From sequence record OR413578.1: a stretch of 64,000 nt of DNA. The stretch is one strand, 5' to 3'. Shown here piece after piece: positions 1 to 64,000 of this stretch. The notes under the pieces are model-generated. The model saw nothing but the letters and a program-made list of their open reading frames with translations. It was not told the DNA's origin and ran no database searches. How positions within the stretch are numbered: position 1 is the first letter of the stretch; every line of letters begins with the position of its first letter. The position numbers and the translations under genes are program-made.

Positions 1-906
1 ATGGCACTCGAAAACGCTTACAGCGGTAATCCCTTTAATGCACTTGACCTTACTCGCACCAAGGCAGACCTGGAATTAGCCCGTAAACTTAACCAAACTG
101 TCTCACAGTCCGATGAAGTTCATTACGTTGTTGAGACCGCTGATGTAAAACCGTTTCCTTTGCCGATTGTTATCGGCGACGACGTTTATGTATACGCAGC
201 CACGTTTACCACGCTGGATAAGACCAACGAGCTAAAAATACGAAACCCAGTCGAACACGCATTGCGTCTCGACCAGGCTCGCTGGGAATTGGTGTGGAAA
301 CGGAGTAATGGTAAGCTTGCTGCACTGATGGCACAGATGCCCTACCACCATGAGATTTTCAGCAAATGGGTGTCGGATGCGATTACCCACACGTTTGCAC
401 TTGCTCCATATCAAAGTGGGCAAATCAAAGCGTTGGCTGCATTGTTCTCTGTGGGACAGTTCTATAATCACGTCGAAGATGATGTGAAAGCTTTACGTTT
501 GCAGCAGATGCTGGAGCAACAATTAGGCTTACCTGCGGAACTGTTTGAATCAGTGACAGGCCACACAGAATATCTTTTCCCGCGTAATATCGCAGAATTC
601 GTCGAAATGGTGCAGGCTGCAGATATCACTCCGCGGGTGCGTGACCTGAGCATTCTGTCTCTGCAGCAGATGTTGAATACCAGCTTCTTCGGGGTGAGTT
701 ATGAAAAACAACTCGCTACTAGCGCCATCGAATATCCGCCTAGTCTCTTCGTTATGATTAAGGCTTGTCTGGATAATAACATGTTTAACCGCAGTCGGTT
801 AGGTGGGATTGTGAAGAAGTCAGACACCGCTAAGAAACGCGATAAGTTTGAATTCACCTACAACCTTCTGATGAATCAAAACACCAAACCACTGAACATC
901 AAGTAA
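1..906 (+). CDS. Probable virion structural protein (phiKZ gp28-like position); may be 5'-truncated by the window edge
   Basis: 301-aa ORF at the head of a tight operon ending in terminase; function from recalled synteny only. Confidence 0.55.
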   Translation: MALENAYSGNPFNALDLTRTKADLELARKLNQTVSQSDEVHYVVETADVKPFPLPIVIGDDVYVYAATFTTLDKTNELKIRNPVEHALRLDQARWELVWKRSNGKLAALMAQMPYHHEIFSKWVSDAITHTFALAPYQSGQIKALAALFSVGQFYNHVEDDVKALRLQQMLEQQLGLPAELFESVTGHTEYLFPRNIAEFVEMVQAADITPRVRDLSILSLQQMLNTSFFGVSYEKQLATSAIEYPPSLFVMIKACLDNNMFNRSRLGGIVKKSDTAKKRDKFEFTYNLLMNQNTKPLNIK

Positions 907-916
907 GAGGCCCACT

Positions 917-3430
917 ATGGAGAACTGGCTGGTCGCTCACGCCGTTAAAAATGCGTGGCAGCGTCCGTACCTCGATGGGGTGTTGAACATTGCGCCTTTT
1001 CGATTAACTGAAAAGACCGGAGCGATCGGGTTTTTCAAGCACGGGCGTAATCCGATTCCTTTACCGGGCGAGGGGTGGTGGCACGCGTTTGTAATTGACA
1101 AGCTCCACCTCAACTACGGCAACTTGAGTATCCCTCCTGAGCGCTGGAAGAAACTTACTACGTGTGTAAATAACTTCCATGCGTGGATGCAGGTGTACAA
1201 CGAAGATGGGACAATTATCCCGTCGAACTCTGTGTATTTCTGGCGGACACTCTCTGGTCAGATTTACATGGCGATTCCGCAAACGGAACGCTACAAGTGG
1301 TTAGACGACGCGCCGTGTTATCTACGCATTTATGCTGGTAATGATGGCGGCGAAAACGCTCCTGTTGTTAAACCGACGTTCATCGAACCGTATAATCCAC
1401 CGAACCCACAACAGATCCAGATCGTCTTAGACCGTTATAATCTGTTGAAAGGCCAGAAAATCGGCTATGTCGATTTCTGGGTAAACGGAAAGATGATTGC
1501 TGATCCTAAGCCCGCGGATATCAAAGCATGGGATGATGTTGAAATTCGTGTCGACGGCCGCATTCGTCGTGTAATTGAATACCGTTGTGGGGATTTGCAA
1601 ACGTTCTACTCAACGCTTGACCAAACACGAAAATACCTGCTGCACATTCCAAAAGGGGATGGCATTTGGATTTTCAACAACGACTGTGAAATTCAGTTGT
1701 TGTGGAAAGGCGAAGGGCGTTACTACCACCGCCACCGTCATCAGGCCGTGCGTCAATTGACGTGGAACGATATATCGATTCCATCGATGCGGATTTCGAA
1801 ATACCGCACCGCTTTCACTAACCCAATGAATGATATCGACGAACTAACGATTCGTTTATTGATACGTGACGATTTCCTTGACCTGAAGCCGTTGTATAAC
1901 TCCACCCACACACATGACCTCTATCGTCTTAGTGACGAGCAGATCATCGGTGCGATGGTGGGGGCAAACTCCAACGTACCAGAGTGGACCGCAGCAGCGC
2001 TCGAGGAATCGGCAGCGAATCGGTTAGCGGCAGCCAAACTCCGGAACATCACACGCGATCTCTGCACTGATGCGTACGGCTACAATGCCGCCGCACGTTA
2101 CAGTGCCGACACTCCACAGCGTCTGGAACTTACATCCGGTGGCTATCGCGGTACTTTGCCCGACTTACTGGCAACGCTGTCAACTGTATACGAGTACGAT
2201 GCCGATGGGTTGCTGTTAGAACATCACCGTAATGCAGGCTACGATGTTTACATCCCTCGCAATCCAGAAGCACGAATCATCGAGGCTATTGCGGGTGAAG
2301 TCTCGGATGCGGTGAAGATTGTTGACAACGCTCCCGACTTTGAAATTGAGCCAGGTTCAAACGTTGGGTTGTGGATTCGAATGGTCATCGGGGAAGTTCC
2401 AACCAACGACTACTACAAAGCCGAGGAAGGAACGGATTATACTCGCGACGGAAATAAAATCACCTGGACCGTAGATCGGACACGACGTCACCCGACAGTG
2501 ATTTACGACGACTTCCATCTGTTCTTCGAAGTGGATGTTAAGGTGTCGGAAGGTCAGATACGTATTCCGATTGTAGCACGCAACCAAGACGGGCAGCAGC
2601 GCACGCTGTGGCTACCGATGGAAACGGTTGAAGTGTGGTTGAACAACCACCCACTGGTGCACGGTATCGATTACCACACCCGCTGGCCGGAAATTGTGGT
2701 GGTTTGTAAAGCGTGGATGGCGGACGGGGATACAAATAAAGTCTCAGTGCGTTGTCGTGGCGTGACCGGTGAACTCCGTATTCCTAAACACGGTTTCGTG
2801 TCAAGCGGACTGCTGTCTAATAACAGCCAGTTTGATTGCCGTGACGACAAAGTGATTCGTGTCGTGGGTGGCGGTTCACTGCTATTGCGTGACGAAGTCG
2901 TGTTCCGTGAAGACAACACTGTAGGTGTTGACATCGTGCAAGACGGGTTCCCATACTCGGTCGACGATCCGACTATTCCGTTGCGGACGCTGGTAAGCGG
3001 CGATACGTACGACTTGCGCGACACTGCCCGTGATTTGGACACACGCGTCGAGGCTTACCTGTCTAACTGGTTCCCGACACCTCCGCCGGTTAACCCGGTA
3101 CCGTTGCCGTATCTGTATCACCTCTATTCGCCAACCCTGAACAAAATCTTGTGGGACTACTTGCAAGGTATTCTGATTCTGCGGGAAGACGATCCGGAGT
3201 ATCGTATCTCGACGTCACAGCTGGATGACATCATGGAGCGTTATAAAGACCTCCTGCCGTTTGACCCGGCCTATATCGGTTACGATAAAGCGTTTGTGAA
3301 ACTGCATCCGCATGTGAAGTACGAAACGGTAGAAATCAACGAACTTGGCTTTGCCTTCTTAGACCGCGTCAATGAACGTTATCTGAATGGCGAAGTGCAG
3401 CTTAATCAGTATCTGATAATCAAGGGTTAA
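917..3430 (+). CDS. Probable baseplate/virion structural protein (phiKZ gp27-like)
   Basis: 837-aa ORF, SD GAGG upstream, beta-rich; synteny with terminase. Confidence 0.6.
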   Translation: MENWLVAHAVKNAWQRPYLDGVLNIAPFRLTEKTGAIGFFKHGRNPIPLPGEGWWHAFVIDKLHLNYGNLSIPPERWKKLTTCVNNFHAWMQVYNEDGTIIPSNSVYFWRTLSGQIYMAIPQTERYKWLDDAPCYLRIYAGNDGGENAPVVKPTFIEPYNPPNPQQIQIVLDRYNLLKGQKIGYVDFWVNGKMIADPKPADIKAWDDVEIRVDGRIRRVIEYRCGDLQTFYSTLDQTRKYLLHIPKGDGIWIFNNDCEIQLLWKGEGRYYHRHRHQAVRQLTWNDISIPSMRISKYRTAFTNPMNDIDELTIRLLIRDDFLDLKPLYNSTHTHDLYRLSDEQIIGAMVGANSNVPEWTAAALEESAANRLAAAKLRNITRDLCTDAYGYNAAARYSADTPQRLELTSGGYRGTLPDLLATLSTVYEYDADGLLLEHHRNAGYDVYIPRNPEARIIEAIAGEVSDAVKIVDNAPDFEIEPGSNVGLWIRMVIGEVPTNDYYKAEEGTDYTRDGNKITWTVDRTRRHPTVIYDDFHLFFEVDVKVSEGQIRIPIVARNQDGQQRTLWLPMETVEVWLNNHPLVHGIDYHTRWPEIVVVCKAWMADGDTNKVSVRCRGVTGELRIPKHGFVSSGLLSNNSQFDCRDDKVIRVVGGGSLLLRDEVVFREDNTVGVDIVQDGFPYSVDDPTIPLRTLVSGDTYDLRDTARDLDTRVEAYLSNWFPTPPPVNPVPLPYLYHLYSPTLNKILWDYLQGILILREDDPEYRISTSQLDDIMERYKDLLPFDPAYIGYDKAFVKLHPHVKYETVEINELGFAFLDRVNERYLNGEVQLNQYLIIKG

Positions 3431-3432
3431 TC

Positions 3433-5076
3433 ATGGCGAAGATTGCGTCCAAATTAATCGACAAGGATCGCGGGTTCGAAGTCTGGGACCCGAGTGAATT
3501 GTACGAACCAAACAAACCAACAGGTTACGTACCTAACCCACGTGACCTTATCGTGAACGACATGACCTCCGGCTTTGACCGCGTGGTTAGCGTAAACTAT
3601 TCGGTACCGTCGTGGGAAACAGAACCGTTCGGTGGCGTTGGTGTGGCAAACCAAGACGGGCGTCTTAATGGTCACTACCCACTACGCTCTGACAGATATC
3701 GCGTCTACGTGGACAGCACCAAACTTCCACCGACGATGGTTATCGATGATGCCGTCACTTTCAACGGTCCCGATATCGACGGTGTGCGTATCCTGCGTGG
3801 GTCATCTGTAAACGATGATGCGGAAATCCTGTCTGGTTATTACAAAGACGGGGTTCTGAAAAAGAACTATCTGCCGGTGCAGACTATCAGTGCGGCTGAC
3901 GCAGAAACTGTGGTGAAACAAGCGATTCCTGGGAGCTGTCTGGCTGAAGTCAGTAACGGTGAAGAGTGTACTTTCCTGGTTTACTCCGACACCGGTAACG
4001 TTGTTCAGATCGCCCACGGTCACATCATCAAGACCAATCTGGTGATGGCGCAAGAGACTCCGTCTCGCACTGTGCTAGGTATTAAACTGGTTTCACCGTT
4101 CCTGGTAGACGACAATGGTACTACGCTGACGCTGCCGATTAACATCCCGCTGGAATCTATTCCGCTGTGGTGTGACATCCAGTACAGCGACGGAACCAAA
4201 CGCCTACCTATCGATGGTTCGCGTGTGAAGTTTAACGGTCTGCGTAACTCTGGTGCACATGACACGTTTTACATCGCTTCAAACGCCGGTAATGAGTTAC
4301 CTTGCCAGTTAAGCTATCAGTTGGCTCGCGGTGAAACCTACGGTGGTACTGACATTGTTAAAGATACAATTGTCAAAGACTACACCGCTGTAACCGAAAC
4401 AGTCGATGGTGCTTATTCCATGAAGCTGTTTGTGGTTCCGCGTTGGTTGGATGCGAACCGTGGTTATCGTCTGTCGTTCCTGCTGTACAACCTGACACGC
4501 GGCCAAGTCTACGACGCGACCGCAAACATCCAGTACACCACAGGGACTACATTCGACCCACTGTTGATGGGTGTGAAACAGCGTCTGAATGTGCAGGTGG
4601 ATATCAGCAAAGTAAATCCACAATTCCGCGCATTCATCCAGGCGCAGTCTTTCGCCATCACGTTAGTGAACCCAGGTAACGAGTTGAATACCAACTTCCT
4701 TATCGAATACCTGCCTGATGGGCTGGTCTACGGTAATGAAATTTGGGCGGAGTTCAAATACTCTAACGTCAACTACTCCACGCTGAACCTTCGTTGTGGT
4801 TGTGCCTCTAAAGCCGAGTGGCTTAAAGCGTTGTACGAGCCGATTTATCCGCTCTACGATCGTCGTAATGAATCTGAGGCTCCCGAGCCTACACACTTTG
4901 AGGTGCATGTCGGTGGTAAGGTTTACACCCACAGCATCGATGAGTGGTTAAATGAGCAAACGGTAGATTATCGTATCGCTCTGGACGATTCGTTAGTTAT
5001 TCGCTGGATTCGTCGCACTCCTACGGATACGCTTAACCTCGCGGCTACGCCAATGCTGGCGCACCACATCGAGTAA
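3433..5076 (+). CDS. Probable baseplate/virion structural protein (phiKZ gp26-like)
   Basis: 547-aa ORF, 2-nt gap to the previous gene, immediately upstream of terminase. Confidence 0.6.
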   Translation: MAKIASKLIDKDRGFEVWDPSELYEPNKPTGYVPNPRDLIVNDMTSGFDRVVSVNYSVPSWETEPFGGVGVANQDGRLNGHYPLRSDRYRVYVDSTKLPPTMVIDDAVTFNGPDIDGVRILRGSSVNDDAEILSGYYKDGVLKKNYLPVQTISAADAETVVKQAIPGSCLAEVSNGEECTFLVYSDTGNVVQIAHGHIIKTNLVMAQETPSRTVLGIKLVSPFLVDDNGTTLTLPINIPLESIPLWCDIQYSDGTKRLPIDGSRVKFNGLRNSGAHDTFYIASNAGNELPCQLSYQLARGETYGGTDIVKDTIVKDYTAVTETVDGAYSMKLFVVPRWLDANRGYRLSFLLYNLTRGQVYDATANIQYTTGTTFDPLLMGVKQRLNVQVDISKVNPQFRAFIQAQSFAITLVNPGNELNTNFLIEYLPDGLVYGNEIWAEFKYSNVNYSTLNLRCGCASKAEWLKALYEPIYPLYDRRNESEAPEPTHFEVHVGGKVYTHSIDEWLNEQTVDYRIALDDSLVIRWIRRTPTDTLNLAATPMLAHHIE

Positions 5077-5120
5077 CAAACCTTCCTCCACCCCTTCGGG
5101 GGTGGAGGTATGGAGATTGT

Positions 5121-7232
5121 ATGATACTGCGAAAAAACGATTGGCGACACTATCCGGGGGCGATTGTTGACGATGTCACACCAAACGTGCACTTCCTTCA
5201 ATTCGCCACAACACTACAAGGATTAGGTGTCCAGCATTGGTACGTCCACCTGGCATTACACAATCCCGAACTCCGTGGTGTTGATCCGTTTAGCCCGGAT
5301 TTAACACTCGAACAAAAAGCGATGATTGTTACGGAGTGTGCGGAAAACCCATGGTACTTCTTCCGTGAGTGTGTCCGGGTCCCTGCGGATGGTGTAAAGA
5401 ACGGGATGCCGTTTCGTCTAGACCGCGGTAACTTTTCGATGTATTGGATTTTCTTCAACAACATCGACGCCGCTATCGAGTTTCTCCGTCAGCATGGTAA
5501 GACTGTCGGGATGTCCGCATTGCTATTGTGGCTGATGCGCTTCCTGGAGAACTCACGTACGATTCTTATCACGAAGGGTCCTGCCCTGCGTGAAGAAACT
5601 ATCAACAAAATGAAACAACTGCGTAACGCGTTACCGGATTATCTCTGGCCTCATCACCCGGACGATCCTGATAACCGTGAGACATTTGCATGTCTAGCGC
5701 AGGGTAACAAACTTATCACCGGCATCGGTCAAAACGATAAGGAAGCTGCGAACGGGGTAGGCCGTGGACTCACAGCCGGACGCCTGTTCTCGGATGAAGG
5801 ACCGTTTACCAACAACATCCACCATATCCTCCCTGCTGCACTAGCATCGGGTACCGCGGCGCGTCGTATTAACGAAGCCGAAGGTGTTCCATACGGCAAC
5901 GTCTTCGCAACAACGCCTGGGGATTTGGCGACAGAAGAAGGCGAGTACATGTACAGCCTGATGACGTCGGGGATTTCGTGGGATGAACGGTATATCGACA
6001 TTCCGACTCGTGCACAACTGATTGACATGATTCGCAAAGGCTCTACTGCGAAGATTCCACGTATCATGTTCTACGTGAAATACAACCACCGCCAACTCGG
6101 TACCACGGACGAAGAACTCGCAGATATGATTGCGAACGCCCCAGGTACACCAGACCAAATCCGCCGTGACTTCGGTGGTGAATGGACAACCGGTGGTTAC
6201 AACAAACCGTTCTCAGGCGATGATGCAAGACGTATGAACGCCTCGCGTATTCGGGCAGCACAGAAAATTATCTCTGCTTCCAACTACGTAACGGATTGGT
6301 ATTACACCGAAGAACAGATGCTGGTTAAAATGCAAGACCGCCACATCATCGGTTTGGATACTTCCGAAGCCGTGGGACGTGACGCCATTGCCATGTCAAT
6401 CGTCAACTCTGTCACTGCCGAATATGCCGGCAAGCTCACCGTGAACGAAACAAACGTCATCGGGTTTGCGATTCACTTAGCAGACTTCATGATCGAATAT
6501 CCGAACACGGTACTCATTCTGGAACGACGGTCTACCGGCTCCTCGGTAGCAGATGCCATCATACTGCAGCTGCAATCTAAGGTTCGCGATTTGCATCGTC
6601 GTTTGTACGTGAAAGTGACCCAGGATTACTCAAGGAACGATGAACTTTACAAAGAGTTCCATCGTGGCCCTGTGGGCAGTCCAGAGCGCTTCTGGGACAA
6701 ATTCCGTAAATACATCGGTTTCTCAACCGACCAGGATAAACGCCGTAAGTTGTATGGTGAAGTATTTACCACGGCGTTGCGTCTTTCTGCGGACTTACTG
6801 CGGTCAGGCGAATTGATCGACCAAATCCTCGGTCTCGTCGAACGAAACGGGCGCATAGACCACCGTGCATCCGGTCACGATGACCTGGTAATATCCTGGC
6901 TTCTGGCAATGTGGTTACTTCTGTTCGGCAACAACTTAGGCCACTACGGTATAAGTAACAGCCGACTGATGATGCGCAACCGCAATATGCTCGGGGGCAT
7001 GGCAGGTGAATTCGATGAAGAGGCTGCAGTCGAGGAAGAAGAAAAGCAACAACAACTGATGGGGCAAATTGAAACGATGATTAGGCAGAGTCAAGTTGTA
7101 GCCGACCCGGTACAACAGCTCATGTACAAGAATCGTATTCAAGCGCTCGTCTCTCAACTCAACACTGACGTTCGTAACGTCGCATCGATGGAAAGCTTGA
7201 AAGAGCTAATCCAACGACAGAGGATGAAGTGA
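5121..7232 (+). CDS. terL: Terminase large subunit
   Basis: Walker A RQHGKT, Walker B-like LFSDEG, nuclease motifs GLDTSEAVGRD and HDDLV; 703 aa. Confidence 0.92.
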   Translation: MILRKNDWRHYPGAIVDDVTPNVHFLQFATTLQGLGVQHWYVHLALHNPELRGVDPFSPDLTLEQKAMIVTECAENPWYFFRECVRVPADGVKNGMPFRLDRGNFSMYWIFFNNIDAAIEFLRQHGKTVGMSALLLWLMRFLENSRTILITKGPALREETINKMKQLRNALPDYLWPHHPDDPDNRETFACLAQGNKLITGIGQNDKEAANGVGRGLTAGRLFSDEGPFTNNIHHILPAALASGTAARRINEAEGVPYGNVFATTPGDLATEEGEYMYSLMTSGISWDERYIDIPTRAQLIDMIRKGSTAKIPRIMFYVKYNHRQLGTTDEELADMIANAPGTPDQIRRDFGGEWTTGGYNKPFSGDDARRMNASRIRAAQKIISASNYVTDWYYTEEQMLVKMQDRHIIGLDTSEAVGRDAIAMSIVNSVTAEYAGKLTVNETNVIGFAIHLADFMIEYPNTVLILERRSTGSSVADAIILQLQSKVRDLHRRLYVKVTQDYSRNDELYKEFHRGPVGSPERFWDKFRKYIGFSTDQDKRRKLYGEVFTTALRLSADLLRSGELIDQILGLVERNGRIDHRASGHDDLVISWLLAMWLLLFGNNLGHYGISNSRLMMRNRNMLGGMAGEFDEEAAVEEEEKQQQLMGQIETMIRQSQVVADPVQQLMYKNRIQALVSQLNTDVRNVASMESLKELIQRQRMK

Positions 7233-7471
7233 TGACTCAACTCTACTACGCAATCGTGCTGGTAATGTGGATTTGCCTATACTTTGGCTTACGCCACACC
7301 ATCGAAGTAATACGCATACACGCACAAAGCCACGATGTCTGCACACGCACAATGCGGCTCGGACAGATTATCTGTAGCTTTGGCGTATTGCTTATCGGTG
7401 GACTATCGACCGCGGGGCTACACGTTGTGTATACCCTACATCAAGTTGCCGTATCGGGAGCACTCGCCTGA
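7229..7471 (+). CDS. Small membrane protein with two predicted TM helices
   Basis: ATGA overlap with terL stop; hydrophobic runs YYAIVLVMWICLYFGL and IICSFGVLLIGGLSTAGL. Confidence 0.65.
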   Translation: MMTQLYYAIVLVMWICLYFGLRHTIEVIRIHAQSHDVCTRTMRLGQIICSFGVLLIGGLSTAGLHVVYTLHQVAVSGALA

Positions 7472-7501
7472 ATCAACTTTAACTCGAAAAAATACGACGT
7501 A

Positions 7502-7529
7502 GCCACCTCTCCGAAACTGGAGAGGTGGC
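7502..7529. terminator. Bidirectional intrinsic terminator
   Basis: GCCACCTCTCC-GAAACT-GGAGAGGTGGC followed by a T-tract, between convergent genes. Confidence 0.8.
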
Positions 7530-7537
7530 ATTTTATT

Positions 7538-8914
7538 TTATTTCTGCAAAGAGCGGATCAAGAAGTACAACAGTAACGCATTACGTAAGGCAGCCAGAGC
7601 GGCCTCATGACGGATGTGTGTTTCCCGTGCGGCCAGTTTCTCAATCCGTTCACGCAACGATAACACGTATGGGTTAGGGGACTTCGAAGCCTGGTACAAC
7701 GAACGCATACGCAGTAGAACCGTACTCGCATCGTTAAAGTTCAGACGAGAGGTAACAATTTCATCGAACGCGTGCGATAGCGTGTCCTCCATGATAGCGT
7801 TAATCTCATCACGCTTTTTGCCAAGCGGTAGACTTGCAATATACGCCAGCAAAGTTTTCAGTGCCGCGGGAGATGCTTTGGGTACTAGCTCCAACACCAC
7901 TTTTGCCAATTGCTCTTTGTAGAGATTGTTGATGTCGTAAGACGCATCGAACAAATTCTGCTTAGCGATATCCAGCGCGCCCACTTTGTCACGGATAATC
8001 GATTCACCGTCTAACTCAATTCGGGTTGACTGCGTAATTACACGACTGTTATCACGACGCACTTTGTCCAATACCGCGTAATAGTCCTTCACGGTTTGTT
8101 TGGTACGGGTGTTCAGGTCGGTGATAAAACGCAATACCAGGTCTGGCGTATCAAAACGTTTAACCGCGTCGTAGTTTGGGTACTCCGGAGAACAGAAGTA
8201 TTCTGAACGCTCCTGCATGTGCAGACCCCAGTTGCCTAAACGACGGATATCGAACTTTAACGACAACATCGAGTATGCGGCGTCGGCGGCGGCCATGTCG
8301 ACCGGCTTGGGGAAGAAGTGGTAATATATACTGGAGTAGAATTTGAATTGCAGCAACGTTACCAACGACACTGCAGCGGCATGAATTTCACGATCGGCGA
8401 ACTTCGACATCATCCGATGTAGCGTATAGACCGTGGAAAGGTTATACGGATCGCCCGCCACTGCCCAGTCGGTGTTAATCGTGCCCGATTCTTTAATCAT
8501 CTCGAACAGATAGTCTTCGTCGACTTTCAAGACATCTTCAAAAAAGCGGTTACGGTCAGAATCGTAAAAACGGATAGTGTGGACACCTAGCAGGTTAGAC
8601 CCTAGCCACTCCACATTGCCTTCACGTTTAAGAATGTTATCCACGTGAAGTTGAATTTGCTTTGCAAAACGACGATCGATGACGACATGTTTAAAGCATT
8701 CGTCAAACACTTTACGTAATCGGTCATTCTTCATGGCTTCTGCAGCAACCACCAAACCCATCGGGACGTAGCCGCCAAAACCATAGTCGTAATACAAGCC
8801 CGTAGAATACATGTCATCGTCGAAGAATGGGTCACGTCCGAATGATTCGACGGCAACCTTCACTCCGGTATCACGATAACAACCGGCACTGAAATCATAA
8901 ACCAGTTCAGACAT
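7538..8914 (-). CDS. Conserved hypothetical protein, possibly a processed head protein
   Basis: 458-aa ORF; N-terminal VAVE-S motif resembles a prohead-protease site. Confidence 0.65.
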   Translation of the reverse strand: MSELVYDFSAGCYRDTGVKVAVESFGRDPFFDDDMYSTGLYYDYGFGGYVPMGLVVAAEAMKNDRLRKVFDECFKHVVIDRRFAKQIQLHVDNILKREGNVEWLGSNLLGVHTIRFYDSDRNRFFEDVLKVDEDYLFEMIKESGTINTDWAVAGDPYNLSTVYTLHRMMSKFADREIHAAAVSLVTLLQFKFYSSIYYHFFPKPVDMAAADAAYSMLSLKFDIRRLGNWGLHMQERSEYFCSPEYPNYDAVKRFDTPDLVLRFITDLNTRTKQTVKDYYAVLDKVRRDNSRVITQSTRIELDGESIIRDKVGALDIAKQNLFDASYDINNLYKEQLAKVVLELVPKASPAALKTLLAYIASLPLGKKRDEINAIMEDTLSHAFDEIVTSRLNFNDASTVLLRMRSLYQASKSPNPYVLSLRERIEKLAARETHIRHEAALAALRNALLLYFLIRSLQK

Positions 8915-8986
8915 GGCACTAAACCTCTAAAAATTTACGGATATATGTTATCATACTGAGAGTATACCTGAAGGAGATTTTACCCA

Positions 8987-10120
8987 ATGATGAACTATGA
9001 ACGTAAGCACGCGTGGCAAGAAAAGCTACGCACGGGGCAGATACATTCTGCCCAACAAGTGAAGATGTGGGTGCTGCCGCACGGCGTCATCTGCGAAATG
9101 GTCCAGGTCGGGGGATTACCTATTCTTCGAAATGGCAAATACGATTCGATGAACACGGTACTCGCGCGCTTGCTGGCCGATGCAGGCATAATGGGTACCG
9201 TGATTTTATATTCAACCGCAACGATTCCTCAGAACCTTTCTCGCTGGTTAACACATTGGCTTTCCAATGACCCTAGCGAGGACGATCCGTGGCTACGTTC
9301 GATGACAGTGACAACAATGGGTCAACGGCCGACGAAACCCCTCCCATTCCAGGTCAATGTAATTGAACCAGCTATTCTGGAAGCGGGTGAAGTGTTTGAA
9401 GCAATCAAACATCGATCTCGCGATGTTAGCATCAGTCAGTTTCTTATCGAAGCGAATGATGTGACTTACCGGCTGGAGCCTGTACGACGTATGGACGCTC
9501 GTATCGTCGACTGCACAGAGTTCGGTTATGTCTTGCGTACACAGGGCAACCATACCTTCCTGGCATCGATGCTCTCTCGCCGCGTGCAGGGACAGTTAGC
9601 ACACTACAAAGTGTCCCCTGCTGACCTCGTCGGTACCGACGTTAAGGTCGAATACACAATGTTTACCGAAGGGAATCGACTGTGTAATTTTAAGTCTCCG
9701 GTAGTCTATCGGAGTAAGGCACTTGATGCCTTAGGCGACCAGAATGTCCCGACATACGATGGCCCCTATCCGTTTAAATCGCAAGCATCTGCAAACCGTG
9801 CGCTCCTTACGGTAACTCGGTGTAAACGCGCAGCGATCACACGGACCGACGGGGAAATTTATGGTAAGGACACTGAGTCTGACGCAAAACTCTTTTCGTT
9901 CCGGCGTGGTGTGAAACCTGGATTGTATGCCGCGACGTTTGAAAAGGGGGATGACGTCGAGTTCTGGCAGTTCGACAGCGATTTTGCAGTAGATGCGATT
10001 GACCCAGATGCGTTAGTGAGTGTCATCACAGACCAAATCTTTTACGCGACGGGTATGAGCCTGCTGGAAATCTTTTTAATGTACGATGCCAGATTACCTT
10101 CACAGTCAGTCAAAACGTAA
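8987..10120 (+). CDS. Hypothetical protein with a degenerate ATP-dependent DNA ligase-like (NTase+OB) fold
   Basis: SD GGAG; residues 25-243 line up by eye with ligase motifs I-V and the OB domain, but catalytic residues are absent. Confidence 0.5.
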   Translation: MMNYERKHAWQEKLRTGQIHSAQQVKMWVLPHGVICEMVQVGGLPILRNGKYDSMNTVLARLLADAGIMGTVILYSTATIPQNLSRWLTHWLSNDPSEDDPWLRSMTVTTMGQRPTKPLPFQVNVIEPAILEAGEVFEAIKHRSRDVSISQFLIEANDVTYRLEPVRRMDARIVDCTEFGYVLRTQGNHTFLASMLSRRVQGQLAHYKVSPADLVGTDVKVEYTMFTEGNRLCNFKSPVVYRSKALDALGDQNVPTYDGPYPFKSQASANRALLTVTRCKRAAITRTDGEIYGKDTESDAKLFSFRRGVKPGLYAATFEKGDDVEFWQFDSDFAVDAIDPDALVSVITDQIFYATGMSLLEIFLMYDARLPSQSVKT

Positions 10121-10130
10121 GGAGCCTCCT

Positions 10131-10640
10131 ATGTTTACTGCGCCAACCGTGCAGGTGGGGCAAGGTCTTAACCTGGTGGTACACGACCAGCGGTTAATCG
10201 ACCTCTGCGACACAAGCATAATTACTGCGATGATGGACCATAACCCTTTAGGTGACTACGGAAATACCAGCGAGATTTTGGCTGTTGCTGCCGTCCTCCG
10301 TCGTATTTACGGTCAAATAACCATCGTAGATCTCTGTAACTTCATTGACAACCACAGAGATTTAACTAAAGGGTTGGTCGCACTTACTCAAGATGGGGTG
10401 TCAAGTTTTGACAGTTCTCTTGGTAATTTCCTAGACATCGGTTCCGGGTTCGACTCCGGGCTAATGTTCATCACTCGTGAACGCTACGTCGCCGTCTGGG
10501 AATTTCTGCAACGCATGGGTGTGCATGTTCCTGCGAAGATCATGCATTACCAAACTTACGACCTGAATATTTTCGGGGAGCCGGGGTTATGGATAAAACC
10601 AGTACACCTTGGCCTTGATGGCTATACCATCAAGTGTTAA
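10131..10640 (+). CDS. Hypothetical protein
   Basis: SD AAGGAG before ATG 10131; 169 aa; followed by a terminator. Confidence 0.75.
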   Translation: MFTAPTVQVGQGLNLVVHDQRLIDLCDTSIITAMMDHNPLGDYGNTSEILAVAAVLRRIYGQITIVDLCNFIDNHRDLTKGLVALTQDGVSSFDSSLGNFLDIGSGFDSGLMFITRERYVAVWEFLQRMGVHVPAKIMHYQTYDLNIFGEPGLWIKPVHLGLDGYTIKC

Positions 10641-10647
10641 GTCACTA

Positions 10648-10673
10648 GGCGTACTCTCTTCGGGGAGTACGCC
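10648..10673 (+). terminator. Intrinsic terminator with UUCG loop
   Basis: GGCGTACTCTC-TTCG-GGGAGTACGCC followed by T-rich sequence. Confidence 0.8.
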
Positions 10674-11260
10674 AATCTTATTTTTTTATTTTTTTGGTTA
10701 CTTTTTAACCAACCGGTTAAAGGGGTCTGGGAAGCATCAGAAAACGATTAGGTGGTATCGATGTAGGGTAGCTCGTTTTTGGCAGTTTATCGTTTTCTAG
10801 GGTCGGTTACGTGCGTTTTAGAGGGGGTAATGTATCGAGACAGAGAATTTATTTTTGTCGGGGCGAGGAAATTCAGGGAATGGGGATTCAGGATTGTATG
10901 TTTTTTAACCAGTTATTAAAAACGCTCTAGAAAGCGCTAGAACGAGATTTAACTCAGACCCAGTACACTTGGGTTCCCTATACCGGAAAATCGCGCCAGC
11001 GGGCCGCTGAGAGCGCGAGAGTGCCATTCCCGTTTCGGTTCCGAGGTGACGGTCGCGGCCGGCGACGACGATCACACGTTGGGTAGCACTTCGTGCCATG
11101 TCTGGGTGAAAACTGGATCGTTCTGTAACCGACACACACTGTCGGTTACTTACGAGTTCTTTGGGTTGTTTAACTCGCTCTAAAATCCCCCTTAGGGGAT
11201 AATTTAATCTAATTCTCAAAATTTCTTTTTAAAACAATCACTTAGATTGTTTTTTAGATT

Positions 11261-11482
11261 GATCCTGTGGATCGGGTCGAAGACCCTTTCCTTATACGCG
11301 TGCGCGTGCGCACACCCGTATCCTCCAGGATCTTTTAAAATATATAATAATATTAAATATAATAATACCTTTAGGTATTATATTTAATTATTATAATTAT
11401 TTATATAAATAAATATATTAATATATTAAGATCTTAAAACGCGTGCAGGCGCGCGCGTGATCCTTATTAAGAGATCGTGATC
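11261..11482. other. Origin-like element: ~96% AT core flanked by 7 GATC sites
   Basis: 11333-11429 has 4 G/C in 97 nt; GATC at 11261, 11270, 11329, 11430, 11459, 11473, 11479; internal inverted repeat ATAATACCT-TT-AGGTATTAT. Confidence 0.5.
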
Positions 11483-11519
11483 GGACGGAAGACCGAGATT
11501 GTGTACCCTGTGTATTTTT

Positions 11520-12340
11520 TACGTGGTTTACCTATCGTGTGTTCAGACCACCACTCGATGTCCAAAAACCCATAGCTTCGGTGGTCGCCTCCCTGGTCGG
11601 TAGACTCTGACAAGTCGACCCACAACACCAACCCGTCCGGGGACGGATTTTTATTCCAACGACAAGCTCCACGAAAATCCCCGCAGAGGGACTCACTGCT
11701 GTGTGACTCACCGGCTCCTGGACGCCTACGCCTCGAGCCGGTAATTTTTTGATTACGTGAGTTTGTTGTTATATGCGAATAGCGATTGACCGCGCCAATG
11801 GTCCAATCACTTTTAAACCCTGCACGCTAGGGCTCCAAGTCCTGGGACTGTTACCCAGGACGCTTTTTCGAAAATACCTACCGTGGTGTCTTCGACAAAG
11901 CGCAATCTAACACTGCGTGATTTATTATGTTCTGGAAAACTTTCGCCGTGGAACAGAACCGGTGAGCGTCGGCGGGGATTCCGACAATCACCACCCATTC
12001 AGGTACTCGGTAAATAACCGGGCTATCGGCTTAAACGTCGAGGGCCTCGTTGGCACTGCAAGCGCCGGTGCATCCAGGACCGAGTTAGCCGTGGCAGCTC
12101 CAGAGGACTGGGCAGCGGAGAGACGTCGTTGAACTTACCTCCGATAGTCAGTCGCTGATTCCGCTCTGGGGTGCGGCCAGATTAAAATCGAATTCGGCGT
12201 TGCGTCGAAGCGTGGGTCTGCGTGTAGAACCGCAGACTTGGGGGATGATCTCCAGATGGAGGTGGTCAAAATATCTTGACTGCTCGGAACAGACGAGAGG
12301 GGTGGGTACTCCCGTTGTGAAACGCCAGTACCTGGCTGAT
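11520..12340 (+). ncRNA. Candidate long structured non-coding RNA region (strand uncertain)
   Basis: No convincing CDS; more than a dozen hairpins, e.g. ACCGGCTC/GAGCCGGT, GTCCTGGG/CCCAGGAC, GTCTGCG/CGCAGAC, CGTT-GTGA-AACG, long-range GCTATCGG/CCGATAGT. Confidence 0.45.
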
Positions 12341-12393
12341 TAAAATTTACAGATTCTGCGTGAGGTATGATAAACCAAACGGAGAATTAAACC

Positions 12394-12969
12394 ATGAACT
12401 TGTATCGCATCGGGTTTTACCGAAACGAGATGCCTGAATCGGTTTTGGTTGTCTTAGCCGAAAACGAGGAGCAGGCCAAATCCTTCTGGCCGGTTAGCGC
12501 AGAGCGTCCAGCGGTTGCGTGCTGCTACGACGGCGCTGTGTCTACCCCGATGGTTACGCCTGGGGTGGTTCTGAAGCAAGGCCGTTGGGATGATTATTCC
12601 CATCCCGGTTTGGAATTTGTTTCCGAATCCGCCAGACACACCTGGAATCTCACCACGGGTAAAACCAGAGTGTACTTCGGCCACCAAGCCAAGCAACCGT
12701 CGCTCATCAAGCTGTACCTGGTTTACAGCGACGTCGCTACCGAAGACTATGTCGACACCGGAATCATCGTCGGGGCAACAACCCCCGAGGCGGCATTCGC
12801 ACATTGGGACGGTGATAAACCCGGAATCGTTTCGGTCTGTGAGCTACCACTTGAAGCCGGTTTGGTTACGAACATCAAGTGTGAGCAAGGCCAGGAGCTG
12901 ACTTGGATGCGCCAGGATTACCTGACGGAAACGACATTCGAGTACACACCGAGGAAGGTGGCCCAATGA
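12394..12969 (+). CDS. Hypothetical protein with an internally duplicated domain
   Basis: SD GGAG; two related halves (MNLYRIG...VLAENEEQA and IKLYLVY...VGATTPEAA). Confidence 0.8.
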   Translation: MNLYRIGFYRNEMPESVLVVLAENEEQAKSFWPVSAERPAVACCYDGAVSTPMVTPGVVLKQGRWDDYSHPGLEFVSESARHTWNLTTGKTRVYFGHQAKQPSLIKLYLVYSDVATEDYVDTGIIVGATTPEAAFAHWDGDKPGIVSVCELPLEAGLVTNIKCEQGQELTWMRQDYLTETTFEYTPRKVAQ

Positions 12970-13457
12970 CGACGATAGCGTTCGATGGAAAAGTCTTAGC
13001 TGCTGACGGTCAGCTGACCCGCGGGTCGAATATCTGCAACCTGAACACCCAGAAGTTATTCATCTGCCCTTCTGACGAGGAATGGTGGATTACTGGTGAA
13101 CGGATTGTGGCGTTCGGAGTAAGCGGTGACATCACAGGACAGTTGGCCCTGCTGGAAACTATCCGCTTGAGACCTGGTTACAAGGGGTTAACGCAAAGCT
13201 CGCAGTTACCTGCGAAGATGGATTTTACTTTCCTGATGCTTCTGGCCTCAGGGAAAGCGATAGTCGGTGGGAAGCGTGAAGACGACGTGACGTTGTGGTG
13301 GAGTGAAGCCACACCACCTCTGGCAACCGGAAGTGGTTACGAGTATGCGTTGGGTGCGATGAAGATGGGCGCGAATGCGGTTCGTGCTGTTGAGATTGCG
13401 TCCGAATGCGATATCTACACCGGTGGTGAGATTAGCACTTACGAACTACGGAGGTGA
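12966..13457 (+). CDS. Ntn-hydrolase (HslV/proteasome-beta-like) peptidase
   Basis: ATGA coupling; N-terminus MTTIAFDGKVLAAD, then GSG..YALGAM and D..TGG, typical of the phage HslV-like family. Confidence 0.75.
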   Translation: MTTIAFDGKVLAADGQLTRGSNICNLNTQKLFICPSDEEWWITGERIVAFGVSGDITGQLALLETIRLRPGYKGLTQSSQLPAKMDFTFLMLLASGKAIVGGKREDDVTLWWSEATPPLATGSGYEYALGAMKMGANAVRAVEIASECDIYTGGEISTYELRR

Positions 13458-13460
13458 ATC

Positions 13461-13511
13461 ATGCGGGAGTCAGAAGCACGCAAGCTTGACCCCATCAATC
13501 GCCTGCGATAA
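13461..13511 (+). CDS. Putative 16-aa micro-ORF (MRESEARKLDPINRLR)
   Basis: Strong SD GGAGGTGA overlapping the upstream stop codon, just before the ATG; not in the ORF track. Confidence 0.4.
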   Translation: MRESEARKLDPINRLR

Positions 13512-13550
13512 CGGGGTAGCGCATCCGTATAAACACGTTTAAAGAATTCT

Positions 13551-13626
13551 GGGGGTATGGCGCAATTGGTAGCGCACCGGTCTCCAAAACCGAAGGTTCG
13601 AGGTTCGAAACCTCGTGCCCCCGCCA
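13551..13626 (+). tRNA. trnW: tRNA-Trp (CCA)
   Basis: Full cloverleaf: GGGGGTA/TGCCCCC acceptor, GCGC D-stem, loop CTCCAAA, T-arm CGAGG-TTCGAAA-CCTCG, encoded CCA. Confidence 0.95.
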
Positions 13627-13690
13627 CATTTAGCCAACGAATTCAGGTTCAACACAGAAGACACAGATCTGTCAACTGTTGGAGAACAAC

Positions 13691-13933
13691 ATGAATTTGT
13701 ACTTGCTAGAACGAACTGACGATATCGGGTATGATGAATTTGATTCCATAATCGTGGCGGCTCCTACGGAGCAAGCCGCGTGTGCAATTCCTCCCGACTG
13801 TGGTCATTGGATGGACTGCCGCTGGTTACCGAAAGAGCGCTGGGATGAAGGGCTTACCCTGACCGTTACTCTTATCGGTACTACGCACTATCCTGCTGGG
13901 ACCGTCGTTCATGAATCGTTCAATGCTGGCTAA
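13691..13933 (+). CDS. Hypothetical protein, single-domain paralog of the 12394 repeat
   Basis: SD GGAG; MNLYLLERTDDIGYDEFDSIIVAAPTEQAA. Confidence 0.8.
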   Translation: MNLYLLERTDDIGYDEFDSIIVAAPTEQAACAIPPDCGHWMDCRWLPKERWDEGLTLTVTLIGTTHYPAGTVVHESFNAG

Positions 13934-13935
13934 AC

Positions 13936-13953
13936 AGTGGGCTTCGGCCCACT
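13936..13953. terminator. Hairpin with UUCG loop (terminator or stability element)
   Basis: AGTGGGC-TTCG-GCCCACT right after the stop codon; no clear U-tract. Confidence 0.55.
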
Positions 13954-14207
13954 AACCCTATTCGAGCCGTGATACTTACTCAGATTGTGCGGGTTGATGT
14001 CCCGCATGAGCCGGTAGCAGCTCAGACCTACGGTAGACCAATAAATCCGTAGCAGCCAGGTACACAAAGCACCAGGTCGCTTGTACAGGATGCTGGGTAT
14101 CTGACCGGTCATAACCTCATTCGATACGAGACACGTTTATGCATGAAATACTCCAGTACATCAGGATGTTGATTTCCAACGTCCGGTTCTGGGTATTCAA
14201 TCATGTT

Positions 14208-14332
14208 TGGTTTACAGGCGATGGGTTTTCCCGCAAGGGCCCCACTTACAGACTGGCGTCTCCACGACAACCGTCCCTAGGGGACAGGCAAGCACCGGCC
14301 CATTAAGCCGCCACGCTACGCCTGTAAATCCA
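14208..14332 (+). ncRNA. Candidate 125-nt structured RNA ending in CCA
   Basis: TTTACAGGCG (14211-20) pairs with CGCCTGTAAA (14319-28); internal CCC-GCAA-GGG and GTCCC-TAG-GGGAC hairpins; possible pseudoknot. Confidence 0.5.
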
Positions 14333-14714
14333 CAATCTGATAACCGAATGGGATTGAGTTCCCAGTGTTAGGGTGACTGTGTGTCACCGTAGGCGCGGTA
14401 CCTCATACGGCCGGTACGCCACGAATGTACGTGATAGCGGGTGGTGCTTGGAGGCGCTAAGACCTGACCTTACGGCCAGGCTCAGAAGAAGAAGTCCATC
14501 ACCCGCATTCAGAAATGAATTTAGGTTAATTATTATTTATGGAAGTGATGAAATCGTTTACGTGATAACTTAGTAGTATGCAACGAACAATACCAGAGTG
14601 ACTTTACGAGGTTACTGTGGTATATGTCGGTGCTCCGGGCAACGTGTTGCCGCAGATAAGCCCGAGGGAGCTGAGTGCACTAACACACGCCGGGATGCAC
14701 CGGCACCTTACAAT

Positions 14715-14796
14715 GGGAGCGCTGTCACCATCAGTGATGACTGGAGTGAAGGATTCGTACCTCACTCGACTGGGCGGAAGCCTGGGCGTTCCCCCA
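14715..14796 (+). ncRNA. Candidate four-way-junction tRNA-mimic RNA ending in CCA
   Basis: GGGAGCGCT/GGGCGTTCCC closing stem, three internal hairpins, 3' CCA. Confidence 0.45.
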
Positions 14797-14977
14797 TCTT
14801 CACATCATGGCCGGCTTGCCGGTTCAACGTAGACGTCTCGTAAGAGATTTCCAGTCAGGCAACTGATAACACACCTAAGCGTCGACCTGGACGTATGGTG
14901 TCTGGTTAAGTCCCCCGAAACGGAAACCAGTAGGGGTGTGGTACGTTGAGTGTAACTATCATGATGCCATGAACAAT

Positions 14978-15047
14978 GGCTTTGTAGCTCAGGTAGGTAG
15001 AGCAACCTCTTCGAGGAAGGTCGCCGGTTCGAGTCCGGTCAAAGCAA
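14978..15047 (+). ncRNA. tRNA-like element with truncated anticodon arm (pseudo-tRNA)
   Basis: Acceptor GCTTTG/CAAAGC, D-arm GCTC..GAGC and T-arm GCCGG-TTCGAGT-CCGGT are intact; anticodon arm is 13 nt (ACCTCTTCGAGGA) instead of 17; no CCA. Confidence 0.75.
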
Positions 15048-15128
15048 GAGCAGCGAAGTTAGAGGAATTAACACCCGACTCATAATCGGATATTTCGACG
15101 GTTCGAATCCGTCCGTTTGCTCGCCCCA
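15048..15128 (+). tRNA. Atypical tRNA with CAT anticodon (Met or Ile2) and a bulged acceptor stem
   Basis: Anticodon arm CCCGA-CTCATAA-TCGGA, T-arm GACGG-TTCGAAT-CCGTC; acceptor GAGCAGCG/CGTTTGCTC pairs only with a bulge; 3' GCCCCA. Confidence 0.65.
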
Positions 15129-15131
15129 TTT

Positions 15132-15413
15132 GTGTTACCCTTATCCCGAAGGCATTCGAATTAAGACGCGTATCCACACACGGGTCAAGGGTAACACGAA
15201 CCACTTCCGCGGTCACCGTGTCCATTGCCGCCTACCTGCATGGGCTGTCCTCCGACACGGTGACTTCGGGCCAACTTACAGGCCAGGGCCGTTTGGGTTT
15301 TTCTTACGCATCCATCCAGAGCCACCTCGCGCCCTAGTCTGTATACCCCTTTTCTGTTCCTGGTTTGCCAACTAAATCAATTAAGCCTGGTGCGTTGCCC
15401 TGGGAACAGAAAA
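15132..15413 (+). ncRNA. Three stem-loop modules, each closed by a perfect 11-bp stem
   Basis: GTGTTACCCTT/AAGGGTAACAC (15132-15197), GTCACCGTGTC/GACACGGTGAC (15212-15264), TTTTCTGTTCC/GGAACAGAAAA (15350-15413). Confidence 0.5.
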
Positions 15414-15501
15414 ACTTATTCGGTTACACACCGAACCCACCCACGAGGGATATGTCGTGGACTACCAATAGAAGCAGCAATAGTAGTAAGAAGGAAGCAA
15501 C

Positions 15502-16323
15502 ATGTTTACAGTTAAACGTGTAATTGATGGTGACCGCATTATTACCGAACATGAAAAAGTTCGTATCGGTGACCGTAAGTCTCGTGTATTCCGCGAGGCG
15601 TTAAAAATGCTCGAGAACGAGCGCTTCGACATCGTTGTCGATGATGAAAAGTTAGCCCTTAATCCGGGGTTAAAACGCGTTGCCCCTGATGTGCCTGATC
15701 CGAACACCATGCATTTGTCTGACTACTGCAGCTGGTCGCACAGATTATATAAAAGTCAGGTTTATGCACACACGTATTTGCGGCAGCTTTTCCCCAACCT
15801 TATTATCCCCGATTTGGAAACGGTCGAGGTGTTTAACTGCAACGCACGCGAGTTTATTAGCTACGTGCTAGATAATAAGGGCAATGCTATCTTGGTACTG
15901 GACACAAATTCCCGCATACCTGATGCTGTGGCTAGCATACGTGGTGAAATCATCGGTTACGGTACTCCCCCAGAGAAATTAGGCTGGTACAAACCATCTC
16001 CTGATAGCGACATGGCGATCATTGTCTACACTCAGGAAGAACTGCAACAAGTCGAATTAGAGCCTGGTCCATCTATCGAGTTCACTGATGTCCAGGAGCA
16101 GTCGCAGTGGATTAACGGTGAGTCTGTTGTTACTGTTTTAAAAGGCGCTCGCCCTGGCGACCGGTCAGTCGATGAACTGATTGGCGCAATGTGCATCGAA
16201 GAAGAATCTGGATACGATCCTGATAACCAGATCAGTACCGGTGCGTTGTACGAACTGTTTTATAAAGGCGACGAAGTCTACGTGGTTAACTCTCACGGTA
16301 AGACTACCGACGTCCTTCGCTGA
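15502..16323 (+). CDS. Hypothetical protein
   Basis: 273 aa; SD AAGGAAG. Confidence 0.8.
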   Translation: MFTVKRVIDGDRIITEHEKVRIGDRKSRVFREALKMLENERFDIVVDDEKLALNPGLKRVAPDVPDPNTMHLSDYCSWSHRLYKSQVYAHTYLRQLFPNLIIPDLETVEVFNCNAREFISYVLDNKGNAILVLDTNSRIPDAVASIRGEIIGYGTPPEKLGWYKPSPDSDMAIIVYTQEELQQVELEPGPSIEFTDVQEQSQWINGESVVTVLKGARPGDRSVDELIGAMCIEEESGYDPDNQISTGALYELFYKGDEVYVVNSHGKTTDVLR

Positions 16324-16413
16324 ATTAGCTAACGCCCAGTAGCTATGTTCCTGACGATTAGCCCTCGTCTGACCTTGTAAGACCTTGTAGATTTACATGC
16401 CAACACCAGGGAA

Positions 16414-16437
16414 GTCCTCACTCTTCGGAGTGAGGAC
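16414..16437 (+). terminator. Intrinsic terminator with UUCG loop
   Basis: GTCCTCACTC-TTCG-GAGTGAGGAC followed by T-rich sequence. Confidence 0.8.
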
Positions 16438-16471
16438 AACTCTTTTATTTTTTTGTATTCCAAATATTCAC

Positions 16472-16486
16472 AGATAGATATTACCT
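16472..16486 (+). promoter_or_regulatory. Recurrent intergenic motif AGATAGATATTAYCT (candidate early promoter)
   Basis: Same core also at 19439, 27351, 27444, 35941, 41100; resembles the phiKZ early TATTAC motif. Confidence 0.55.
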
Positions 16487-16545
16487 AAGTGAGATGAGAA
16501 AGCCTCATCTGAATTCCCCCAACTCGACTATAAAAGGTAAGCATC

Positions 16546-17493
16546 ATGTACAGACCAAGTAATCCTAGTGCTATTGAAGGATTAAACCAGGATGGCTTCA
16601 GCCTCGCAGAAGCAACCCGCATTCGACCTTTCTTACCTCGCAGATTCTTCCCTTTCGGTTCGTTATACAGAACGAATTTCGACGCTTGGGAAGCGATACG
16701 TGCTGTAAAAGATGCACTACAGTACAAGAACTTCGAATTCCGATTTGTTTTCAAATGGGGCAACGGCGAATTGCTCCACCACTTCGGATTCCAACAGAAC
16801 GAGTTCATTGAGTATACCTCACCTACGTACCACACCAGGTTCTTAAGTATCGAATTCGTTCGCCATTTCGGCGATGCACTCTTTACGGAACGGGCTACAG
16901 ATGAAAACCACGGACGTAGGCTGATGTTAACGAACGGCGCACTGCGCATCAAGATGAATCGTTTACGGGAAGCGTATAACCAGCTTATCAATCCTGAACC
17001 GGTAATGTTTCCAACTGTAGCTGATTTGAACATTACACCGCTCCAGTTACCTGTGGATGTGGATAGACCGATTCTGGCAATCCACGCTCTCCAGGCAGGC
17101 TATGCAAACTGGTATAAAGAGCACAGTCTCCCGAACATCAGATTGAACATCGCACCGTTTGAGTTGTGCCTGTTCTTAACGTTACGCAAACAGCTCGAGC
17201 CAGAAAACTTAGACTTACGTTATCTGGCTAAAACAGATAGCGGTAGTTACTACCCAACGACCTGGATGCTGGCGGCTGTACTACCCGGCGGTGAAATTAT
17301 CGGTAACCCAGTCACCGATGTTCAACAGTTACCATCACCGTTAGCACCACCGAAAGATTCAATCTATCCGTACGCTTCGTGGTACGCGAGCAGTATTGGC
17401 GTGAGATGGTTAATGTTACACGTTCCTGAAGAGGTCTATAATTTATTCCCGCATGAGCAATGGCTCCGTGCGTATGAAAATCGGTTTGGTTAG
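16546..17493 (+). CDS. Hypothetical protein
   Basis: 315-aa ORF between the motif-bearing intergenic region and a terminator. Confidence 0.75.
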   Translation: MYRPSNPSAIEGLNQDGFSLAEATRIRPFLPRRFFPFGSLYRTNFDAWEAIRAVKDALQYKNFEFRFVFKWGNGELLHHFGFQQNEFIEYTSPTYHTRFLSIEFVRHFGDALFTERATDENHGRRLMLTNGALRIKMNRLREAYNQLINPEPVMFPTVADLNITPLQLPVDVDRPILAIHALQAGYANWYKEHSLPNIRLNIAPFELCLFLTLRKQLEPENLDLRYLAKTDSGSYYPTTWMLAAVLPGGEIIGNPVTDVQQLPSPLAPPKDSIYPYASWYASSIGVRWLMLHVPEEVYNLFPHEQWLRAYENRFG

Positions 17494-17507
17494 TAGTCGA
17501 TGCTTTT

Positions 17508-17527
17508 GAGGGAACTTCGGTTCCCTC
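17508..17527 (+). terminator. Intrinsic terminator with UUCG loop
   Basis: GAGGGAAC-TTCG-GTTCCCTC followed by a long T-tract. Confidence 0.85.
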
Positions 17528-17578
17528 TTTTTTTTCTTTTTTCACGACTGCCTCAGAATCTTATAGGAGGAAGTTACC

Positions 17579-17995
17579 ATGATTACGCAGTGCTACTACC
17601 AGACGCAAGATTTATTTAAAGCATTGGAAGAAAATAAGCTACCCACGACTTTAAGACCGCAGTGCAGTTATTCAAGAATGCTTGCAAGTGAGGTCTTTCC
17701 GGTGCTAATGCAGTTGCCTCAATTCCAACCGTGGCTCGACTCGCTAGATGTGGTAGATGTTGTGGCTATCTACACTGGGTCAGACACACCAACAATAAAT
17801 ACAAGCGAGTGTTTATCCCGTAGCGAATCGTCGGCGATAAATGAAATGCCGCAGCTAATGCCTTCTTTATTCGATTCGATGTGCGCTGCAGTTATGCAGA
17901 AACGACTACCTTATGAGGAAGTATTCGCCATTGTGTTAGACAGCATCCACGCAATGAATTATAAACACTATAAAACCCTCGGAACCTTACACTGA
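17579..17995 (+). CDS. Hypothetical protein
   Basis: 138 aa; SD AGGAGG. Confidence 0.8.
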   Translation: MITQCYYQTQDLFKALEENKLPTTLRPQCSYSRMLASEVFPVLMQLPQFQPWLDSLDVVDVVAIYTGSDTPTINTSECLSRSESSAINEMPQLMPSLFDSMCAAVMQKRLPYEEVFAIVLDSIHAMNYKHYKTLGTLH

Positions 17996-18062
17996 CTTTT
18001 TTACGGCAGGCACCTATCTTGTAGGGAGTCTGTGCTGTAATAGATTCCAAAGGAGATGCTCG

Positions 18063-18452
18063 ATGAAAAACAAACTGCGTCCGCTGGACGTGATTATGGC
18101 GCATCCGGATACCCTCAAGAAAATTAAAGTGGTCAATGAACTTGACCGTGGTCTCCTGGATACTATTCAATGGGGTTTTACTTTCCACCCCGATGAAGAG
18201 AACAACACGCGTCAATTAGATGTCTGCGACGGCGTAGAAATCGATTGGTCTTCTAACGAAGGCTTCAACGATGTCGTCGATTATGTCAAACAAGCCACCG
18301 TTCCACCTGTGTTTCCCGTAGCTGGTTTAGCGGAACACACAATTTCTCTCCGCCGACTGGTTAACGCTCAACCAGAAATCGTGCGTGAAGGCGAAGCGTG
18401 GACGTCAGGCATTACCCATCATCTTAAGGATGTGCTGGGTGTTGCCGGTTAA
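18063..18452 (+). CDS. Hypothetical protein
   Basis: 129 aa; SD AAGGAG. Confidence 0.8.
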   Translation: MKNKLRPLDVIMAHPDTLKKIKVVNELDRGLLDTIQWGFTFHPDEENNTRQLDVCDGVEIDWSSNEGFNDVVDYVKQATVPPVFPVAGLAEHTISLRRLVNAQPEIVREGEAWTSGITHHLKDVLGVAG

Positions 18453-18462
18453 AAAAGAAGAA

Positions 18463-18486
18463 GTACCTCTACTCACGTAGAGGTAC
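18463..18486. terminator. Bidirectional terminator
   Basis: GTACCTCTAC-TCAC-GTAGAGGTAC flanked by A- and T-tracts, between convergent genes. Confidence 0.8.
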
Positions 18487-18503
18487 GGAATCTTTCTTTT
18501 TTG

Positions 18504-19316
18504 TTACGACTTGAAGCGTCCACCGTTCATGTAGTTCCAACGGTTTCCGATGTTGTCGTTGTGGACCAGACAACGTTGCATTTTCGGCAAGGTGTCTTCG
18601 AACATTTGACCCGCGTCCGAGTAACCTTCAATAACGTTTCTGAAGGCACCGAACTCCATACCATTTTCCAGTTTACCGGAGTCCATGTCGAAGATCATGG
18701 TGTTGTAAATATATTGCTTAACAGCCATGACTGCCAGCTCACCTACAACCGGATAGAATGCCGGTTTGATTTCGTTCATCTCCTGGGATAGTTCGTACTT
18801 CACCACGAGTTTGGTAGAGTAAACGAACATGCCTGGGTCTTTGATACGGATGGTATTCGGGCCGAGTACCTCGACCTCTGGTGAGGCGATACGTGGCATC
18901 GCCGACTGACTATCAACCACTTGTTGGGTGGATGCTAATACGCCAGAGGTGGCACCGTCCAGATATGAACCTGCGGGAGGCATGGTGTACGCCTGTCCGG
19001 CAACGGGTGTTACAGAAATGTGGGCATCCAGAATAGGACGACCGCCTGTTTTGATGTCGTCGAGATAATACACGCGACTGAAATAATCTTGCGTGTCGTT
19101 ATCCCAAGGGACACCTTGCAAATCTACTTCTTGATACTGCCCCATTCTGGAGATTTCAGGGACCAGAATCTCACGAATAACACGTTGTTGGATTTCGTTA
19201 TCTACAGAGCTTGCAATTCCCAGTAACTTGAGGTTTTCTGGAACAAAAGCCGCCTGTAGAATCGGGGCAGGAATATGCTGTCTGATTTTACGCAGACAGT
19301 AGTCGATAACATTCAT
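18504..19316 (-). CDS. Conserved hypothetical (possibly virion) protein
   Basis: Start moved to MNVIDY (SD GGAG 7 nt upstream); 270 aa. Confidence 0.75.
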   Translation of the reverse strand: MNVIDYCLRKIRQHIPAPILQAAFVPENLKLLGIASSVDNEIQQRVIREILVPEISRMGQYQEVDLQGVPWDNDTQDYFSRVYYLDDIKTGGRPILDAHISVTPVAGQAYTMPPAGSYLDGATSGVLASTQQVVDSQSAMPRIASPEVEVLGPNTIRIKDPGMFVYSTKLVVKYELSQEMNEIKPAFYPVVGELAVMAVKQYIYNTMIFDMDSGKLENGMEFGAFRNVIEGYSDAGQMFEDTLPKMQRCLVHNDNIGNRWNYMNGGRFKS

Positions 19317-19479
19317 TCTAAGGCTCCTATGAAGCTCGTAGGACAACTCATACCATCGGGTAATGCTATCCCATTACCTGACATTAAAATACGTTTTACG
19401 ACCTTTATGTGCGCACCATACTCGAAGAAATTTTGCATAGATATTATCTTCGTGAATTATCCTTAAGGAGCATTTCTCG

Positions 19480-19800
19480 ATGACGCGCATGTTCTTTAAT
19501 TTCTCTCCAGGGACAAATGAACAGATTGTGCCTGCGGACATGTTACTGTGCGCGATACAAGAAGTCATTTATCCCGGCACGCATGAGTTTCCACGTGAGT
19601 GGACACGCATTGCCGAAAGTTATTTTGGCACGGAAGCGTGGTTTGTTATTTCGGCGTTGGGCCGAAACCATCGCTATCCCTTTCATTACAAAAATGGAGT
19701 TGTGCAAACGTGGTCAGAATATACCTCGAACCAGCTGCGGTTCATTCTAGCTTCTGGGGGCCTGTCGATGCTTCCCAGTACGCTACCGCTCTGCGGATGA
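19480..19800 (+). CDS. Hypothetical protein
   Basis: 106 aa; SD AAGGAG; AGATATTATCT motif at 19439. Confidence 0.75.
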   Translation: MTRMFFNFSPGTNEQIVPADMLLCAIQEVIYPGTHEFPREWTRIAESYFGTEAWFVISALGRNHRYPFHYKNGVVQTWSEYTSNQLRFILASGGLSMLPSTLPLCG

Positions 19801-20360
19801 GCCAAAAAGAACGCGAGATGTTAACTGTACAACTGTTACACACTGCGCTCGAAGATATCTTTTACTCCGTTCCGGAAATGCCTAATGCACGTATGGAACC
19901 TTTGCTGGAACCTTATACTGACGCTTTTAATCTCACGATGATGTTGGTGGCTGACCAGATCATACTTCCACCGAAAACAGTTCCTGTGGAACGTACACAC
20001 GTTTCCAGTGGCGGTTTGGGTACTCCGGTTAATAAGACGAAAGAGACCGTAGCGATTTTACGTTCTACCGAATATCTTATCGGATTAGCATTCGAAGACT
20101 GTTACAACAGTTTCCTGGACAGTATCCATGCGCTTGTGGAGAATGCTGTGAAAGCCGCCAAACACCCGTTTAATCGTTATGCGACGATTAAACTGGAACC
20201 ACACATAACCCGTCGTGGGCAGGTGCAATCTCTGGAGTTACAAATTGGAGAAGACATCAGATTCATCCACTACCGCCAATGCTTCCCAAACAAACGATAT
20301 CGTCCGTCTGGTACTGATCGATCACATTGCCTCGACGGCATACGTCAGGATATTGAATGA
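19797..20360 (+). CDS. Hypothetical protein
   Basis: ATGA overlap with the previous stop gives a 187-aa start (MSQKERE). Confidence 0.7.
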   Translation: MSQKEREMLTVQLLHTALEDIFYSVPEMPNARMEPLLEPYTDAFNLTMMLVADQIILPPKTVPVERTHVSSGGLGTPVNKTKETVAILRSTEYLIGLAFEDCYNSFLDSIHALVENAVKAAKHPFNRYATIKLEPHITRRGQVQSLELQIGEDIRFIHYRQCFPNKRYRPSGTDRSHCLDGIRQDIE

Positions 20361-20682
20361 CCCCAGCGACATCATGTTCAGCATGTATGATGTTAACACG
20401 GGGTTGAAGCATATCATTCTCTGTATGCTCGAATACATGATTCCGACATTTACAGAACACGGTGCGTGGGACACAGAAACAGTCTCACTGATTGTTAGGT
20501 GTTATCGTCCCAGAAGTCATTCGCGGGAAATCCACACCATCGCGTCACACGTTCATCGTGCTATCTGTGAGGAAATGGGCATTCCTCCAAAAGGGTATCG
20601 GTATCATTATAATCAAGCAGACAGAATTCTCCGTTTCATTCCACGTAAGGTAACAGATGTCTATGATGACGGTTTATACTGA
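20245..20682 (+). CDS. Hypothetical protein overlapping the previous gene
   Basis: In-frame TTG at 20245 with GGAG 7 nt upstream; start uncertain. Confidence 0.6.
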   Translation: MEKTSDSSTTANASQTNDIVRLVLIDHIASTAYVRILNDPSDIMFSMYDVNTGLKHIILCMLEYMIPTFTEHGAWDTETVSLIVRCYRPRSHSREIHTIASHVHRAICEEMGIPPKGYRYHYNQADRILRFIPRKVTDVYDDGLY

Positions 20683-21064
20683 GTTCGTGCGATTGACTTG
20701 CCGACTCACCGCACTCGTCAAAGAGAATCTCGGCATCGATTACCAGGATGCTGCGGTAGAGCTTGACGACTATATCGAGCAAATTGTTCGGTTGCATGTT
20801 CTGCGGAAAAAATATGGCGTTATCGATAGCATGATACGCCAGTTCTTTATGGAGTATGTTCACGATAACCCAATCATTACTCCAACCACGTCGGCAAAAT
20901 ACTGGGCTCTTTGTCGATTTGAGTTGTTGATACGGGACACCGATTGCATCTGGCAAGCAATCGACGAGGACATGACTTTTTTACCACAATCCGACTTTCT
21001 CCTCTGGCATGTAGGAGACGGTGTCTGGAAAATGTTAACTACAGGGGTTACTTACAATGATTGA
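20657..21064 (+). CDS. Hypothetical protein
   Basis: 135 aa; part of an overlapping operon. Confidence 0.7.
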   Translation: MSMMTVYTEFVRLTCRLTALVKENLGIDYQDAAVELDDYIEQIVRLHVLRKKYGVIDSMIRQFFMEYVHDNPIITPTTSAKYWALCRFELLIRDTDCIWQAIDEDMTFLPQSDFLLWHVGDGVWKMLTTGVTYND

Positions 21065-21566
21065 GCGATCTCATTTTTATATCCCCGGCTATCAGTTATT
21101 GGCTGGGCCGTTAACGGAGTTTTCGCCAAACGATGTGCTCCGCGAAGTGAATGACGATTTGAACTCGATAATCAATACCGCCATGAGCTTCGTGGAACGT
21201 GGAACCATTGGTAGTGAGTTAAAGTTTATGATGAACAATACCTTTGGGTTTGTTTCTCGTACACTGAACGCCCATGGTGTTGTGTTGGAAAATGAGCAAG
21301 TAATCACCTACGGCACCGCAATTCAAAACATCGGTCGTGCGTATATGACCGCCGTATCGCAGTCTCCTTATTGGTTTACTCACTACGGTCGTTGGGTCGG
21401 TGCACAATACACAACGCGCAATCCGGCGGATGTCGAATTCTTATTAGACTATAATGGTGGTGATAAATTCCCACAGTTTGCCAGCCAGGAAGCGTACGAG
21501 CGCATTACCCCACAGCTTCTGCCTGTTATCGATTTGCTTATCGGTAATCTCGGAGGTCGTGTATGA
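21057..21566 (+). CDS. Hypothetical protein
   Basis: 169 aa; translationally coupled. Confidence 0.75.
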   Translation: MIERSHFYIPGYQLLAGPLTEFSPNDVLREVNDDLNSIINTAMSFVERGTIGSELKFMMNNTFGFVSRTLNAHGVVLENEQVITYGTAIQNIGRAYMTAVSQSPYWFTHYGRWVGAQYTTRNPADVEFLLDYNGGDKFPQFASQEAYERITPQLLPVIDLLIGNLGGRV

Positions 21567-22051
21567 GCGTTCTGTTTGATGTGGCGGATATTGCGAACCA
21601 ATATAGCGCGACTCGGTTTTACGAGCACGTTCGCGAAGCAGCATTGCGTGTATTGGAAGCCAGTAACCTGGAGATTGATGAAACGCAGATACGTGATTTT
21701 TATCAACGTTTTGCGTTTGCGTATATCATCGGTGTGAAAACTCGTGACCCATCGACAATGGTTGATTTGTTACAGGAAGACACGCTTGAACCTCTGGGCA
21801 ATTGGGAGTTGGTGACCGATGGTCTGTCCGTTGACCAGTTCGCTAAAGAAACGTCTGTCGATACGACGTTTCTGGCAGCACAAGGTTCGCCCGAACAACA
21901 TCAAGCTGCCTTCGGCGCTGCGGTAAGTTTGTTGGTCGAAGAGTTAACAAACTTAACTGGTTTCGCTGGATTGATAGAGTCGCTGTATCCGGGTCGATAT
22001 CAAACGTATGTAGGTGATAGTTTTAACGATGTGGTGTTAATCTGCGAATGA
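21563..22051 (+). CDS. Hypothetical protein
   Basis: 162 aa; ATGA overlap, SD GGAGG. Confidence 0.8.
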   Translation: MSVLFDVADIANQYSATRFYEHVREAALRVLEASNLEIDETQIRDFYQRFAFAYIIGVKTRDPSTMVDLLQEDTLEPLGNWELVTDGLSVDQFAKETSVDTTFLAAQGSPEQHQAAFGAAVSLLVEELTNLTGFAGLIESLYPGRYQTYVGDSFNDVVLICE

Positions 22052-22479
22052 AACTGTACATGACCATAGGCGAAGTCTTCAAATATGAGTCGTTGTTGGC
22101 ACGGGCCGAGATTGCTGATACTAGCGAGATCGAGCCCGCTGTCGCTTATTTGTTTCTGGCCAGTTACGCCGAATTAACGGTTCGTTCTATTGTTAATGGG
22201 CTAGGTAAGGGTAAGAACTTTCTTACTTTTATTCCCCCAGACCCTGCGTTGATACTGGAACAGTTGCGCGGGATGTGGGGTACTGAAAAGGTGCTGCCTC
22301 TAAACTGCTACAGCATGAGCAGTGGGATTAAGGATGATGTTCGGTTCTATGAAATCCTTTCCGTGATAGAACGTGTGTGGGGCATGGCTGGCTTGACTCC
22401 AGAAGACGGAGCAAAAAAGACAAAGGTTTCACTCCTTATGAATGAAATTGGCAACGCACTCATCTGTGTTGAATGTTAA
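22048..22479 (+). CDS. Hypothetical protein
   Basis: 143 aa; ATGA overlap. Confidence 0.75.
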   Translation: MKLYMTIGEVFKYESLLARAEIADTSEIEPAVAYLFLASYAELTVRSIVNGLGKGKNFLTFIPPDPALILEQLRGMWGTEKVLPLNCYSMSSGIKDDVRFYEILSVIERVWGMAGLTPEDGAKKTKVSLLMNEIGNALICVEC

Positions 22480-22488
22480 GGAGTACGA

Positions 22489-23088
22489 ATGATCTACAAG
22501 GTGATCGCCAACCACTTGATTAATGTGGACTTGGGGGTCGTGGGGTATCTTCCGGACGGTATGCGGTTTTTGGATTTGGTGGTTGACACCGTAGTCCGCC
22601 TGCCGCGTATCACCGTGGAGATACCCGTAAAAGAATTGGACCAGGACGAGATACACGAACTTATACGTGAAACGCTGACTAGCTATACGTACGAGTTTCG
22701 TTGCATGTTGCCTCGCACCGACCTTACGTTCTTGCACGACTTCTTTACGTTACTGACTGACGAGTACCGTCGGTGGAAGTTTAATGTTGCAATGGAAGCC
22801 AGCACTGAGTCACATTTTAACGGGCTGACACCATTGTTAGATTTAGCGTTGGTGTACAAAGAGCAAGACAGTTCACACTGGGCTACGCTCAAGCACTACA
22901 CGTTGGATCTAATGGCGACCGCCGTAACGGAGGCAGTTATGGCGCATTATGTTGAGCCGGTGAAGATGTTCTTAGAGGCGCATAATGGCGCTATCCGTAC
23001 GTTGGTTCTCAAGGTGGACTTCCCGAAAACACCAGTGACCAATGCTTTGGATATGAGGCTGCTTATTGATGTTCCTGAGGAGGAATAA
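22489..23088 (+). CDS. Hypothetical protein
   Basis: 199 aa; SD AAGGAG. Confidence 0.8.
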   Translation: MIYKVIANHLINVDLGVVGYLPDGMRFLDLVVDTVVRLPRITVEIPVKELDQDEIHELIRETLTSYTYEFRCMLPRTDLTFLHDFFTLLTDEYRRWKFNVAMEASTESHFNGLTPLLDLALVYKEQDSSHWATLKHYTLDLMATAVTEAVMAHYVEPVKMFLEAHNGAIRTLVLKVDFPKTPVTNALDMRLLIDVPEEE

Positions 23089-23498
23089 TGTTCGATTTAC
23101 GCACACTGGTCGCTGGGCAAAAAGTTAACATTGTTTACGACACCCCTTTGAAAGGGCAAGAGACGCGTGTAATTATTCTGGCAACCGGCGTTGGCTACGA
23201 GATGGCCAAAAGTTATATGGATGTGATGGCGGAGCAGAAGAATATCTACTCGTCCATCGTTTCCCAGCCAGAAGATAATGTGAACAAATACACGTATCTG
23301 ATTTTCAAAGGTGTTGACGGCAAACCAAAAGTCGCTGCCGATGCCTGGATTCGTGATGTTCAGATTATCGAAAACACGAAGGTGCGCTTCACCGTCACCC
23401 TGGATAACAAACAGGAGATTGACGACCTTAAACGTGCCCTGGCTGCCAATGGTTTCAATGACGTCGATTTTGAAATCGTTGAGAGTATTGCCGGTTAA
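23088..23498 (+). CDS. Hypothetical protein
   Basis: 136 aa; TAATG overlap, SD GAGGAGG. Confidence 0.8.
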   Translation: MFDLRTLVAGQKVNIVYDTPLKGQETRVIILATGVGYEMAKSYMDVMAEQKNIYSSIVSQPEDNVNKYTYLIFKGVDGKPKVAADAWIRDVQIIENTKVRFTVTLDNKQEIDDLKRALAANGFNDVDFEIVESIAG

Positions 23499-23502
23499 AG
23501 TA

Positions 23503-23524
23503 AGCCCACTCTTCGGAGTGGGTT
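23503..23524 (+). terminator. Intrinsic terminator with UUCG loop
   Basis: AGCCCACTC-TTCG-GAGTGGGTT followed by a T-tract. Confidence 0.85.
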
Positions 23525-23591
23525 ATTTTTTTTTCTTTTTTCACGTATCCCGCAAGTCTTATAGCTGAGTAAAAAAACCAAGGGGCCAGAC

Positions 23592-25871
23592 GTGGACTAC
23601 AATTCACCATTTCGTCTTAGTCAAGACGAGTATCATCGCGACATTGACGTTATCGATGCGTACTACGAACAACTGGCGCTCTACATTCATACCGTCACCA
23701 ACGGGAAATATTCTTTGGAGTTCTGTCGACAGCAGGTCGAAGAAATGTTCCAACCTGGTGGTGAGTTAGTACACGAATTCCCCGTGTGTAAGATGTGGGT
23801 GCGCAATCAAAAGACCGGCGATCGCGAAGAAAAATACACCACGGTAGATAAGCTGTTCCGTACAGTGATTGATAAGCAGATTATTTCTGCACCGTCGTTG
23901 ACTTTCTATTTGCCGGAACACGTCAAGCGCTCTAAGCTTGCTGAATTTACCGCAGAGAACGTGCGTAAGCGTGCGGTTGTTAAGAAAGAGATGTACGCAG
24001 CAGGTGCTGCGGGTAATGAAGTTCTGCGTATTAACAAAAAGAACGAACAGAACGCTGTTAAGACGTTGAACAACGGGATGTCGGGTGCATTCTCATCACC
24101 GTACACGGTAATCTTTAACCAGTCTTCGCACTCTGTATTGACGTCAACCTGCCGTACGGCTACATCGTTCGGTAACGCGGGCAACGAACGTCTACTGGGC
24201 GGTAATCGTCACTACGACACGCCGTCCCGTGTTATCGACCACTTACTGTCTATTGGTACACTGACTAACTTTGCGGAGTTCAAGAAGTGTATGGAACTCT
24301 ATAACCTCCACTACCCAACAGTGGACGAGGTTATGGAAGTGGTTATGTACTCTGCAGAGTTTTACTTCCGTAACGACGAAGGGCTGGAGTTCATTCGTCA
24401 TTACGTCGGTAATTGTAGTCCGCTGGTACGTGCAGCGTTTGTCTACATGGGTGACTTCTACCACCTGGCGAAATACAACGATGAATTCATGCGTGGGTTT
24501 ATCGGTGCGCTGATTGCCGAGGAGATGGAAGACGAGATCACCGATTGGGATGCTGCTGAGCGCTCTATCGACGGTGACATGCAGATCATTATCTCGCAGT
24601 TCCGTACTGATATCGTGCCGTTAGGTAAGTCGTTCTCTGACGTTAAACTCAAAGACGAAAACACGAACAAAGCGGAACCGTGGGATAAGCAGGAAAAATA
24701 CAAAGAGCTGATTCGCTCAGCTGTGTATCTGCAGAAAACCATCGGTAAGTACGCGTGCTTGATTCGTAATATCCTGACTACCAAAAACCTGCCGATTAAC
24801 ATTGCCAGGATGCCTGACGTGGTTCGTCGTGTCGGTGTGGTATCTGATACCGACTCCACGATGATGACTGCACAGTGGTGGGCACAGTGGTATACCGGTC
24901 AACATTACGGTCGTGAAGCTACGCGCGTATCGGATGCGATGATTTATATTGCAACCCAGCACTTACGTCATCTGATGGCGAGCATGTCGGCGAACATTGG
25001 CGTGGCGAAAGAGCGTTTGTTCTTGTACGCAATGAAGAACGAATTTAAGTTCGACTCCTTTGCGTTAACCACAAAAGCAAAACACTACTTCTCCATCATC
25101 ACTGGTCAGGAAGGACAATTGAAGTCCGACCCTGAGTTAGAAGTTAAAGGTGTGTCTCTACGTACGTCAAACATACCGCCTGTGGTCATGAAAGAGTTCA
25201 AACGCACGATTAAAGAACTCTGTGAGATTGTAGCGCGCGGCGATAAGATTAAGATTCTGCCTCTGCTGGAAAAGGTTGCTGCAATTGAGCACGTTGTGGT
25301 GGACTCTATTCGTGCTGGTAAAGCAGGCTACCTGAAAACAACCAACGTCAAAGACCGTAGTGCGTACTCTGAAGATGATGAAAAGAGCTACCACTACCAC
25401 CGCATGTACAACGCCATCTTTGGACCGAAGTACGGCTACCTGGACGAACCGCCTTATGACGCCGTGAAACTTCCGGTAAACCTGGAGAACAAAACAGCCG
25501 TTAAAGAGTGGCTGGAAAACATTAAAGACCCGATGATTAAGACCACTGCAACACGGTGGTTCGAAGAGAACAACTATCGCACCTATCGTACTCTGATACT
25601 GCCAGAGTTCTTGGTGGAAAACTTCGGTATTCCTCCGGAGCTGATTGATGCTGCAGACACACGTCGAAGCGCATTCTCCACAGTAGAACCTTACTATCAC
25701 ATCCTGGAATGTCTGGGTGTCTTCATGATGGACAAGAACAGAACTCGTCTGCTTTCGGATTACTACGGCGAGTCCGTAGACTCGGTCAAGGAAGAATTAG
25801 GTAGCGGCGAGTACGTTAAGAAATCTGAACGTGATGGAGAGGAAGAGGATGGGGAAGAAGCGGAGGAGTAA
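23592..25871 (+). CDS. Family-B DNA polymerase, C-terminal catalytic subunit (phiKZ gp50-like)
   Basis: Motif B KTLNNGMSGAF, motif C VSDTDS, TKAKHYF; acidic C-terminal tail; GTG start. Confidence 0.85.
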   Translation: MDYNSPFRLSQDEYHRDIDVIDAYYEQLALYIHTVTNGKYSLEFCRQQVEEMFQPGGELVHEFPVCKMWVRNQKTGDREEKYTTVDKLFRTVIDKQIISAPSLTFYLPEHVKRSKLAEFTAENVRKRAVVKKEMYAAGAAGNEVLRINKKNEQNAVKTLNNGMSGAFSSPYTVIFNQSSHSVLTSTCRTATSFGNAGNERLLGGNRHYDTPSRVIDHLLSIGTLTNFAEFKKCMELYNLHYPTVDEVMEVVMYSAEFYFRNDEGLEFIRHYVGNCSPLVRAAFVYMGDFYHLAKYNDEFMRGFIGALIAEEMEDEITDWDAAERSIDGDMQIIISQFRTDIVPLGKSFSDVKLKDENTNKAEPWDKQEKYKELIRSAVYLQKTIGKYACLIRNILTTKNLPINIARMPDVVRRVGVVSDTDSTMMTAQWWAQWYTGQHYGREATRVSDAMIYIATQHLRHLMASMSANIGVAKERLFLYAMKNEFKFDSFALTTKAKHYFSIITGQEGQLKSDPELEVKGVSLRTSNIPPVVMKEFKRTIKELCEIVARGDKIKILPLLEKVAAIEHVVVDSIRAGKAGYLKTTNVKDRSAYSEDDEKSYHYHRMYNAIFGPKYGYLDEPPYDAVKLPVNLENKTAVKEWLENIKDPMIKTTATRWFEENNYRTYRTLILPEFLVENFGIPPELIDAADTRRSAFSTVEPYYHILECLGVFMMDKNRTRLLSDYYGESVDSVKEELGSGEYVKKSERDGEEEDGEEAEE

Positions 25872-25927
25872 GAATAAGTCACGATCGTGTGTACCACAAA
25901 CAATAACCGTTACGGGGGTGGAAGGGT

Positions 25928-26128
25928 ATGTATCGAAATAGTGGGAAGTCCACAGAGATGATAACCGCAATCCGTCGCGACCTCGAAGAACGGGGTTGCG
26001 TGGATATTGAGTTACATCAGGCAGGCGAAACGGTGCATATCACGGCATTGGATGCCAAACGGAAACGTAGTATCACTGTGTGGGGTAAACCATACGCAAG
26101 TGACCTCACGGAGACGATAAAATACTAG
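25928..26128 (+). CDS. Small hypothetical protein
   Basis: 66 aa; purine-rich SD. Confidence 0.55.
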   Translation: MYRNSGKSTEMITAIRRDLEERGCVDIELHQAGETVHITALDAKRKRSITVWGKPYASDLTETIKY

Positions 26129-26150
26129 ACAGACAAAAAATAAAAAAAAG

Positions 26151-26174
26151 AACTACACACCGAAGTGTGTAGTT
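26151..26174. terminator. Bidirectional terminator
   Basis: AACTACACAC-CGAA-GTGTGTAGTT (UUCG loop on the minus strand) with A- and T-tracts. Confidence 0.8.
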
Positions 26175-26226
26175 TTTGTATATAGTATGAATACTCGAAA
26201 GAGTGTTCGCGAGGAGAGAGTAAGTC

Positions 26227-27294
26227 TTATTTTTCTTCTAGCTCTGTCGTCAACGGGATAATCAAATCCCGTTGGATAAAGTTATAGAAGGATTTGGTCA
26301 GACGTGTGAGGACTTTAGAGTCCACATAACGCGCCAAATCAACCAACATCGTACGTTTATGCTTTTCCATATTCCCCTGGTTGTATTGAAGACAAAACAG
26401 TGCCCAGTACCAGTTCACCATGTTCTGGTGCCAGGTGTTCTGCAGTGTTTGACCTGGTTCTCGAAAGACAATCAGTTCCAGTGCTGTGTGGCCTTCTTCA
26501 TCAGGGTGTTGGAAGAACAATGGGATGTTGTTTAAGACTTGTCCCGGTAACGGGTTGGCAGCCAGTAGTTTACTACGGATGCCTTTTGCGTGCTTCACAG
26601 CTAAAGCTTGAAGCGGCGGAACAGGAATGACACGTAATGTTTCATCCGGTTCAATCTCTTTCCCGAAGGCTATCGCACGATGTATATTTACAAAGGCGAT
26701 ATCCATGTAGCTCGGCAACATGCGAGAGATCACATGTCGTTGGAGATACACAGGTGTGGCAATAGGTTCGGTACCGCGACTGTAGTGCTGCTGACCTTTG
26801 ACATATTGCCAAAGCAAAGCAACCAGGTTGATTTCGATCACCGTAACACCTCGGGGCCGTCCGTCACCGAACTTCCAATTGAGGTTGGTATACTCATGGT
26901 AGAGGTAACGTGCGGGGGTGTAGTCGCGGAACGAAAGGTCTGGATTTACTGGGCGGGCTACGAGAGAGATTACCTCATCTTGGCCCTGGATAAACTTGCT
27001 ATTAAAGATTTGACCGTACTCACCAACAGACGTCAAGCGTAAGGCGTTACCAATCTGAACAAGCTTGCGACGGCAAGCCCATTCGATGTCTTCGTACTCT
27101 GGTTCACCGGCATAGCCGATGGCAGACAACACCTGTTGCAACAAATGGCCATTACCAGCACTGCGATTAAGCTGTTCGTAGTAGTTGCGTATACGCTGGC
27201 TGTTGTTTTTTACGTGAGCCGCTAATGTTATAGCGGAGGGGTCCGTGCTGTGACCCTTTATGGCCACTTGGTTTAACTCGGCTTGGCTGAACAT
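26227..27294 (-). CDS. Conserved hypothetical protein divergent from chimallin (phiKZ gp52-like position)
   Basis: Start moved to MFSQAE (SD AAGGAG); 355 aa; synteny. Confidence 0.7.
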   Translation of the reverse strand: MFSQAELNQVAIKGHSTDPSAITLAAHVKNNSQRIRNYYEQLNRSAGNGHLLQQVLSAIGYAGEPEYEDIEWACRRKLVQIGNALRLTSVGEYGQIFNSKFIQGQDEVISLVARPVNPDLSFRDYTPARYLYHEYTNLNWKFGDGRPRGVTVIEINLVALLWQYVKGQQHYSRGTEPIATPVYLQRHVISRMLPSYMDIAFVNIHRAIAFGKEIEPDETLRVIPVPPLQALAVKHAKGIRSKLLAANPLPGQVLNNIPLFFQHPDEEGHTALELIVFREPGQTLQNTWHQNMVNWYWALFCLQYNQGNMEKHKRTMLVDLARYVDSKVLTRLTKSFYNFIQRDLIIPLTTELEEK

Positions 27295-27346
27295 GGCAGA
27301 CTCCTTAGATTCCACATAGGAAGTCAGTCACAGTCAAAAATATCTC

Positions 27347-27454
27347 AGATTGATATTATCTATGTGACAGTTCCTGAGAAATGTCTGGACTATGTGCCTT
27401 GTAAGTAAGCGACGGCGTACTTGCATTCCATGAAATTACAGGCAGATATTATCT
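27347..27454 (+). promoter_or_regulatory. Two copies of the GATATTATCT motif upstream of chimallin
   Basis: TGATATTATCT 27351-61 and AGATATTATCT 27444-54. Confidence 0.55.
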
Positions 27455-27500
27455 CTGCGAACCGAACTATGATTGCAATCACTATTAAGGAATATTTAAA

Positions 27501-29354
27501 ATGGTAAAAATCGTTGACTCTAACAACAACGCTCAGCAGAACAACACTCAGACTCAAGACACCGCACCACTGGGCGGTCTGGGCAACGAGACTGTAAAAG
27601 TGCAAACTGCTGTGCCGGGTACTTCTACTGTCAGCCAATTCGATAACGCATTTGGCATCCGCAACATCAGCACCTATGCAATGCACTTCGTCAACCTCCT
27701 GGACGAGCTGAAGAAAAGCAACGAATACCTCAACGCGTTCCGCTGGGGCACCATCGCCGGCGTGGGTAACGAAATGGGTTCCGCGGCGTATGTCGCAGGC
27801 CAATGGCAGGGCCACTGGCTGTACGGTATTATCTTCTTTGAACGCGGTCAGTCTCTGCGTCTGAAAGAAACTACCAACAACGGCCAGGAAGACTACTACA
27901 CCATCACTGAACTGTTCAACAAAGACGTGCTGGCAGTAGTACAGAAAAACATCATGGAAGCGCATGGTCTGACCAATGCGAACTTCATGATCATCAACTC
28001 CGTACCAGACCTGGGTAAAGTTCTGGATGCTGAGTGGGCACGTACTCTGATGGGTCAGATGATGATGGGCATCTTCGGTCGTATCGCAGGCTACCTGGGT
28101 ACGCTGAACCTGCGTAAGCATGACCGTTATCAGGCTGCAGTAATGCCGCTGGAAGATGGTGCGGTTGTGGATGCTAACGGCCACGCACAACGTGCTGATT
28201 TCGCAATCACCGTTGAGCACAGCCCAAGCAACGTATCCGACGCCACTCCGACTCTGCTGGACACCAATCAGGTACAGGTGTATCCGCGTGTATCCGGTAC
28301 TGGTTTCGTCAACATGCGTTTCACCGGTCAGAAGCCTGTCGTTAACGGCGTCTACGACCTGAAACAGCTGCAGGCTGAAATCGTAGTAAGTCTGGTCGAT
28401 TCTCAAACTGAAGGTGCAATGGCACCGTATGAACGTCAACTGCTGCTGCTGGCTGCATTTGCAGAAATCGCGGCAATCGGTGGCTGGCGTGACCTGTTTG
28501 TGAAACGTCTGAACAAACAAGATCGCAAGTTCTCCCGTGTGGCAGAATACCTGTCCTGGGGTGCTGACGCTCGTCCTGATGTATCCAAAATCGACGGTAG
28601 CCGTGAAGCTATCGAAGGTTGCCTGGATATGTTCGCACCGCGTGAAGCAGCACTGGTAGTTAGCCATCGTGCCGGTAACGGTCTGGGTGGTCTGTCTACT
28701 ATGCTGTCTGAAATTGCGGTCGGTTACGACAACTCTCTGAAACAGCTGCTCGCTATTCTGAATTCCATGTCCCCGCGTGATCAGAACGGCGAAGTTGTTG
28801 CAGCGACCAGCTTCACTGCAGTATTTGCTTCTGCACTGAAAGCACAGCTGGGCGATGCCTTCAATGGTACCATCCATTGCAGCCACATCGTGAAAGCAGC
28901 CGTACCGACTGTTTCCGGTGTTTACACCGGTACTGCACAGAAACGTAGCTTCCAGGATATGGACCTGATTTCCGTTGTTACCAAACTGGGTGATAACGCG
29001 AACGACGTCTATAGCTACCTGAACGCACAGTCCTACAGCCACCGTGAACTGAACGAGCGTCAACAGCGTATCTACATGCTGAAACTGGCCGCTTCTCTGT
29101 TCGCATCCAAAGCACCGCAAGCTACCGGTGAATCTCTGGATATGGCTATCAACCCGATCTTCGGTAAATGCCTGCTGGACTTCGTCCGTAACAATTGCAC
29201 CTGGTCTATGACTGGTGTAAATGCCTACAACACGATGGCGACCTCTCTGTTCTTCAACAACGGTGGGGAAGACTTCACGCTGTCTGGCAACGGCCTGTCT
29301 GCAAGCGGTTCCGATTTCGGTCTGGGCGTGTCTCTGAGCAACTTCAAACTGTAA
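27501..29354 (+). CDS. chmA: Chimallin, major phage-nucleus shell protein
   Basis: 617 aa; conserved position between the DNA polymerase and nvRNAP beta-prime genes; strong high-expression codon bias; own terminator; flexible N- and C-terminal tails. Confidence 0.85.
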   Translation: MVKIVDSNNNAQQNNTQTQDTAPLGGLGNETVKVQTAVPGTSTVSQFDNAFGIRNISTYAMHFVNLLDELKKSNEYLNAFRWGTIAGVGNEMGSAAYVAGQWQGHWLYGIIFFERGQSLRLKETTNNGQEDYYTITELFNKDVLAVVQKNIMEAHGLTNANFMIINSVPDLGKVLDAEWARTLMGQMMMGIFGRIAGYLGTLNLRKHDRYQAAVMPLEDGAVVDANGHAQRADFAITVEHSPSNVSDATPTLLDTNQVQVYPRVSGTGFVNMRFTGQKPVVNGVYDLKQLQAEIVVSLVDSQTEGAMAPYERQLLLLAAFAEIAAIGGWRDLFVKRLNKQDRKFSRVAEYLSWGADARPDVSKIDGSREAIEGCLDMFAPREAALVVSHRAGNGLGGLSTMLSEIAVGYDNSLKQLLAILNSMSPRDQNGEVVAATSFTAVFASALKAQLGDAFNGTIHCSHIVKAAVPTVSGVYTGTAQKRSFQDMDLISVVTKLGDNANDVYSYLNAQSYSHRELNERQQRIYMLKLAASLFASKAPQATGESLDMAINPIFGKCLLDFVRNNCTWSMTGVNAYNTMATSLFFNNGGEDFTLSGNGLSASGSDFGLGVSLSNFKL

Positions 29355-29383
29355 TCGAATCGGTTACTGAGTAGTTAGGAAAC

Positions 29384-29407
29384 GGACGGGGGCTAACGCC
29401 TCCGTCC
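29384..29407 (+). terminator. Intrinsic terminator after chmA
   Basis: GGACGGGGGC-TAAC-GCCTCCGTCC followed by a T-tract. Confidence 0.8.
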
Positions 29408-29436
29408 TTCCCTCTTTTTTTGTTGAGGTTGACAGA

Positions 29437-31032
29437 GTGAGAAAGGTACCAAAATTCTACGGAATATCCGGCCGGTTGGTTAGTCAGGATAACTATTTGT
29501 CCGATTTGCAAATAGAAGCTGCAGCCAAAGGTATTAAACCACCCACTATTATTAACGATGTCGCCGTTAACGGGGATGCGATCGAGGTTGCTGAACTTAT
29601 CGATCGCATGGTACAGAACAGAATCGTTGACGAAGAACTGAACTCTGCACCGATTTGTAGTTTGGATTGTCCGGCACCGATCGCGCATCGTTACAATCTC
29701 GGTTGTAAGTGTCCGACGTGTGGCTATGTTGTAACTGAACATCGAATTGAATCCGATGTCTGGTTACGTGCACCTGATGAAATGGGTAACTTCGTCAACC
29801 CACGATTCTGGGCAATGTTCAATGCTTTCTTTAATAGCAAGTTGAAGAAGTTTGAACGTAACAAGGTCACTATCGAACGCGGTAATGACTTGATGATGTG
29901 GATGATTGACCCGTATTACCGTATAGAAGAACCAGACGGTAAACGCGCACATGCTGTGAAACGTGTATTGGAAGAACATGGTTTCGTTCGTGGCTTGCGC
30001 AATCTGGTTGATAACCACGTTAGTATCTTTAACATCCTTACCACGCCAGAAGCCTGGAAGGAAATCTTCGCACCTAATCGGCATAACGCCGCTGAAGGTG
30101 AACGCTTACGTTTACAATGGAAGGAGCTATTCGAAACGCAACGTCACGCATTCTTCCCAAGACATTTACCGCTAATCTCCTCTAAACTTATCGTTACTGA
30201 GGAAGGTCGTCGTGGTGTCATGGTAGACCCAGTGTTCACGGGTGCTATTGACGCGGTGAAAAATATCGCGTTGCTCTATACGCGGCGTAAAGCGATCGAA
30301 CCACGTTTTCTGATTAGTCGTGCTTTGAAGGCGAACCGTCAGCTAACGTACTTCCACATGGACTTCCGTCGTGAGTCTATGGAAGGTAAACCGGGTGACT
30401 ATCGTGCGAAATTGGGTTCTACCCATATCCCGTTCGGTGGTCGTGCAACCATCTCACCTATCTCAGAACCACATGATGCCTGGAAGTTAAAAGCACCATG
30501 GCGTTGGATGGTTGGGTTGATGTCGACCCACATCGAGAACAAACTGCTACGACGGGGTTATTCGTCACGGCAATGTGAGCGTATCGTTGCAAAAGCGGCA
30601 ATGCAGTATGACCCGCTTGTAGACGAAATCTTTAAAGAGCTAATTCGTGAATCCCCAGGCGGTCTTGGGATCATGGTCATACCGTTACGTAACCCAACGC
30701 TGGTACAGTTGTCTATTCAAACGCTGTACATCGATGAAGTTGTTACCGATGTTAACCAGTGTTCGCTGCGTATCTCTGACCGTGTGATCAAGATGGCAAA
30801 TGGAGATTTCGATGGTGACCAGTTCCAGGTACGTTTGCCAGTCGATGAAACTGAGATGAAGTTGGCGCTCCAATTCCGTCCAGATAACGGCTTTATGTCT
30901 TCTACTGATGTGGACCGCGTAGAACACGGCATGGTTTTACATAACGAGCTAATCAGTATGCAGAACCAGTTCCTTATTGAAGCAGATGAGGATGATGAAG
31001 AAGGCATTCCGTTGGAAGCGGTGATGGGCTAA
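29437..31032 (+). CDS. Non-virion RNA polymerase beta-prime N-terminal subunit (phiKZ gp55/56.1-like)
   Basis: Catalytic NGDFDGD, RNPTL, N-terminal Cys Zn-finger (CSLDC...CKCPTC). Confidence 0.9.
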   Translation: MRKVPKFYGISGRLVSQDNYLSDLQIEAAAKGIKPPTIINDVAVNGDAIEVAELIDRMVQNRIVDEELNSAPICSLDCPAPIAHRYNLGCKCPTCGYVVTEHRIESDVWLRAPDEMGNFVNPRFWAMFNAFFNSKLKKFERNKVTIERGNDLMMWMIDPYYRIEEPDGKRAHAVKRVLEEHGFVRGLRNLVDNHVSIFNILTTPEAWKEIFAPNRHNAAEGERLRLQWKELFETQRHAFFPRHLPLISSKLIVTEEGRRGVMVDPVFTGAIDAVKNIALLYTRRKAIEPRFLISRALKANRQLTYFHMDFRRESMEGKPGDYRAKLGSTHIPFGGRATISPISEPHDAWKLKAPWRWMVGLMSTHIENKLLRRGYSSRQCERIVAKAAMQYDPLVDEIFKELIRESPGGLGIMVIPLRNPTLVQLSIQTLYIDEVVTDVNQCSLRISDRVIKMANGDFDGDQFQVRLPVDETEMKLALQFRPDNGFMSSTDVDRVEHGMVLHNELISMQNQFLIEADEDDEEGIPLEAVMG

Positions 31033-31045
31033 TAGGAGTATTGTA

Positions 31046-31627
31046 ATGTGGCTACAAGGTAGCACGGTGTGGACGAAACAGACCGAAGGTAGCGGGGCAC
31101 TCAGCGTATTCAAAGAATCGTTTTCGCTGTCTAGCCTGGCACCCGATCTCGTTGACCGTGTAAAAGAACATTGTCAGGACTTAATCTCACTGGAGCGTTT
31201 CCGTGAAACATTCAGTACCGCACGTAAATTGCGTTATAGCGATGCGGTAGAGATGGTAAGACAGATCGAAGAGTTGGGTGAATTCCAGTTCGCCAATGCT
31301 GCTTTACAGCCATTCCTCGTTGCCATGCCGGAATATCGTAAGTTGTATAATGACGGTATGGCGACTGGTTATGAGAACGGCTTTTCGCGGTTGGATGTGT
31401 TCAAAGGCAATGCGTATATGCGTACCGATGACCACTTCCGCGAAGCAACATCGGGCATTTCGACGAAGTACGATGAAGATAAGATTTGGCAATGGGCTAC
31501 CAATGAAGATCGTGCAGTACGACTGAGTCGAATCGATAAAGTGGATATTCAACTTAACTGGGCACGCATGTCAGCTTTCGACTGGGAAGATGGTGATCCC
31601 TGTTCGGAACTTGGCGCGACGTGTTAA
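31046..31627 (+). CDS. Conserved hypothetical protein
   Basis: 193 aa; SD AGGAG. Confidence 0.8.
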   Translation: MWLQGSTVWTKQTEGSGALSVFKESFSLSSLAPDLVDRVKEHCQDLISLERFRETFSTARKLRYSDAVEMVRQIEELGEFQFANAALQPFLVAMPEYRKLYNDGMATGYENGFSRLDVFKGNAYMRTDDHFREATSGISTKYDEDKIWQWATNEDRAVRLSRIDKVDIQLNWARMSAFDWEDGDPCSELGATC

Positions 31628-31633
31628 AAAGAT

Positions 31634-31647
31634 GGGGCTTCGGCCCC
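31634..31647 (+). terminator. Intrinsic terminator with UUCG loop
   Basis: GGGGC-TTCG-GCCCC followed by a T-tract. Confidence 0.75.
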
Positions 31648-31672
31648 TCTTTTTTTCTTCACTGGGGGCTGT

Positions 31673-32098
31673 ATGCAGCATCCTATATTGGCGTATATCG
31701 AGGGCTTGGCAGCACGGTATCGATACCGACCATTACCCAAGAAAGTACGTGAAGAAGCTTTGTCAGTTTATCAGCAACACTTAAACGGGTTCGATAAGGT
31801 AAGGGCTGCCACAATAGGTGGCGTGTCTGTGTGCCTACGTTGGAACCGTGTGGTGGTTGGTGATTATGGTGCGTATCTCGAGATAGATGAGAAGGATCTG
31901 CTCGTTGGATTGGATGTGCCTCCTGAACAAGCCTGGCGGTTAGACGAAGAGTATATCGCTGGCCGTAAGCTGAGTATCAAATATCATTGGTTAACATTTC
32001 GGGGTGTAAAAGTTTACCATCAAGTCGACACCGTTAAGTATGCGGACTATCGACCGGGCAAATATTACATTTCCGTCCTTGAATTTGACAGGAGCTAA
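31673..32098 (+). CDS. Hypothetical protein
   Basis: 141 aa; motifs VVGDYGAYLEI and YADYRPGKYYIS. Confidence 0.7.
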   Translation: MQHPILAYIEGLAARYRYRPLPKKVREEALSVYQQHLNGFDKVRAATIGGVSVCLRWNRVVVGDYGAYLEIDEKDLLVGLDVPPEQAWRLDEEYIAGRKLSIKYHWLTFRGVKVYHQVDTVKYADYRPGKYYISVLEFDRS

Positions 32099-32099
32099 C

Positions 32100-32486
32100 A
32101 TGATTGCGGTAGGAACCTTATCCACACGTGGCTGGGCACGTACACCCCAGGAAAAGGCGCGTGAGTTGATGAACCATTACACCGAGTCTGGCTATAGCCA
32201 ATCGGTGGTTTATCGTGGGAACATTAAATCACTTGCGTATACGCAAGCTGTGTTTGCACAAGATCCCGACGGGATGGTTGCCCAGATTAAAATGGATTTG
32301 GAGAACCTCTACGGGAACGTATTTCCTGCTGGCGTTGAAGTTGAAACCAGCTGGGAGTTTTTAAAAGATTCAGATGTGCGTTACCGTATCTTCATTAGTG
32401 TCCGTGTGCAAGAAGTTGTAGACGGTGAATGGTACGATGTTGAGCGGTACGTGGATACCGAGTCGAGTGCGATTGAGGATATGTAA
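32100..32486 (+). CDS. Conserved hypothetical, possibly T4 gp25-like sheath initiator
   Basis: SD AGGAG before ATG 32100; 128 aa; weak alpha/beta resemblance only. Confidence 0.55.
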   Translation: MIAVGTLSTRGWARTPQEKARELMNHYTESGYSQSVVYRGNIKSLAYTQAVFAQDPDGMVAQIKMDLENLYGNVFPAGVEVETSWEFLKDSDVRYRIFISVRVQEVVDGEWYDVERYVDTESSAIEDM

Positions 32487-33160
32487 TGAGCCAGGAACCT
32501 ACATTTAACGGTGTACCGTTAAGTCAGATGAATGAGCAGATGCGCTTTGAGTATAACAAACTCAAAGAGATTGAAAACGATTTGGCGGAAAGCCAGAACG
32601 TCTGTAGTGTCTTCACCGAAGCACAGTTCCGTCGACAGGGCTTACCACTGCTGTCCGGGATGCTTGATGGTACTTTTAACGAAGAGACCTGGACGGCTTA
32701 CGTAGGAAGTCCATTTGTACCCCTACAGATTGTGGACGATGCTGATAACAGCAAACTGCTATTTACCATCCCTGCTCTGTTGAACACCGGCCGCTCGTTA
32801 ATCACCGTTGACGGCGAACCTTCCCTCTCTGATGAGACTGAGTACATCCGTCGTCAGGTTGATGTGATTGCAACCGTCGGTGAAACCCAGATGTACAAGA
32901 TGATCGATTACACCCTAACCGGGATCGAAAATATGTCTCTGGCTGAAAATTCAGTTCGTGCGAAATACATTATTGACTTGCTGAACTGGATTTTCCGACG
33001 CTACGGTGTGGGTGGTCAATTGCCATATCCGGAAGGGTTGGTTGAATACGTCGATAAAATTACCGGCGGTAAAAACACGGCGACAGCTGCAGAGACTTCG
33101 GTGCAAGCCCCAGCTCAAACGCAGCCAATCGTAGGGATCGGTGATGGAGAAGATTACTAA
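32486..33160 (+). CDS. Conserved hypothetical protein
   Basis: 224 aa; TAATG overlap. Confidence 0.8.
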   Translation: MSQEPTFNGVPLSQMNEQMRFEYNKLKEIENDLAESQNVCSVFTEAQFRRQGLPLLSGMLDGTFNEETWTAYVGSPFVPLQIVDDADNSKLLFTIPALLNTGRSLITVDGEPSLSDETEYIRRQVDVIATVGETQMYKMIDYTLTGIENMSLAENSVRAKYIIDLLNWIFRRYGVGGQLPYPEGLVEYVDKITGGKNTATAAETSVQAPAQTQPIVGIGDGEDY

Positions 33161-34292
33161 ACCTCCTAAGAAACCAGAAGGTGTTAAGCGCCTTTTGAAC
33201 ACTAACGATATCCATTTGTTGCATAAACGTGTGCCCACATGGCACATCGTGGATGTGATACGTGAGATACTCATTAGCTGCGAAAATACGCTTGACGCCT
33301 TTTATATAGCAGGGGATTTATTTGATGATTCCCGACATCTTCGCCAGGAAGATTCTCAAGAAGCTGTGGGCTTCTTGACGTGGTTGCTCCAGTGGTCTAA
33401 GGCCACTAATACCGCCGTTCGCATCGTTGAGGGAACACCATCCCATGACCATGGCCAGTCCAAAATAGTTGAGTCGCTGAACATCAGTATAGGCGCAGAC
33501 TGTTTGTATTTGGCAGGGATCGGGATATTTTACGATCCGACTCTCGATGCGATGGTAGGTTGGGTGCAGGACGAATATAAAGCTGCTGGCGTCGATGAAA
33601 TTAATGCTGCTGCCACTGAGGCAGAAATGGCAGAACTGATGGCGACACGAGGCTTGGAGAAGCTAGACTTTATCTTCATGCACGGCTGCTTCAAGTTTCA
33701 ACTCCCTGTCGAGTCCCCTCGTTCTTTCCACGAGGAGTTCTGGTTGCCGAGAGTCAAGCACCTGATATTTATCGGGCATGACCATCGACCCAAGGAATTA
33801 GACAAGATAAGAGTTGTAGGTAGTCCTGAGCGACTATCTCAAGGTGAAGAGGAGGACAAAGGCGTAGCTCTTGTCGATTTCACCGATACGGTTGCCAGGG
33901 ATTATTTCCTGGTTAATCCACGCGCGTGCCCGCAGAAAAAGATTCGGGCACAGGAAGACTTTGATGCGCAGTTAGCAGCTTGTCTTTCTGCATTAGAATA
34001 CATCGACAATCATCCCTCGTCCGCTATTGGGCGATTTGAGGTCGAGTATTACGCAGGCTCACCGATGGCCGAATACGTCAGTCGGTGGAAAAAAGAATAC
34101 ACGTTCCACATTTCTGGAGAGCGTGTGCGCTCCTCTGAAGAGGAGGAGTTGTTAGTGAAGAGTTTTTCGAACGAAGCCCCAGTGTACGAAAAACCTACTC
34201 CTGAGAACTTCGAACGGTTGGTTCTCGAAGAGCTAACATCAGTGAAGTACGACCCTGATGTTGTTACTGCAATCATTAGGAAAATAGAATGA
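33141..34292 (+). CDS. sbcD: SbcD/Mre11-like metallophosphoesterase nuclease
   Basis: Motifs NDIH, AGDLFD, EGTPSHD, MHG, GHDH. Confidence 0.85.
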   Translation: MMEKITKPPKKPEGVKRLLNTNDIHLLHKRVPTWHIVDVIREILISCENTLDAFYIAGDLFDDSRHLRQEDSQEAVGFLTWLLQWSKATNTAVRIVEGTPSHDHGQSKIVESLNISIGADCLYLAGIGIFYDPTLDAMVGWVQDEYKAAGVDEINAAATEAEMAELMATRGLEKLDFIFMHGCFKFQLPVESPRSFHEEFWLPRVKHLIFIGHDHRPKELDKIRVVGSPERLSQGEEEDKGVALVDFTDTVARDYFLVNPRACPQKKIRAQEDFDAQLAACLSALEYIDNHPSSAIGRFEVEYYAGSPMAEYVSRWKKEYTFHISGERVRSSEEEELLVKSFSNEAPVYEKPTPENFERLVLEELTSVKYDPDVVTAIIRKIE

Positions 34293-35125
34293 ATCCAATC
34301 AGTGTTGATCGCACTTTCGGGTTCTATTCAGTGTCAATCGCCAGTTCGCTGGCGTTTGAAGGTCTGCTGCATACCGGCGAATACGCCGACTGGAAAGGCG
34401 AATTGCCTATCCATTCCTATCAGGAAATATACCTGAATCTCCGGACATTGTTCCGTAACGCCTTCTATGCGTTTGAAGAGAATAGAGAACGGTTAACACC
34501 CGACGTGATGCTAACATCGATTGAAGAAGATATTAATAATCTTACGGCTACCGCGAGAGCGGTAGCCCCTTCGGTGTTATGCGTTCCGTACCTTTGTAGC
34601 TATCGTAGCGCTAACAAAGTGTTTCCCGAAGCCTCGTTCAAAAACATTGCAGGCGGTCAGGATAAGATGACGCCAAACCAGCTGCACTATAATGCACTGG
34701 AACACGACACCTTAAAAATGTACGGTGAGAAACACGAAAATGACTTCCGTCAATTCGATGTTTTCCCAGAGGGTAGCCGCGACACACTGTTACTGACCCA
34801 CATGCCAGCTGATCTCCTGGCACGTAAAGATTTCCCTAAACTGGGTTTGTTGGAATCGCACACCGGTAAAGTGAAAACACAACTGGAGTGGTACACCAAA
34901 CTTAACGGGAAACCCCAACATATTCCGTTTAACAAAGCGTTCCTGACGTTGTTTGGCGACGGGATAATGTTTTCACCCCTCGATCGCAAAACGCGTGGGG
35001 TGGTGTTAAAAACCGCAGAGAAGTACAGCTGGAAACAGGATACCACAATGGACCGTATTTATAACTGTCTAAAACTGGTGAATGAGCCATTTGTAATTGA
35101 ACTGCTCCGCAGGCTTATGAAGTAA
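34289..35125 (+). CDS. FEN/T4 RNase H-like 5'-3' nuclease fold protein
   Basis: IYLNLRTLFRNAF, LTHMPADLL and LFGD resemble FEN/PIN motifs. Confidence 0.55.
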   Translation: MNPISVDRTFGFYSVSIASSLAFEGLLHTGEYADWKGELPIHSYQEIYLNLRTLFRNAFYAFEENRERLTPDVMLTSIEEDINNLTATARAVAPSVLCVPYLCSYRSANKVFPEASFKNIAGGQDKMTPNQLHYNALEHDTLKMYGEKHENDFRQFDVFPEGSRDTLLLTHMPADLLARKDFPKLGLLESHTGKVKTQLEWYTKLNGKPQHIPFNKAFLTLFGDGIMFSPLDRKTRGVVLKTAEKYSWKQDTTMDRIYNCLKLVNEPFVIELLRRLMK

Positions 35126-35190
35126 GTTAAAATTTACGTTAGTGGGACATCATGTGTGAACCACTAGACTGCTTTTCCGAAAAGGATGAA

Positions 35191-35850
35191 ATGATGATTA
35201 ACCAAGAAATTTTCAAAGACAAATGGCTTTACCCGCAGACCGAACCGGATCAGCAAAACCGTACGCGTAAACTCAACATCGAACCGAATGATTTCAACGG
35301 TGATGTTGAAACTATGAAGTTTAGCTACTCCTTTGGTAAGGGCGAAGGTCTCTATTTCTCTGCGCCGATTACGGTTTGCCGTACCATTATCGAAGCTCTG
35401 CAGGATTGTCTGCGTAAGAGCGAAAAGAGTATGCTGAAGTTTACTAACGAAAACGGCAACAAACCGCCCGTTAGTCTGATTGTTGGCCGTGAAGACAACC
35501 TGGTACCGTTCATCGCTATTGCCGGTGAAATCCAGGGCGTTGGTGCCCGCCAGAAGAAGTTCTACTTCTCCTACCCGAAAGGTTTCCGTATTTTCCGCGA
35601 CGGCCAGCAGGTTTCTGATTTAGAACTTGCCGAGCGCTGCGCACGTGCGTTTATCACTAACTTCGAGAAGTTCTTACAGAACCTGGAAGAGAAATATAAG
35701 CCGCGTGAATTCCAGCAAGGTGGTGGTAGCTTCGGTCGTGGTGGATACGGTGGTGGCCAGGGTGGTGGTCAGCGTAGCGGCGGCGGTTATCAACAGCAGC
35801 AACAATCTGCACCTCCAGCAACCACTGATTCTTACGACGAATTCCTCTAA
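35191..35850 (+). CDS. chmC: ChmC-like nucleic-acid-binding protein (Whirly-type) with a Gly-rich disordered tail
   Basis: Immediately upstream of the gp68-like gene; tail GGGSFGRGGYGGGQGGGQRSGGGYQQQQQ...DSYDEFL; start moved to ATG 35191. Confidence 0.6.
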   Translation: MMINQEIFKDKWLYPQTEPDQQNRTRKLNIEPNDFNGDVETMKFSYSFGKGEGLYFSAPITVCRTIIEALQDCLRKSEKSMLKFTNENGNKPPVSLIVGREDNLVPFIAIAGEIQGVGARQKKFYFSYPKGFRIFRDGQQVSDLELAERCARAFITNFEKFLQNLEEKYKPREFQQGGGSFGRGGYGGGQGGGQRSGGGYQQQQQSAPPATTDSYDEFL

Positions 35851-35869
35851 GAAACAAAATAAAAAATAC

Positions 35870-35889
35870 GCCCAAGGGAAACCTTGGGC
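35870..35889 (-). terminator. Hairpin with its U-tract on the minus strand
   Basis: GCCCAAGG-GAAA-CCTTGGGC preceded by AAACAAAATAAAAAATAC. Confidence 0.55.
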
Positions 35890-35985
35890 TATTAACGCTT
35901 ATGCGTGGTCCTGCAACACACACTGTAAGAAGATTGAGATAGATATTATCTCAGTGCAATCGACTATTCGCGGAGTTCAACTATA

Positions 35986-37620
35986 ATGAAAATTATGAAG
36001 ATTAAAGACCGGATGACAATCGAGCATCATGGTCAAGAGGTCACATTTATTGGCTTACGTTATCGGAAGGATAACAACGCACCCGACTACATCACTGTTA
36101 AAGGTAAACAGATTGCACGCGACAACATTCTCTTCATGGAATTACAACGCGTGTGGGATTATTTAACGCCAGACGAACAAGATGAACTGTTCATGGCGTA
36201 TCTGATGCTGGACGAGCTGGCAAACGAATCGACGGAAACGCAGCGTAAGCACATGCCGAAGATTGTGCAGACGATTGCGAAGTTCCACAAGGCCGAAGTG
36301 TATCGTAAGCTGTATCCCATCGATAAGCTGTGGATTCCGCAGAACATGGAAGATACGCACGATGAAATGAACAGTAATTATCCGGAAGCGATGACGTACA
36401 TTCGTCCGGACTATTACGAGTTGTTGATACTGGTCCTGATGATTAAACCGTATATTCCGGTGTTCCTCACCATGGGGACGTTCCCGATAGGTAAGAACTT
36501 GCCAATCGAAACACATCGGAAAATGGTGTACAATCTGACATACTGTCTGGAGACGCTTCAAGACACGGAAGTCATGTCTTTACCTGCTATTCCGAAACTG
36601 CGTGGGTTCCTACAGACAGTGATGGAAAAGGTAGAAAAAGAACTGGCAAACAAAGGTACGAACAGCACCAGTTTGTCGGTACTGGCTACGGTGCGGGGCT
36701 ATGGCACGGATATGATGGAAGATTATATCCTGGCGTATGCTATTATTAAATTGTTGGCTGTCCGTGAAGTCGGTGGTGAATTACCGGTTGAAATCATGGT
36801 TAACAACAATATCGTCACCGGCATGTATTTTCTGGTTAAACAAGAGATTGAAACAGGTTTTGCAAACAAAATCTCTAACCAGCCGGTGCTGTTAAAAGCG
36901 CATCCGGAAAGTGTGGTATTCAATGGCGAAAAGGGTAAGATAAACGCCATGGATTTGGTGCAGGCACGTTCTCCTGCACAGATGAAAGAATACGTCCGTA
37001 CCGAGTACGTATTTAAAGAATACCGCTCTTTCTTGAAAACAATGCGTCTGGATAATGCCGCTCCAGCAGATGTTAAGTTATTGATTGATTCGCAACTGGC
37101 AACACATGACGGTCCTGTCTATACGTTGCACGAATGGTTAGTCGCGTTAGCACTCCATCGTAGCGCGCATTATAAGACGTATACTGAATGTGGACCAGAA
37201 GCGTTTCGCTACGGTATGGCGTTGGCACAGGCAACTTATCTCAATTATGGAATGTATGACGTTGCGCAACTGTTAAGTTGCAATATGGTGCGTTCTGAGA
37301 TGTCTGCCGGTTATGCAGCCGACCCAATTCGATCTGAACTCAAAGCAGATTTAGATAGATATTATCTTCAGGAGTATCGCAACCCGCGTAATCTCGAACC
37401 GCAATCTACACCACGGGAATCACTGACCTTGTTACACAAGGATCACATCAACCCGTATCTGTTCCATCTCAGGGCTACACCAGAAGCAGCTGCGCTGCTG
37501 AAGTGTGAGACGGATCAGCCAAACTATATACCTCACTTGTCACTGCACAATAGCCTGGCGGAGTTTATGGTGTTGAATGCACGTCGCAAGTTAGAAGAAG
37601 TTGAATGGTTTAATTCTTAA
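35986..37620 (+). CDS. Non-virion RNAP promoter-specificity subunit (phiKZ gp68-like)
   Basis: 544 aa; synteny (chmC - gp68 - picA - gp70 - beta - beta-prime); AGATATTATCT motif upstream. Confidence 0.65.
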   Translation: MKIMKIKDRMTIEHHGQEVTFIGLRYRKDNNAPDYITVKGKQIARDNILFMELQRVWDYLTPDEQDELFMAYLMLDELANESTETQRKHMPKIVQTIAKFHKAEVYRKLYPIDKLWIPQNMEDTHDEMNSNYPEAMTYIRPDYYELLILVLMIKPYIPVFLTMGTFPIGKNLPIETHRKMVYNLTYCLETLQDTEVMSLPAIPKLRGFLQTVMEKVEKELANKGTNSTSLSVLATVRGYGTDMMEDYILAYAIIKLLAVREVGGELPVEIMVNNNIVTGMYFLVKQEIETGFANKISNQPVLLKAHPESVVFNGEKGKINAMDLVQARSPAQMKEYVRTEYVFKEYRSFLKTMRLDNAAPADVKLLIDSQLATHDGPVYTLHEWLVALALHRSAHYKTYTECGPEAFRYGMALAQATYLNYGMYDVAQLLSCNMVRSEMSAGYAADPIRSELKADLDRYYLQEYRNPRNLEPQSTPRESLTLLHKDHINPYLFHLRATPEAAALLKCETDQPNYIPHLSLHNSLAEFMVLNARRKLEEVEWFNS

Positions 37621-37632
37621 GGAGTATTTAAA

Positions 37633-39333
37633 ATGCAGCTTGTAAATCTACTGATGTATCCGGTCTACGATGTTCCAGAGCAAGTTCGTCGCCGCATCGG
37701 CTTTAACGCATCGACGGGTGCACTGGATGACTTAGCAGCAGCGGTTGAACTGGGCGGGGAAAAAGCTGTGGGAACACAGCAGTATCAAGAAGCATTATCT
37801 GCCATCGTGGGCTTCGATGGCACCCAGAATGGTTTTGAGCGTCCATTCATCAACGTGTCCGATGATGACAATCGTCCTGTACAGTTCCAATGGGAATCAC
37901 GTGATACCGGTATCTTTAACTTCGTGGCGGTGTTTATTGCTAAACCTCTGAATGCAACACGCACTCAGGAAACGCAATACATCGTATCCGGTTATACCAG
38001 TCAGGCAGAAACCAGCCTGGGTAGCTTGCTGCCGGACGATATGGTGTTGTACATTAACGACATCTACGGCTTACAGGCAACGTATACACACGATGCCCTG
38101 GGCGGCAAAACATTGAACCCAGACTCATTCCGTCTACTGGATAACTACGTTTTATCGAAAGCATTGTCTGTTGAAGGTCAAACAGAAAGTACGGTAGATA
38201 TCATTTCGATCGCGAAAGCGGCGGACATGGTAAAACGTATTGAAATGAACAGCGGTGAGAAGTTCGTTCCAACGAGCGACTCTGTACTGTCCGCAACCAG
38301 TAGCTCTGCACCACAGTTGATGGTATCCCAACTCCAGCGTCCAGAAAACTACGTATCTGCCATCAGTAATGCGTATCTGGCAAGCTCTGGGGTAGATACC
38401 GAACTCGGTAGCGTGGAAAGCTTCTTTGCAGGTAATAACTCCATCGGTGTTGAATCTGAATTGAAGCAGCGTGGTGTTATCCGTAACTACAGCAACCACG
38501 AACTGATTGCTGCGATGCGTCAAGCACTCCAGAACGGGATGTCTGATGTATCTGGCGGCTGGAAAGCAACCAGTAAGGCGACGTTCCGTTTGGCTGATTT
38601 GCGTAATGCGATTGTCAACCCAATGCGGTTGGATGAATGTATCCGTGAATCGCTGGCGCTGGCAAGTCGCCGTGGGTTGGGTGCAGGGCTGGTTAACCAA
38701 ACGGACCACTGGATTGGACGTAATGGCTTCTCCACGCAGGGTAGTCTAGTTGCGTATGATCTGGCTATGTCTATCGGGCCGATTATGTCACGTAACCTGA
38801 TTGGTGAAGTGAGCTTTGTCTTTGATAACCGCAACACAGATATCATGATAGAGCCTACGCTGGAAGTTATTCCTAACTCAGTCAGCAGCATCACGCACCA
38901 TCAGTTACCTGCTGCATTAGGTCGTCGTTTCTTGCAGAACATGAAAGAAGCGATGGTTCAGGTTACTAAACATAACCATATTCGCTGCCACATGCTGGTC
39001 ACCGCATTGTTGGGGACCGTTACTCGTATTGAAATCCGTGTCGACGACGAACCGCTGGAATATTACACCTACGCGTCGTTTATGCAATTCCGTCTCCATA
39101 CCGGCAACACCACCGATCTCAAATACGTTGGTGAGCTGGCACAGAACACCGCAACGCTGTTGAAAGCCGTGGAAGAAGGTTATACAGAATTCGAGAAAGG
39201 CCAAGGCCGGGGTCGAATGCTATCTAACATTCCAACTAACACAGGTGGCTTAGATCCTCTTGGAGGTCTTGACCTGGGTGGTGGCTTAGGCGGTATAGGC
39301 GGAAACGGACTCGGCAACGGTCTCATTGATTAA
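37633..39333 (+). CDS. picA: PicA/Imp1-like phage-nucleus protein import factor (phiKZ gp69-like)
   Basis: 566 aa; position directly after gp68-like; Gly/Leu C-terminal tail. Confidence 0.6.
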   Translation: MQLVNLLMYPVYDVPEQVRRRIGFNASTGALDDLAAAVELGGEKAVGTQQYQEALSAIVGFDGTQNGFERPFINVSDDDNRPVQFQWESRDTGIFNFVAVFIAKPLNATRTQETQYIVSGYTSQAETSLGSLLPDDMVLYINDIYGLQATYTHDALGGKTLNPDSFRLLDNYVLSKALSVEGQTESTVDIISIAKAADMVKRIEMNSGEKFVPTSDSVLSATSSSAPQLMVSQLQRPENYVSAISNAYLASSGVDTELGSVESFFAGNNSIGVESELKQRGVIRNYSNHELIAAMRQALQNGMSDVSGGWKATSKATFRLADLRNAIVNPMRLDECIRESLALASRRGLGAGLVNQTDHWIGRNGFSTQGSLVAYDLAMSIGPIMSRNLIGEVSFVFDNRNTDIMIEPTLEVIPNSVSSITHHQLPAALGRRFLQNMKEAMVQVTKHNHIRCHMLVTALLGTVTRIEIRVDDEPLEYYTYASFMQFRLHTGNTTDLKYVGELAQNTATLLKAVEEGYTEFEKGQGRGRMLSNIPTNTGGLDPLGGLDLGGGLGGIGGNGLGNGLID

Positions 39334-39345
39334 GGATTATTAACC

Positions 39346-40713
39346 ATGAAATTGATTGAATTCTACCGTTCGTTTCTGACCTCGCTCGGATACGGATTCG
39401 AAGGTGACATGCTGACTATCGATGATGGTCATCCGGCAATGTTCACCTACAACAAAGTGAAGCGCCGCTTGGTGCTTCCAACTGCAGCGATGATTAAGCG
39501 TGGGTTGGAAGATGACGAAGGTAGTGAATGTCATGCGTTCCACCCGCTGTGTGAATCGGTGCTGGCTGGCGAATCTGGAACGATTCGTTTCCTGAAGAAA
39601 GCCATCAACGCGAACCTCTTCCTGAAAAGCTTCGAGTTAATCGATGCGATTTTGGAAACAGCAGCCGAAGGAAAAAATATCCGTCTGGCAGCGTACAAGA
39701 AGTTTTTAAGCGATGTGGTTTGTGCTGACCTGAAAGATCCAACGATGGATAAGAAACTGGTTCAGAGCTGGCACGCAGTGAAGAACTACGTTTACGGGTT
39801 GCTGGAAGAAGATAAAAAGACAAAGATCACCAGTATCTTCATCTCCAGCGATATGACCATTGAAGGTATCAAATATATCCGTGTGGCGAACTACAAACAC
39901 ATGTTTGAAGAAGAGTCACTGGATGGTACGGCAACATTCTTCGGTGCCAAGCTCCAGCGTAAGCAGGATAAGGTCATTATCTTTAACCTGCTAACTGCAG
40001 TGTTTGGTTGGTATCCTTCGGTTACGGGTTCTAACGATCCGCGTCCGTACTTCGGTTCTTTGGCACGCGGTTGGGCACAATACGTGACCAACTACAATCA
40101 AGTGGTTCGTGGTCTGCGTGACCACACTCCACTGCGTCCGTTAGAAGAAGAATGGATTGGCCAACTGGATAACATGAGCGTTTATGATAACGTTATCCAA
40201 ACTCTGCCGTATAATACCGGCCCACGCACCGATCAGGCAACAGACACCACCGCAACGGATTTCCGTATCGGGCGTACACCTGCCGGCACAAAGCCGGTCG
40301 TTGCTTTAGCTTCTCAACAAGCTCCGCAGGAAAATCTTGATCTCAACGATCCGGTAAACTATTTCCGTGCGAAGAAAGCGCAACAGGCGTCTTCAGCTAA
40401 TAGCTTCAATGCGTTAGCACCGAAGATTCAGGAAGCGCTGCGTGAGAACAACGGCCATTTACCGAAAGGGACAATTAAAGAACTGTCTCTCGGTGAAGCG
40501 CTGCGTGGTAATGCGGTGACGAAAGAAAGTGGTCTGGGTTCTGGTTTGCTGGGAAGTAGTAATAATCTCTTGGGGGGTAGCACGCAGTTGGGCGGCGGTA
40601 GCACCAACCTCTTAGGAGGGAGTAGTGACGTGTTAGGTGGTCTGGGTGGTTTAGGTGGCGGAAGTAGCAGCAGTTTAGGCAACCTACCATTCTCATCAGC
40701 TAATTTACGTTAA
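39346..40713 (+). CDS. Conserved core protein (phiKZ gp70-like)
   Basis: 455 aa; synteny; HAFHPLCE motif; G/S/L low-complexity C-terminal tail. Confidence 0.65.
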   Translation: MKLIEFYRSFLTSLGYGFEGDMLTIDDGHPAMFTYNKVKRRLVLPTAAMIKRGLEDDEGSECHAFHPLCESVLAGESGTIRFLKKAINANLFLKSFELIDAILETAAEGKNIRLAAYKKFLSDVVCADLKDPTMDKKLVQSWHAVKNYVYGLLEEDKKTKITSIFISSDMTIEGIKYIRVANYKHMFEEESLDGTATFFGAKLQRKQDKVIIFNLLTAVFGWYPSVTGSNDPRPYFGSLARGWAQYVTNYNQVVRGLRDHTPLRPLEEEWIGQLDNMSVYDNVIQTLPYNTGPRTDQATDTTATDFRIGRTPAGTKPVVALASQQAPQENLDLNDPVNYFRAKKAQQASSANSFNALAPKIQEALRENNGHLPKGTIKELSLGEALRGNAVTKESGLGSGLLGSSNNLLGGSTQLGGGSTNLLGGSSDVLGGLGGLGGGSSSSLGNLPFSSANLR

Positions 40714-40723
40714 GCGTTAGAAA

Positions 40724-40744
40724 GAAGGGACTGGGCGTCCCTTC
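40724..40744. terminator. Bidirectional terminator
   Basis: GAAGGGAC-TGGGC-GTCCCTTC followed by a T-tract, between convergent genes. Confidence 0.8.
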
Positions 40745-40750
40745 TTTTTT

Positions 40751-41074
40751 TCAAGATTCTACGATAGTCGATAAGATGTTACTTACCACACCGACACTAG
40801 GAACCAATAAGGTTCTTATCTCTGGCGTGAAATCAAACGGAGTAGAAATTCCGTTCATTAACATCATCGGATAAATAATACTATTATCGTACTGTTTGAG
40901 ACGACAGTACGCGTAGAAACTGTGTACCTCTGGGTAGGCATATTTTGGGTCAACAACTTCTTCTGTAGTATCTGGGTGTTTGCGAAGGAAGTCTGTATAG
41001 TCATGCAACACCTTATACTTGGTCGAATCAGGCGAAGGTATTATTTCGGATAAGGTAGCAAATTTATCTAGCAT
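40751..41074 (-). CDS. Small LysM/P2 gpX/T4 gp53-like protein
   Basis: 107 aa; SD AAGGAG; MMLMNGISTPFDFTPEIRTLLVP matches the gpX/gp53 pattern. Confidence 0.55.
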   Translation of the reverse strand: MLDKFATLSEIIPSPDSTKYKVLHDYTDFLRKHPDTTEEVVDPKYAYPEVHSFYAYCRLKQYDNSIIYPMMLMNGISTPFDFTPEIRTLLVPSVGVVSNILSTIVES

Positions 41075-41140
41075 CGTCTCTCCTTAAAATAAAACAGATA
41101 GATATTATCTTACCGAGGTAACCAAAAGGAGCATTTACGA

Positions 41141-43378
41141 ATGAAAACACCAGTCGAACTCATGTCAAGCGTTGCTGACCGTGAGGTGAATATCACTGGC
41201 GTATCTGGGGCACGTGCCTCAATGGTGGGTGGACATATGAAGTCGGCGGTACCACTGGACAATCCAGATCCGACTATCCATTTTACCGGCGCTGATGTGA
41301 ACTACCACGATTATTGTTTTAACGATATCGTGGAAGACAGTGGTACCGTGTGCAGTTACACAACCAAAGAAGGTGTTACTCGTGCAGCTGTTTTTGCACG
41401 CTATGGTCGTGAAGGGGATCACGATCCGCTCCAACATGTTATCTTCTTCACGCGCGCAGATTTAACCAACCAGCGCAAAGTGATGATTGATGTAATCGAT
41501 ATCAAGTATTACACCAACCACGATAACATTTTCTCGTCTAAGAAAGAGGCTACTGGGAAACTTCAGGCGTTGCTGCGCGGGCAGACTCAGCACCTGGAAA
41601 AAGATGAAATGCTTACCGTGCTGCCGGCACAGAAAGACGGTGAGTTTGTCGATGGGGTCAACCTGCACACCGTGACAATGTCGCACCCGGACATTATCGA
41701 GGACTCGTACACCATCTCCGAAACTGCAGCGAAGGCGATGCACGCTTATGGTTTGCGTGCAATTGACTTTACCCTGCGCGACGACGAGTACCTGCTTGAC
41801 ACGTATGGGACAACGGGTATTGATGGCGTTCGTCGACCACAGTACCTGCCCAATAAAGGACAGGCAATTCGTGATGATGGGTTGGTTATTGCCGCTCGCC
41901 GTTTCGATAAGCTATGGGCAGCCATTGACTCGCACGTAGGTGAAACACAACATATCTCTCCGCACTTCGACCGTTGTGAGTATGTTGATGCCGACCCTGA
42001 GCATTACAAAGCGCGTCAGGCTGGCGACTTTGAAAAGATGGAACGTACTGGTTCTCGTGTCGTTGATATTCAGGTATGGCGGGACGAAACCAAATGCGAT
42101 CGTGGCGTTAACAATATCGCATGTACCGAAGAGAACAAACGCGAGTTAGATCACTACGCGAACGCTTTGAAACGTTTTTACAATGATATCGTGCGGTTCT
42201 ATTTTGCGATGTCCAAGGACAAGAATATTGTCTGGTCACCGAAAGCGTTTGAGATTCTTGACAAGGCGTTCTGTTCTGAGACGTATGAAGTCTATAACGA
42301 CTTCCGTGAAGAGATTGGTCGTGAATACGATGAAGCCATGCGTAAAGGTGAGTATAACCGTTCTGCTGATAAGAACGTGTTGAACAAACTGGCGCAGCCG
42401 GTTCAGCGTGGTCTCTGGGACCCAATTGGTAGCTACACGATACGCATCGTGGTACGTTATCCAATCCCAGTTACCGTCTCATCGAAAATCACCGACCGTT
42501 CAGGTACAAAAGGTATCGTGGGCGCAGTGCGGCCTGATGAAGAAATGCCGATTAACGAGTTCGGAGAACGTGTGCATGTCATTCGTTCCATGAACGCCGT
42601 AATTCGTCGTTCGACTTATGCTGCGCTGTTCCACATGTATTGGTCTGCTGCATCCGAGCAGTTGAAGATGCGGTTGAAACCATTACTTGCTGCCAACCAG
42701 GTTGATGAAGCCTGGGAAATCCTGATGGACTATATCGATCGCTATAACCCACGCTGGACATTCTATCTCAATGCCAGTCACCCAGATACTGAGTCACGTC
42801 TGGAACTCTTTAAAGAGATTTACGACTTCACGATTCGTATCTGGCTTCCCCACGAATTGAATGCCACCCAGGTAGAAATCTGCCGTGCTCTAGGCGAGTA
42901 TGCACCACGCAAGTCTAAGCTACTGATTACTAACTATCAGGGTGAGAAAGAGTGGACGAAGAACCAGTTCTACGTCGGCATGGTAGAGACTCTGCGCCTG
43001 GATAAAACCGGTCGTGAGTTCTCCAGTATCTCGTCGATGTACACGAACTATTTGGGTTGTATTGATGCATCCAACCAAGGACGTGGTTCATATCCGATTA
43101 ACCTGAAAGGGTTGAAGTGGGGTGGTCCTTCCGAGCAGCGTCTTACCGACGGCTTTGGTCCGGGCAACTTCCCCGAAACTCATGACCGCGCTAATAACCC
43201 TGCGGTACACCGTGCGATCGTAACGGGGTTGTATAACTCGCCAACACCAACCAATCCGGGGGTGCTGGTCGATCGTAAGAAACTGCCAATGGGAGATTCG
43301 CAGATTGACAGGATGATACGTAACATCCATCGCTGTGAAGGTTTTGAATTAGTGCGTCCAATTCGGGAGGATAAATAA
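41141..43378 (+). CDS. Non-virion RNAP beta C-terminal subunit (phiKZ gp71-73-like)
   Basis: SSKITDRSGTKGIV (GDK..RHG.KG equivalent), EDS, GGPSEQR; uninterrupted 745 aa. Confidence 0.85.
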   Translation: MKTPVELMSSVADREVNITGVSGARASMVGGHMKSAVPLDNPDPTIHFTGADVNYHDYCFNDIVEDSGTVCSYTTKEGVTRAAVFARYGREGDHDPLQHVIFFTRADLTNQRKVMIDVIDIKYYTNHDNIFSSKKEATGKLQALLRGQTQHLEKDEMLTVLPAQKDGEFVDGVNLHTVTMSHPDIIEDSYTISETAAKAMHAYGLRAIDFTLRDDEYLLDTYGTTGIDGVRRPQYLPNKGQAIRDDGLVIAARRFDKLWAAIDSHVGETQHISPHFDRCEYVDADPEHYKARQAGDFEKMERTGSRVVDIQVWRDETKCDRGVNNIACTEENKRELDHYANALKRFYNDIVRFYFAMSKDKNIVWSPKAFEILDKAFCSETYEVYNDFREEIGREYDEAMRKGEYNRSADKNVLNKLAQPVQRGLWDPIGSYTIRIVVRYPIPVTVSSKITDRSGTKGIVGAVRPDEEMPINEFGERVHVIRSMNAVIRRSTYAALFHMYWSAASEQLKMRLKPLLAANQVDEAWEILMDYIDRYNPRWTFYLNASHPDTESRLELFKEIYDFTIRIWLPHELNATQVEICRALGEYAPRKSKLLITNYQGEKEWTKNQFYVGMVETLRLDKTGREFSSISSMYTNYLGCIDASNQGRGSYPINLKGLKWGGPSEQRLTDGFGPGNFPETHDRANNPAVHRAIVTGLYNSPTPTNPGVLVDRKKLPMGDSQIDRMIRNIHRCEGFELVRPIREDK

Positions 43379-45483
43379 TGGCGGGTCGTTCTGTACACGT
43401 GCGTGATTTGCGTATGCTTAACTCTGATCAGGTGTGGAAACTACGCGGGCGTTATTACGTGACATTCGACGATGGTAAGTCGTTGGAAATGTCTAGTCGC
43501 CACATCAAACTCAGCTGGCCGTATTGGGGTGTGTCGCGTCTGTATCCGCAGGTGCCCACTCCATCGACCATGGCGTATCGTCCAGGTCAGGTAGCAACAG
43601 ATGACCTGCATCTGGACTTTATGTCGGAAGCAGCGGTACTGGCCCGTAAAGCAGGTGTCGACCTTGCTGAAACGCGTTATATCCTGAGTCAACATGTCTA
43701 CGCCGATGCGTTCAACATGACAGTGAAGAACTTGCTGTCGTATTGTACGACAATCGACTTTGACACGATGATGGAGATCTACGACCACCCGAACTTCGAA
43801 CTCATCCGTCAGTGGGAAGTGCAATACCCTACTGGCTACGATGAAGATGGTCAGGATATGGTTGAAGAAGCGTACAAGCTTATCGAGAAAATCTTCAAAG
43901 ACCCTGCGCTACGGTATAACCCGGTCGTGATGTCGGTACTGGACGGTACTGTGAAGATGAACCAGGTACTGCAAGCCTTCGTGCGTGGTAAAACGTCAGA
44001 AATTGACTCACGTGTATACACCAATCAGGTGTGGGAAGGCTTCTTTACCGGAATGCACTCGGTTATTTCGCGTTTGAAAGAATCCGGTGCAACATCACGT
44101 TCCCACTTGTACAACACTGACAAGATTGCCGAAGCAGAATACGCCTCACGTAAACTGCAGCTGGCAGCAAACGTACTGATGTATTTCACGTACGACGACT
44201 GCGGTACAACTCACGCACACCGCTACACGTTTAAGGATACGCAGCTGGATGAGCGTGCCTATAAAGCGATGGTGGGGATGCGTTATCGTTTAGAAGGCGA
44301 TAATGGTCCGTGGTTGAGATTTGAGAAAGGTGGATACGCAGACCTGGTTGGTAAACCGCTGGTCTTCCGTAGTGCAATGACCTGTAAAGAGATGGCGAAT
44401 CAGTCCATCTGTGCGACCTGCATGGGGGATTTGATTTATAACCTCTCTGAAGGCACGTCACCGGGTCACCTGGCATCCACTTCCATCTCAGAAAAGGGTA
44501 CACAGGGAATTCTCTCCACCAAGCACCTTGACTTCTTGCGTTATCTGCTCAACCTGGTACTCACCCCACGTATGCGTGAGTATATGACCGAATACAAACA
44601 TAACTCTCTGAAAGGGTTGTGCTTGCTGCCAAAACCACAGCGTGGGAATTGGTCAGAATACGAGTTGGTTGTTACCGACAAAGTTTATTCGGAGCTGAGC
44701 CAGATTGCGTATCATGAAGATCTCGATGCAATCGATGAAACGGCATTGCCGGAAATCACCGACTTGACATTCCAGCGTCGTTTAGAAGATGGGCAAATCA
44801 TCGCTGCAGATTCTATCGATGTGCGAATGGGTGTTTGTGGGAACTTCTCTAAACCGTTCTTGCATTACTTCTTGAAACAACGTGCGAACATTCGTATCGA
44901 GAAGAAGACGGTAGAAATCCCCTTAAAAGGATGGAACCCGAAACACCCGGTCCTGGTCTACACCAACCGTTCTGAATCGATGGCAGAGTTCGTAGCCGGC
45001 TTAGAAACCAAGCTCCGTTCAATTGCAGCTGATAAGAACGAAGACATTGTGGAAATCATCAACACAGCATCGACTGTGAAGCTGAACAAGAAACAAGGTC
45101 GTGTGAAACCGGTAACGTTGGTTGAAATGGGTGGTGCTACAGAGAAACAGTGTACTTATGCGTTGATGGACACGTTTAAGTATATCCAGCGTAAGCTGAG
45201 TGGTATACCGATGACGCATATTGCGATTATGTTGGCGATATCTCGTGTAGAGTCGCCAACCAATCCGTTCCCGGCAGTAGGATTTGACAGTGAGGATTCT
45301 ACTAATGCCACCGGGAAACGGTTTGTCGATCACAACACGCTCATTAGTTTGCGCTCGGCAATTCCGATGTTGTTGTTTGAAGGACAGCAGGGGAATATCG
45401 ATCGCGTTGGTTTTTATACCGAGTACAAAATCCCGGCATCGTTGTACGATGACCTAGGAGCCGCTGTGGTAATTGAGTTGTAA
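43378..45483 (+). CDS. Non-virion RNAP beta-prime C-terminal subunit (phiKZ gp74-like)
   Basis: Bridge-helix region YASRKLQ, DCGT, C..ICATCMG, trigger-loop SEKGTQGILSTKH. Confidence 0.85.
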   Translation: MAGRSVHVRDLRMLNSDQVWKLRGRYYVTFDDGKSLEMSSRHIKLSWPYWGVSRLYPQVPTPSTMAYRPGQVATDDLHLDFMSEAAVLARKAGVDLAETRYILSQHVYADAFNMTVKNLLSYCTTIDFDTMMEIYDHPNFELIRQWEVQYPTGYDEDGQDMVEEAYKLIEKIFKDPALRYNPVVMSVLDGTVKMNQVLQAFVRGKTSEIDSRVYTNQVWEGFFTGMHSVISRLKESGATSRSHLYNTDKIAEAEYASRKLQLAANVLMYFTYDDCGTTHAHRYTFKDTQLDERAYKAMVGMRYRLEGDNGPWLRFEKGGYADLVGKPLVFRSAMTCKEMANQSICATCMGDLIYNLSEGTSPGHLASTSISEKGTQGILSTKHLDFLRYLLNLVLTPRMREYMTEYKHNSLKGLCLLPKPQRGNWSEYELVVTDKVYSELSQIAYHEDLDAIDETALPEITDLTFQRRLEDGQIIAADSIDVRMGVCGNFSKPFLHYFLKQRANIRIEKKTVEIPLKGWNPKHPVLVYTNRSESMAEFVAGLETKLRSIAADKNEDIVEIINTASTVKLNKKQGRVKPVTLVEMGGATEKQCTYALMDTFKYIQRKLSGIPMTHIAIMLAISRVESPTNPFPAVGFDSEDSTNATGKRFVDHNTLISLRSAIPMLLFEGQQGNIDRVGFYTEYKIPASLYDDLGAAVVIEL

Positions 45484-45486
45484 ACC

Positions 45487-45505
45487 GAGGGGCCTTGCGC
45501 CCCTC
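45487..45505 (+). terminator. Intrinsic terminator
   Basis: GAGGGGC-CTTGC-GCCCCTC followed by a T-tract. Confidence 0.8.
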
Positions 45506-45529
45506 TTTTTTTGTGCGAAGAGGGGCAGC

Positions 45530-47236
45530 ATGGTAGAAATTCAAATGACTTACACGAGTATGGGGGTACGGGTTGAAGTCCCCATCCGCCAGGCTGAAAG
45601 GGCCATACTCGCGTGGGCCGAAGAGAATATGCACGCCCCAAAGATGGGCAAGCAACATGGACGAATAACTACGGAACGCGGTGACGCGTACTACGCCCAC
45701 ATTCCGTCTTTAAGGACATTTATTTTCCATAAAGTGTTCGCTGAGAAGATTAAACATATCCTCCAACGGGCAGCAATTGAATACGCTTTTCAGTACAAGC
45801 TTACAGAGCACCATCCCGAACGTGCAGAACCTTATAAGTGCACGTTTGATAATTACGGATTCGATCTCGAGGTCACCGATCCTAACTCACGTTTCTATTA
45901 TCAGAACGAAGTTAGCGAAGCGGCGATGACCCCAGGTCGACAGCAGACGATATTTGCCATCCAGACCGGAGCCGGGAAATCTAAAAGCTTCATGAAAGTG
46001 GTTGTTAAGAAGGGCGTTAGGACAGGTCTTATCATTCGACCGACCTATGTTCCGAAGTGGATATTCGATACCACTGACGACCCGACGGGCTTAAGGGAAT
46101 CTCGCGATGGCGTGCTGGTTTGTACCGGCGTGCAGGCCATCTACGAGGCCCTGGAGATGGGTAAATCGGGTGAGCTGGATAGACGTGGGATTAAGCTGAT
46201 AATCCTCCCTACGGTGACGCTACAGCGTTTCCTGAAGGAGTACATTAACACAGCCGCAACAAACCCTGTAGACTTGGATACGTTTTACGACGTACTGGGT
46301 ATCGGGTTGTTGGGAATGGATGAGGTACATGAGCATTTCCACCTGGTCTACATGGCAGGCGTAATGCTTAACCCGCCACCAAGTATTGAAATGTCTGCAA
46401 CGCTAACTCCTGGTTCCAGTAAAGCGTTTATCGCTGAACGGTACATGGAGCGTTTCCCAATGGAGTGCCGTATCAGTATCCCTATCGTTCCTGTAGTCGA
46501 CGTGAAAGCGTTGTACTACCGTTTAGATGATAAGAAGTTTGCGTGGTGGGCGTCGAAGATGACGCCGTATAACCACAAACTCTTCGAAGGGAAACTGATT
46601 AAAGAGAACTTACACTTAGAATACGCAAACATGATTTGGGATGTGGTTGAGAAATCGTTTCTTAAGCGGTATCAGCCGGGTCAGAAATGTTTGATACTCT
46701 TTGCAACCGTTGCAATGTGTGAGTTCTTTACCGAGTATGTGAAAGATAAGTTGTCGCGTGACCCTATATTTCACGCCTTAATGGTGTCGAAATATAATGC
46801 AGGCGATTCGTATGACGACTTTATCCAAGCAGACTTCTCTATCTCCACACCGGGGAAAGCGGGGACTGCGGTCGATAAACCTGGGTTGGTACACATGTAC
46901 ATTTCAACCCCGGTAGAAGACCAGCAACTGAACGAACAGATGGCCGGTCGTCCACGTAAGATTCTCCACAACGAATGGGGTGAAATAGACCCAACGGTGT
47001 GGTTATTCCATGCGTATAACGTACCGAAGCATTGCAATTACCTGAATGCCCGCCAGAAATCACTCAAGGATGTCGTATTGTCGTTCCGTATCGCGACATC
47101 CCCCTACGTTGTAAGGAAATCACATGCTCACTCCGCCGCGTCCAGCAGAGCCGCTGCCACCCTACATCGGAATGACTTTAGCAAGTTTTCTCGAAAACAT
47201 TCTAAAGGCGTATCCCGGCGTAGAAGACGTCGCTAA
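45530..47236 (+). CDS. SF2 (DEAD/DEAH-box, UvsW-like) helicase (phiKZ gp75-like)
   Basis: QTGAGKS, DEVH, SAT, Q..GR.R motifs; start moved to ATG 45530. Confidence 0.88.
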   Translation: MVEIQMTYTSMGVRVEVPIRQAERAILAWAEENMHAPKMGKQHGRITTERGDAYYAHIPSLRTFIFHKVFAEKIKHILQRAAIEYAFQYKLTEHHPERAEPYKCTFDNYGFDLEVTDPNSRFYYQNEVSEAAMTPGRQQTIFAIQTGAGKSKSFMKVVVKKGVRTGLIIRPTYVPKWIFDTTDDPTGLRESRDGVLVCTGVQAIYEALEMGKSGELDRRGIKLIILPTVTLQRFLKEYINTAATNPVDLDTFYDVLGIGLLGMDEVHEHFHLVYMAGVMLNPPPSIEMSATLTPGSSKAFIAERYMERFPMECRISIPIVPVVDVKALYYRLDDKKFAWWASKMTPYNHKLFEGKLIKENLHLEYANMIWDVVEKSFLKRYQPGQKCLILFATVAMCEFFTEYVKDKLSRDPIFHALMVSKYNAGDSYDDFIQADFSISTPGKAGTAVDKPGLVHMYISTPVEDQQLNEQMAGRPRKILHNEWGEIDPTVWLFHAYNVPKHCNYLNARQKSLKDVVLSFRIATSPYVVRKSHAHSAASSRAAATLHRNDFSKFSRKHSKGVSRRRRRR

Positions 47237-47507
47237 GAAACTCTGCACCGACGCCACTATCAACCAAGCGTTTCATTACTACATGGTCACTGAACATTAC
47301 AGCGGCCTGTTCCTTAACCAACGCGGGTTGACGTATTACGTCACCCGCACGTCAAGTATCCGTAACACTTCGTCGTACGAGTTATATACGTACGTGTTGT
47401 GGAATGAGAACCCGGCCGGTAGTGTCGATCAGAATCCAAAGATGGCTTATCGTCTTTACTCTGAAAAATGGCACGATTGGGTGACTGTTCCACACGATGC
47501 AAGTTAA
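47172..47507 (+). CDS. Hypothetical protein
   Basis: 111 aa from MTLASF; overlaps the helicase 3' end by 65 nt. Confidence 0.55.
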   Translation: MTLASFLENILKAYPGVEDVAKKLCTDATINQAFHYYMVTEHYSGLFLNQRGLTYYVTRTSSIRNTSSYELYTYVLWNENPAGSVDQNPKMAYRLYSEKWHDWVTVPHDAS

Positions 47508-47567
47508 TCACGTTTTGGGTGTATATTGTGTATACACCCAACCCCTAATTGCAAAAGGATTATTACG

Positions 47568-48188
47568 ATGAGTCGTCGCAAAAAGAAACCCGCTTATAAC
47601 CCACGTAAAGACGCACGCGATTTCGTCAAGGCGATGATGCAGTCTGTGTTGAAAAAACAAGCTGTGTTTATCGAAAGTACCGAATTCCTGTCAGGCAAAA
47701 TTGATCGGGAGCGTGAAGTAACTGAAGCCATTGCGCACGAAGAGCTGAAAGCTTTCACGTTGAAAGCGCTGGATGAAGCACAAGCGGCATTCCTCGGCAT
47801 GTGCCAACAAGGCAAAGAGCTGTTCGGTAAACTGATTGTTGAGGCAGATGCTAAGGCTGTGCCGGTGTTTGACATGCTGAACGATAACAGCAAAACCTGG
47901 AAAGAGGTTAAAGACCAGTTCCATGTCGACCACACCGAGCTGTCTTTGATTGACCAGCGGGCGAATATGCTCGCGATGGATATCCAGGGCACCAGTATCG
48001 AAATCTTCTCTACGTATAACGCGAAAGTGAAGTTCGTGAAGCAGGCGCTGAATAACGGTCATACCGTGGAACAAGCCGAAGTTCTGTTGGCCGAAGCTCT
48101 GGCTAATAATTCGAAAGAACTCCCTAAAAACGCCATCGTCGATCACAACGACGTTGTAGTAGAAACCGAGGAAGCGGCACATGTCTGA
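47568..48188 (+). CDS. Hypothetical helical protein with a basic N-terminus
   Basis: SD AAGGA; MSRRKKKPAYNPRK; 206 aa. Confidence 0.75.
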   Translation: MSRRKKKPAYNPRKDARDFVKAMMQSVLKKQAVFIESTEFLSGKIDREREVTEAIAHEELKAFTLKALDEAQAAFLGMCQQGKELFGKLIVEADAKAVPVFDMLNDNSKTWKEVKDQFHVDHTELSLIDQRANMLAMDIQGTSIEIFSTYNAKVKFVKQALNNGHTVEQAEVLLAEALANNSKELPKNAIVDHNDVVVETEEAAHV

Positions 48189-50148
48189 GATCCAAGATCA
48201 GCGTCCGGGTAATGCCCGTCGCCCTAATCCCGATCAGCCAGCCCCTGTGGCGGCTGCTACCCAACAAGAGATGATTCTTCCGACCGTGCCTGATGACGCG
48301 AATCCGGATGCAATCATCATGGCTATTAAACAAGCCAACCCCGATTTTTCTTTTGCCCGTGCAGAAGAAGTTTATCACCAACATTATCATCAGCCGGAGC
48401 CTAAGCTCGAGCGTCCGACGTTTGTAGAAGAAGCTTTGCCAGAACCGGCACCGGTACAGCCTGTAGCCCAGACCTTCTCTGAACAGGTGCACGAGCATAT
48501 TCATCACGCCCCAGAACCGGTGGTAGAGAAAGCGCCTGCGGTAGAACCTGCTCCGCAGCCAAAAGCTCCGGAAGCGGTTGCACCGGCACAGCCGGCTGTA
48601 AAAGAAATGGAAGACGCAGCACCGAAGGTTCCGGAACAACAACAGGTGCGTGAGATTGACTTCGGTAATACCCATTTAGCTGAAACCGCCGAAATGGGTG
48701 AAGACGAAGCCGATCGTATTCTGACACAGTCGAAGATGTTGATTGGTCTGAAACAAGACCCTAACATCATTGCAGACTCCCTGCAAAAGTTCCTCGGTAA
48801 TATTAAACGTTCACCGAAAGACGGTCGGCTGCTGTTCGAAAGTCCTGAACAACAACAGGTCTACGACGACATCTATCGTGCTTTGAACATGACACCGCCA
48901 CGTCTACAGGACGGCGTACCGGCATTCGCTGGTGCACTGGACCGTGGTGACACCGCTTGGGAACAGCGTGTGATGTTGCCGGACGGTAAGGCATCTGGTG
49001 CTATTGCGCCGCGTGACAATATGCACACTGGCGCGCTGGCTGCTTTGCGTCGTGTACGTAAGTCGGGTATTCCGAACATGGTTTGGTTGCCGGCCACAGG
49101 TATCTACGTGGGCTTCCGCGCACCGCATGAACGCGACCTTTGTGATTTCGACATGCGTCTAACACTGGAAACTGCGACCATCGGTATGCAGACCTACGGA
49201 TTGATGCTGTCGTCGTCTTCTGGCGTGTACATGCGTCACATGGTTGAATTCGCACTTCAGTTTGTTACCGAAGCAACCATCGATTGTGCGGGTAACGATC
49301 TGCGTACGGTGCTGTTGGATACCATTGATCTGGCTGACTACTGGCTGGTTATTCTGGGTCCGTTGCAGGCGAAGTGGCCGTCTGGTATTCCATGGACGCT
49401 GATGTGTGGCGAAGACGGTTGCACTCAGCAGGAAGATGTGAAGCTGAATATCGCACGTTGTATCCGTTTTGGTTCCGGTCTGTTTAGCGACCTGCAGAAA
49501 CAACTGTGGGCACGTCAGCGCGGTACTGAGCGTCCAGTGATTTCTATTGCTGAACAGCGCGAATATATCGCGGCGCATCAGGTTGACCCATCCTCGGTAT
49601 TTGAATACCACGACGTGCGTGTTGAATTTGGCCGTTCTACCCTGGGTAGCTTCTTTGACTCCACTGAGAAGTGGATTGAAGACGTTAACGCATCAACTAC
49701 GGCAGCGCTGTCTGAATTTGCTACCGAGCGTGAACGTGAATCCCATATGCGTTTAACTGCGGAAGCCCGTCGCTTAACGCGCTACGCTCACATGGTGAAA
49801 TCTATCACTGTTAATGAGCAACGTGAAGTAAACGGTGAAATGCAGGTTATCCCACAAACTGAAACCGACACAGCGAAAATCGTTGAGATGCTGGAAGAGC
49901 TGTCTTCCGACCGTATATACGTTGGTCAGTTTGAAAACGCGATTGCTGAATACAACGAACGTACACGTTTAGCGGTATTCGGTTACATGGGTAAACGCTG
50001 CCCGGCGTGCGGTAAAACACACGGCGAGAAAGACGGTCTGTATCGTGGTATTGTTACCATCTCACCGGACAGGGTTTTTTTCGTGCTCTCTCGAGTGGTG
50101 TCCGAGATTCAGAAATTCTTGCTGGATCAATACGCCGATATTGGCTAG
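48181..50148 (+). CDS. Putative tail/baseplate assembly chaperone (G-like, T4 gp26-like) with a Pro/Ala/Glu-rich N-terminus
   Basis: 655 aa; CGEDGC and CPACG Cys motifs; ends in a slippery site. Confidence 0.6.
   Translation: MSEIQDQRPGNARRPNPDQPAPVAAATQQEMILPTVPDDANPDAIIMAIKQANPDFSFARAEEVYHQHYHQPEPKLERPTFVEEALPEPAPVQPVAQTFSEQVHEHIHHAPEPVVEKAPAVEPAPQPKAPEAVAPAQPAVKEMEDAAPKVPEQQQVREIDFGNTHLAETAEMGEDEADRILTQSKMLIGLKQDPNIIADSLQKFLGNIKRSPKDGRLLFESPEQQQVYDDIYRALNMTPPRLQDGVPAFAGALDRGDTAWEQRVMLPDGKASGAIAPRDNMHTGALAALRRVRKSGIPNMVWLPATGIYVGFRAPHERDLCDFDMRLTLETATIGMQTYGLMLSSSSGVYMRHMVEFALQFVTEATIDCAGNDLRTVLLDTIDLADYWLVILGPLQAKWPSGIPWTLMCGEDGCTQQEDVKLNIARCIRFGSGLFSDLQKQLWARQRGTERPVISIAEQREYIAAHQVDPSSVFEYHDVRVEFGRSTLGSFFDSTEKWIEDVNASTTAALSEFATERERESHMRLTAEARRLTRYAHMVKSITVNEQREVNGEMQVIPQTETDTAKIVEMLEELSSDRIYVGQFENAIAEYNERTRLAVFGYMGKRCPACGKTHGEKDGLYRGIVTISPDRVFFVLSRVVSEIQKFLLDQYADIG
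50076..50107 (+). other. Candidate programmed -1 ribosomal frameshift signal
   Basis: In-frame heptamer T_TTT_TTC (50076-82); stem TCTCG/CGAGA 6 nt downstream; -1 frame open 50016-50564. Confidence 0.6.
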
Positions 50149-50192
50149 ACCAGGAAGACGTTCCGTCCGAGCAAATTATTACAACGCTCAAG

Positions 50193-50564
50193 ATGGATAC
50201 CACCTCTCTCTTCAAGCAGCGCAGCACACGTCCTATTACGTATCAGGAAGCCCATAACGAGCTTCTGGAAGCGTATGACCGTACACTGGCTCTTAATACC
50301 GGCGACCATCAGGTAGGGTTGTCGGATTTTGAAAACCCGGTATACGGTAGTCTTTACGATATCTGGTACGCCACTTACTTACGTGAAGAGGTCGGTGAAA
50401 ACTACCGGATGTCGATAGACGAGTTCCTCGACCGTCCCCGCTGGCAGATACTGCTGATGCTCGACAATATCCGTCGTCGCAAAGCAATTATCGCCAAAGC
50501 CGGCGAACAGGTGGCAGGTGAACGTGCGCTAAAGGAGCTGGAGAAAGATCTGACGGGACATTAA
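50193..50564 (+). CDS. GT-like/T4 gp51-like extension; probably translated via -1 frameshift from the 48181 ORF
   Basis: No SD before ATG 50193; YRMSIDEFLDRPRWQILLML resembles chaperone C-terminal domains. Confidence 0.6.
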   Translation: MDTTSLFKQRSTRPITYQEAHNELLEAYDRTLALNTGDHQVGLSDFENPVYGSLYDIWYATYLREEVGENYRMSIDEFLDRPRWQILLMLDNIRRRKAIIAKAGEQVAGERALKELEKDLTGH

Positions 50565-50572
50565 TAGAAATT

Positions 50573-50588
50573 CGGGGCTTCGGCCCCG
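50573..50588 (+). terminator. Intrinsic terminator with UUCG loop
   Basis: CGGGGC-TTCG-GCCCCG followed by a T-tract. Confidence 0.8.
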
Positions 50589-50643
50589 TTTTCTTTTTTT
50601 ATTCGCCTTGGTATGAATGCCCTTTTCACTATGGAACAGAGCC

Positions 50644-51501
50644 ATGATTGATATTTATACCGACTATGCGGCTGTATTGACAGTCAACCGTCACGAAGGT
50701 CGTGCAGCACCGATGCTAGATTTAGTGACGCTCGGTATGGATTACGGTTACGATGTGGCGTTATCCGATGTTTATAGCAACCCGTTGTCTGACCCCGCGG
50801 ACGAAACTGTCCGTCTGGAATCCATTATCGTGAAGGTAGCGGTTGGATTAGGCAACCGCCTCGGTATCGGACTTAATCCACAAATCGTCTTCCAGAAACC
50901 GAAAGAAACCGTACGTATCCTTCACGGTGTGTTGGAAGCCTTCGAAGAGTTCGAAGACAGTGATGCTCTTTACGGGATTGTCTCCTCTGGTGAGACACCA
51001 GAGTATATCCTGGAGAACATGTGTCGTTATGTTTACGGTGACGAAAACCTGCACTTCGAAGACCTGATTACTGTTGTCAGCCCACGCGTGCTTACCGTGA
51101 TGGAGAACTTCTTAGCAGCAGAGTCGTTGGAAAGCCAGAAAAGAAATGGCGATGATGAGCGCCAAGTGCGTATCGTCACTTACTTGCGGTTGTTCCCTGA
51201 GAACCCGTCAGCGTTTGTCTTTATGAATCTGCCTGCTGAACCAGACTTAACAGTGGTGCAACAATCGTTAGAATTTCGCGTAGAAGACATTAGCGAAATT
51301 GATTTGCTGACGATGTATGCGGTGGGCTTATCGATTATTCCTCATGCGGAGTTTGATGGGGCTTACGGTGACTTAGAAAAGAACCTTGCCCTGTTGAACG
51401 TCGACAACGTCCCGCCTGGAGAAATCTTGCGGAAAGGATTGGAAGCATTGAAAGTCATATACGCTAGTGGGGACGCGGAGGTAGATGATGAACAAGATTG
51501 A
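50644..51501 (+). CDS. Conserved hypothetical acidic protein
   Basis: 285 aa from MIDIYTD; upstream of the vRNAP subunit. Confidence 0.75.
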   Translation: MIDIYTDYAAVLTVNRHEGRAAPMLDLVTLGMDYGYDVALSDVYSNPLSDPADETVRLESIIVKVAVGLGNRLGIGLNPQIVFQKPKETVRILHGVLEAFEEFEDSDALYGIVSSGETPEYILENMCRYVYGDENLHFEDLITVVSPRVLTVMENFLAAESLESQKRNGDDERQVRIVTYLRLFPENPSAFVFMNLPAEPDLTVVQQSLEFRVEDISEIDLLTMYAVGLSIIPHAEFDGAYGDLEKNLALLNVDNVPPGEILRKGLEALKVIYASGDAEVDDEQD

Positions 51502-52783
51502 TTATCTGGTCGCTGCGTGTAAAGCAGAAGCTTGGCGTAGACTGGTGTGGCGTATTGCGGTTTTCAACGTGGCTATCTTTAATGAAAAAGGTGAGCCACC
51601 TGAGCAATACGACCTGAACTACATTGACGGCTTGCCCCACTACTGGGAAAACGAAGAAATTAAATGGGTGCCGATTGAAGGGTGCAAAAAAGATGAAGAG
51701 CTGTTCGTGCCGGAAGAGCAGTTTGAATTGCGTCCTGAGATGTACCCAGGTTTAGCTGGTCCCATTCCGACTACCGTGGGTCGCTATGTCTTTAACTGGA
51801 TTGCTATCTACTACGCTTTCGGTACCCGTCTCCCGTATCTGGCAGAGTCTCGTGACCCGCTAGCCTATCGTAAAGAGATGTATGAGCGTTGTGTGGAATA
51901 TGATGACACCGATCCAGACAACGAAGACGCGATTCGACCGTACATGATAGGACGCTTTGTAGGGGGTCTACACGAGCTTGCTCCGTTGTGTCGTGGGATT
52001 GCCCCAACAGGAACTATTAGAAGCCTTACAACGCATCCTGACGCGTATAAGGTACGAGATGCGTTGCTGTTGAAGCACAAAGACGAACTGGATAACCCTG
52101 CGGTTATCGTTATGATTGAAAAAGCTCTCGACGAACTTGATAAAGAGTGGTTGAGTGGCGACCAGTCCGTTGAGTTCTACAGCTCTCCTAAAGCGCGTAT
52201 GCGTCGCCGTAAGCTGATGCTGATGTATGGTATTCAGACCGCTTTTAAAGAAGGTGCAGATTTTACCTTAATCCCAACGAGTCTGATGGAAGTTGATCAG
52301 ACCGGGATGAAGTATCTGGTAGAGAAATTCAATGATACGCGAGAAGGTTCCTTCATGCGTGGTGCAGAAACTGCCAAGGGCGGGGAGCAAGTACGTATCA
52401 TCCAGATGATCTTCCAGAACCACAAAATCGTGCCTGGAGATTGCGGGACAAAACTGACACATGCACTTGTAATTAACCAGTATAACTACAAGCGTTATGT
52501 TGGCATGAACGCGATGATTAACGGTAAAGTTACCCAACTTACTGAAGAGTATTTGAAAACACAATTTGGTAAAGTTGTTCGACTCCGCCGACCCATCTTA
52601 TGTCAGCAAGGTCACGTAGACTGTTGTGCGGCGTGCGCCTCTGCACACAAAGCAGAAGAGCCACGGGCAATCGCTGCGGATATCTCTTCCGGCTTCTCGA
52701 ACGTTATGACCACTGCAATGGGTGCGATGCACGGTCGTGAAACCGTGGTTAAAGAGTACATCCCTAAATTCCACATCACCTAA
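51485..52783 (+). CDS. Virion RNA polymerase beta-prime C-terminal subunit (phiKZ gp80-like)
   Basis: RGAETAKGG, GDCGT, LRRPILC...CCAAC, trigger-loop-like FSNVMTTAMGAMH. Confidence 0.8.
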   Translation: MMNKIDYLVAACKAEAWRRLVWRIAVFNVAIFNEKGEPPEQYDLNYIDGLPHYWENEEIKWVPIEGCKKDEELFVPEEQFELRPEMYPGLAGPIPTTVGRYVFNWIAIYYAFGTRLPYLAESRDPLAYRKEMYERCVEYDDTDPDNEDAIRPYMIGRFVGGLHELAPLCRGIAPTGTIRSLTTHPDAYKVRDALLLKHKDELDNPAVIVMIEKALDELDKEWLSGDQSVEFYSSPKARMRRRKLMLMYGIQTAFKEGADFTLIPTSLMEVDQTGMKYLVEKFNDTREGSFMRGAETAKGGEQVRIIQMIFQNHKIVPGDCGTKLTHALVINQYNYKRYVGMNAMINGKVTQLTEEYLKTQFGKVVRLRRPILCQQGHVDCCAACASAHKAEEPRAIAADISSGFSNVMTTAMGAMHGRETVVKEYIPKFHIT

Positions 52784-52796
52784 GGATTGTTTCCTC

Positions 52797-53297
52797 ATGA
52801 CTAAGAAAGACACTACTACCCTTGACCCGCGTACAGAAGGCGTGGTCCGTGATAGCGCTTCTTACAGCAACGACGACCAATATCGTGTTAAACTGATCAC
52901 CACGATGCTCGATGAAGCAGGTAACAATGCCGGCCCACGTAAAGCATCTGGTACCCAGGCTGAGAAAGATGCGTATAATAAGCTGCATCACTCTTTCCGT
53001 GAGCTGTTTAAACTGCGCGGTCAGGCCTTCCTGGATGGTTTCTACGCCTTCGTAGAAGCGGCTAATAAGCACCGTAACGGTATTTTCTACGCACCGGCTG
53101 CTAATAACCGTATCAGTGAGAACTTCCCGAATCGTGACGAGCGTGAAGTCTTCGTTATCTTTATTAACATGCTGATTCGCTATGCACGTTGCGCCGACAA
53201 AGGCCGTTTCCGCGATACCAACGATGTTGACCGTCTGGCTCGTCGCTTGAACGACCCGGACCTGCGTTCGCTGGTTATGCACGCCTTTGGCGGTTAA
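52797..53297 (+). CDS. Hypothetical protein (high-expression codon bias)
   Basis: SD AAGGA; 166 aa. Confidence 0.75.
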   Translation: MTKKDTTTLDPRTEGVVRDSASYSNDDQYRVKLITTMLDEAGNNAGPRKASGTQAEKDAYNKLHHSFRELFKLRGQAFLDGFYAFVEAANKHRNGIFYAPAANNRISENFPNRDEREVFVIFINMLIRYARCADKGRFRDTNDVDRLARRLNDPDLRSLVMHAFGG

Positions 53298-53306
53298 ATA
53301 AAAGTA

Positions 53307-53330
53307 CCTCTCTACCCTAGGGTAGAGAGG
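53307..53330. terminator. Bidirectional terminator
   Basis: CCTCTCTACC-CTAG-GGTAGAGAGG followed by a T-tract. Confidence 0.8.
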
Positions 53331-53347
53331 CCTTTCTTTTTTTTGTT

Positions 53348-55132
53348 TTAGAACCCGCAGATGTACTCCATAGGCTCTGTCACTACTTCCCCTTGCTTAC
53401 GTAAGAACGTAGACAGGACAGTGTCTTTGTCCGGTAAGCAGAAGAAGTCTGTCGCTATTTCCATGGCATTAACTCGCCCAGCAGTTAAGTTGACGCCCGT
53501 GCGACGTCGAATCTCTTCACTAACCCCATTGATGGACAGTAGTTCGATGAGTGTGGTCTCACGAGACTGGTTCATCATGTTTGTGGCCGAAGGGTAGGCC
53601 TGGGTTAAGTCCGCATCCGCAGTTTGTCCACGGAACGCAGAGTAATATTCGTCAATCTCCTCCAGAATGTTGTTCAGACCGTTCTCAGCATTCATACATG
53701 CTGTCAGGGTAACAATCCAACCGTCCGTACCGATAACTTCTTCATCGTAATCGTTACGCATTGCAGACCCTACGGAACCGATGACGTATCCTTTGTCATA
53801 CAGATAATAGGTAAAGGCCACGCAGATACGTTTTGGTAGCGACGGGAAGATATCGTACATCGAGAAACCTGCCAGAATGGATATTGCCGAAGACAAGTCG
53901 TTCGTCTTCTTATCCAACAACACGATTAACAAGTTATCCATCATGTTGTATACGGCATATTCGGCAGGGTAGTCCCGTTGTGCTTTTATGTGCCATTGCA
54001 GGTTATCTTCATACGGCAGTCCAGGAATGTCGAGTTTGTGTAAACCGAGTTCGGTGTACAGTATGGCAGATAACTTGTACGAAGGACGTTGCCCTTCGTG
54101 GACACGCAACGAACGGAATAACACCATGGCATCCACACAGTAGAAAGACGCAGTACAGTAGAGTACGTGCCACTGTTGTGACGGTGCTTTGGTGAGTGAC
54201 TTGGATTCCGTCTTTTTGTTCGCCTGGTCTTCTTTAAACCACAGACGACGGTATTTCTCCGGCACATCCGGATGGTTAAAGACGCCCAGTGGATCGATAC
54301 CTTCTTTCTGCAAGGTTTCCAACATGCGTGAAATATCGAACTGGTGGTTCCATGCGACCAGCAAATCAGGAAGACGCGGATGAATCTCTTCGAACATCCT
54401 GACGATGCACTGCCCTGCCGTAGCGCAGGTATAGGTGAAGATTTTATAACCACTGATAATGTCTTTGGTCTTTGTCACCTTTTCGCCAGTCTTTTTGTCT
54501 TTCTCGTCGAACTCGATTTTGCTTAAGAGTTCCTGCGCTTTTTTGAGAATGACTTCTTCCGCGTTTTTACCGATGCGGTCCATGTAGTTCTTAGCACCAA
54601 AGAAATGGATTTCGTCGTCTAAGATAAATGACACGATCCACGGTTCCTTCGTGCCGTCCGTTTCGTTAGTCTCCACGTCGTATACGCAAAGACGGTTAGG
54701 ACTGATATTGTTCGGCCAGCGCTTTAAGTATTTCTGTTTAATCCAGCTGGTAATCGGTAAGTCGGCCCAATAAACGTACGGGCTAGTACAGACACGACGC
54801 AGGTTCTTTTTCGGGTCAGGGAAACGTGCACCTAAACCCATCTGCAACGTCTTCGCCATTTGTGCATCGGTGGTCCAGAGTTCTTGACATTTTCCTTTTT
54901 CTTCGAACTCTTTTTTCTCCTGGTGGTTACGATATTCTTCACGGGTAACGTACACCGGACGCTTTAAATTCTCACGCATTACCAAGCGCGGGATAAGCCT
55001 GCCATCCTTAGTATGGATGACCTCTTTGATGAGGACAAAGTCATTTTCTTTTTCTTCGTCCGTCGCATAAGCGACGTGTTTGCACTCTTTAGCGATGACA
55101 TCCTCGGGTGCGTAATAGGTATTGATTTCCAT
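53348..55132 (-). CDS. Family-B DNA polymerase N-terminal subunit (3'-5' exonuclease plus motif A)
   Basis: ExoI YDVET, ExoII AWNHQFDI, ExoIII YNMMD, motif A DLTQAYPS. Confidence 0.82.
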   Translation of the reverse strand: MEINTYYAPEDVIAKECKHVAYATDEEKENDFVLIKEVIHTKDGRLIPRLVMRENLKRPVYVTREEYRNHQEKKEFEEKGKCQELWTTDAQMAKTLQMGLGARFPDPKKNLRRVCTSPYVYWADLPITSWIKQKYLKRWPNNISPNRLCVYDVETNETDGTKEPWIVSFILDDEIHFFGAKNYMDRIGKNAEEVILKKAQELLSKIEFDEKDKKTGEKVTKTKDIISGYKIFTYTCATAGQCIVRMFEEIHPRLPDLLVAWNHQFDISRMLETLQKEGIDPLGVFNHPDVPEKYRRLWFKEDQANKKTESKSLTKAPSQQWHVLYCTASFYCVDAMVLFRSLRVHEGQRPSYKLSAILYTELGLHKLDIPGLPYEDNLQWHIKAQRDYPAEYAVYNMMDNLLIVLLDKKTNDLSSAISILAGFSMYDIFPSLPKRICVAFTYYLYDKGYVIGSVGSAMRNDYDEEVIGTDGWIVTLTACMNAENGLNNILEEIDEYYSAFRGQTADADLTQAYPSATNMMNQSRETTLIELLSINGVSEEIRRRTGVNLTAGRVNAMEIATDFFCLPDKDTVLSTFLRKQGEVVTEPMEYICGF

Positions 55133-55202
55133 GGTCTACTCTCAAATATGGTGTCTGCTATACTGATTTGTGGGTAACGTATTTTCTAAAAGGAACGTCT
55201 AA

Positions 55203-56552
55203 ATGGGACACTGGCAAAAGCACATAACCTCGTTGGCCGACGCGAAAGCCGTGGCCTCGGAGTCCATCGGATTCCAAGATAAAAAGAAACTCGCCTCTTT
55301 GGCGGAAGTGGTACGTAAGTTCCGTGATGCGGGCGACTTCTCGCCAGCGGGTTATCAGAGTTCTGGTATTGCTGCCTGGGTCTTTGACAACAACGGTATT
55401 ACGGTCCTGCCTCGTAACGGGTCCGACTTAGGTGTGGTGGACGTTGTGTTTGCGGGTGTGGAGCCACCGAAGCTCGACGCGAACAACCCAATTATCGCCG
55501 ACCTGCAACGCAAGATGGTGCAGGGTAACACCGACCTGGATGTCTACAGTAAGTTCTTAAAAGAGAACGAACTGAACGGCGAGTTCGACGATAAAAATGC
55601 GAAGCTTTCAGGCGAACTCAGCAAGGTGCCGTCCCCACTTTGGCTGACCCCGAAACTACTGACCAGTATCGACTTAACGGATTTAGAAGTCGCGGCGATT
55701 ATTCTACATGAAGTCGGCCACGTCTATTACTATTTCCGTACCTTGATGCGTACGGTGGTAACGAACCTGATTGCGGATGCTGCAGCGAACCGCATGATGC
55801 AAACCGAAGACCCGACAGTGCGTTTAAAAGTCGTAAAAGACGTTGAACGTATGCTGAACACCAAAGTGAATCAGCCGGAAACTATCTGCAAAGAGATGTC
55901 TAAAGAGAACATCTACATGCATCTGGTGACGGACATTCTGCTTGAGCGTCCATTTGTTACCGGTTCGGAAGGGTTCGCTAACCGTACCTGGGAACGTGCT
56001 GCAGATGACTTCGCAGCTCGCTTTGGTGCAGCCCCGTACCTGGCGTCAGCCCTGTACAAAATCGAAACGTCCCAATTCTATCTCTGCCGGAACGCGTCGT
56101 ACGTGAACTACGGTGTGCATCTGATGCTGGAAATGCTTAACGTTTCGCTGCTGATTGTGGCTTCGACTAATCCAGTTGGCCTGTTCTTCACGACTATCTC
56201 GGTGGCGTTCGGTCTGATTGTGAACGACCCACGCAACACCATCTACGATCCGCCGCAGGAACGTTTTGAGACGATGCGTCGTAACTTAGTGGAAGAGCTG
56301 AACACCTTAAAAGGTAGCACCACGAAAGAAGCGAACGAACATCGTAAACGTATTCTGCAGGGCATTGCGTCTATCGACGAATTACTGAAAACCGTGAAAG
56401 ACAAAGACAACGTCTTTAGCTTCATCATGAAAACGCTGACCCCTGGCGGTCGCCGTGAGCGCGCTGGTGTGGATTATCAGCGTACGATGGAGCGTTATCT
56501 TTCTAATGACCTGCGTGTGGCTTCTGCGAAGCTCGCCACGGTAAAGTCGTAG
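55203..56552 (+). CDS. Head/ejection protein with a zincin HExxH motif and a hydrophobic hairpin
   Basis: ASE-S processing-like site near the N-terminus; LHEVGH; ERAADDFAARFG; hydrophobic segment ~res 305-340. Confidence 0.7.
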   Translation: MGHWQKHITSLADAKAVASESIGFQDKKKLASLAEVVRKFRDAGDFSPAGYQSSGIAAWVFDNNGITVLPRNGSDLGVVDVVFAGVEPPKLDANNPIIADLQRKMVQGNTDLDVYSKFLKENELNGEFDDKNAKLSGELSKVPSPLWLTPKLLTSIDLTDLEVAAIILHEVGHVYYYFRTLMRTVVTNLIADAAANRMMQTEDPTVRLKVVKDVERMLNTKVNQPETICKEMSKENIYMHLVTDILLERPFVTGSEGFANRTWERAADDFAARFGAAPYLASALYKIETSQFYLCRNASYVNYGVHLMLEMLNVSLLIVASTNPVGLFFTTISVAFGLIVNDPRNTIYDPPQERFETMRRNLVEELNTLKGSTTKEANEHRKRILQGIASIDELLKTVKDKDNVFSFIMKTLTPGGRRERAGVDYQRTMERYLSNDLRVASAKLATVKS

Positions 56553-56578
56553 GGGAATCTTCGTCCACAGCACCTCGC

Positions 56579-57016
56579 GTGTTGTGGGTGATGCTGCCGT
56601 ACCACTGGAAGGTGCTGTCAGCCAGTCAGATTGACCGTGACTTATACGGCGACCGTATTGGAACTGACACACCGACCCTCGAAGCGTATGCGACGCGCGC
56701 AGAGGCGGTTAAAGCGGGTATCGAGTACGCCTGTCGAACTAATCGTTCATCGGCACCGGGGCAGCCTATCGCTTCCGTACGCGTACAACAGCGCGGCAAC
56801 GAGCTATTGTTGAAATCGAACGGTTACTGGAACAATATTTCGATGCAGGACAGCTTGCATCTGTATCGGATTGATCCTAGTAAATGCTCCGAACCCTGGC
56901 AGCAAGCCTACGAAGGTTCCCCCGAATATTACACACGTGGCGTGACAGACTACGAAGAAGTCTACTTCGACACGATTCACAACCACATCAAAGAAGCCGG
57001 TCTTACCGTTTCTTAA
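56579..57016 (+). CDS. Hypothetical protein
   Basis: 145 aa; start uncertain. Confidence 0.6.
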   Translation: MLWVMLPYHWKVLSASQIDRDLYGDRIGTDTPTLEAYATRAEAVKAGIEYACRTNRSSAPGQPIASVRVQQRGNELLLKSNGYWNNISMQDSLHLYRIDPSKCSEPWQQAYEGSPEYYTRGVTDYEEVYFDTIHNHIKEAGLTVS

Positions 57017-57031
57017 GTAAGGGTACTTAAC

Positions 57032-57475
57032 ATGACGCATAAAGTTTCTTTAAATAACCTGGTACTGGATTTCAAACGTACCAACGAAGGGAAAGGTGTA
57101 CACGCCCAGCGTGCTTTGACCGGTCTGGTTGCTTTCTCACTGGCGTATAACGCGGTATTGGCTGACAATGGCCAATATGGCGCTGCAGAGGCCGCTGGGA
57201 CGTTTTTACGTCCGGTAATGCGTAATATCGTCTCTGACGTTAACGAGCTGTACTGTGTTGATTTAGGCGTGATTGAGGACATGACCGTGGGTCTGTACTG
57301 CAATCGTTACTGCAACGTGTATGGCGGCGCTAAAGCTCTGGAAAGTTTCTCAGTTCGTGAGATTTTCAACCAGGCACTCGGGGAAGATATCTGGGAAACC
57401 GTCGGTCTGTGGATTAGCCGCTTTATGGAAGTGGTTGGTTTCTACATGGCAGAACTGAAAGGGCAGATTTCATGA
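57032..57475 (+). CDS. Hypothetical (probably virion) protein
   Basis: 147 aa; within the head-protein operon. Confidence 0.7.
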   Translation: MTHKVSLNNLVLDFKRTNEGKGVHAQRALTGLVAFSLAYNAVLADNGQYGAAEAAGTFLRPVMRNIVSDVNELYCVDLGVIEDMTVGLYCNRYCNVYGGAKALESFSVREIFNQALGEDIWETVGLWISRFMEVVGFYMAELKGQIS

Positions 57476-59205
57476 GCATGGAAATGACAGGTAACGCCAC
57501 CCACCCCAAATGGCGTTTGGGGGAGATCGGTGAAGTCCTGCGTTCACGTATGGCTGAGCGTATTGATTCTGTCAACCAGCTCAATCTGTACATGCAACGC
57601 AACGAAGCCGACTTAATCTACGGCTCTCGACTGATTCTGCAAATCGACGCGATTCTTGATGAGGTGCGACGCGCGGGATTGTCGAAAGATGTCGCTGTCG
57701 CTGTTGAATCTTCTCGCCCAGGCACAATTCCCGAAGCTGTCCGCAAAATCCTGACCTCTAACTATACCCGCACGCACCAGAAAGAGACTATTGTTGCGCT
57801 CGAATCCTGGGCAAATGCAGGTAAAGTGGGATTGGTTGTGTTAATCATGACCGCGATTATCAAAATCGTCGGTTGGATTATCAGCAACGGTAACGGGTTT
57901 GCTGGTAATGGCGAATTCGACGGCGAAGGTTACGCTGAGAAAGTCGGCGAAAAAGCAGAGAGTTTCTCCCAGACCGAAAACACTATCATCGGTCAGCTGA
58001 AAATCAGCGCAGTGAAAGATGCATACATCGAAGCCTCTAAGGGTCTGAAAGGTCGCGACCTGGAAAACCTGAACTTGGCTATCGCGATGGCCGACGAAGT
58101 GTTTACGAACATGAACGCGGAAGAGTATCTGAACGACTTGAGCAGCGCGCTGGGTCGTTCGCCGTTCACTGAATTGTTCAAAGGTTACACTAAGAAACGC
58201 CAATCGAGCCAGCAGGTTATTCACGACCTGTTAGATACCCTGTTACAACACAACGTAACTTACGGTATCTATCCGATTGAGGTGGGTAAGAAAGCCTGGC
58301 AGGCATTGCCGAAGTCTGCGCGTGAAGCCGGTGTGCGTATTCCGAACCTGTTGAACTTCCAACAGATGTCGAATGTTGCCAGCGAACTTATCGGCTACTT
58401 TGGCTCCCTCCAAAGTGCCTTTAAAGCAATGATCGACCCAAGCGTTGCCGAGGGTTTTAAGAATCAGCAAGGTTCAACCACTACCCATAACGGTAAGCAG
58501 GTCAATAAAGCAGCACACGACACCGCGCTTATCTTCGGCCAGGCGTTAGCGCAGCTGAACACCACGATGAACTTCATCATCAGCGACGTTTCCCGCAAAG
58601 GATTCGAATACGCTACTGCACCTTTGGTCGTTATCCCAGAAAACAAAGTTCGCGGTTTAGTGGGTCATGACGATGGTGTGGACTTCGTGCCTGGTAAAGT
58701 GTTGGTTAATGCACAAGCATCGGCGTTCTTGGGACGCGAGTGCTTAGAGCAAATGCGCCAAGCGGGCACGTTATCGGTTGGTGACGAACGTGAGCTGCTG
58801 GCCGTGGTGGTAACGCTAGGTAAACAAGGTTTTACCAACGACACCGCCGCGACTAACCTGAACCGTTACAGTGCACTGGATAAGGCGGTTAATAACACGA
58901 TTAAAGTGTTGGAGCAGTTCCAGAAAGCAACCAAGGATAACGCTGAATACGTTAACCTGATTAGCGAAGTCATTATGAACGAGCTTAATCAACCTTCTGG
59001 TCTGCGCACCGACGGTCGTGAACTCTCGATGGTGTTATTCTCCCCAGACGGTGATGAAGACCTCTTCGTCGGCTTGCGTCGTAACCTGTCGTTGGTGCGT
59101 CGTTGTTGCGGTGCTGCCGCTACACTGCAGACGATACTGAACCTGGCCAAACGTAACCCGTTGGTGAAAGGCAATAATCGCAAAAACATGCTTGACGGCG
59201 AATAA
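57472..59205 (+). CDS. Head/ejection protein with a predicted TM helix
   Basis: 577 aa; AVE-S and ALE-S sites, then KVGLVVLIMTAIIKIVGWII. Confidence 0.7.
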   Translation: MSMEMTGNATHPKWRLGEIGEVLRSRMAERIDSVNQLNLYMQRNEADLIYGSRLILQIDAILDEVRRAGLSKDVAVAVESSRPGTIPEAVRKILTSNYTRTHQKETIVALESWANAGKVGLVVLIMTAIIKIVGWIISNGNGFAGNGEFDGEGYAEKVGEKAESFSQTENTIIGQLKISAVKDAYIEASKGLKGRDLENLNLAIAMADEVFTNMNAEEYLNDLSSALGRSPFTELFKGYTKKRQSSQQVIHDLLDTLLQHNVTYGIYPIEVGKKAWQALPKSAREAGVRIPNLLNFQQMSNVASELIGYFGSLQSAFKAMIDPSVAEGFKNQQGSTTTHNGKQVNKAAHDTALIFGQALAQLNTTMNFIISDVSRKGFEYATAPLVVIPENKVRGLVGHDDGVDFVPGKVLVNAQASAFLGRECLEQMRQAGTLSVGDERELLAVVVTLGKQGFTNDTAATNLNRYSALDKAVNNTIKVLEQFQKATKDNAEYVNLISEVIMNELNQPSGLRTDGRELSMVLFSPDGDEDLFVGLRRNLSLVRRCCGAAATLQTILNLAKRNPLVKGNNRKNMLDGE

Positions 59206-59214
59206 AATAAAAGG

Positions 59215-59240
59215 CTACCCTCTCCTTCGGGAGAGGGTAG
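59215..59240. terminator. Bidirectional terminator with UUCG loop
   Basis: CTACCCTCTCC-TTCG-GGAGAGGGTAG. Confidence 0.85.
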
Positions 59241-59246
59241 TGCTTT

Positions 59247-62207
59247 TTATTCTTTTTCGGTATCGTGACGGTTGTACGACAGTACGATGTCATCTTTCAA
59301 ACCGATGTCGCCATTGGCTTCAATATCGAGCTTCTTACCAATTGTAGCTCGCGCTGCTTCGGTAATGACAGTGAACAGTCGCAGGTCTTTATCTGGCCCC
59401 ATGTCGTCGAGTTCAACACCGATAATGGCATCGTTAAGCGTATTGCGTAACGCATTACCGATCTCGGTTGCTGAAACGGTCAGATGTGTTGACAGATAGT
59501 CGTTAATGACTTGCGAAGTCCGTTTCCGGATTTGTGCCAGAAGCTCGCTGTTTGCTCGGTTCGCTGCCGTGAGGTAATATTTGACAGTGAACTGGTTTTC
59601 AGCAGGCAGTGGTGACACAACCCCGTCTTCGGTACGTACGTCGATATAACCCATCGTAGTGATAGGAACAAAGAAACCTTCAGTTTGCTCCAACAGCAGC
59701 GGTTTCAGATTCGGCAGTACCACCGTAACGTAGTTGATGATATTGTCAATCACGCTATCAAGGTACGCTTTAACCGCTTTCGAGGTTGCGAACTTATAAC
59801 GGGCATCGAAGACAGCCATTTCACTACGGAACTTAATACTGCGCGGCTTCGCAATAATAGGCTGACCGTTCCCGTCGAAGATTTGTTCCCCAACGTGGTG
59901 TGCGATTTCTTGCTCACCGGTGGCCGGGTCTATTTTCGGATCGCCTTTGCGATGCAGATACGTGATTTGCAACGGTGGAACAGCATCAGGGTCGTACGTA
60001 TACTCAGGCGTTACGCCATCGTCTTTGGTTTTAATAACATCCTTTTCCCAATACGCCAGAACGTCCTCCTGGTAGTATTCGTAGTTGATGCTGTCCGTTA
60101 CTGCACGTGCTTTTCGCCAGTAATAGGACATGGCTTTACCCAGCTCGATTTTGAAAATCTCATGAGTAATCCCAATACCATCGCGCGCAGGTGGTACAAT
60201 CATTGTATCCATTTCAGCACGTTCGTAATTACCGGGGTAGTAACCCGTACAGCCGTAGAACACGTTATACTCGGTTAACAACGGTGCAGGTGTGTCCACA
60301 TCCACTTCGGTGGTGATTCGGGTGTTGTTGATAATCAGCTCATCGTTACGGTCAACGTCGAGATTGGTTTTCAACAAGAATTCCCATACACGCTCCGAAC
60401 CTTGACGACCCACTAAGGTGCCGTTGATGTACGCCAGCTTACCGTCTGCATTACGCGGCGAGAAGGAAATCTGCGCAAAGACCTGGTCATCACTTAACGC
60501 CTGGTATGGTGGTTCTGATTTAGTCACAGTGCGCAGGATATAACCTTCGGCCGTTTTCTCAATCTGATAATCTGCAGTGACAACACTCAGCTCCGTTGTC
60601 ACGTTGGTGCTAACGAAACGTTTTGAGTTCAACTGTGGTTTATCGAGTTGGTAAATACGAACGTCGCAAGATTTGTTGTTAATGTCCACCACGTAATGGA
60701 ACGGCGTGAACAGGTAACGGTTAGTGTTACCCGCGTTAACCAAATCTTCTTTACGCATGGTCTTCGCAAGGATGGTCATCTCCGCATCGATTTGCAGACT
60801 GGTATCCGTAAAGCGATACAGTGTATCTGGCTCAATTGTCAAACGGTTGCCGTTAATACGGACCGTCGGCAGTTTCACCAGTTCATCCCAGCTAAAGTAC
60901 AGCGGGGCGGTGATGGTCCCGATAGGGGAACTCACTTTAGATAACGTGGACTCCGGCATCGGCGCAGTCAGGAAGTAAGTACGCCCAGTTACGTAATCGT
61001 TCGGCTTAGACAAGGTCAGGCCGTAATCCGATACCGTGGCTTCTAACTGTTTCTCTGTTACTGGCAGTTTGCGAATCCCCACTGCATTGTTTACCACACG
61101 GTCACGCAACTCATCAAACGAAAGTTGTGTACGCCCCCCGGTGGCGTAACTGCCTTCTTCCGCAACCAGCATTTTGATGGAGAATGATTTCAACGGGTTG
61201 ATGTATCCCGCATCGTATTCACCGTTCAAGTCGCGCAATGAGAAGGTGTACTCGTCCGCCGGAAATGCAGAAACGTCGAGGTCGAGTGGCCCGATGGTCG
61301 TATATACGTCCATGCGGATTTCACCACTTACCAGGTTCTTCGCCATGTAGATAGACGGTATCGTACAACGAATGGACTGGTTAACGACTTGAATCAGCGC
61401 CGTAGGCGTGTTTGGATCGTAAACGTCACGACTGTGCGTGTGGTGGATTTCTGTCCAGGTGTTTGAATTGGACGGTTTATTCCACACCCGTGCGTAGAAG
61501 AACTTGTTGGTGAACGTGCGCGTCATCACAAACGTGTTCTGCCCCAACAACGTATCGTTCTCGTCCTTTACACTGTACTGCATCACCGGAATACGGATAG
61601 CCAGTATCTGCGACGGTGTGCTAGGAACACTTGTCAACTCCCAGTCCAACGCGTTAGTGGTTACGGGCGATATCGGTGACTGGGTTTCGGTAATCCACAA
61701 GACCTGGAAGGCTGGATTATCAACGGTACCATACGGCAGCACTCGAATTTCGATAGGATACTGGATGGCAAAGTTGTAACCTGAAACAGTAAAGACGGTA
61801 TCCCGTGGAATCACGACTTTACGAATACCTGCCACGTTTAACGGCATCGCCTTCGCTAATAGAGAGTCGACATCTAGAAGCAGCAGTAAGGTCGCTTGTG
61901 ATGGCTGGGCAAAAACATCGACGTAATCCACGTCAGACATGTGGCGGAACAGATCATCGTGAGTCTGTGCCATAGAAGGGAACATCTTCGGAATGGTGTC
62001 CCGATCGCCCTGGATAATAGTGTGACCCATCGTAATTCCGACCTCGGTCATGTAGACCACCGGGTCGGTCGGGTCACGTAGCAGGATTTGCCCGTCGGCG
62101 TCCTGCACGTCTTGGAGCTGGTTCAGCATTAATGACTGCATTGCCGATGGGTTATGTGCCATCAGCAGCAAGTCTTTCGATAATGCGTCGTACGTTTTCG
62201 TAGTCAT
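59247..62207 (-). CDS. Probable baseplate wedge protein (T4 gp6/baseplate J-like)
   Basis: 986 aa; GGR...FDELRDRV...PVTEKQL resembles the gp6/J pattern; synteny. Confidence 0.55.
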   Translation of the reverse strand: MTTKTYDALSKDLLLMAHNPSAMQSLMLNQLQDVQDADGQILLRDPTDPVVYMTEVGITMGHTIIQGDRDTIPKMFPSMAQTHDDLFRHMSDVDYVDVFAQPSQATLLLLLDVDSLLAKAMPLNVAGIRKVVIPRDTVFTVSGYNFAIQYPIEIRVLPYGTVDNPAFQVLWITETQSPISPVTTNALDWELTSVPSTPSQILAIRIPVMQYSVKDENDTLLGQNTFVMTRTFTNKFFYARVWNKPSNSNTWTEIHHTHSRDVYDPNTPTALIQVVNQSIRCTIPSIYMAKNLVSGEIRMDVYTTIGPLDLDVSAFPADEYTFSLRDLNGEYDAGYINPLKSFSIKMLVAEEGSYATGGRTQLSFDELRDRVVNNAVGIRKLPVTEKQLEATVSDYGLTLSKPNDYVTGRTYFLTAPMPESTLSKVSSPIGTITAPLYFSWDELVKLPTVRINGNRLTIEPDTLYRFTDTSLQIDAEMTILAKTMRKEDLVNAGNTNRYLFTPFHYVVDINNKSCDVRIYQLDKPQLNSKRFVSTNVTTELSVVTADYQIEKTAEGYILRTVTKSEPPYQALSDDQVFAQISFSPRNADGKLAYINGTLVGRQGSERVWEFLLKTNLDVDRNDELIINNTRITTEVDVDTPAPLLTEYNVFYGCTGYYPGNYERAEMDTMIVPPARDGIGITHEIFKIELGKAMSYYWRKARAVTDSINYEYYQEDVLAYWEKDVIKTKDDGVTPEYTYDPDAVPPLQITYLHRKGDPKIDPATGEQEIAHHVGEQIFDGNGQPIIAKPRSIKFRSEMAVFDARYKFATSKAVKAYLDSVIDNIINYVTVVLPNLKPLLLEQTEGFFVPITTMGYIDVRTEDGVVSPLPAENQFTVKYYLTAANRANSELLAQIRKRTSQVINDYLSTHLTVSATEIGNALRNTLNDAIIGVELDDMGPDKDLRLFTVITEAARATIGKKLDIEANGDIGLKDDIVLSYNRHDTEKE

Positions 62208-63469
62208 TACAGTAAGCCCGCTCGTTTAAGGATGAATTGGTAATCTGCCTGATAAACATACCAGGTCAGTTTACGACGCAGGGAGTCGATGTGCGGATAG
62301 CCGTAGTAGTTGAACAGCGGTAGTAGCTGTGGTGCAATCGGCACAAGCTGGTCTTCAGCAATCGGGATAAAGTTGCCCGCTGCAACACTCCCTGGTTGCG
62401 GCATCATATCCGGGTTAAACATAGACACCGTCAAGTTGAACATCTCCATGTACAATGGGTCATCGAAGCGCGCCCCGATACATTGCCAGTTGAGGTTAAT
62501 TGTGGTGTCGTCATTTAATTGAGGCTTGGTGTTGTCGACGTTCGCCATTTGACCGGCGTTATCGTTCATCGGCCAACAAACACACGCTGTCCAGAAACGT
62601 GTGATGTTTCCGAGCGCGTCGTATTTAAACCCGTACATCCTCGACTGGTAGTCAATGCGGCGTTGGATGGAGTTACGCATCTTCGGTTTGAACTTACCCA
62701 TCTTAATGCCGGACATATACTCCAGCCACACGCCCATCATTCGCATGATAGGGTTGCCGTATGGGTTGTTCAGCGACATCGACATACTGTACTGGTTATT
62801 GATTTCATGTGTGGAGTCAACCATACCCCACTGTTCGCGCATTAAACCTTCTTCAGACATCCAGTTATCGACAGACTGGTCAGGCATCCCCGAGAGGCTC
62901 AGCATCTGCGTACTCAGCAATGGTATGAATGCCTGAAGATTGTCAAACATAATGTCCTTCATGAATGGCGTGCCCAAACGGTTCTTTCTTCGCCCATCTT
63001 CCATCGGTGAATCAGAGAACCCCAATTCAAAATCTGGGTCTAACGCTGCCAGAATGGAATAGTCGAGTGACGATTTCGGCTGAGAAGCCATGTTCGACAT
63101 CTTGCGCGAGTTGGCAATGTTGTCAAAGCACAAGTTGAAGTCAGGGCGGGTAATGAAGGTTAGGCCACCGTACTCACGGTTAACAGGCGTCGGGTTCGAC
63201 GCCATCATATGGTTGAACCCCATGTAGGGGTTGGTCACACGCTGCGCAGCCAGACCCAAACCTAACGTAAGACGGATACGGTCATTCCAACCCGATAACT
63301 CATCATTAACGTTGTACGCCGTGGTGGGTTTCGCATCGGACAGTCGACGGTCAAAGTAGTCGGCGACCGATGGTACTGCATCGATATTATTCGGGTTTTG
63401 ATACGAATTGTCGTAGTCGGTATTCGGGTCATACCCCGGATCGTTCTTATCGGTCTCGTTACTCATCAT
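62207..63469 (-). CDS. Probable tube-like baseplate/hub protein
   Basis: 420 aa; C-terminal half has tail-tube-like beta pattern (W...I...DY...F...WP). Confidence 0.5.
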   Translation of the reverse strand: MMSNETDKNDPGYDPNTDYDNSYQNPNNIDAVPSVADYFDRRLSDAKPTTAYNVNDELSGWNDRIRLTLGLGLAAQRVTNPYMGFNHMMASNPTPVNREYGGLTFITRPDFNLCFDNIANSRKMSNMASQPKSSLDYSILAALDPDFELGFSDSPMEDGRRKNRLGTPFMKDIMFDNLQAFIPLLSTQMLSLSGMPDQSVDNWMSEEGLMREQWGMVDSTHEINNQYSMSMSLNNPYGNPIMRMMGVWLEYMSGIKMGKFKPKMRNSIQRRIDYQSRMYGFKYDALGNITRFWTACVCWPMNDNAGQMANVDNTKPQLNDDTTINLNWQCIGARFDDPLYMEMFNLTVSMFNPDMMPQPGSVAAGNFIPIAEDQLVPIAPQLLPLFNYYGYPHIDSLRRKLTWYVYQADYQFILKRAGLL

Positions 63470-63491
63470 TAACTCCGGAGTTTAGTTAAAA

Positions 63492-64000
63492 ATGGCAGAA
63501 AAAACATTTGAGACATCGCTCGTCTCCTTTCTTTCTAAGTTTCCCATGCTGCTTCGCCAGCGGGCGGAATCGACGGAAGAATTCAACTCTGTGCTGTACA
63601 ACGAGCACACCACGCTGGTTGAACAAAGTCTGTTGGGCTTAGATTACCTGCCAGGTATTCTGGAGAAAATCCAAATCCTGCTCGCGGGCAACCAACTTAC
63701 CGCCATCTCAATTCTGGTAGGTGTTCCTGAGGTTGATATCCTTGGTACGCTTGACCAGGTTAGCACCCGTCGTAATGCCCTCGATGCGGCTGCACGTTCG
63801 GGTTCTCGCTTAGCGTCTTTCGCAATCGGCGAGTCCTCCCGTCACACGCTGCCGTCATACGATAAAATCGGGCTTGCGGTCGGTGAATCCCGTCGCCAGA
63901 AATCCGATAACAAAGTAGCGACTGAATCATCCGCAGGTTCTGTGCTGCCGAACAACACGCTGAAGTTCCTGCATGATCAAGAAGGTCTGTCCAACGGTAA
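63492..64000 (+). CDS. Head protein, 3'-truncated by the window edge
   Basis: Open frame from ATG 63492 (MAEKTFETSLVS...) to the window end; repeated processing-like sites IGE-S, VGE-S, ATE-S; not in the ORF track. Confidence 0.75.
   Translation, partial: MAEKTFETSLVSFLSKFPMLLRQRAESTEEFNSVLYNEHTTLVEQSLLGLDYLPGILEKIQILLAGNQLTAISILVGVPEVDILGTLDQVSTRRNALDAAARSGSRLASFAIGESSRHTLPSYDKIGLAVGESRRQKSDNKVATESSAGSVLPNNTLKFLHDQEGLSNG

Follow-up and report, generated by a model that had tools for sequence, protein, structure and literature searches.

The question raised by this locus is where DNA replication starts in the nucleus-forming giant phages of Salmonella and Erwinia. The window analyzed (64,000 nt) corresponds to positions 1-64000 of the genome of Salmonella phage SPLA1a (OR413578.1; 240,348 bp), a nucleus-forming, SPN3US-like member of Seoulvirus. 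A first-pass annotation described a 222-bp element in this window as an oriC-like candidate origin and stated that the origins of nucleus-forming phages are not defined. The searchable literature indeed defines none; a jumbo-phage review from 2026 is silent on replication origins, and other literature searches found none for this phage family. The phage nucleus has been shown experimentally for SPN3US and for Erwinia phage Asesino, and replication takes place inside it, which fits an element that acts independently of the host. Both of these genomes carry the element. Jumbo phages that form a nucleus serve as a major model of viral compartmentalization. SPN3US is genetically tractable, and with a candidate of 200 bp that has two invariant boxes the origin question becomes directly testable. 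If confirmed as an origin or as a packaging (pac) site, the element would also be a useful part for engineering these phages. The analysis below identifies it as the best candidate for the replication start site of this group.

The element is housed in a 1753-bp gap without annotated genes (10641-12393), which is bordered by two plus-strand genes of unknown function. The large terminase gene is annotated 4 kb upstream. Rfam and tRNA scans of the gap returned no family and no tRNA. Genes 5-8 beside the element contain no Pfam domains and match only PHROG families of unknown function, and no initiator candidate is found among them. The parts of the locus are listed in Table 1. Block A may be a promoter or a protein-binding site.

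Between the gene 7 terminator and the element there is a gene-free stretch of ~500 bp (10674-11184), which is conserved with SPAsTU at the DNA level. Relatives have an extra gene between gene 7 and the element; a protein-level remnant of it was sought in the SPLA1a gap and none was found. A hairpin within the stretch (~11123-11150) has compensatory changes in phiEaH2. The stretch may be a small RNA or a leftover. On the other side, the gene 8 region (12546-12939) is mostly without contigs from two infected-cell RNA libraries, and 13019-13546 is replaced in one metatranscriptome contig. Therefore, gene content just downstream of the non-coding region varies among close relatives.

Table 1. Features of the SPLA1a element and its immediate surroundings (window coordinates).
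Feature	Position	Strand	Remarks
Intrinsic terminator after gene 7	10648-10673	+	11-pair stem, 7 G-C pairs, T-rich tail; end of upstream operon; context, outside the element
Block A, A/T-rich word ending ACTTA (AAAATTTCTTTTTAAAACAATCACTTAG)	11218-11245	+	ACTT core and TTTAAA kept in the 10-phage alignment; motif occurs once in the genome
Left outer GATC pair (11261, 11270) and small G+C hairpin with T-rich tail (11274-11286)	11261-11286	+	
Left alternating purine-pyrimidine CG-rich tract, ACGCGT-type repeats	11293-11315		Z-DNA-prone
Box C (TCCTCCAGGATCTTTT)	11321-11336	+	Most conserved word of the element; invariant GATC at left edge of core; occurs once in the genome
A/T core, 96% A+T	11333-11429		Least stable duplex of the genome; presumed unwinding/cruciform region
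Central inverted repeat	11359-11384		12-bp arms, 2 mismatches, TT loop; perfect core 11362-11381
Second inverted repeat of core	11387-11422		arms of 18 bp with 2 mismatches, no loop
Right inner GATC (11430) followed by a self-complementary, alternating CG-rich tract (ACGCGTGC...GCGCGCGT)	11430-11459		8-pair stem at 11439-11458
Box D (GTGATCCTTATTAAGAGATCGTGATCGG)	11457-11484	+	Three GATC (11459, 11473, 11479)
All GATC sites	11261, 11270, 11329, 11430, 11459, 11473, 11479		3 + 4 split around the centre
TTTTTTAC promoter-like word	11515-11522	+	Points away from the element, into downstream non-coding RNA region

All 240,348 bp of the SPLA1a genome were rebuilt from the window and four fetched pieces of the record, and this sequence was used for genome-wide ranking. 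The A/T core had been claimed to hold four G/C in 97 nt at 11333-11429. The count is correct (2 G and 2 C, or 93/97 A/T), and the next best window in 240 kb reaches only 72/97. The nearest-neighbor stability of the core is -87.9 kcal/mol per 100 bp, compared to a genome mean of -140.1 (sd 6.0). At 23 nt, the left alternating tract exceeds every other alternating purine-pyrimidine run of the genome, the next reaching 18 nt. The seven GATC sites in 222 bp, for which fewer than one was said to be expected, contrast with four in the next best window of the whole genome. Outside of the element GATC occurs 1.98 times per kb, which gives ~0.44 expected in 222 bp and a Poisson P of ~2e-6 (280-bp window). 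GATC is depleted genome-wide in SPLA1a, with 483 sites observed vs 937-1205 expected. Since four independent extremes occur together in 222 bp, chance can reasonably be dismissed as an explanation. Box C and box D each have a single copy in the SPLA1a genome, as does GTGATCCTTATTA of box D. In being single-copy, non-coding, located where the duplex is least stable in the genome and kept at one position among relatives, the element has the general features of an origin unwinding element.

Conservation in relatives had been proposed as a check, and the same architecture occupies the same slot in four genera (Seoulvirus, Erskinevirus, Machinavirus and Wellingtonvirus). It is carried by all SPN3US-group phages, SPAsTU, the Erskinevirus phages phiEaH2 and Asesino, the Machinavirus phages Huxley, Caitlin and SNUABM_4, and the Wellingtonvirus phages Wellington and SNUABM_11, downstream of the gp6/gp7 homologues in each case. 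Two genomes in IMG/VR and an Enterobacter record of 222 kb carry it as well. The neighboring protein gp6 is merely 48-80% identical across the carrier phages. A search of IMG/VR for related loci with gp6 returned SPN3US alone. A scan of viral and metagenome collections with the box C pattern gave mostly chance matches, and among the matches listed the A/T-core filter left only members of the known type.

An alignment of the element from 10 phages of these four genera gives a conserved order of block A, one to three GATC with a small hairpin, an alternating CG-rich tract, box C, the A/T core, a second ACGCG tract and box D. The box C word TCCTNCAGGATCTTTT is nearly invariant in all 10 phages. 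The box D word GTGATCCTTATTAMGAGATC is conserved in 8/10, and is followed by extra GATC sites at shifting positions. The A/T core ranges from 60 to 190 bp in length. In both phiEaH2 and Wellington, the element is the only place in the whole genome that has 50-mers of 47 or more A/T. The left outer region has its GATC sites and hairpin at the same place in most relatives, with a different sequence. Unbroken left alternating runs of ~15-25 nt, also of differing sequence, were judged by eye to be present in phiEaH2, Wellington, Huxley, SPAsTU, SNUABM_11 and SNUABM_29; in Caitlin and SNUABM_4 three ACGCG repeats replace the tract. The right tract is an ACGCG(C)GT-type palindrome in all relatives, and the right inner GATC is limited to the SPN3US group, Erskinevirus and Wellingtonvirus. 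A downstream structured region of 0.8 kb is conserved together with the element, as is TTTTTTAC ~35 bp past box D.

Two records deposited as circular, non-mobilizable plasmids have the phage gene order around the element. One is Enterobacter ludwigii 'plasmid unnamed1' (NZ_CP134650.1; 222,441 bp; element at L261:2880-3130) and the other is a 'plasmid' of E. coli strain 98232 (NZ_CP173450.1; 221,873 bp; L262). The element in both has an A/T core of ~180 bp, a 26-nt alternating tract and the central palindrome of SPLA1a. Given this gene order, both 'plasmids' look like Seoul-like jumbo phage genomes. A preprint reports that Seoul-like phages persist in bacterial isolates.

Derbicusvirus (Derbicus, Phobos and CR5; L012:6470-6640, L013 and L014) has a different, nearly invariant element of ~130 bp in the same slot, with one GATC. 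It starts with GGGGGGATCAAGGGGGGATGGATAA, after which come repeated GAATGAATG and ATTAG words and the palindrome AATTGAT-TGT-ATCAATT. A TATATTAC promoter word stands behind it in Phobos and CR5.

The first-pass annotation also proposed a cruciform around a TT loop. The inverted repeat is present as a perfect palindrome, ATAATACCT-TT-AGGTATTAT, at 11362-11381. Every lineage compared has a central inverted repeat in the core with a 2-3-nt loop and a lineage-specific sequence: ATACCT-TT-AGGTAT in the SPN3US group, ATATCT-TT-AGATAT in Erskinevirus, ATATCCC-GTA-GGGATAT in SPAsTU and Machinavirus, and AATTATAT-TT-ATATAATT in Wellingtonvirus. Since the sequence differs and the symmetry stays, the symmetry has been kept through paired substitutions. 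The second palindrome is usually present in relatives, and that of SPAsTU is 18 bp and perfect. As single-stranded DNA, the SPLA1a core folds modestly better than dinucleotide-preserving shuffles (z = -2.66). Other lineages give z values of -2.73, -2.72 and -3.69, with weaker values of -1.59 and -1.06. The signal is modest because A/T-only sequence is prone to palindromes.

The GATC cluster is significant in 8/10 genomes (P from 3e-4 to 7e-8). Individual sites turn over while the cluster persists, and the sole invariant GATC is that of box C. Caitlin (3 GATC, P = 0.02) and SNUABM_4 (2 GATC, P = 0.1) retain the element with a weak cluster; therefore, the cluster is not indispensable. Genome positions 109435-110229 of SPLA1a code for an N6-adenine methylase of the D12 class (PF02086, E = 1.7e-52). 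The protein gives full-length alignments with E. coli Dam (E = 2e-53) and DpnII methylase 1, and keeps the DPPY motif and a YNGLCRYN segment. These matches suggest that it is likely GATC-specific. The gene is present in 8/8 genomes with the GATC element that were checked (SPLA1a and seven relatives) and in 0/3 Derbicusvirus genomes (Derbicus, Phobos and CR5). This co-distribution rests on one phylogenetic split and counts as one event. The element offers a possible purpose for a phage-encoded Dam methylase. GATC is rare across the genome despite the phage's own Dam-type enzyme, and in the loci taken from Derbicusvirus, whose genomes have no such methylase, it is rarer still, at 2-7 sites per 7 kb.

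The transcription context was assessed from assembled contigs of two RNA-seq libraries (X15 and X16) made from cells carrying a related phage, so that depth is indicative only and a gap in them does not prove absence. Near the core, the longest of the listed contigs start at 10530 or 10760 and stop at 11324 or 11329, which is the left edge of the core. To the right, contigs resume at ~11561-11565, the next listed one at 11565, and no listed contig spans the core. Judged from the X15 and X16 contigs, which are indicative, RNA bins from 10576 on are far shallower than the upstream gene bins, and bins at 11364-11560 are far shallower than both neighboring sides. The downstream non-coding region is well represented among the RNA contigs. 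Besides the strong terminator after gene 7, there are two more terminator-like hairpins at 11185 and 11274.

The word TTTTTTAC has 12 copies on the plus strand and 3 on the minus strand of SPLA1a, and most are 40-160 bp upstream of annotated gene starts. The plus-strand copies are at 11515 in the window and at genome positions 17997, 20977, 27206, 85208, 106745, 172918, 176532, 180321, 187658, 191983 and 233594. A second word, TATATTAC, which we take to be the phiKZ early-promoter word, has 8 plus-strand copies, six of them shortly before annotated gene starts, and one minus-strand copy. From their sequence and placement, the two words look like two promoter classes. Several TATATTAC copies occupy the next most A/T-rich spots of the genome. 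The layout at the element, with one transcription unit towards it and one away, presumably resembles that of mioC and gidA at oriC.

The best explanation is that the element serves as the origin, or the main origin, of SPN3US-like and related Erwinia nucleus-forming jumbo phages, in the form of an unwinding element that is driven by supercoiling and independent of DnaA. We give this reading a probability of roughly one half. From the observed anatomy, uniqueness, conservation, contig layout and methylase co-distribution, we infer how it might work. Negative supercoiling would open the A/T core or extrude its hairpins, and RNA polymerase leaving the adjacent outward promoter would reinforce negative supercoiling behind it. 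The CG-rich tracts could limit the bubble or absorb torsion as Z-DNA. A phage protein would bind boxes C and D and load the DnaB-like helicase of the phage. Inside the phage nucleus, the phage methylase would place N6-methyladenine on the flanking GATC sites, and this mark may tune melting or protein binding. Host DnaA would not be involved.

Some observations do not favor an origin at this locus. No classical iterons are found at the element. The phage encodes UvsX-, SbcC- and RuvC-like proteins, and these phages may replicate mainly by recombination, like T4 late in infection; if so, a fixed origin might matter little. Cumulative GC skew tracks gene orientation and the third-position skew of plus-strand genes has no two-arm pattern, so skew is uninformative.

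The chief rival is a P1-type pac site, at which the two GATC-bearing flanks would be recognized by the terminase complex, Dam methylation would gate cutting, and the first headful cut would fall in the A/T centre. The published P1 pac, which the first-pass annotation did not mention, is the closest precedent for seven GATC arranged about a centre. It is a packaging signal rather than an origin; it is 161 bp, has seven GATC-containing hexamers (TGATCA/G) and needs Dam methylation for cleavage, and P1 has its own methylase. The 3 + 4 split of the seven sites in SPLA1a follows this precedent, the phage has a Dam-type enzyme of its own, and the large terminase gene is nearby. However, the P1 hexamer fits only 1/7 sites (TGATCC, GGATCG, GGATCT, AGATCT, TGATCC, AGATCG and TGATCG), and the element sits in an unannotated gap instead of within a terminase gene. 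To our knowledge, extreme A/T richness and genome-minimum stability do not occur in characterized pac sites. According to the literature, the SPN3US terminase is T4-gp17-like with packaging thought to be sequence-independent and headful, and related giant Aeromonas phages have no preferred termini by PhageTerm.

The pac reading also draws on several public assemblies of relatives that start or end within the core. The break points scatter, however (11326/11362, 11360/11376, 11368 and 11423), and many sister assemblies break elsewhere. The record of EC001 is simply opened at 11423/11424, and that of Proteus phage 7 is without 35 bp of the core. Since the other break points scatter over 60 bp and one record lost 35 bp, the breaks are given little weight as physical ends. 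They are probably a sequencing or assembly dropout of extreme A/T DNA and not a defined end. Taken together, a pac function seems unlikely. The assemblies that begin or end inside the core (11326-11424) are those of SPFM2, SPFM16, SPFM17, Proteus phage 7, EC001, Lh1B, JN03 and SEGD1. The SPN3US record starts 36 bp before the element.

The element could also be a transcriptional boundary, or a supercoil-sensing insulator, that separates the upstream operon, which ends in a terminator, from the non-coding RNA downstream, which is strongly represented. The core and the Z-prone tracts would then buffer or sense torsion and control the TTTTTTAC promoter. Its position between the terminator-like hairpins (10648, 11185 and 11274) and the class promoter at 11515 is consistent with this role, as are the contigs listed from the RNA libraries, which end at its left edge and resume to the right, and the 0.8-kb structured region that is conserved with it. 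The other 11 plus-strand TTTTTTAC sites are without such an element, though, and the element that Derbicusvirus has there is a different one and just as conserved. An insulator would need less than single-copy invariant boxes together with a GATC cluster and co-varying palindromes. A boundary function is doubtful on these grounds.

A stricter version of the origin reading is that the phage Dam methylase sets firing. Fully methylated DNA would be competent, and fresh hemimethylated DNA would be refractory or differently bound. Such gating is rather improbable. If it were true, Seoul-like nucleus-forming phages could throttle their replication. It could also help explain why these 'virulent' phages often persist in isolates and are deposited as ~222-kb circular 'plasmids'.

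It is quite improbable that the element is a programmed fragile site, in which the palindromic core extrudes a hairpin or cruciform, nucleases of the phage (SbcC-like or RuvC-like) cut it, and the double-strand end starts recombination-dependent replication or concatemers. The genome's least stable DNA does contain conserved inverted repeats, some assembly break points are in or beside the two palindromes, and SPLA1a has genes for an SbcC-like protein, a RuvC-like resolvase and a UvsX-like recombinase. That SPN3US requires SbcC also favors this reading. The arms are nevertheless short and consist of A/T alone, so that part of the symmetry would be expected by chance (z ~-2.7), and the invariant boxes and the GATC cluster are left unexplained. 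A protelomerase-type site was considered for the TACGCGCGTA-like words and dropped, as these words are outside any long palindrome.

The preferred reading, an origin-type unwinding element, can be compared with four known systems, the first being enterobacterial oriC. The element resembles oriC in its easily melted A/T-rich region, its strong local GATC excess and the GATC-initiated, A/T-rich 13-mer-like words at the edges of the melting region. Two of these words had been pointed out earlier (GATCTTTTAAAA at 11329 and GATCCTTATTAAG at 11459) and both are present, with another at 11430; we take their likeness to the oriC 13-mer consensus to be partial. The flank repeat ACGCGTGC is likewise at both 11296 and 11439 as claimed. 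Unlike oriC, the core is far longer and A/T-richer and is flanked by alternating CG tracts, and the element probably works inside the phage nucleus. As the first-pass annotation had stated, no DnaA box (TTATCCACA-like, up to 1 mismatch) occurs in the 1753-bp gap, where the genome-wide rate would give 0.57 by chance. No IHF site is found within the element. The element has no similarity to any E. coli chromosome, the sole match being a phage-like 222-kb 'plasmid', and no SeqA or DnaA family match is found in the phage genome. These results rule out a relative of oriC, so 'oriC-like' does not hold in the sense of family membership. The rest of the earlier proposal stands in the form of a single-copy, cis-acting candidate with an unwinding core, possibly Dam-responsive, which is unique, conserved, without a spanning RNA contig and accompanied by the methylase.

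P1 pac is similar in size (~160-220 bp) and in having seven GATC in two groups around a centre and a phage-borne Dam-type methylase. It differs in that the centre of the element is a 97-bp palindromic A/T core and the hexamer is not kept. P1 pac is also within the small-terminase gene pacA and is cut by PacA/PacB, while the SPN3US terminase is T4-like with no small subunit known.

The T4 origins oriF(uvsY) and oriG(34) consist of a promoter and a downstream unwinding element, are primed by an R-loop, and are among several origins of that phage. The likeness lies in a lytic myovirus whose tools for recombination and packaging are T4-like, and in a non-coding element with promoter-like words and an unwinding region. 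Unlike the T4 origins, no transcript into the core is evident from the contigs, the clear promoter of the element points away, and the element is single-copy.

In herpes simplex oriS and oriL, an A/T-rich palindromic centre is flanked by boxes for the origin-binding protein. There is no sequence relation to the element, the boxes of the element are not a clean inverted pair, and no UL9-like protein was identified. The resemblance is in the design, since both have a palindromic A/T centre able to form a hairpin once opened, conserved flanking boxes and a nucleus-like compartment.

Follow-up and report, generated by a model that had tools for sequence, protein, structure and literature searches.

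A Conserved, Structured RNA Region beside an Origin-like Element in SPN3US-like Jumbo Phages

Introduction

Small RNAs derived from 5' untranslated regions, together with units of premature termination, have been reported from the chimalliviruses 201phi2-1 and phiKZ (PMC11512511). In these phages, as in the related jumbo phage SPLA1a described here, a hairpin and U-run follow soon after the transcript start, in non-coding 5' regions, some of which lie beside tRNA genes. The RNAs of 201phi2-1 and phiKZ are shorter than 250 nt and are conserved mainly by position (PMC11512511), whereas SPLA1a has three such units, followed by a leader and core of ~480 nt with eight helices and strong covariation; the likeness is one of layout.

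The phage-borne RNAs GOLLD and ROOL (RF01998 and RF03087) also consist of many helices and lie near tRNA genes, as does the SPLA1a RNA. The latter is smaller, however, has no Rfam match at any threshold, is restricted to SPN3US-like jumbo phages, contains a complement to the anti-Shine-Dalgarno (anti-SD) sequence, and sits directly upstream of a gene. The core of the SPLA1a RNA is also reminiscent of translational riboswitches and leaders, in which several helices include a closing helix over the start codon (here P1) and a neighbor with an SD-like GGAG (here P5). It differs from these in that double changes are absent from P1, the gene behind the RNA varies, and the controlled reading frame would be a mini-ORF that is itself not conserved.

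Transcripts that serve replication origins include RNA II of ColE1, phi1.1A/B of T7, and those of oriF and oriG of T4. The SPLA1a transcript resembles these RNAs in being structured or rich in G and purines, and in lying beside an AT-rich, origin-like element, with priming by an RNA-DNA hybrid presumed, but it runs away from the AT-rich core. Phage T4 also encodes the stable RNAs C and D, which are non-coding and lie in a tRNA cluster; they are much smaller than the SPLA1a RNA, and resemble it as RNAs encoded beside the tRNA genes of a large phage.

Nucleus-forming jumbo phages have been studied intensively, yet very little is understood of their RNA biology, and their replication origins and means of priming are still obscure. 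No primase is known from chimalliviruses, and it has been suggested that their replication initiates at RNA-DNA hybrids (PMC13648698). Against this background, a structured RNA family present once per genome, and fixed beside the most AT-rich, GATC-dense spot in four genera, offers a concrete, mutable target for the study of how mRNAs of the phage nucleus are handed over to ribosomes, and of where and how replication starts.

The Locus and Its Conservation

The stretch of DNA analyzed (the window; 64,000 nt) is identical to the sequence of the Salmonella phage SPLA1a (OR413578.1; genus Seoulvirus), a nucleus-forming, SPN3US-like phage with a genome of 240 kb, and the coordinates of record and window coincide. 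Positions 11520-12340 belong to an ORF-free gap of ~1.75 kb (10641-12393), which is bordered by a conserved 169-aa gene on one side and a 191-aa gene on the other, and in which no record annotates any feature. A reading of the sequence alone had described these ~800 nt as densely structured and non-coding, possibly a new large phage ncRNA. The non-coding status was borne out: 11520-12340 contains no ORF longer than 71 aa, none of its eight small ORFs matches PHROGs, and the substitutions relative to two diverged relatives are spread over the codon phases at 0.256, 0.238, and 0.227, with no 3-nt periodicity.

The two relatives are the Seoulvirus SPAsTU (70% identity) and the Erwinia phage pEa_SNUABM_29 (68%), both of which are colinear with SPLA1a over 10682-12338. 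Their flanking genes differ, and additional genes have entered to the left and right of this interval but not within it. Identity over 11521-12340 is mostly 0.6-0.9, falling to ~0.3 in a variable zone at 12001-12080, while the third codon positions of the neighboring genes reach merely 0.34-0.68 in the same two phages. The identity above the third-position level, taken with the lack of periodicity and of PHROGs matches, marks the region as non-coding and under purifying selection. Profile searches beyond Seoulvirus, which took in Erskinevirus, Machinavirus, Wellingtonvirus, and uncultivated contigs, recovered three parts as universal across the genera: a left module (10900-11130), the AT/GATC-rich core (11260-11500), and the right end (12080-12345).

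The AT-rich core is palindromic (11261-11482), is flanked by GC-rich repeats, and includes the lowest-GC 150-nt window of the 240-kb genome. GATC occurs 7 times within these 222 bp, whereas the genome as a whole has fewer copies of the motif than expected (136 found versus 249). The AT-rich core is conserved in all genera while remaining nearly silent in RNA-labelled runs, and has the appearance of an origin or unwinding element. All genera share the order L2 - AT/GATC core - spacer - RNA core, with gene insertions outside only. Across them, it is this origin-like element, and not any particular gene, that stays linked to the RNA core.

In 11520-12340, direct repeats and iterons amount to short families at chance level; GTGRTCC is not enriched as a repeated DNA site, and TTTTTTACGTG, with 3 matches genome-wide versus 1.95 expected, is not significant as a genome-wide motif. 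To the left of the AT-rich core, the arm at 10682-11250 is conserved as much as the right arm, with near-zero coverage in RNA-labelled runs, and includes a hairpin at ~11121-11147 with a compensatory change, as well as a 100-nt stretch (10799-10899) that ranks in the genome's top ten for G content.

Transcription and the 5' Modules

The region to the right of the AT-rich core divides, up to the core RNA, into the following features.

11514-11552, plus strand: T-run and TACCTATCGTG motif just upstream of the RNA 5' end; a candidate promoter region, kept in three Seoulvirus lineages
11553-11652, plus strand: Unit A, with the 5' end at 11553/4, a long hairpin (11588-11646), and then a U-run (consensus fold)
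11655-11752, plus strand: Unit B, small hairpins, then a hairpin (11710-11742) and U-run (consensus fold)
11753-11838, plus strand: body of Unit C, highly conserved (identity 0.92 over 11761-11800), with a hairpin at 11818-11832
11839-11871, plus strand: hairpin 11839-11861 and invariant motif TTTTTCGA, the universal start of the leader
11872-12015, plus strand: leader, with a small covarying hairpin (11874-11889), then the conserved motifs GACAAAGC, CTAACAC, and TTCAGGT
12016-12079, plus strand: hypervariable spacer with large indels and an identity of 0.32-0.35

The evidence of transcription is indirect, since the sole public data carrying this sequence are assembled contigs of sequencing runs, from which neither the strand nor the ends nor the abundance of an RNA can be proven. 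Contigs start at 11553/4, ~70 nt beyond the rightmost GATC of the AT/GATC-rich core, in three RNA-labelled runs, one of which (X14) belongs to one study and two (X5 and X6) to another. Both X14 and X5 have adapter letters ahead of this start. Those in X14 are taken to be the part of the MGI adapter that is common to both read adapters, and the 26 letters in X5 are presumably the Illumina read-2 primer, extending past the part that is shared with read 1; the latter type would be as expected for the 5' end of a plus-sense RNA in a stranded library. The depth over 10625-11552 is ~0-8 in the RNA-labelled runs, against hundreds to tens of thousands in the flanks, whereas X1, probably a DNA run, covers the same interval evenly, an internal control that argues against carry-over of DNA. 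The X14 contig extends from 11554 across all three modules and the core, and on into the genes that follow.

In the relatives, 11553/4 aligns with (A/G)CTCGATG, and Machinavirus-type phages have, directly before CTCGATG at the equivalent position, a TATG, the motif reported for the late promoters of phiKZ (PMC7598289). These alignments suggest that 11553/4 is probably a conserved transcription start site. One hairpin listed in the sequence-only reading, GACCACC/GGTGGTC, was located at 11546-52/11580-86; as the mapped 5' end falls just after its 5' arm, it is probably not part of the RNA.

Downstream of this start, three further hairpins of that reading, each followed by a T-run, lie at 11633, 11710, and 11839, and have the G+C-rich stem-loop and U-run shape of intrinsic terminators or attenuators. 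They are among 13 terminator-like sites in 10500-15600, where 5.3 would be expected. At all three sites, the hairpin and T-run are retained while the letters of the stem vary between lineages, as seen in Unit B, the hairpin of which is kept despite a different stem sequence. A good alignment of the modules at 11553-11870 is confined to Seoulvirus; Erskinevirus gives weak matches, and the other genera have one to three hairpin and U-run units of different sequence. A contig of X5 (11553-11750) stops at the second U-run, and that of X14 passes all three, although contigs cannot show the ends of RNAs.

A T-run followed by AC (TTTTTTAC) recurs shortly after hairpins in intergenic DNA, at 17997 and 27206, and genome-wide at, for example, 106746, 180322, and 191984. 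This motif may be part of the terminator or promoter signals of the clade; TTTTTAC sites often follow hairpins in intergenic DNA, and no promoter could be defined from them. A near-copy of the TACCTATCGTG motif lies at 11876-11886.

The leader begins with the hairpin and TTTTTCGA, the eight invariant columns of which (11863-11870) are U-rich in the RNA. This pair of elements was found 100-230 nt upstream of the core in 18/18 relatives checked, with stem sequences that differ wholly between lineages. Further into the leader, module D1 has nhmmer matches in Erskinevirus, and the predicted GGTGA..TCACC hairpin, located at 11961-11992, is an expansion specific to Seoulvirus and Erskinevirus. The spacer that follows is swapped for other letters in contigs of the relatives (joint 12020/12080). 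The presence of the universal hairpin and TTTTTCGA element upstream of the core makes ~11839-12339 a natural unit, the ends of which are conserved in every SPN3US-like genus examined. The earlier proposal of two RNAs, at 11540-11900 and 11940-12330, cuts across these divisions, which are the modules at 11553-11870 and the leader plus core at ~11839-12339.

Structure of the Core RNA

12089-12339, plus strand: core structured RNA of ~250 nt with eight helices, from the alignment of 20 members, a consensus fold, and pair counts
12089-94/12277-82, plus strand: P1, putative
12097-102/12167-72, plus strand: P2, double changes
12126-31/12139-44, plus strand: P2a, loop AACTTAC
12193-99/12203-09, plus strand: P3, double changes
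12215-22/12231-38, plus strand: P4, double changes
12250-53/12258-61, plus strand: P5, double changes
12283-86/12294-97, plus strand: P6, never varies
12300-16/12321-37, plus strand: P7, GNRA loop at 12317-20
12258-12278, plus strand: anti-SD complement (12258-12268), 7-nt spacer, and invariant TTG (12276-78)
12273-12302, plus strand: near-invariant 30-nt block with a purine-rich 3' half, most columns identical in all members; includes P6

The eight helices were obtained from RNAalifold together with inspection, on an alignment of 20 non-redundant members from four genera and uncultivated phages. Covariation was assessed by counting pairs, with the partners slid by 1-3 columns and 500 shuffles as controls, in place of R-scape. 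In the proposed structure, 87.4% of the cells pair, compared with 37-48% in the slid controls, and 26 pairs have changed on both sides (11-15 in the controls), with 115 cells carrying such two-sided changes (23-31 in the controls). The covariation score is 0.335 versus ~0.09, and 0/500 shuffles reach the observed score; realignment of the members with the model gave the same picture. The helices of the core are supported by compensatory changes beyond those of the controls, and its RNA fold is under selection.

The support is greatest in P7, where nine pairs show double changes and 97% of the cells pair, while P2, P2a, P3, P4, and P5 have two to five double-change pairs each. P1 varies on one side only, with no double compensatory change, and remains putative; P6 never varies and is, therefore, uninformative either way. 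The loop of P7 is always of the GNRA type, as GUGA in 11 members, GAGA in 4, GCGA in 4, and GGGA in 1. G-U cells outnumber A-C cells by 180 to 22, and only 72.6% of the cells would pair if the helices were read on the minus strand. Together with the constant GNRA loop, these counts assign the fold to the RNA of the plus strand. The core ends in a conserved GCTGA (12335-39), the GCTG of which is invariant, with the final A in at least 90% of the members. A single 1-nt indel in or near the 30-nt block separates the SPN3US group from all other members.

Most of the hairpins named in the sequence-only reading exist, and seven were located. Two of these, GTCTGCG/CGCAGAC (12216-22/12232-38) and a hairpin capped by GTGA (12300-12337), show many compensatory changes. 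The long-range pair between ~12021 and ~12141, on the other hand, is not conserved and finds no support, because its 5' partner lies within the hypervariable zone (12010-12080) that the relatives replace.

The folding energy is uneven in its distribution. Over the whole of 11553-12345, the z score relative to 20 shuffles is -4.0 on the plus strand and -5.8 on the minus strand, but it is -2.2 for the core by itself (12080-12345). In a sliding scan with 200-nt windows, the dense structure that had been proposed for ~800 nt was found at 11600-12000 (z -3 to -5), but not at 11500-11700 or 11900-12300 (z ~ -1). With a z of -2.2, and ~ -1 in the windows of 11900-12300, the part that covaries best has an unremarkable folding energy, which alone would not have exposed the core RNA.

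Distribution and Novelty

A covariance model of the core finds exactly one copy per genome, including the 240-kb genome of SPLA1a, and the family extends over SPN3US-like jumbo phages of four genera and uncultivated phages. A scan of 185,579 prokaryote species genomes for the invariant motif returned 0 matches, and ~10 of the 57 pattern matches in metagenomes are true family members, the others being due to chance. Searches with a syntenic 377-aa protein, both by itself and in the form of a profile, led to the same clade and to no more distant relatives.

The failure to recognize tmRNA, RNase P, or a group I intron by eye was confirmed by Rfam and ARAGORN searches, which found no family. At the gathering threshold, Rfam 15, which includes tmRNA, RNase P, group I/II introns, 6S, GOLLD, ROOL, riboswitches, and self-cleaving ribozymes, returned three tRNA matches in the whole window and nothing else. 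At E <= 10, 10600-12450 gave only noise (best 19 bits versus a threshold of 60), and ARAGORN found no tmRNA. No description of this region was found in the literature.

The core is a previously undescribed RNA family of the SPN3US-like chimalliviruses. The suggestion of a new phage ncRNA is upheld to the extent that the region is conserved, lacks a coding signal, is covered by RNA-labelled contigs, matches nothing in Rfam, and covaries on the plus strand; it is not, however, a single, uniformly folded RNA of ~800 nt. That suggestion also left out of account the neighboring origin-like, AT-rich core and the very strong anti-SD complement. Very probably, a selected and structured RNA of the plus strand is transcribed from this locus.

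The Anti-Shine-Dalgarno Complement and the Mini-ORF

The duplex predicted between 12258-12268 and the 3' tail of the 16S rRNA has an energy of -19.5 kcal/mol, compared with a mean of -6.9 and a best value of -12.8 kcal/mol in the SD regions of 42 genes. No other anti-SD site on the plus strand is as strong, and over both strands of the 240-kb genome it ranks second. The predicted duplex is maintained, at -15 to -21 kcal/mol, in 20/20 members, with letters that vary among them, including an A/G exchange at a position that would face a U. Other sites with -18 to -19.7 kcal/mol to the 16S 3' tail are found in OR413578.1 at 231001 (plus strand), and at 132024 and 195556 (minus strand).

The UUG at 12276 follows the anti-SD duplex by 8 nt in SPLA1a, and the GGAGG core by 10-14 nt across the members. 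Within the fold, the 3' arm of P5 contains the GGAG, and the 3' strand of P1, a putative helix with one-sided variation, contains the invariant UUG. The mini-ORF that would begin at the UUG has 13, 14, or 20 codons, or is open, and its frame is shifted by the 1-nt indel in the SPN3US group. Its second half follows a covarying stem, and its first half is invariant even at wobble positions. The conservation of frame and peptide that would be expected of a small protein gene was not seen among the 20 members.

Possible Roles of the RNA

The region is read here, tentatively, as a structured, ribosome-engaging leader (or ncRNA) of a rightward transcription unit, a statement that, as a whole, has a probability of about 45%. 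The unit would start on the plus strand at 11553/4, beside the origin-like core, and the region would form its non-coding 5' part. The three hairpin and U-run modules would come first, with the look of attenuators or of sites that yield short RNAs by premature termination. The conserved RNA would be next, consisting of the leader, with its hairpin and U-rich motif (11839-11871), and then the ~250-nt core (12089-12339), which most likely acts in cis as a ribosome-engaging leader. Given that P5 and P1 hold the anti-SD complement and the UUG, their folding would decide the loading of the 30S subunit and the read-through of P6/P7 toward the next gene.

This leader reading is preferred because a plus-strand gene always follows at a short distance (~30-70 nt behind the core in each annotated relative examined), the RNA lacks its own terminator, and helices enclose both the SD and the start codon. 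The gene found at this point varies, however, among SPLA1a, SPN3US, SPAsTU, SNUABM29, phiEaH2, Huxley, and SNUABM9, unlike that of a classical riboswitch or a leader of the ribosomal-protein type, and no association of the core with one gene or pathway was found among the relatives compared. The absence of double changes in P1, the shifts in the frame and length of the mini-ORF, and the long spacing from GGAGG to UUG also count against it, as does the linkage of the core, across genera, to the origin-like element instead of to a gene.

The retention of the fold and the 30-nt block, whatever gene is downstream, would suit a stand-alone, stable ncRNA, cut from the leader and acting in trans by binding a host or phage factor (the 30S subunit via the anti-SD site, or a phage protein on the block), which is a possible, though doubtful, alternative. 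A T-rich, promoter-like motif behind the core in several genera means that the core could be a separate RNA in these phages, no gene SD in the sample comes near the anti-SD complement in strength, and small RNAs derived from 5' untranslated regions have been reported from giant phages (PMC11512511). A trans-acting RNA is, nevertheless, at odds with the lack of a terminator after P7 and with the RNA contigs, which show no discrete 3' end and continue from the core into the downstream genes, while a sponge would require a high abundance, which is beyond what contigs can show.

The constant neighborhood of the AT-rich core raises a further explanation, in which the transcript serves the origin-like element, either through transcription that aids unwinding, or through an R-loop of the core that is trimmed by an RNase H-clamp into a primer, in phages that have no primase. 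It is judged improbable. It would account for the order of elements kept in all genera, and for the low GC content and concentration of GATC sites in the AT-rich core of a GATC-depleted genome. The purine-rich invariant block and the G excess of the region, in the 99.7th percentile, are also consistent with it, as are the absence of a primase and the proposal of initiation at hybrids (PMC13648698). Unlike the origin transcripts of ColE1 (RNA II), T7, and T4, however, this transcript does not read into the unwinding element, as it starts at 11553, already past the AT-rich core (11320-11440), and runs rightward, away from it. The richness in G and purines is high but below the genome maximum, the cumulative GC skew of the genome has no V-shape and no origin signal, and none of these phages has a mapped origin. 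A more specific version, in which the purine- and G-rich leader and core are the origin RNA of the SPN3US-like chimalliviruses, and start replication by transcription and/or the R-loop trimmed by the RNase H-clamp, has a slimmer chance still; if true, it would identify the origin of nucleus-forming phages as well as the way in which they prime replication.

The two remaining explanations are unlikely. That the hairpins act as DNA, in the form of single-strand initiation or packaging signals or protein-binding sites, with no role for the RNA, would agree with the adjoining origin-like element and with a left arm (10682-11250) that is equally conserved yet almost silent in the RNA-labelled runs, but it deserves very little credence, in view of the four GNRA variants in the P7 loop, the excess of G-U over A-C cells, and the RNA-labelled contigs over the region. 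Unannotated or decayed genes for small proteins, such as the mini-ORF at the invariant TTG, are the least credible of all, given the indel that shifts the frame in the SPN3US group, a peptide of which one half tracks a stem and the other is invariant at wobble positions, and the lack of 3-nt periodicity and of PHROGs matches, even though a strong SD-like site precedes the TTG, the frame is open for at least 13 codons in 20/20 members (with a stop in the conserved GCTGA in 12/20), and gp278 of Huxley is annotated across the core.

Neighboring Genes and Database Records

The proteins flanking the region gave no functional hint in searches of Pfam and PHROGs. The 191-aa gene (12394-12969) directly after the RNA is an indel, missing from SPN3US, SPLA3, SaP7, and MET_P1, and it is omitted from one contig of the RNA runs (joint 12393/12966).

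In the Erwinia phage Kwan (L005 3660-4525), and in the same way in Wellington (L030), the RNA gene is interrupted at P5 by a cassette of ~600 nt that carries an HNH endonuclease gene, with both halves remaining recognizable. No group I intron was found around the Kwan insertion, where the sole match was a sub-threshold int-alpA RNA motif ahead of the cassette (31 bits versus a threshold of 35.8). The cassette is absent from a related uncultivated contig (L031).

The database records of the clade would benefit from correction at this locus. Many GenBank records begin within the non-coding block, that of SPN3US at window position 11225 and others at ~11360-11432, which splits the element across the ends of the record; these starts probably reflect breaks in the assembly, or conventions, at the AT-rich core. 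In several records, hypothetical CDSs have been annotated on top of the conserved RNA, such as gp278 of Huxley (L017 2223-2636) and small CDSs in phiEaH2, Asesino, and ChrisDB, and these are probably spurious.

Follow-up and report, generated by a model that had tools for sequence, protein, structure and literature searches.

An anticodon-less, tRNA-shaped RNA is conserved next to tRNA(CAU) in SPN3US-like jumbo phages and their relatives

Why would a phage keep a tRNA-like gene that has no anticodon loop? The question is raised by element #1, a tRNA-like RNA of 70 nt encoded by Salmonella phage SPLA1a (OR413578.1), an SPN3US-like member of the genus Seoulvirus with a jumbo genome of 240 kb. 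Codon supply and escape from tRNA-cutting defenses are the usual explanations for phage tRNA genes. Neither use is open to element #1 in the ordinary way, but it has kept its shape across three genera and has outlasted most of the real tRNA genes beside it. No description of it was found in a literature search; genome papers on these phages give 'one tRNA' or plain tRNA counts, and reviews of jumbo-phage RNA biology are silent on it. The window analyzed here is a 64,000-nucleotide stretch of the SPLA1a record, and window coordinates are record coordinates.

Anatomy of element #1 and its surroundings

Element #1 was delimited at 14978..15047 on the plus strand from Rfam matches, folding and covariation. 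A tRNA body with canonical arms, an anticodon arm short by exactly 4 nt, a mismatched G1-A72 pair and no encoded CCA had been predicted from the sequence alone, and every detail of that anatomy was found in place at 14978-15047. On the plus strand, the acceptor 5' strand GGCTTTG (14978-14984) is followed by a canonical D arm with G18/G19 (14987-15003), the shortened 'anticodon' arm A-CCTC-TTC-GAGG-A (15005..15017), the variable loop AGGTC (15018-15022), a canonical T arm of GCCGG-TTCGAGT-CCGGT (15023-15039), the acceptor 3' strand CAAAGCA (15040-15046) and the discriminator A73 (15047). The arm at the anticodon position comprises 13 nt against the canonical 17, i.e., it is 4 nt shorter. Six acceptor pairs are formed (2-7:66-71) and 1:72 is a G.A mismatch; GAGC, rather than an encoded CCA, comes right after A73.

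The Rfam tRNA model (RF00005) aligned with the whole of 14978-15047, apart from four deleted loop positions, and gave 40.9 bits against a gathering score of 29 (E 3.2e-5 for the window); tRNA was the only family to match element #1 in Rfam searches at E up to 10. ARAGORN run on the window called a tRNA-Trp only, with no call at element #1 and no tmRNA. The minimum-energy fold of element #1 was a cloverleaf in which the shortened arm forms a 4-bp stem with a triloop, and the minimum-energy fold of element #1 joined to the adjoining tRNA (element #2, below) was also a cloverleaf. The fold energies of element #1 and of element #2 or the dimer were not significantly better than those of shuffled sequences, as is usual for tRNAs. 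Element #1 lacks the 5-bp anticodon stem with a 7-nt loop (U33, a three-base anticodon and a purine at 37), a Watson-Crick 1:72 pair and a 3' CCA, and its orthologues share no constant anticodon identity. Because it departs from canonical tRNAs in the anticodon loop, the 1:72 pair and the CCA, it is not one of them, and it cannot read a codon.

Element #2, which the original prediction did not mention, is the constant neighbor of element #1. It is a non-canonical tRNA at 15048..15125 (plus strand) with the anticodon CAT at 15081-15083, recognized by Rfam (30.6 bits), folding and covariation. Its acceptor stem has 8 bp (15048-15055 with 15114-15122, with one bulged T in SPLA1a) and, given this 8-bp stem, it starts in every lineage at the base right after A73 of element #1, with a spacer of zero. 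The discriminator is G (15123), followed by CC with no encoded CCA. Among 12 homologues the 8-bp acceptor was 97.9% paired and five of its eight pairs showed compensatory changes; the homologues also have a fixed C27xA43 mismatch and a CUCAUAA loop that is invariant but for one variant. Most copies have a short variable region, and those of ChrisDB and pEa_SNUABM_6 bear a long variable arm. An 8-bp acceptor, a 5-bp T stem, a G discriminator and, in some copies, the long variable arm recall tRNA-Sec and allo-tRNAs, from which element #2 differs in its CAU anticodon and its mostly short variable loop. Annotation gives it as Met, Ile or Ile2, or leaves it out. Codon usage in the phage shows no excess of AUA (6.1 per thousand) to explain a tRNA(CAU), which makes the value of element #2 itself doubtful.

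The two elements lie in about 1.5 kb (13934-15501) without a credible coding gene, downstream of a small ORF and of a canonical tRNA-Trp(CCA) at 13551..13626 (plus strand), which was identified by both ARAGORN and Rfam. This tRNA-Trp encodes its CCA and is the sole ordinary tRNA remaining in the SPLA1a cluster region. The only annotated feature in 13934-15501 is a 78-aa 'hypothetical protein' (SPLA1a_PHROGS00012; gp263 in SPN3US) at 14989-15225 on the minus strand, antisense over elements #1 and #2. An inserted tRNA-Asn breaks up the same stretch in MET_P1_082_240, and this antisense ORF is probably spurious. The proteins neighboring element #1 had no Pfam or PDB match and fell only into PHROGs of unknown function. 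As a separate observation, the SPLA1a record has another stretch of about 1.75 kb, at 10641-12393, without an annotated gene.

Immediately 5' of G1 is the leader ACAAT (14973..14977, plus strand), and an ACAA-N leader precedes element #1 in most lineages. A 264-nt segment of SPLA1a (14710-14977), flanked by direct ACAATGG repeats (at 14710 and 14973), is missing from SPN3US, and the endpoint of the SPN3US deletion is the exact 5' edge of element #1. The ACAATGG junction motif was not enriched across the window (12 matches against 9.4 expected). A scan for sigma-70 promoters and terminators was uninformative; SPN3US-like phages use their own RNA polymerases.

Other structured modules accompany the dimer. 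Module X (14715..14796, plus strand), which reads GGGAGCG...CGTTCCC and then CCA, resembles a cloverleaf: it has three hairpins, one of them capped by a GGAA tetraloop, and a fold z of -2.3, and it likely shares a transcript with element #1. In the divergent Seoulvirus SPAsTU it is 94% conserved; pEa_SNUABM_29 carries it with a covarying helix, and SPN3US lacks it. Module #0, another tRNA-like module that had gone undetected, is found upstream of element #1 in Machinavirus phages and pEa_SNUABM_29 (L005 1420-1500; L007 1380-1446; L076 1-55). Its T arm, GTGG-TTCAACT-CCAC, is accompanied by a 3' acceptor strand; a CCA is encoded, and the spacer after it reads AACAAT or AACAGT. A non-coding block of about 240 nt at 14275-14515 (plus strand), upstream of the tRNA cluster, was compared with its counterparts in L012, Caitlin (L013), phiEaH2 (L015) and SPAsTU (L006). 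It retains 70-77% identity across genera with long invariant blocks, and RNAalifold predicted 52 pairs, 16 of them compensatory; no Rfam family matched the block, which is a candidate new phage non-coding RNA. Downstream of element #2, two long inverted repeats were seen at 15129-15310 (plus strand), GTGTTACCCTT...AAGGGTAACAC and GGTCACCGTGTC...GACACGGTGAC, followed by a T-rich run. These repeats are partly conserved in SPAsTU and may be terminators or more structured RNA.

Conservation, selection and origin

Element #1 is present in about 60 genomes of three genera, and its 70-nt form in some 30 Seoulvirus genomes and three metagenome assemblies. Because it turns up in isolates that are independent of one another and also in assembled metagenomes, with helices that covary from genus to genus, an assembly error is rejected as the source of the shortened arm. 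The shortened arm is found throughout the Seoulvirus 70-nt form, and no canonical tRNA occupies the site in any relative examined (Seoulvirus, Machinavirus and Erskinevirus), which removes the objection, raised with the original prediction, that a normal tRNA in relatives would expose a recent pseudogene or a faulty assembly. Further scans of IMG/VR and metagenomes with sequence patterns recovered only a few additional clade members, and a junction pattern independent of element #2 matched only known members, unrelated tRNAs and other unrelated sequences. Klebsiella phage Eowyn gave a weak protein match without synteny, and it lacks a tRNA cluster. Apparent 53-nt 'inserts' in SPFM6 (LR535905.1) and SPFM9 (LR535907.1) were rejected as artefacts of records that are scrambled in blocks of about 60 nt. 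These two records look like sequence lines in reversed order, which gives false inserts and BLAST matches in many pieces; the SPFM genome paper provides the correct files through a separate link pending a fix of the accession issue (PMC6614189).

The center of the element varies greatly. Seoulvirus phages keep the CCTC/GAGG stem, with A or G at position 27; the triloop is TTC in SPLA1a and MET_P1, ATC in Proteus phage 7 and TTT in SPN3US, at >95% identity between the phages. In SPAsTU the body is unchanged and the arm, 39 nt longer, forms a long and very stable rod with a GAAA tetraloop (z = -4.1). Phages of Machinavirus and Erskinevirus, which infect Erwinia and Salmonella, carry recognizable homologues directly 5' of tRNA(CAU) with wholly different centers: a 6-bp stem with a 5-nt loop in pSal-SNUABM-04; a stem capped by an AGAA tetraloop in an IMG/VR contig; a class-II-like form with a long variable arm in Huxley and pEa_SNUABM_6; two plain hairpins without junction linkers, capped by GUAA or a triloop, in phiEaH2, Caitlin, ChrisDB and pEa_SNUABM_29; and one long hairpin in place of both the D and anticodon arms in pEa_SNUABM_10 and pEa_SNUABM_43. 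Four unrelated architectures are thus seen at the center, capped mostly by UUC, GAAA, AGAA or GUAA loops. Depending on the phage, ARAGORN called the homologues Pro(cgg), Ile(aat), '???' or nothing, and annotation gives tRNA-OTHER in SPN3US and tRNA-Asp in Proteus phage 7 and omits the element from most records.

That the neatly re-paired arm and intact elbow reflect selection rather than decay had been proposed from the SPLA1a sequence, and covariation bore this out. Sixteen distinct homologues from the three genera and metagenomes were aligned, and the acceptor and T helices were counted. Acceptor pairs 2-7:66-71 were 100% paired in all 16 and every one of the six showed double-sided compensatory changes; the T stem was likewise 100% paired, with compensatory changes at three of five pairs, giving nine of eleven helix pairs overall. 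The covariation score was reached by none of 500 shuffles, and pairing fell to 21-52% in controls with slid partners. Position 1:72 was G.A in 16/16 and never a standard pair, and A72, A73, G19, G53, T54, T55, C56, A58 and C61 were invariant. The T arm, acceptor 3' strand and A72-A73 (15023..15047, plus strand) form the best-conserved region of the family. Pair 3:70 was C:G or U:A, and neither G2:C71 nor C3:G70 was invariant. From the pairing and invariance results, what is conserved is the acceptor/T-arm minihelix with the D-loop/T-loop elbow, while the center is free. With a covariance model built from the 16-homologue alignment, members of the family scored 62-90 bits and ordinary tRNAs no more than 44 bits; in the window the model found a single copy, element #1, at 90.5 bits.

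The adjacent protein has only 26-35% identity between Seoulvirus and Machinavirus and the intergenic flanks are not alignable between genera, and the shape of the RNA has therefore been kept over deep divergence. The encoded CCA was present in all 36 canonical tRNAs checked (from the clusters of five relatives, tRNA-Asn included) as well as in the tRNA-Trp of the window, and absent from elements #1 and #2 in every case. The SPN3US lineage has lost its Tyr, Gln, Asp, Ile, Glu, Ser and (mostly) Asn genes, which sit just upstream and downstream of the dimer in relatives, and has kept the dimer. These observations indicate that element #1 is very probably a selected, non-decoding, tRNA-shaped RNA.

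Its origin was sought among canonical tRNAs. The best match outside the clade was a tRNA-Thr(UGU) of T4-like phages, with 80.6% identity over positions 8-65 (E about 1e-3). The few E. coli genomes that gave any match did so mostly at tRNA-Thr genes (9 of 11), the other two being tRNA-Arg; none of these matches was significant, and the body of element #1 closely copies none of the core E. coli tRNAs. The gene order in T4-like phages is Thr-Ile(CAT)-Tyr-Asn, compared with #1-#2(CAT)-Asn in these phages. By the covariance model, the nearest canonical tRNA inside the clade was tRNA-Ile(GAU), encoded by the phages themselves, with U1:A72, A73 and, in pSal-SNUABM-04, a D arm identical to that of element #1. 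As this tRNA carries U1:A72, a single U1-to-G change would make the G1.A72 mismatch. The ancestor was probably an elongator tRNA gene of the Thr or Ile type.

Possible roles of element #1

Element #1 has a selected tRNA-like structure, adjoins tRNA(CAU) and has no conserved anticodon. By analogy with other tRNA-like RNAs and dimeric tRNA precursors, we infer that it is transcribed, cleaved and given a CCA end, and that it acts in cis. Selection has retained the tRNA 'top half' (the six acceptor pairs, G1.A72, A73, the T arm and the D-loop GG elbow), with the anticodon arm closed off or replaced. The stack of acceptor and T arm together with the elbow is what RNase P and the CCA-adding enzyme read. 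In the inferred scheme, RNase P would cut 5' of G1 of element #1, and a second RNase P cut, before G1 of element #2, would leave element #1 ending exactly at A73, so that no 3' trimming would be needed before CCA addition; T4 dimeric precursors with members that have no encoded CCA are matured in this manner. The unpaired A72-A73 would serve as a single-stranded -2/-1 leader for RNase P before element #2, and the need for such a leader may explain the fixed G1.A72. The released 70-nt RNA would be a self-folding processing or folding partner in cis, or a punctuation mark, for neighboring RNAs. Besides this hinge-like account of G1.A72, an alternative would have the mismatch prompt CCACCA addition. 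In the latter, element #1 might be disposable after processing, its GG 5' end and weak acceptor end being the known signature for CCACCA tagging. Such tagging of tRNAs with unstable acceptor stems, followed by decay through RNase R, is reported in E. coli (PMC5824355).

We give even chances to the reading that element #1 is a functional, non-decoding tRNA mimic that forms the 5' member of a dimeric precursor with element #2 and is its processing or folding partner in cis. A cis role would be the most likely one, although only moderately so, and some evidence speaks against it. In the Seoulvirus isolates EC001 (L074 136-214) and phage 1252 (L075 149-227) the 3' half of element #2 differs (CCCTGCCACTTGCTC) and its T arm is unpaired, while element #1 is intact; the altered half looks like a recombination scar from the loss of tRNA-Asn, and both disruptions are recent. 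The other tRNAs of the same clusters, moreover, mature without such a partner. A mere leader for element #2 would need neither an elbow nor six covarying pairs and could be deleted, so its retention hints at a function of its own. For the same reason, that a mere leader would not need the conserved elbow, a role in trans for the released RNA stays a serious rival.

Such a role is possible, if clearly the less probable: a CCA-tailed top-half RNA would be a sponge, decoy or handle for a host or phage reader of acceptor ends, T arms or elbows. Candidate targets, no less tentative, include defense toxins that modify or cut the acceptor stems or 3' ends of tRNAs, enzymes that bind tRNA, and a factor for RNA export from the phage nucleus. 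Selection is strong on just those parts of a tRNA that proteins recognize, among them the elbow and an invariant G1.A72/A73 end, the element was kept though nearly all real tRNAs were lost, and it is intact where element #2 appears damaged. The conserved series of non-canonical modules (#0, X, #1 and #2) also exceeds what punctuation would need. Against this stand the lack of any Pfam or PDB match for the neighboring proteins, a body that closely copies no core E. coli tRNA, and the poor block that a stoichiometric decoy would be on catalytic toxins. A broader form of the idea is more tentative still. In it, SPN3US-like nucleus-forming phages would make a family of anticodon-less top-half RNAs (element #1, perhaps module #0 and module X) that act in trans; their roles, on which we are no more confident, might be, e.g., a sponge for defense enzymes that attack acceptor or CCA ends, or a handle for phage-nucleus RNA, with G1.A72/A73 as the mark.

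The remaining readings fit the observations far less well. Phage tRNAs that evade anticodon nucleases are known, and the original prediction offered an uncleavable decoy for PrrC, RloC or PARIS AriB as one possible role, for which an arm without a cleavable loop would be suited. These enzymes recognize the anticodon stem-loop, however, and no target-like loop is present or conserved here: the center takes four unrelated forms, and the triloop changes between TTC, ATC and TTT among near-identical phages. The body, no copy of a core E. coli tRNA, also has no likeness to tRNA-Lys or tRNA-Tyr, its nearest tRNAs being Thr and Ile, and this suggestion has no support and is very improbable. A dead, drifting tRNA gene kept only by its position between useful genes is just as improbable. 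The destroyed anticodon arm, the many tRNA genes gone from the surrounding 1.5 kb and the annotators' habit of skipping the element or labeling it tRNA-OTHER are what such a relic would predict, but drift does not account for 100% pairing with compensatory double changes in nine of eleven helix pairs, nor for an invariant T-loop, G19 and mismatch next to a protein at 26-35% identity and intergenic DNA that cannot be aligned between genera. Unlikely, though slightly less so, is a mimic that is aminoacylated for a non-ribosomal use by an anticodon-blind synthetase, with the 1:72 mismatch keeping it off EF-Tu. Its 1x72 mismatch, G2:C71, C3:G70 and A73 recall the acceptor end of bacterial initiators, and initiator-type ends were the other matches of the junction pattern; yet neither G2:C71 nor C3:G70 is invariant, G3:U70 and G-1 are absent, a long variable arm is not conserved, and no transferase gene lies near element #1. 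Least credible of all is a decoding tRNA of unconventional form. The 13 nt can be drawn as a stem of 2-3 bp with the 7-nt loop UCUUCGA and the anticodon UUC, and the Proteus phage 7 copy is annotated as tRNA-Asp. That drawing, however, would put C at position 33 and leave only two pairs in the stem, the anticodon would switch between UUC, AUC and UUU among phages >95% identical, and other lineages have tetraloops or lack such an arm; the predicted fold, too, closes the loop.

Relation to known tRNA mimics and dimers

The preferred reading, a processing or folding partner in cis, would combine an anatomy of the mascRNA/menRNA type with the position of the 5' member of a T4-type dimer. The mascRNA and menRNA, from MALAT1 and MEN-beta, show that an acceptor stem, a T arm and a GG elbow suffice for RNase P cleavage, RNase Z cleavage and CCA addition, without aminoacylation (PMC11693755). 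Element #1 shares with them the acceptor stem, the T arm and the two D-loop guanines that form the elbow, together with a compact loop in place of the anticodon loop and no conserved anticodon; its class III relatives (phiEaH2 and Caitlin) resemble mascRNA further in having no junction linker bases. The differences are that element #1 is encoded by a bacterial phage, that it lies with zero spacer upstream of a tRNA rather than at the 3' end of a long non-coding RNA, and that in SPLA1a its D arm and variable loop are still fully canonical. The mascRNA model (RF01684) had no match at 14978-15047 at E up to 10, and its weak matches in relatives fell on ordinary tRNAs. The suggestion of a mascRNA-like, elbow-only signal that releases neighboring RNAs has been kept in part: the anatomy fits the features used by RNase P, RNase Z and the CCA-adding enzyme, while the constant partner is specifically the downstream tRNA(CAU).

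In T4, tRNAs are made from the dimeric precursors Pro-Ser, Thr-Ile and Gln-Leu. Some members have no encoded CCA, so that RNase P cleavage is coupled to CCA addition, and the yield of one half depends on whether the other is structurally intact. T4 also makes stable tRNA-like RNAs, species 1 and 2 (rnaC and rnaD), beside its tRNAs. Elements #1 and #2 resemble the T4 dimers, whose units lie 0-2 nt apart, in being two tRNA-shaped units with zero spacer and without an encoded CCA. Both members of a T4 dimer decode, whereas element #1 has no anticodon loop and element #2 has an 8-bp acceptor stem, and the Thr copy of T4-like phages differs from element #1 in its G1:C72, encoded CCA and 1-nt spacer. 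The tRNA-like domains of YrlA and tmRNA, like element #1, mimic the elbow and T arm without an anticodon. The ends of YrlA, however, form a Ro-binding stem where those of element #1 form an acceptor stem, and YrlA matches (RF02553) peaked at 29 bits, far below the gathering score of 69, and lay on element #2 and tRNA-Asn, none on element #1. A tmRNA requires G3:U70 and a tag-coding domain; pair 3:70 of element #1 is C:G or U:A, and neither ARAGORN nor Rfam found a tmRNA.

On the evidence of sequence comparison, element #1 is a real, selected and lineage-specific tRNA mimic, and its role, in cis or in trans, is proposed by analogy. Annotation pipelines name it inconsistently (tRNA-OTHER, Asp, Pro or Ile(aat)) or overlay it with a probably spurious antisense ORF. 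It would be a counterpart, in viruses of bacteria, of the eukaryotic mascRNA/menRNA mimics, and would offer a natural test of how the top half of tRNA is used during infection by RNase P, by CCA or CCACCA addition and by proteins that read the elbow.

What the first reader, a model, noticed from the sequence alone, without database searches (positions are those of the whole stretch)
48181..50564. Candidate programmed -1 frameshift making a 655/794-aa G/GT-type protein pair
The 655-aa ORF reads AGG GTT TTT TTC at 50071-82, giving an in-frame T_TTT_TTC heptamer, with a TCTCG/CGAGA stem 6 nt downstream. I read the -1 frame codon by codon: it is open from 50016 through to the 123-aa ORF (...FRALSSGVRDSEILAGSIRRYWLDQEDVPSEQIITTLK-MDTTSLF...), whose own ATG has no SD. 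The fusion would be 794 aa. This mirrors tail-assembly chaperone recoding (lambda G/GT; P2 E/E+E' uses a U-run), and the halves resemble T4 gp26/gp51. Here, however, the locus is far from tube and tape-measure genes and carries a long Pro/Ala/Glu N-terminus. I am not aware of this being described for nucleus-forming jumbo phages.
Basis: partly seen in the sequence, partly recalled or inferred. Interest (0 to 1): 0.8.

Follow-up and report, generated by a model that had tools for sequence, protein, structure and literature searches.

The report
Conserved -1 frameshift in jumbo-phage gene
A core gene of SPN3US/phiKZ-type giant phages carries an ancient, unannotated "slippery" run of U's where some ribosomes probably shift back one base, making a 655-aa and a 794-aa protein from one gene. 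The signal is kept in every relative examined.

Summary
The window is Salmonella phage SPLA1a (SPN3US-like); the ORFs are SPN3US gp39 (655 aa) and gp40 (123 aa).

- **The site.** The T7 run gives an in-phase T_TTT_TTC heptamer, and the -1 frame is open from 50016 to 50564.
- **Conservation.** I read 19 distinct lineages: Seoulvirus, five Erwinia-phage genera, phiKZ-like PA7, PhiPA3, RSL2, Moabite, a Vibrio phage, a Bacillus jumbo phage and metagenomic contigs. Every one keeps a T6-T9 run at the same aligned Phe-Phe, with T_TTT_TTN in phase in 18 of 19. Each also keeps a 154-174-codon -1 ORF where the contig allows.
- **Coding signal.** The "intergenic" 44 nt vary like codons of the -1 frame.
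- **No conserved start.** The small ORF's ATG is not kept. In several lineages the first possible start lies 85-101 codons into the conserved -1 ORF.
- **No fusion.** No in-frame fusion appeared among 1.84 billion proteins.

Sequencing error and two independent genes are therefore very unlikely. Ribosomal -1 frameshifting is the best mechanism, and transcriptional slippage is the main rival. The downstream stem has no covariation support.

Function is uncertain. There is weak, collinear similarity to T4 gp26 (hub-assembly chaperone). There is none to gp51 and none to lambda G/GT.

No paper or record describing this was found. No product has been shown.

The parts
48181..50564 (+). The recoded gene taken as one unit (SPN3US gp39 + gp40 equivalents): one shared start and two alternative ends
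   Evidence: The same arrangement is seen in all relatives.
48181..50148 (+). 0-frame ORF, 655 aa (homolog of SPN3US_0039, phiKZ gp077, 201phi2-1 gp136, PhiPA3 gp074). Residues ~70-170 are a Pro/Ala/Glu-rich stretch of variable length. The conserved core runs from about residue 296 to 636 and has two Cys pairs (C409/C414, C607/C610).
50016..50148 (+). Overlap zone where both the 0 frame and the -1 frame are open. It holds the T7 run / T_TTT_TTC heptamer at the position named in the finding, and the 5-bp stem 6 nt after it. Sequence variability is depressed at all three codon positions.
50082..50564 (+). -1-frame extension domain: 160 codons plus stop, predicted all-helical. It includes the 44 nt annotated as intergenic (50149-50192).
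50193..50564 (+). Annotated 123-aa ORF (SPN3US_0040). Its ATG is not conserved: the aligned codon is TTG, CTC, CTG or CTT in other genera.
50573..50600 (+). Intrinsic-terminator-like hairpin (6 G-C pairs, TTCG loop) plus T tract, just after the -1 stop. No such site lies between the two ORFs.
47526..48188 (+). Upstream neighbour (SPN3US gp38 / phiKZ gp078 homolog, ~205 aa). It overlaps the big ORF's start by 8 nt and sits directly upstream in all 17 annotated records read.

Best explanation
Gene 39 of SPN3US-type phages, and its homologs across phiKZ-like (Chimalliviridae) and related jumbo phages, is decoded in two ways. Most ribosomes read the 0 frame to the UAG at 50146-50148 and make a 655-aa protein. 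At the U_UUU_UUC heptamer, both the P-site and the A-site codons are read by tRNA-Phe. A fraction of ribosomes slips back one base there, both anticodons re-pair with UUU, and translation continues for 160 codons in the -1 frame to the UAA at 50562-50564. That gives a 794-aa protein with the same first 634 residues and a different, helical C-terminal domain. The 'gp40' ORF is therefore mainly the 3' part of this trans-frame product, not an independent gene.

Shown here: the signal, its phase, the open frame, their conservation, and codon-like evolution of the -1 stretch. Inferred: that slippage occurs, that it happens on the ribosome, its efficiency (probably low, since no conserved stimulator was found), and that both products are functional (the overlap evolves under double constraint). 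The likely role, at much lower confidence (~0.4), is a non-virion morphogenetic factor distantly related to the T4 gp26 hub-assembly chaperone, with the ratio of the two forms set by the slip frequency.
For: 1. Heptamer in phase and -1 frame open in the window.
2. Nineteen distinct lineages were tabulated. All keep a T6-T9 run at the aligned Phe-Phe, and all place the downstream ORF in the -1 frame. The heptamer is T_TTT_TTC, T_TTT_TTT or T_TTT_TTA in 18 of 19 and G_TTT_TTT in PhiPA3. The -1 ORF is 154-174 codons long in the 18 lineages whose contig reaches its stop.
3. The codon before Phe-Phe varies in amino acid (V, L, I, T, G, S) but ends in T in 18 of 19. In Bacillus phage AgentSmith the second Phe is Leu (TTA), yet the heptamer pattern is kept. 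The constraint is therefore on nucleotides.
4. The 44 'intergenic' nt vary by -1-frame codon position as 0.28/0.18/0.58. The small ORF gives 0.33/0.20/0.56. The overlap zone is depressed at all positions.
5. The ATG of the small ORF is replaced by Leu codons, some of which cannot start translation (CTC, CTT), in other genera. The first possible start in the -1 frame lies 85-101 codons after the heptamer in PA7, AgentSmith, AH06 and two IMG/VR contigs.
6. The -1 pieces of PA7 and PhiPA3 align from their first residue, E 8e-26.
7. In 1.84 billion representative proteins the -1 domain occurs only as short ORFs (71-146 aa among the credible hits). No genuine in-frame fusion was seen.
8. Run length varies from 6 to 9 while the phase is kept, and a T6 run (Vibrio phage, PhiPA3) is short for polymerase slippage (own knowledge).
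9. Both ORFs lie on one transcription unit that ends in a terminator at 50573.
Against: - No product has been observed. I found no mass-spectrometry, ribosome-profiling or RNA data for this locus.
- No conserved stimulatory structure was found. Downstream 60-nt folds have z near 0 in 17 of 19 lineages, and the 5-bp stem shows no covariation.
- U-only heptamers are, to my knowledge, only modestly shift-prone in enterobacteria.
- The in-phase heptamer partly follows from the conserved Phe-Phe, so phase conservation is weaker evidence against transcriptional slippage than it looks.
- In some lineages a start codon lies close enough for part of the domain to be made independently as well (ATG at +37 here).
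- The functional assignment rests on weak similarity only.
Confidence: 0.72

Rival explanations
1. Transcriptional slippage. The phage or host RNA polymerase stutters on the T run, so a share of mRNAs carries a run of different length and encodes the long protein in one frame. The protein outcome is the same but the machine differs.
For: The signal is a pure homopolymer. It reaches T8-T9 in AH06, RSL2 and the IMG/VR contigs. No conserved RNA stimulator for ribosomal shifting was found. These phages transcribe with their own unusual multisubunit polymerases, whose slippage behaviour is unknown (own knowledge).
Against: Runs of only 6-7 T occur in most lineages, and 6 T in the Vibrio phage and PhiPA3. 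That is short for efficient slippage by bacterial polymerases (own knowledge). The T before Phe-Phe is kept in phase in 18 of 19 lineages, which fits tRNA re-pairing, although it would also lengthen the run.
Confidence: 0.15
2. Two ordinary genes. gp40 is started independently (at the ATG here, at other or non-canonical codons elsewhere), and the shared frame relation reflects tight packing or coupling.
For: An ATG exists at 50193, and gene callers annotate a separate small ORF in every record. Short ORFs of this family are all that the databases hold.
Against: - There is no SD before the ATG, and the ATG is not conserved.
- Sequence upstream of every possible start evolves as -1-frame codons and aligns as protein between distant phages.
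- Annotated starts differ from record to record, and the annotated ORFs range from 68 to 146 aa.
- The frame relation and the T run are kept in 19 of 19 lineages.
Confidence: 0.06
3. Assembly or sequencing error in a homopolymer: the real gene is a single ORF.
For: Homopolymers are error-prone. Some SPFM assemblies of this phage group are visibly riddled with indels (36-40 alignment pieces over 2.4 kb).
Against: The same frame relation appears in 34 near-full-length records from different laboratories and in distant genera, although run length itself varies from 6 to 9. The 0-frame tail after the run has a conserved length and pattern.
Confidence: 0.01

Closest known systems
Lambda G/GT and P2 E/E+E' tail-assembly-chaperone frameshift (conserved -1 frameshift of long-tailed phages)
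   Same: A nested pair with a shared N-terminal part. The -1 slip occurs at a heptamer near the 3' end of the upstream ORF. The longer form gains an extra domain. The signal is conserved over very divergent sequences. A morphogenetic role is likely, and the minor product probably has fixed stoichiometry.
   Different: The protein family is unrelated: there is no chaperone family or fold hit, and the best 'tail assembly chaperone' Foldseek match has E = 6. The gene is not between tube and tape-measure genes; its neighbours are helicase, RNA polymerase subunits and DNA polymerase. The products are about five times larger. The heptamer is U-only.
T4 gp26 / gp51 baseplate hub assembly chaperones (Pfam PF12322 T4_baseplate)
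   Same: Motifs are collinear: a first Cys pair, a beta segment, an 'AH.V..I' helix, CPxCGK, and a C-terminal FF.L. T4 gp26 ends three residues after its FF, where the jumbo-phage 0-frame product also soon ends. Foldseek matches a 'Baseplate hub assembly protein, T4-like' at E = 9.6e-4. T4 gene 26 is also annotated with two nested products, 26 and 26'. Some GenBank records already label homologs 'baseplate hub assembly protein'.
   Different: No PF12322 hit for the window protein or 12 relatives at E <= 1. Profile-profile support is weak (probability 66% against one sequence, 3% against a family). The protein is three times longer. T4 has TTC TTT (not slippery) and no -1 extension. The -1 domain has no T4 counterpart.
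E. coli dnaX tau/gamma -1 frameshift
   Same: A -1 slip on a homopolymer-rich heptamer gives two functional proteins from one gene at a set ratio.
   Different: In dnaX the shift shortens the protein and is driven by a strong upstream SD-like element and a downstream hairpin (own knowledge; summarised in PMC7412058). Here the shift lengthens the protein, and no conserved stimulator was found.

Membership tests
Programmed -1 ribosomal frameshift site | X_XXY_YYZ heptamer in the phase of the upstream frame | tested here: met
   T_TTT_TTC in the window. T_TTT_TTN in 18 of 19 lineages, G_TTT_TTT in PhiPA3.
Programmed -1 ribosomal frameshift site | -1 frame open from the heptamer into a substantial coding region that evolves as protein | tested here: met
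   160 codons here and 154-174 elsewhere. Codon-position pattern of variability. PA7 and PhiPA3 pieces align from residue 1, E 8e-26.
Programmed -1 ribosomal frameshift site | Stimulatory RNA structure 5-9 nt downstream (or an upstream SD-like element) | tested here: inconclusive
   A 5-bp stem lies 6 nt downstream, but z = -0.66, there is no compensatory change, and z is near 0 in 17 of 19 lineages. I saw no consistent upstream purine element by eye.
Programmed -1 ribosomal frameshift site | Trans-frame protein detected; slip occurs on the ribosome, not the polymerase | not testable with these tools
   No proteomic, ribosome-profiling or RNA data for this locus were found.
Tail assembly chaperone pair (lambda G/GT type) | Gene pair located between the tail tube and tape-measure genes | tested here: not met
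   Neighbours are helicase, hypothetical proteins, RNA polymerase beta-like subunits and DNA polymerase.
Tail assembly chaperone pair (lambda G/GT type) | Chaperone family or fold | tested here: not met
   No Pfam hit. Foldseek gives only the protein's own family; 'Tail assembly chaperone [Bacillus phage JL]' has E = 6.2.
Tail assembly chaperone pair (lambda G/GT type) | Nested products made by a conserved -1 frameshift | tested here: met
   At sequence level only.
Pfam PF12322 T4_baseplate (T4 gp26/gp51) | Match to the family HMM above its cut-off | tested here: not met
   T4 gp26 and gp51 both hit PF12322 (E 9e-64 and 4e-52). The window protein and 12 relatives give no hit at E <= 1.
Pfam PF12322 T4_baseplate (T4 gp26/gp51) | Profile-level or fold-level similarity over the domain | tested here: inconclusive
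   hhalign against T4 gp26: probability 66%, E 5.6e-5 over 81 columns. Against a 7-member gp26 alignment: collinear over 188 columns but probability 3%. Against gp51: CPxC only. Foldseek E = 9.6e-4 to a T4-like hub assembly protein, from a low-confidence model with pLDDT 54.
Pfam PF12322 T4_baseplate (T4 gp26/gp51) | Assembly factor that is absent from, or scarce in, the finished virion | tested here: inconclusive
   No chain in the PDB copy matches the family profile, which includes a phiKZ-like member. gp39 and gp40 are not named in the SPN3US virion-proteome papers or their held supplements. This is absence of evidence only.

The most novel reading that the evidence does not exclude
The frameshift is an ancient, family-wide recoding event. 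It predates the split of Chimalliviridae from related Bacillus jumbo phages and fixes the stoichiometry of two forms of a gp26-like hub or virion assembly factor, making it a baseplate-side counterpart of the tail-tube G/GT system. Because no cis-acting stimulator is conserved, its efficiency could depend on trans factors, for example the ribosome-binding proteins these phages are known to make. That would make it a regulated rather than a constitutive shift.
Probability: 0.2. Interest if true: 0.75.

Novelty: new member of a known kind. Interest (0 to 1): 0.62.

Why it matters
If confirmed, jumbo-phage genome records mis-annotate a widely conserved gene. All 17 annotated records I read split it into a large protein and a variably started small ORF (68-146 aa). 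The gp40/201phi2-1 gp135-type family would then be the C-terminal domain of a trans-frame protein. This would add a second, independent case of frameshift-controlled protein pairs in phage morphogenesis, outside the tail-assembly-chaperone genes. It would also give a conserved natural U-run slip site that works in hosts as different as Pseudomonas, Salmonella, Vibrio, Ralstonia and Bacillus. Finally, it points to a two-form protein to look for in studies of how these large virions are assembled.

Tried and rejected
- **Structure of the big ORF.** AlphaFold2 with 26 homologs gave a poor model (mean pLDDT 54), so its Foldseek matches are only hints.
- **Deepening the alignment.** The last homolog search, made with a mixed alignment, did not return phiKZ-type members.
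- **The search for related loci.** With PhiPA3 it found only PhiPA3 itself.
- **Family scans.** Pfam and PDB sequence searches of both pieces found nothing. PHROGs returned only families of unknown function. A marginal PDB hit of the small ORF (5dmp, E 0.003) vanished with a profile.
- **T4 profile.** Adding gp51 to gp26 in a 2-sequence profile lowered the hhalign signal.
- **gp38.** It shows no similarity to the gp26 family.
- **P0054.** This 312-aa protein looked like a natural fusion. It is a Caitlin-like metagenomic ORF with one frame change at a different place, most likely an assembly error, so I did not count it.
- **Sequencing error and independent genes.** I rejected both for the reasons given under the rival explanations.

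1. In my private reasoning after I once wrote a short string that put a few residues of the 0 frame next to residues of the -1 frame.
2. I treated the run as a recoding signal, which is the subject of the finding, not as a break.

All searches used single-frame pieces.
Full report
**Identity.** The 2.4-kb region is 100% identical to Salmonella phage SPLA1a (OR413578.1) and 96.7% identical to SPN3US, genus Seoulvirus. In the original SPN3US record the two ORFs are SPN3US_0039 (656 aa) and SPN3US_0040 (123 aa), both labelled hypothetical. Notes in the PhiPA3 record equate the large protein with phiKZ gp077, 201phi2-1 gp136 and EL gp47, and the small one with 201phi2-1 gp135. The neighbours are a helicase, two small hypothetical genes, RNA-polymerase beta-like subunits and a DNA polymerase. 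They are not tail genes.

**Observation.**
- The 655-aa ORF spans 48181-50148 and the 123-aa ORF spans 50193-50564 in the -1 frame.
- A T7 run reads GTT TTT TTC in the 0 frame.
- The -1 frame is open from 50016 to 50564.
- The -1 frame has no ATG, GTG or TTG before 50193.
- I see no SD-like sequence before the ATG.
- By arithmetic the long product would be 634 + 160 = 794 aa.

**Conservation.** I read the locus in 17 annotated phage records and 5 IMG/VR contigs, which make 19 distinct lineages. The lineages are:
- Seoulvirus;
- Erskinevirus, Machinavirus, Wellingtonvirus, Derbicusvirus and Agricanvirus (Erwinia phages);
- Phikzvirus (PA7) and Miltoncavirus (PhiPA3);
- Chiangmaivirus (RSL2) and Moabitevirus;
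- a Vibrio Aphroditevirus;
- Bacillus phage AgentSmith and its uncultured relatives.

In all of them the downstream ORF is in the -1 frame and that frame is open across a T6-T9 run. The run sits at the same aligned Phe-Phe (F633/F634). The heptamer in 0-frame phase is T_TTT_TTC, T_TTT_TTT or T_TTT_TTA in 18 of 19 lineages and G_TTT_TTT in PhiPA3. The -1 ORF after the run has a nearly constant length of 154-174 codons; one contig ends early. The codon before Phe-Phe encodes V, L, I, T, G or S but ends in T in 18 of 19. AgentSmith has Phe-Leu with TTA, so the heptamer is kept even where the amino acid is not. None of the 17 records annotates a joined CDS.

**The -1 stretch is coding.** Across nine taxa at 45-100% protein identity, the 44 nt annotated as intergenic vary by -1-frame codon position as 0.28/0.18/0.58. 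That is the same pattern as the small ORF (0.33/0.20/0.56). The 63 nt between the heptamer and the 0-frame stop are depressed at all three positions (0.12/0.23/0.27), as expected if both frames are read. The codon aligned with the small ORF's ATG is TTG, CTC, CTG or CTT in other genera. The first possible start codon in the -1 frame lies anywhere from before the heptamer to 101 codons after it. It lies more than 85 codons into the conserved ORF in PA7, AgentSmith, AH06 and two IMG/VR contigs. The -1 pieces of PA7 and PhiPA3 align from their first residue (36% identity, E 8e-26).

**No natural fusion.** I searched 1.84 billion representative proteins with the single-frame -1 piece. It returned only short ORFs (71-146 aa among the credible hits) plus a few artefacts from error-rich assemblies.

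**Mechanism.** Sequencing error is excluded by the independent genomes. Two independent genes is very unlikely, given coding sequence upstream of any start codon. The remaining choice is between ribosomal -1 frameshifting and transcriptional slippage, which give the same protein.

I favour the ribosome at about 5:1, for two reasons. The heptamer phase is kept while run length varies. Runs of only six T occur, which is short for polymerase slippage (own knowledge). The argument is not decisive, because the conserved Phe-Phe by itself imposes much of the phase.

However, the local fold is ordinary (z = -0.66), there is no compensatory substitution in eight relatives, and 60-nt downstream folds have z near 0 in 17 of 19 lineages. 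I therefore expect a low, constitutive slip frequency unless a trans factor acts. A terminator-like hairpin follows the -1 stop at 50573, and none separates the ORFs.

**What the protein is.**
- Pfam gives nothing. PHROGs gives only families of unknown function.
- The family alignment shows an N-terminal Pro/Ala/Glu-rich stretch of variable length. That stretch is absent in phiKZ-type members. It is followed by a conserved core with two Cys pairs, probably a zinc site, that ends in FF.L.
- T4 gp26 and gp51 are paralogs in Pfam PF12322 and are listed as hub-assembly chaperones (PMC3004832).
- The family profile matches T4 gp26 residues 127-207 at hhalign probability 66%, E 5.6e-5, including CPxCGKTH and the terminal FF.L.
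- Against a seven-member gp26 alignment the match is collinear over 188 columns but statistically weak (probability 3%). Against gp51 only the CPxC motif aligns.
- A low-confidence model hits a 'Baseplate hub assembly protein, T4-like' in BFVD at E = 9.6e-4.
- T4 gp26 ends three residues after its FF (TTC TTT, not slippery).
- The -1 domain is predicted all-helical (pLDDT 77). It matches only its own family in Chimalliviridae and neither T4 protein.
- No PDB chain matches the family. gp39 and gp40 are not named in the SPN3US virion papers, while gp38 was seen with four spectra.

A non-virion assembly role is therefore plausible but unproven.

**Literature.** Nine full-text searches found no description of this site. 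The terms covered SPN3US, phiKZ, 201phi2-1, Chimalliviridae and jumbo phage, mostly combined with frameshift terms or the gp numbers. Subscription-only papers were not searchable.

**Verdict.** This is a real, deeply conserved recoding signal that current annotation misses. The mechanism is of a known kind, in a new gene family and a new phage group. The function of both forms remains open.

Noticed in passing
window 50573-50600: A strong intrinsic-terminator-like hairpin (CGGGGC TTCG GCCCCG plus a T tract) lies right after the small ORF. It marks the 3' end of a gp38-gp39-gp40 unit.
   Followed up: partly
window 48181-48188: The upstream gene (gp38 homolog) overlaps the big ORF's start by 8 nt. 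The gp38-gp39-gp40 order is kept in every annotated relative read, which suggests one functional module.
   Followed up: partly
window 48390-48700 (big ORF residues ~70-170): The Pro/Ala/Glu-rich, low-confidence N-terminal stretch varies greatly in length between genera and is missing in phiKZ-type homologs. It looks like a disordered linker. It might instead be a propeptide, but I did not test this.
   Followed up: no
whole window, + strand: There are twelve T runs of 7 or more on the + strand against two on the - strand (about 3 expected by composition). Most are probably terminator tails of a mostly + strand gene array.
   Followed up: no
P0001, P0010: Near-complete jumbo-phage contigs (240 kb and 222 kb) are deposited under Escherichia coli and Salmonella Agona names. 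They are either phage carried in, or contaminating, bacterial assemblies.
   Followed up: no
LR5359xx SPFM records: Several SPFM phage assemblies align to this 2.4-kb region in 36-40 pieces and produce fragmentary ORFs (P0026, P0029-31, P0038-40). These are error-rich assemblies and should not be used to judge homopolymer length.
   Followed up: partly
P0077: A 279-aa fragment identical to the N-terminal 43% of the big ORF is labelled 'DNA-directed RNA polymerase subunit F' by JGI. This is probably a spurious label from the low-complexity region.
   Followed up: no
L024 7803-8429 (T4 gene 26): The T4 record annotates two nested products of gene 26 (26 and 26', the second from an internal start). 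This is a different route to two forms of a hub-assembly protein.
   Followed up: no
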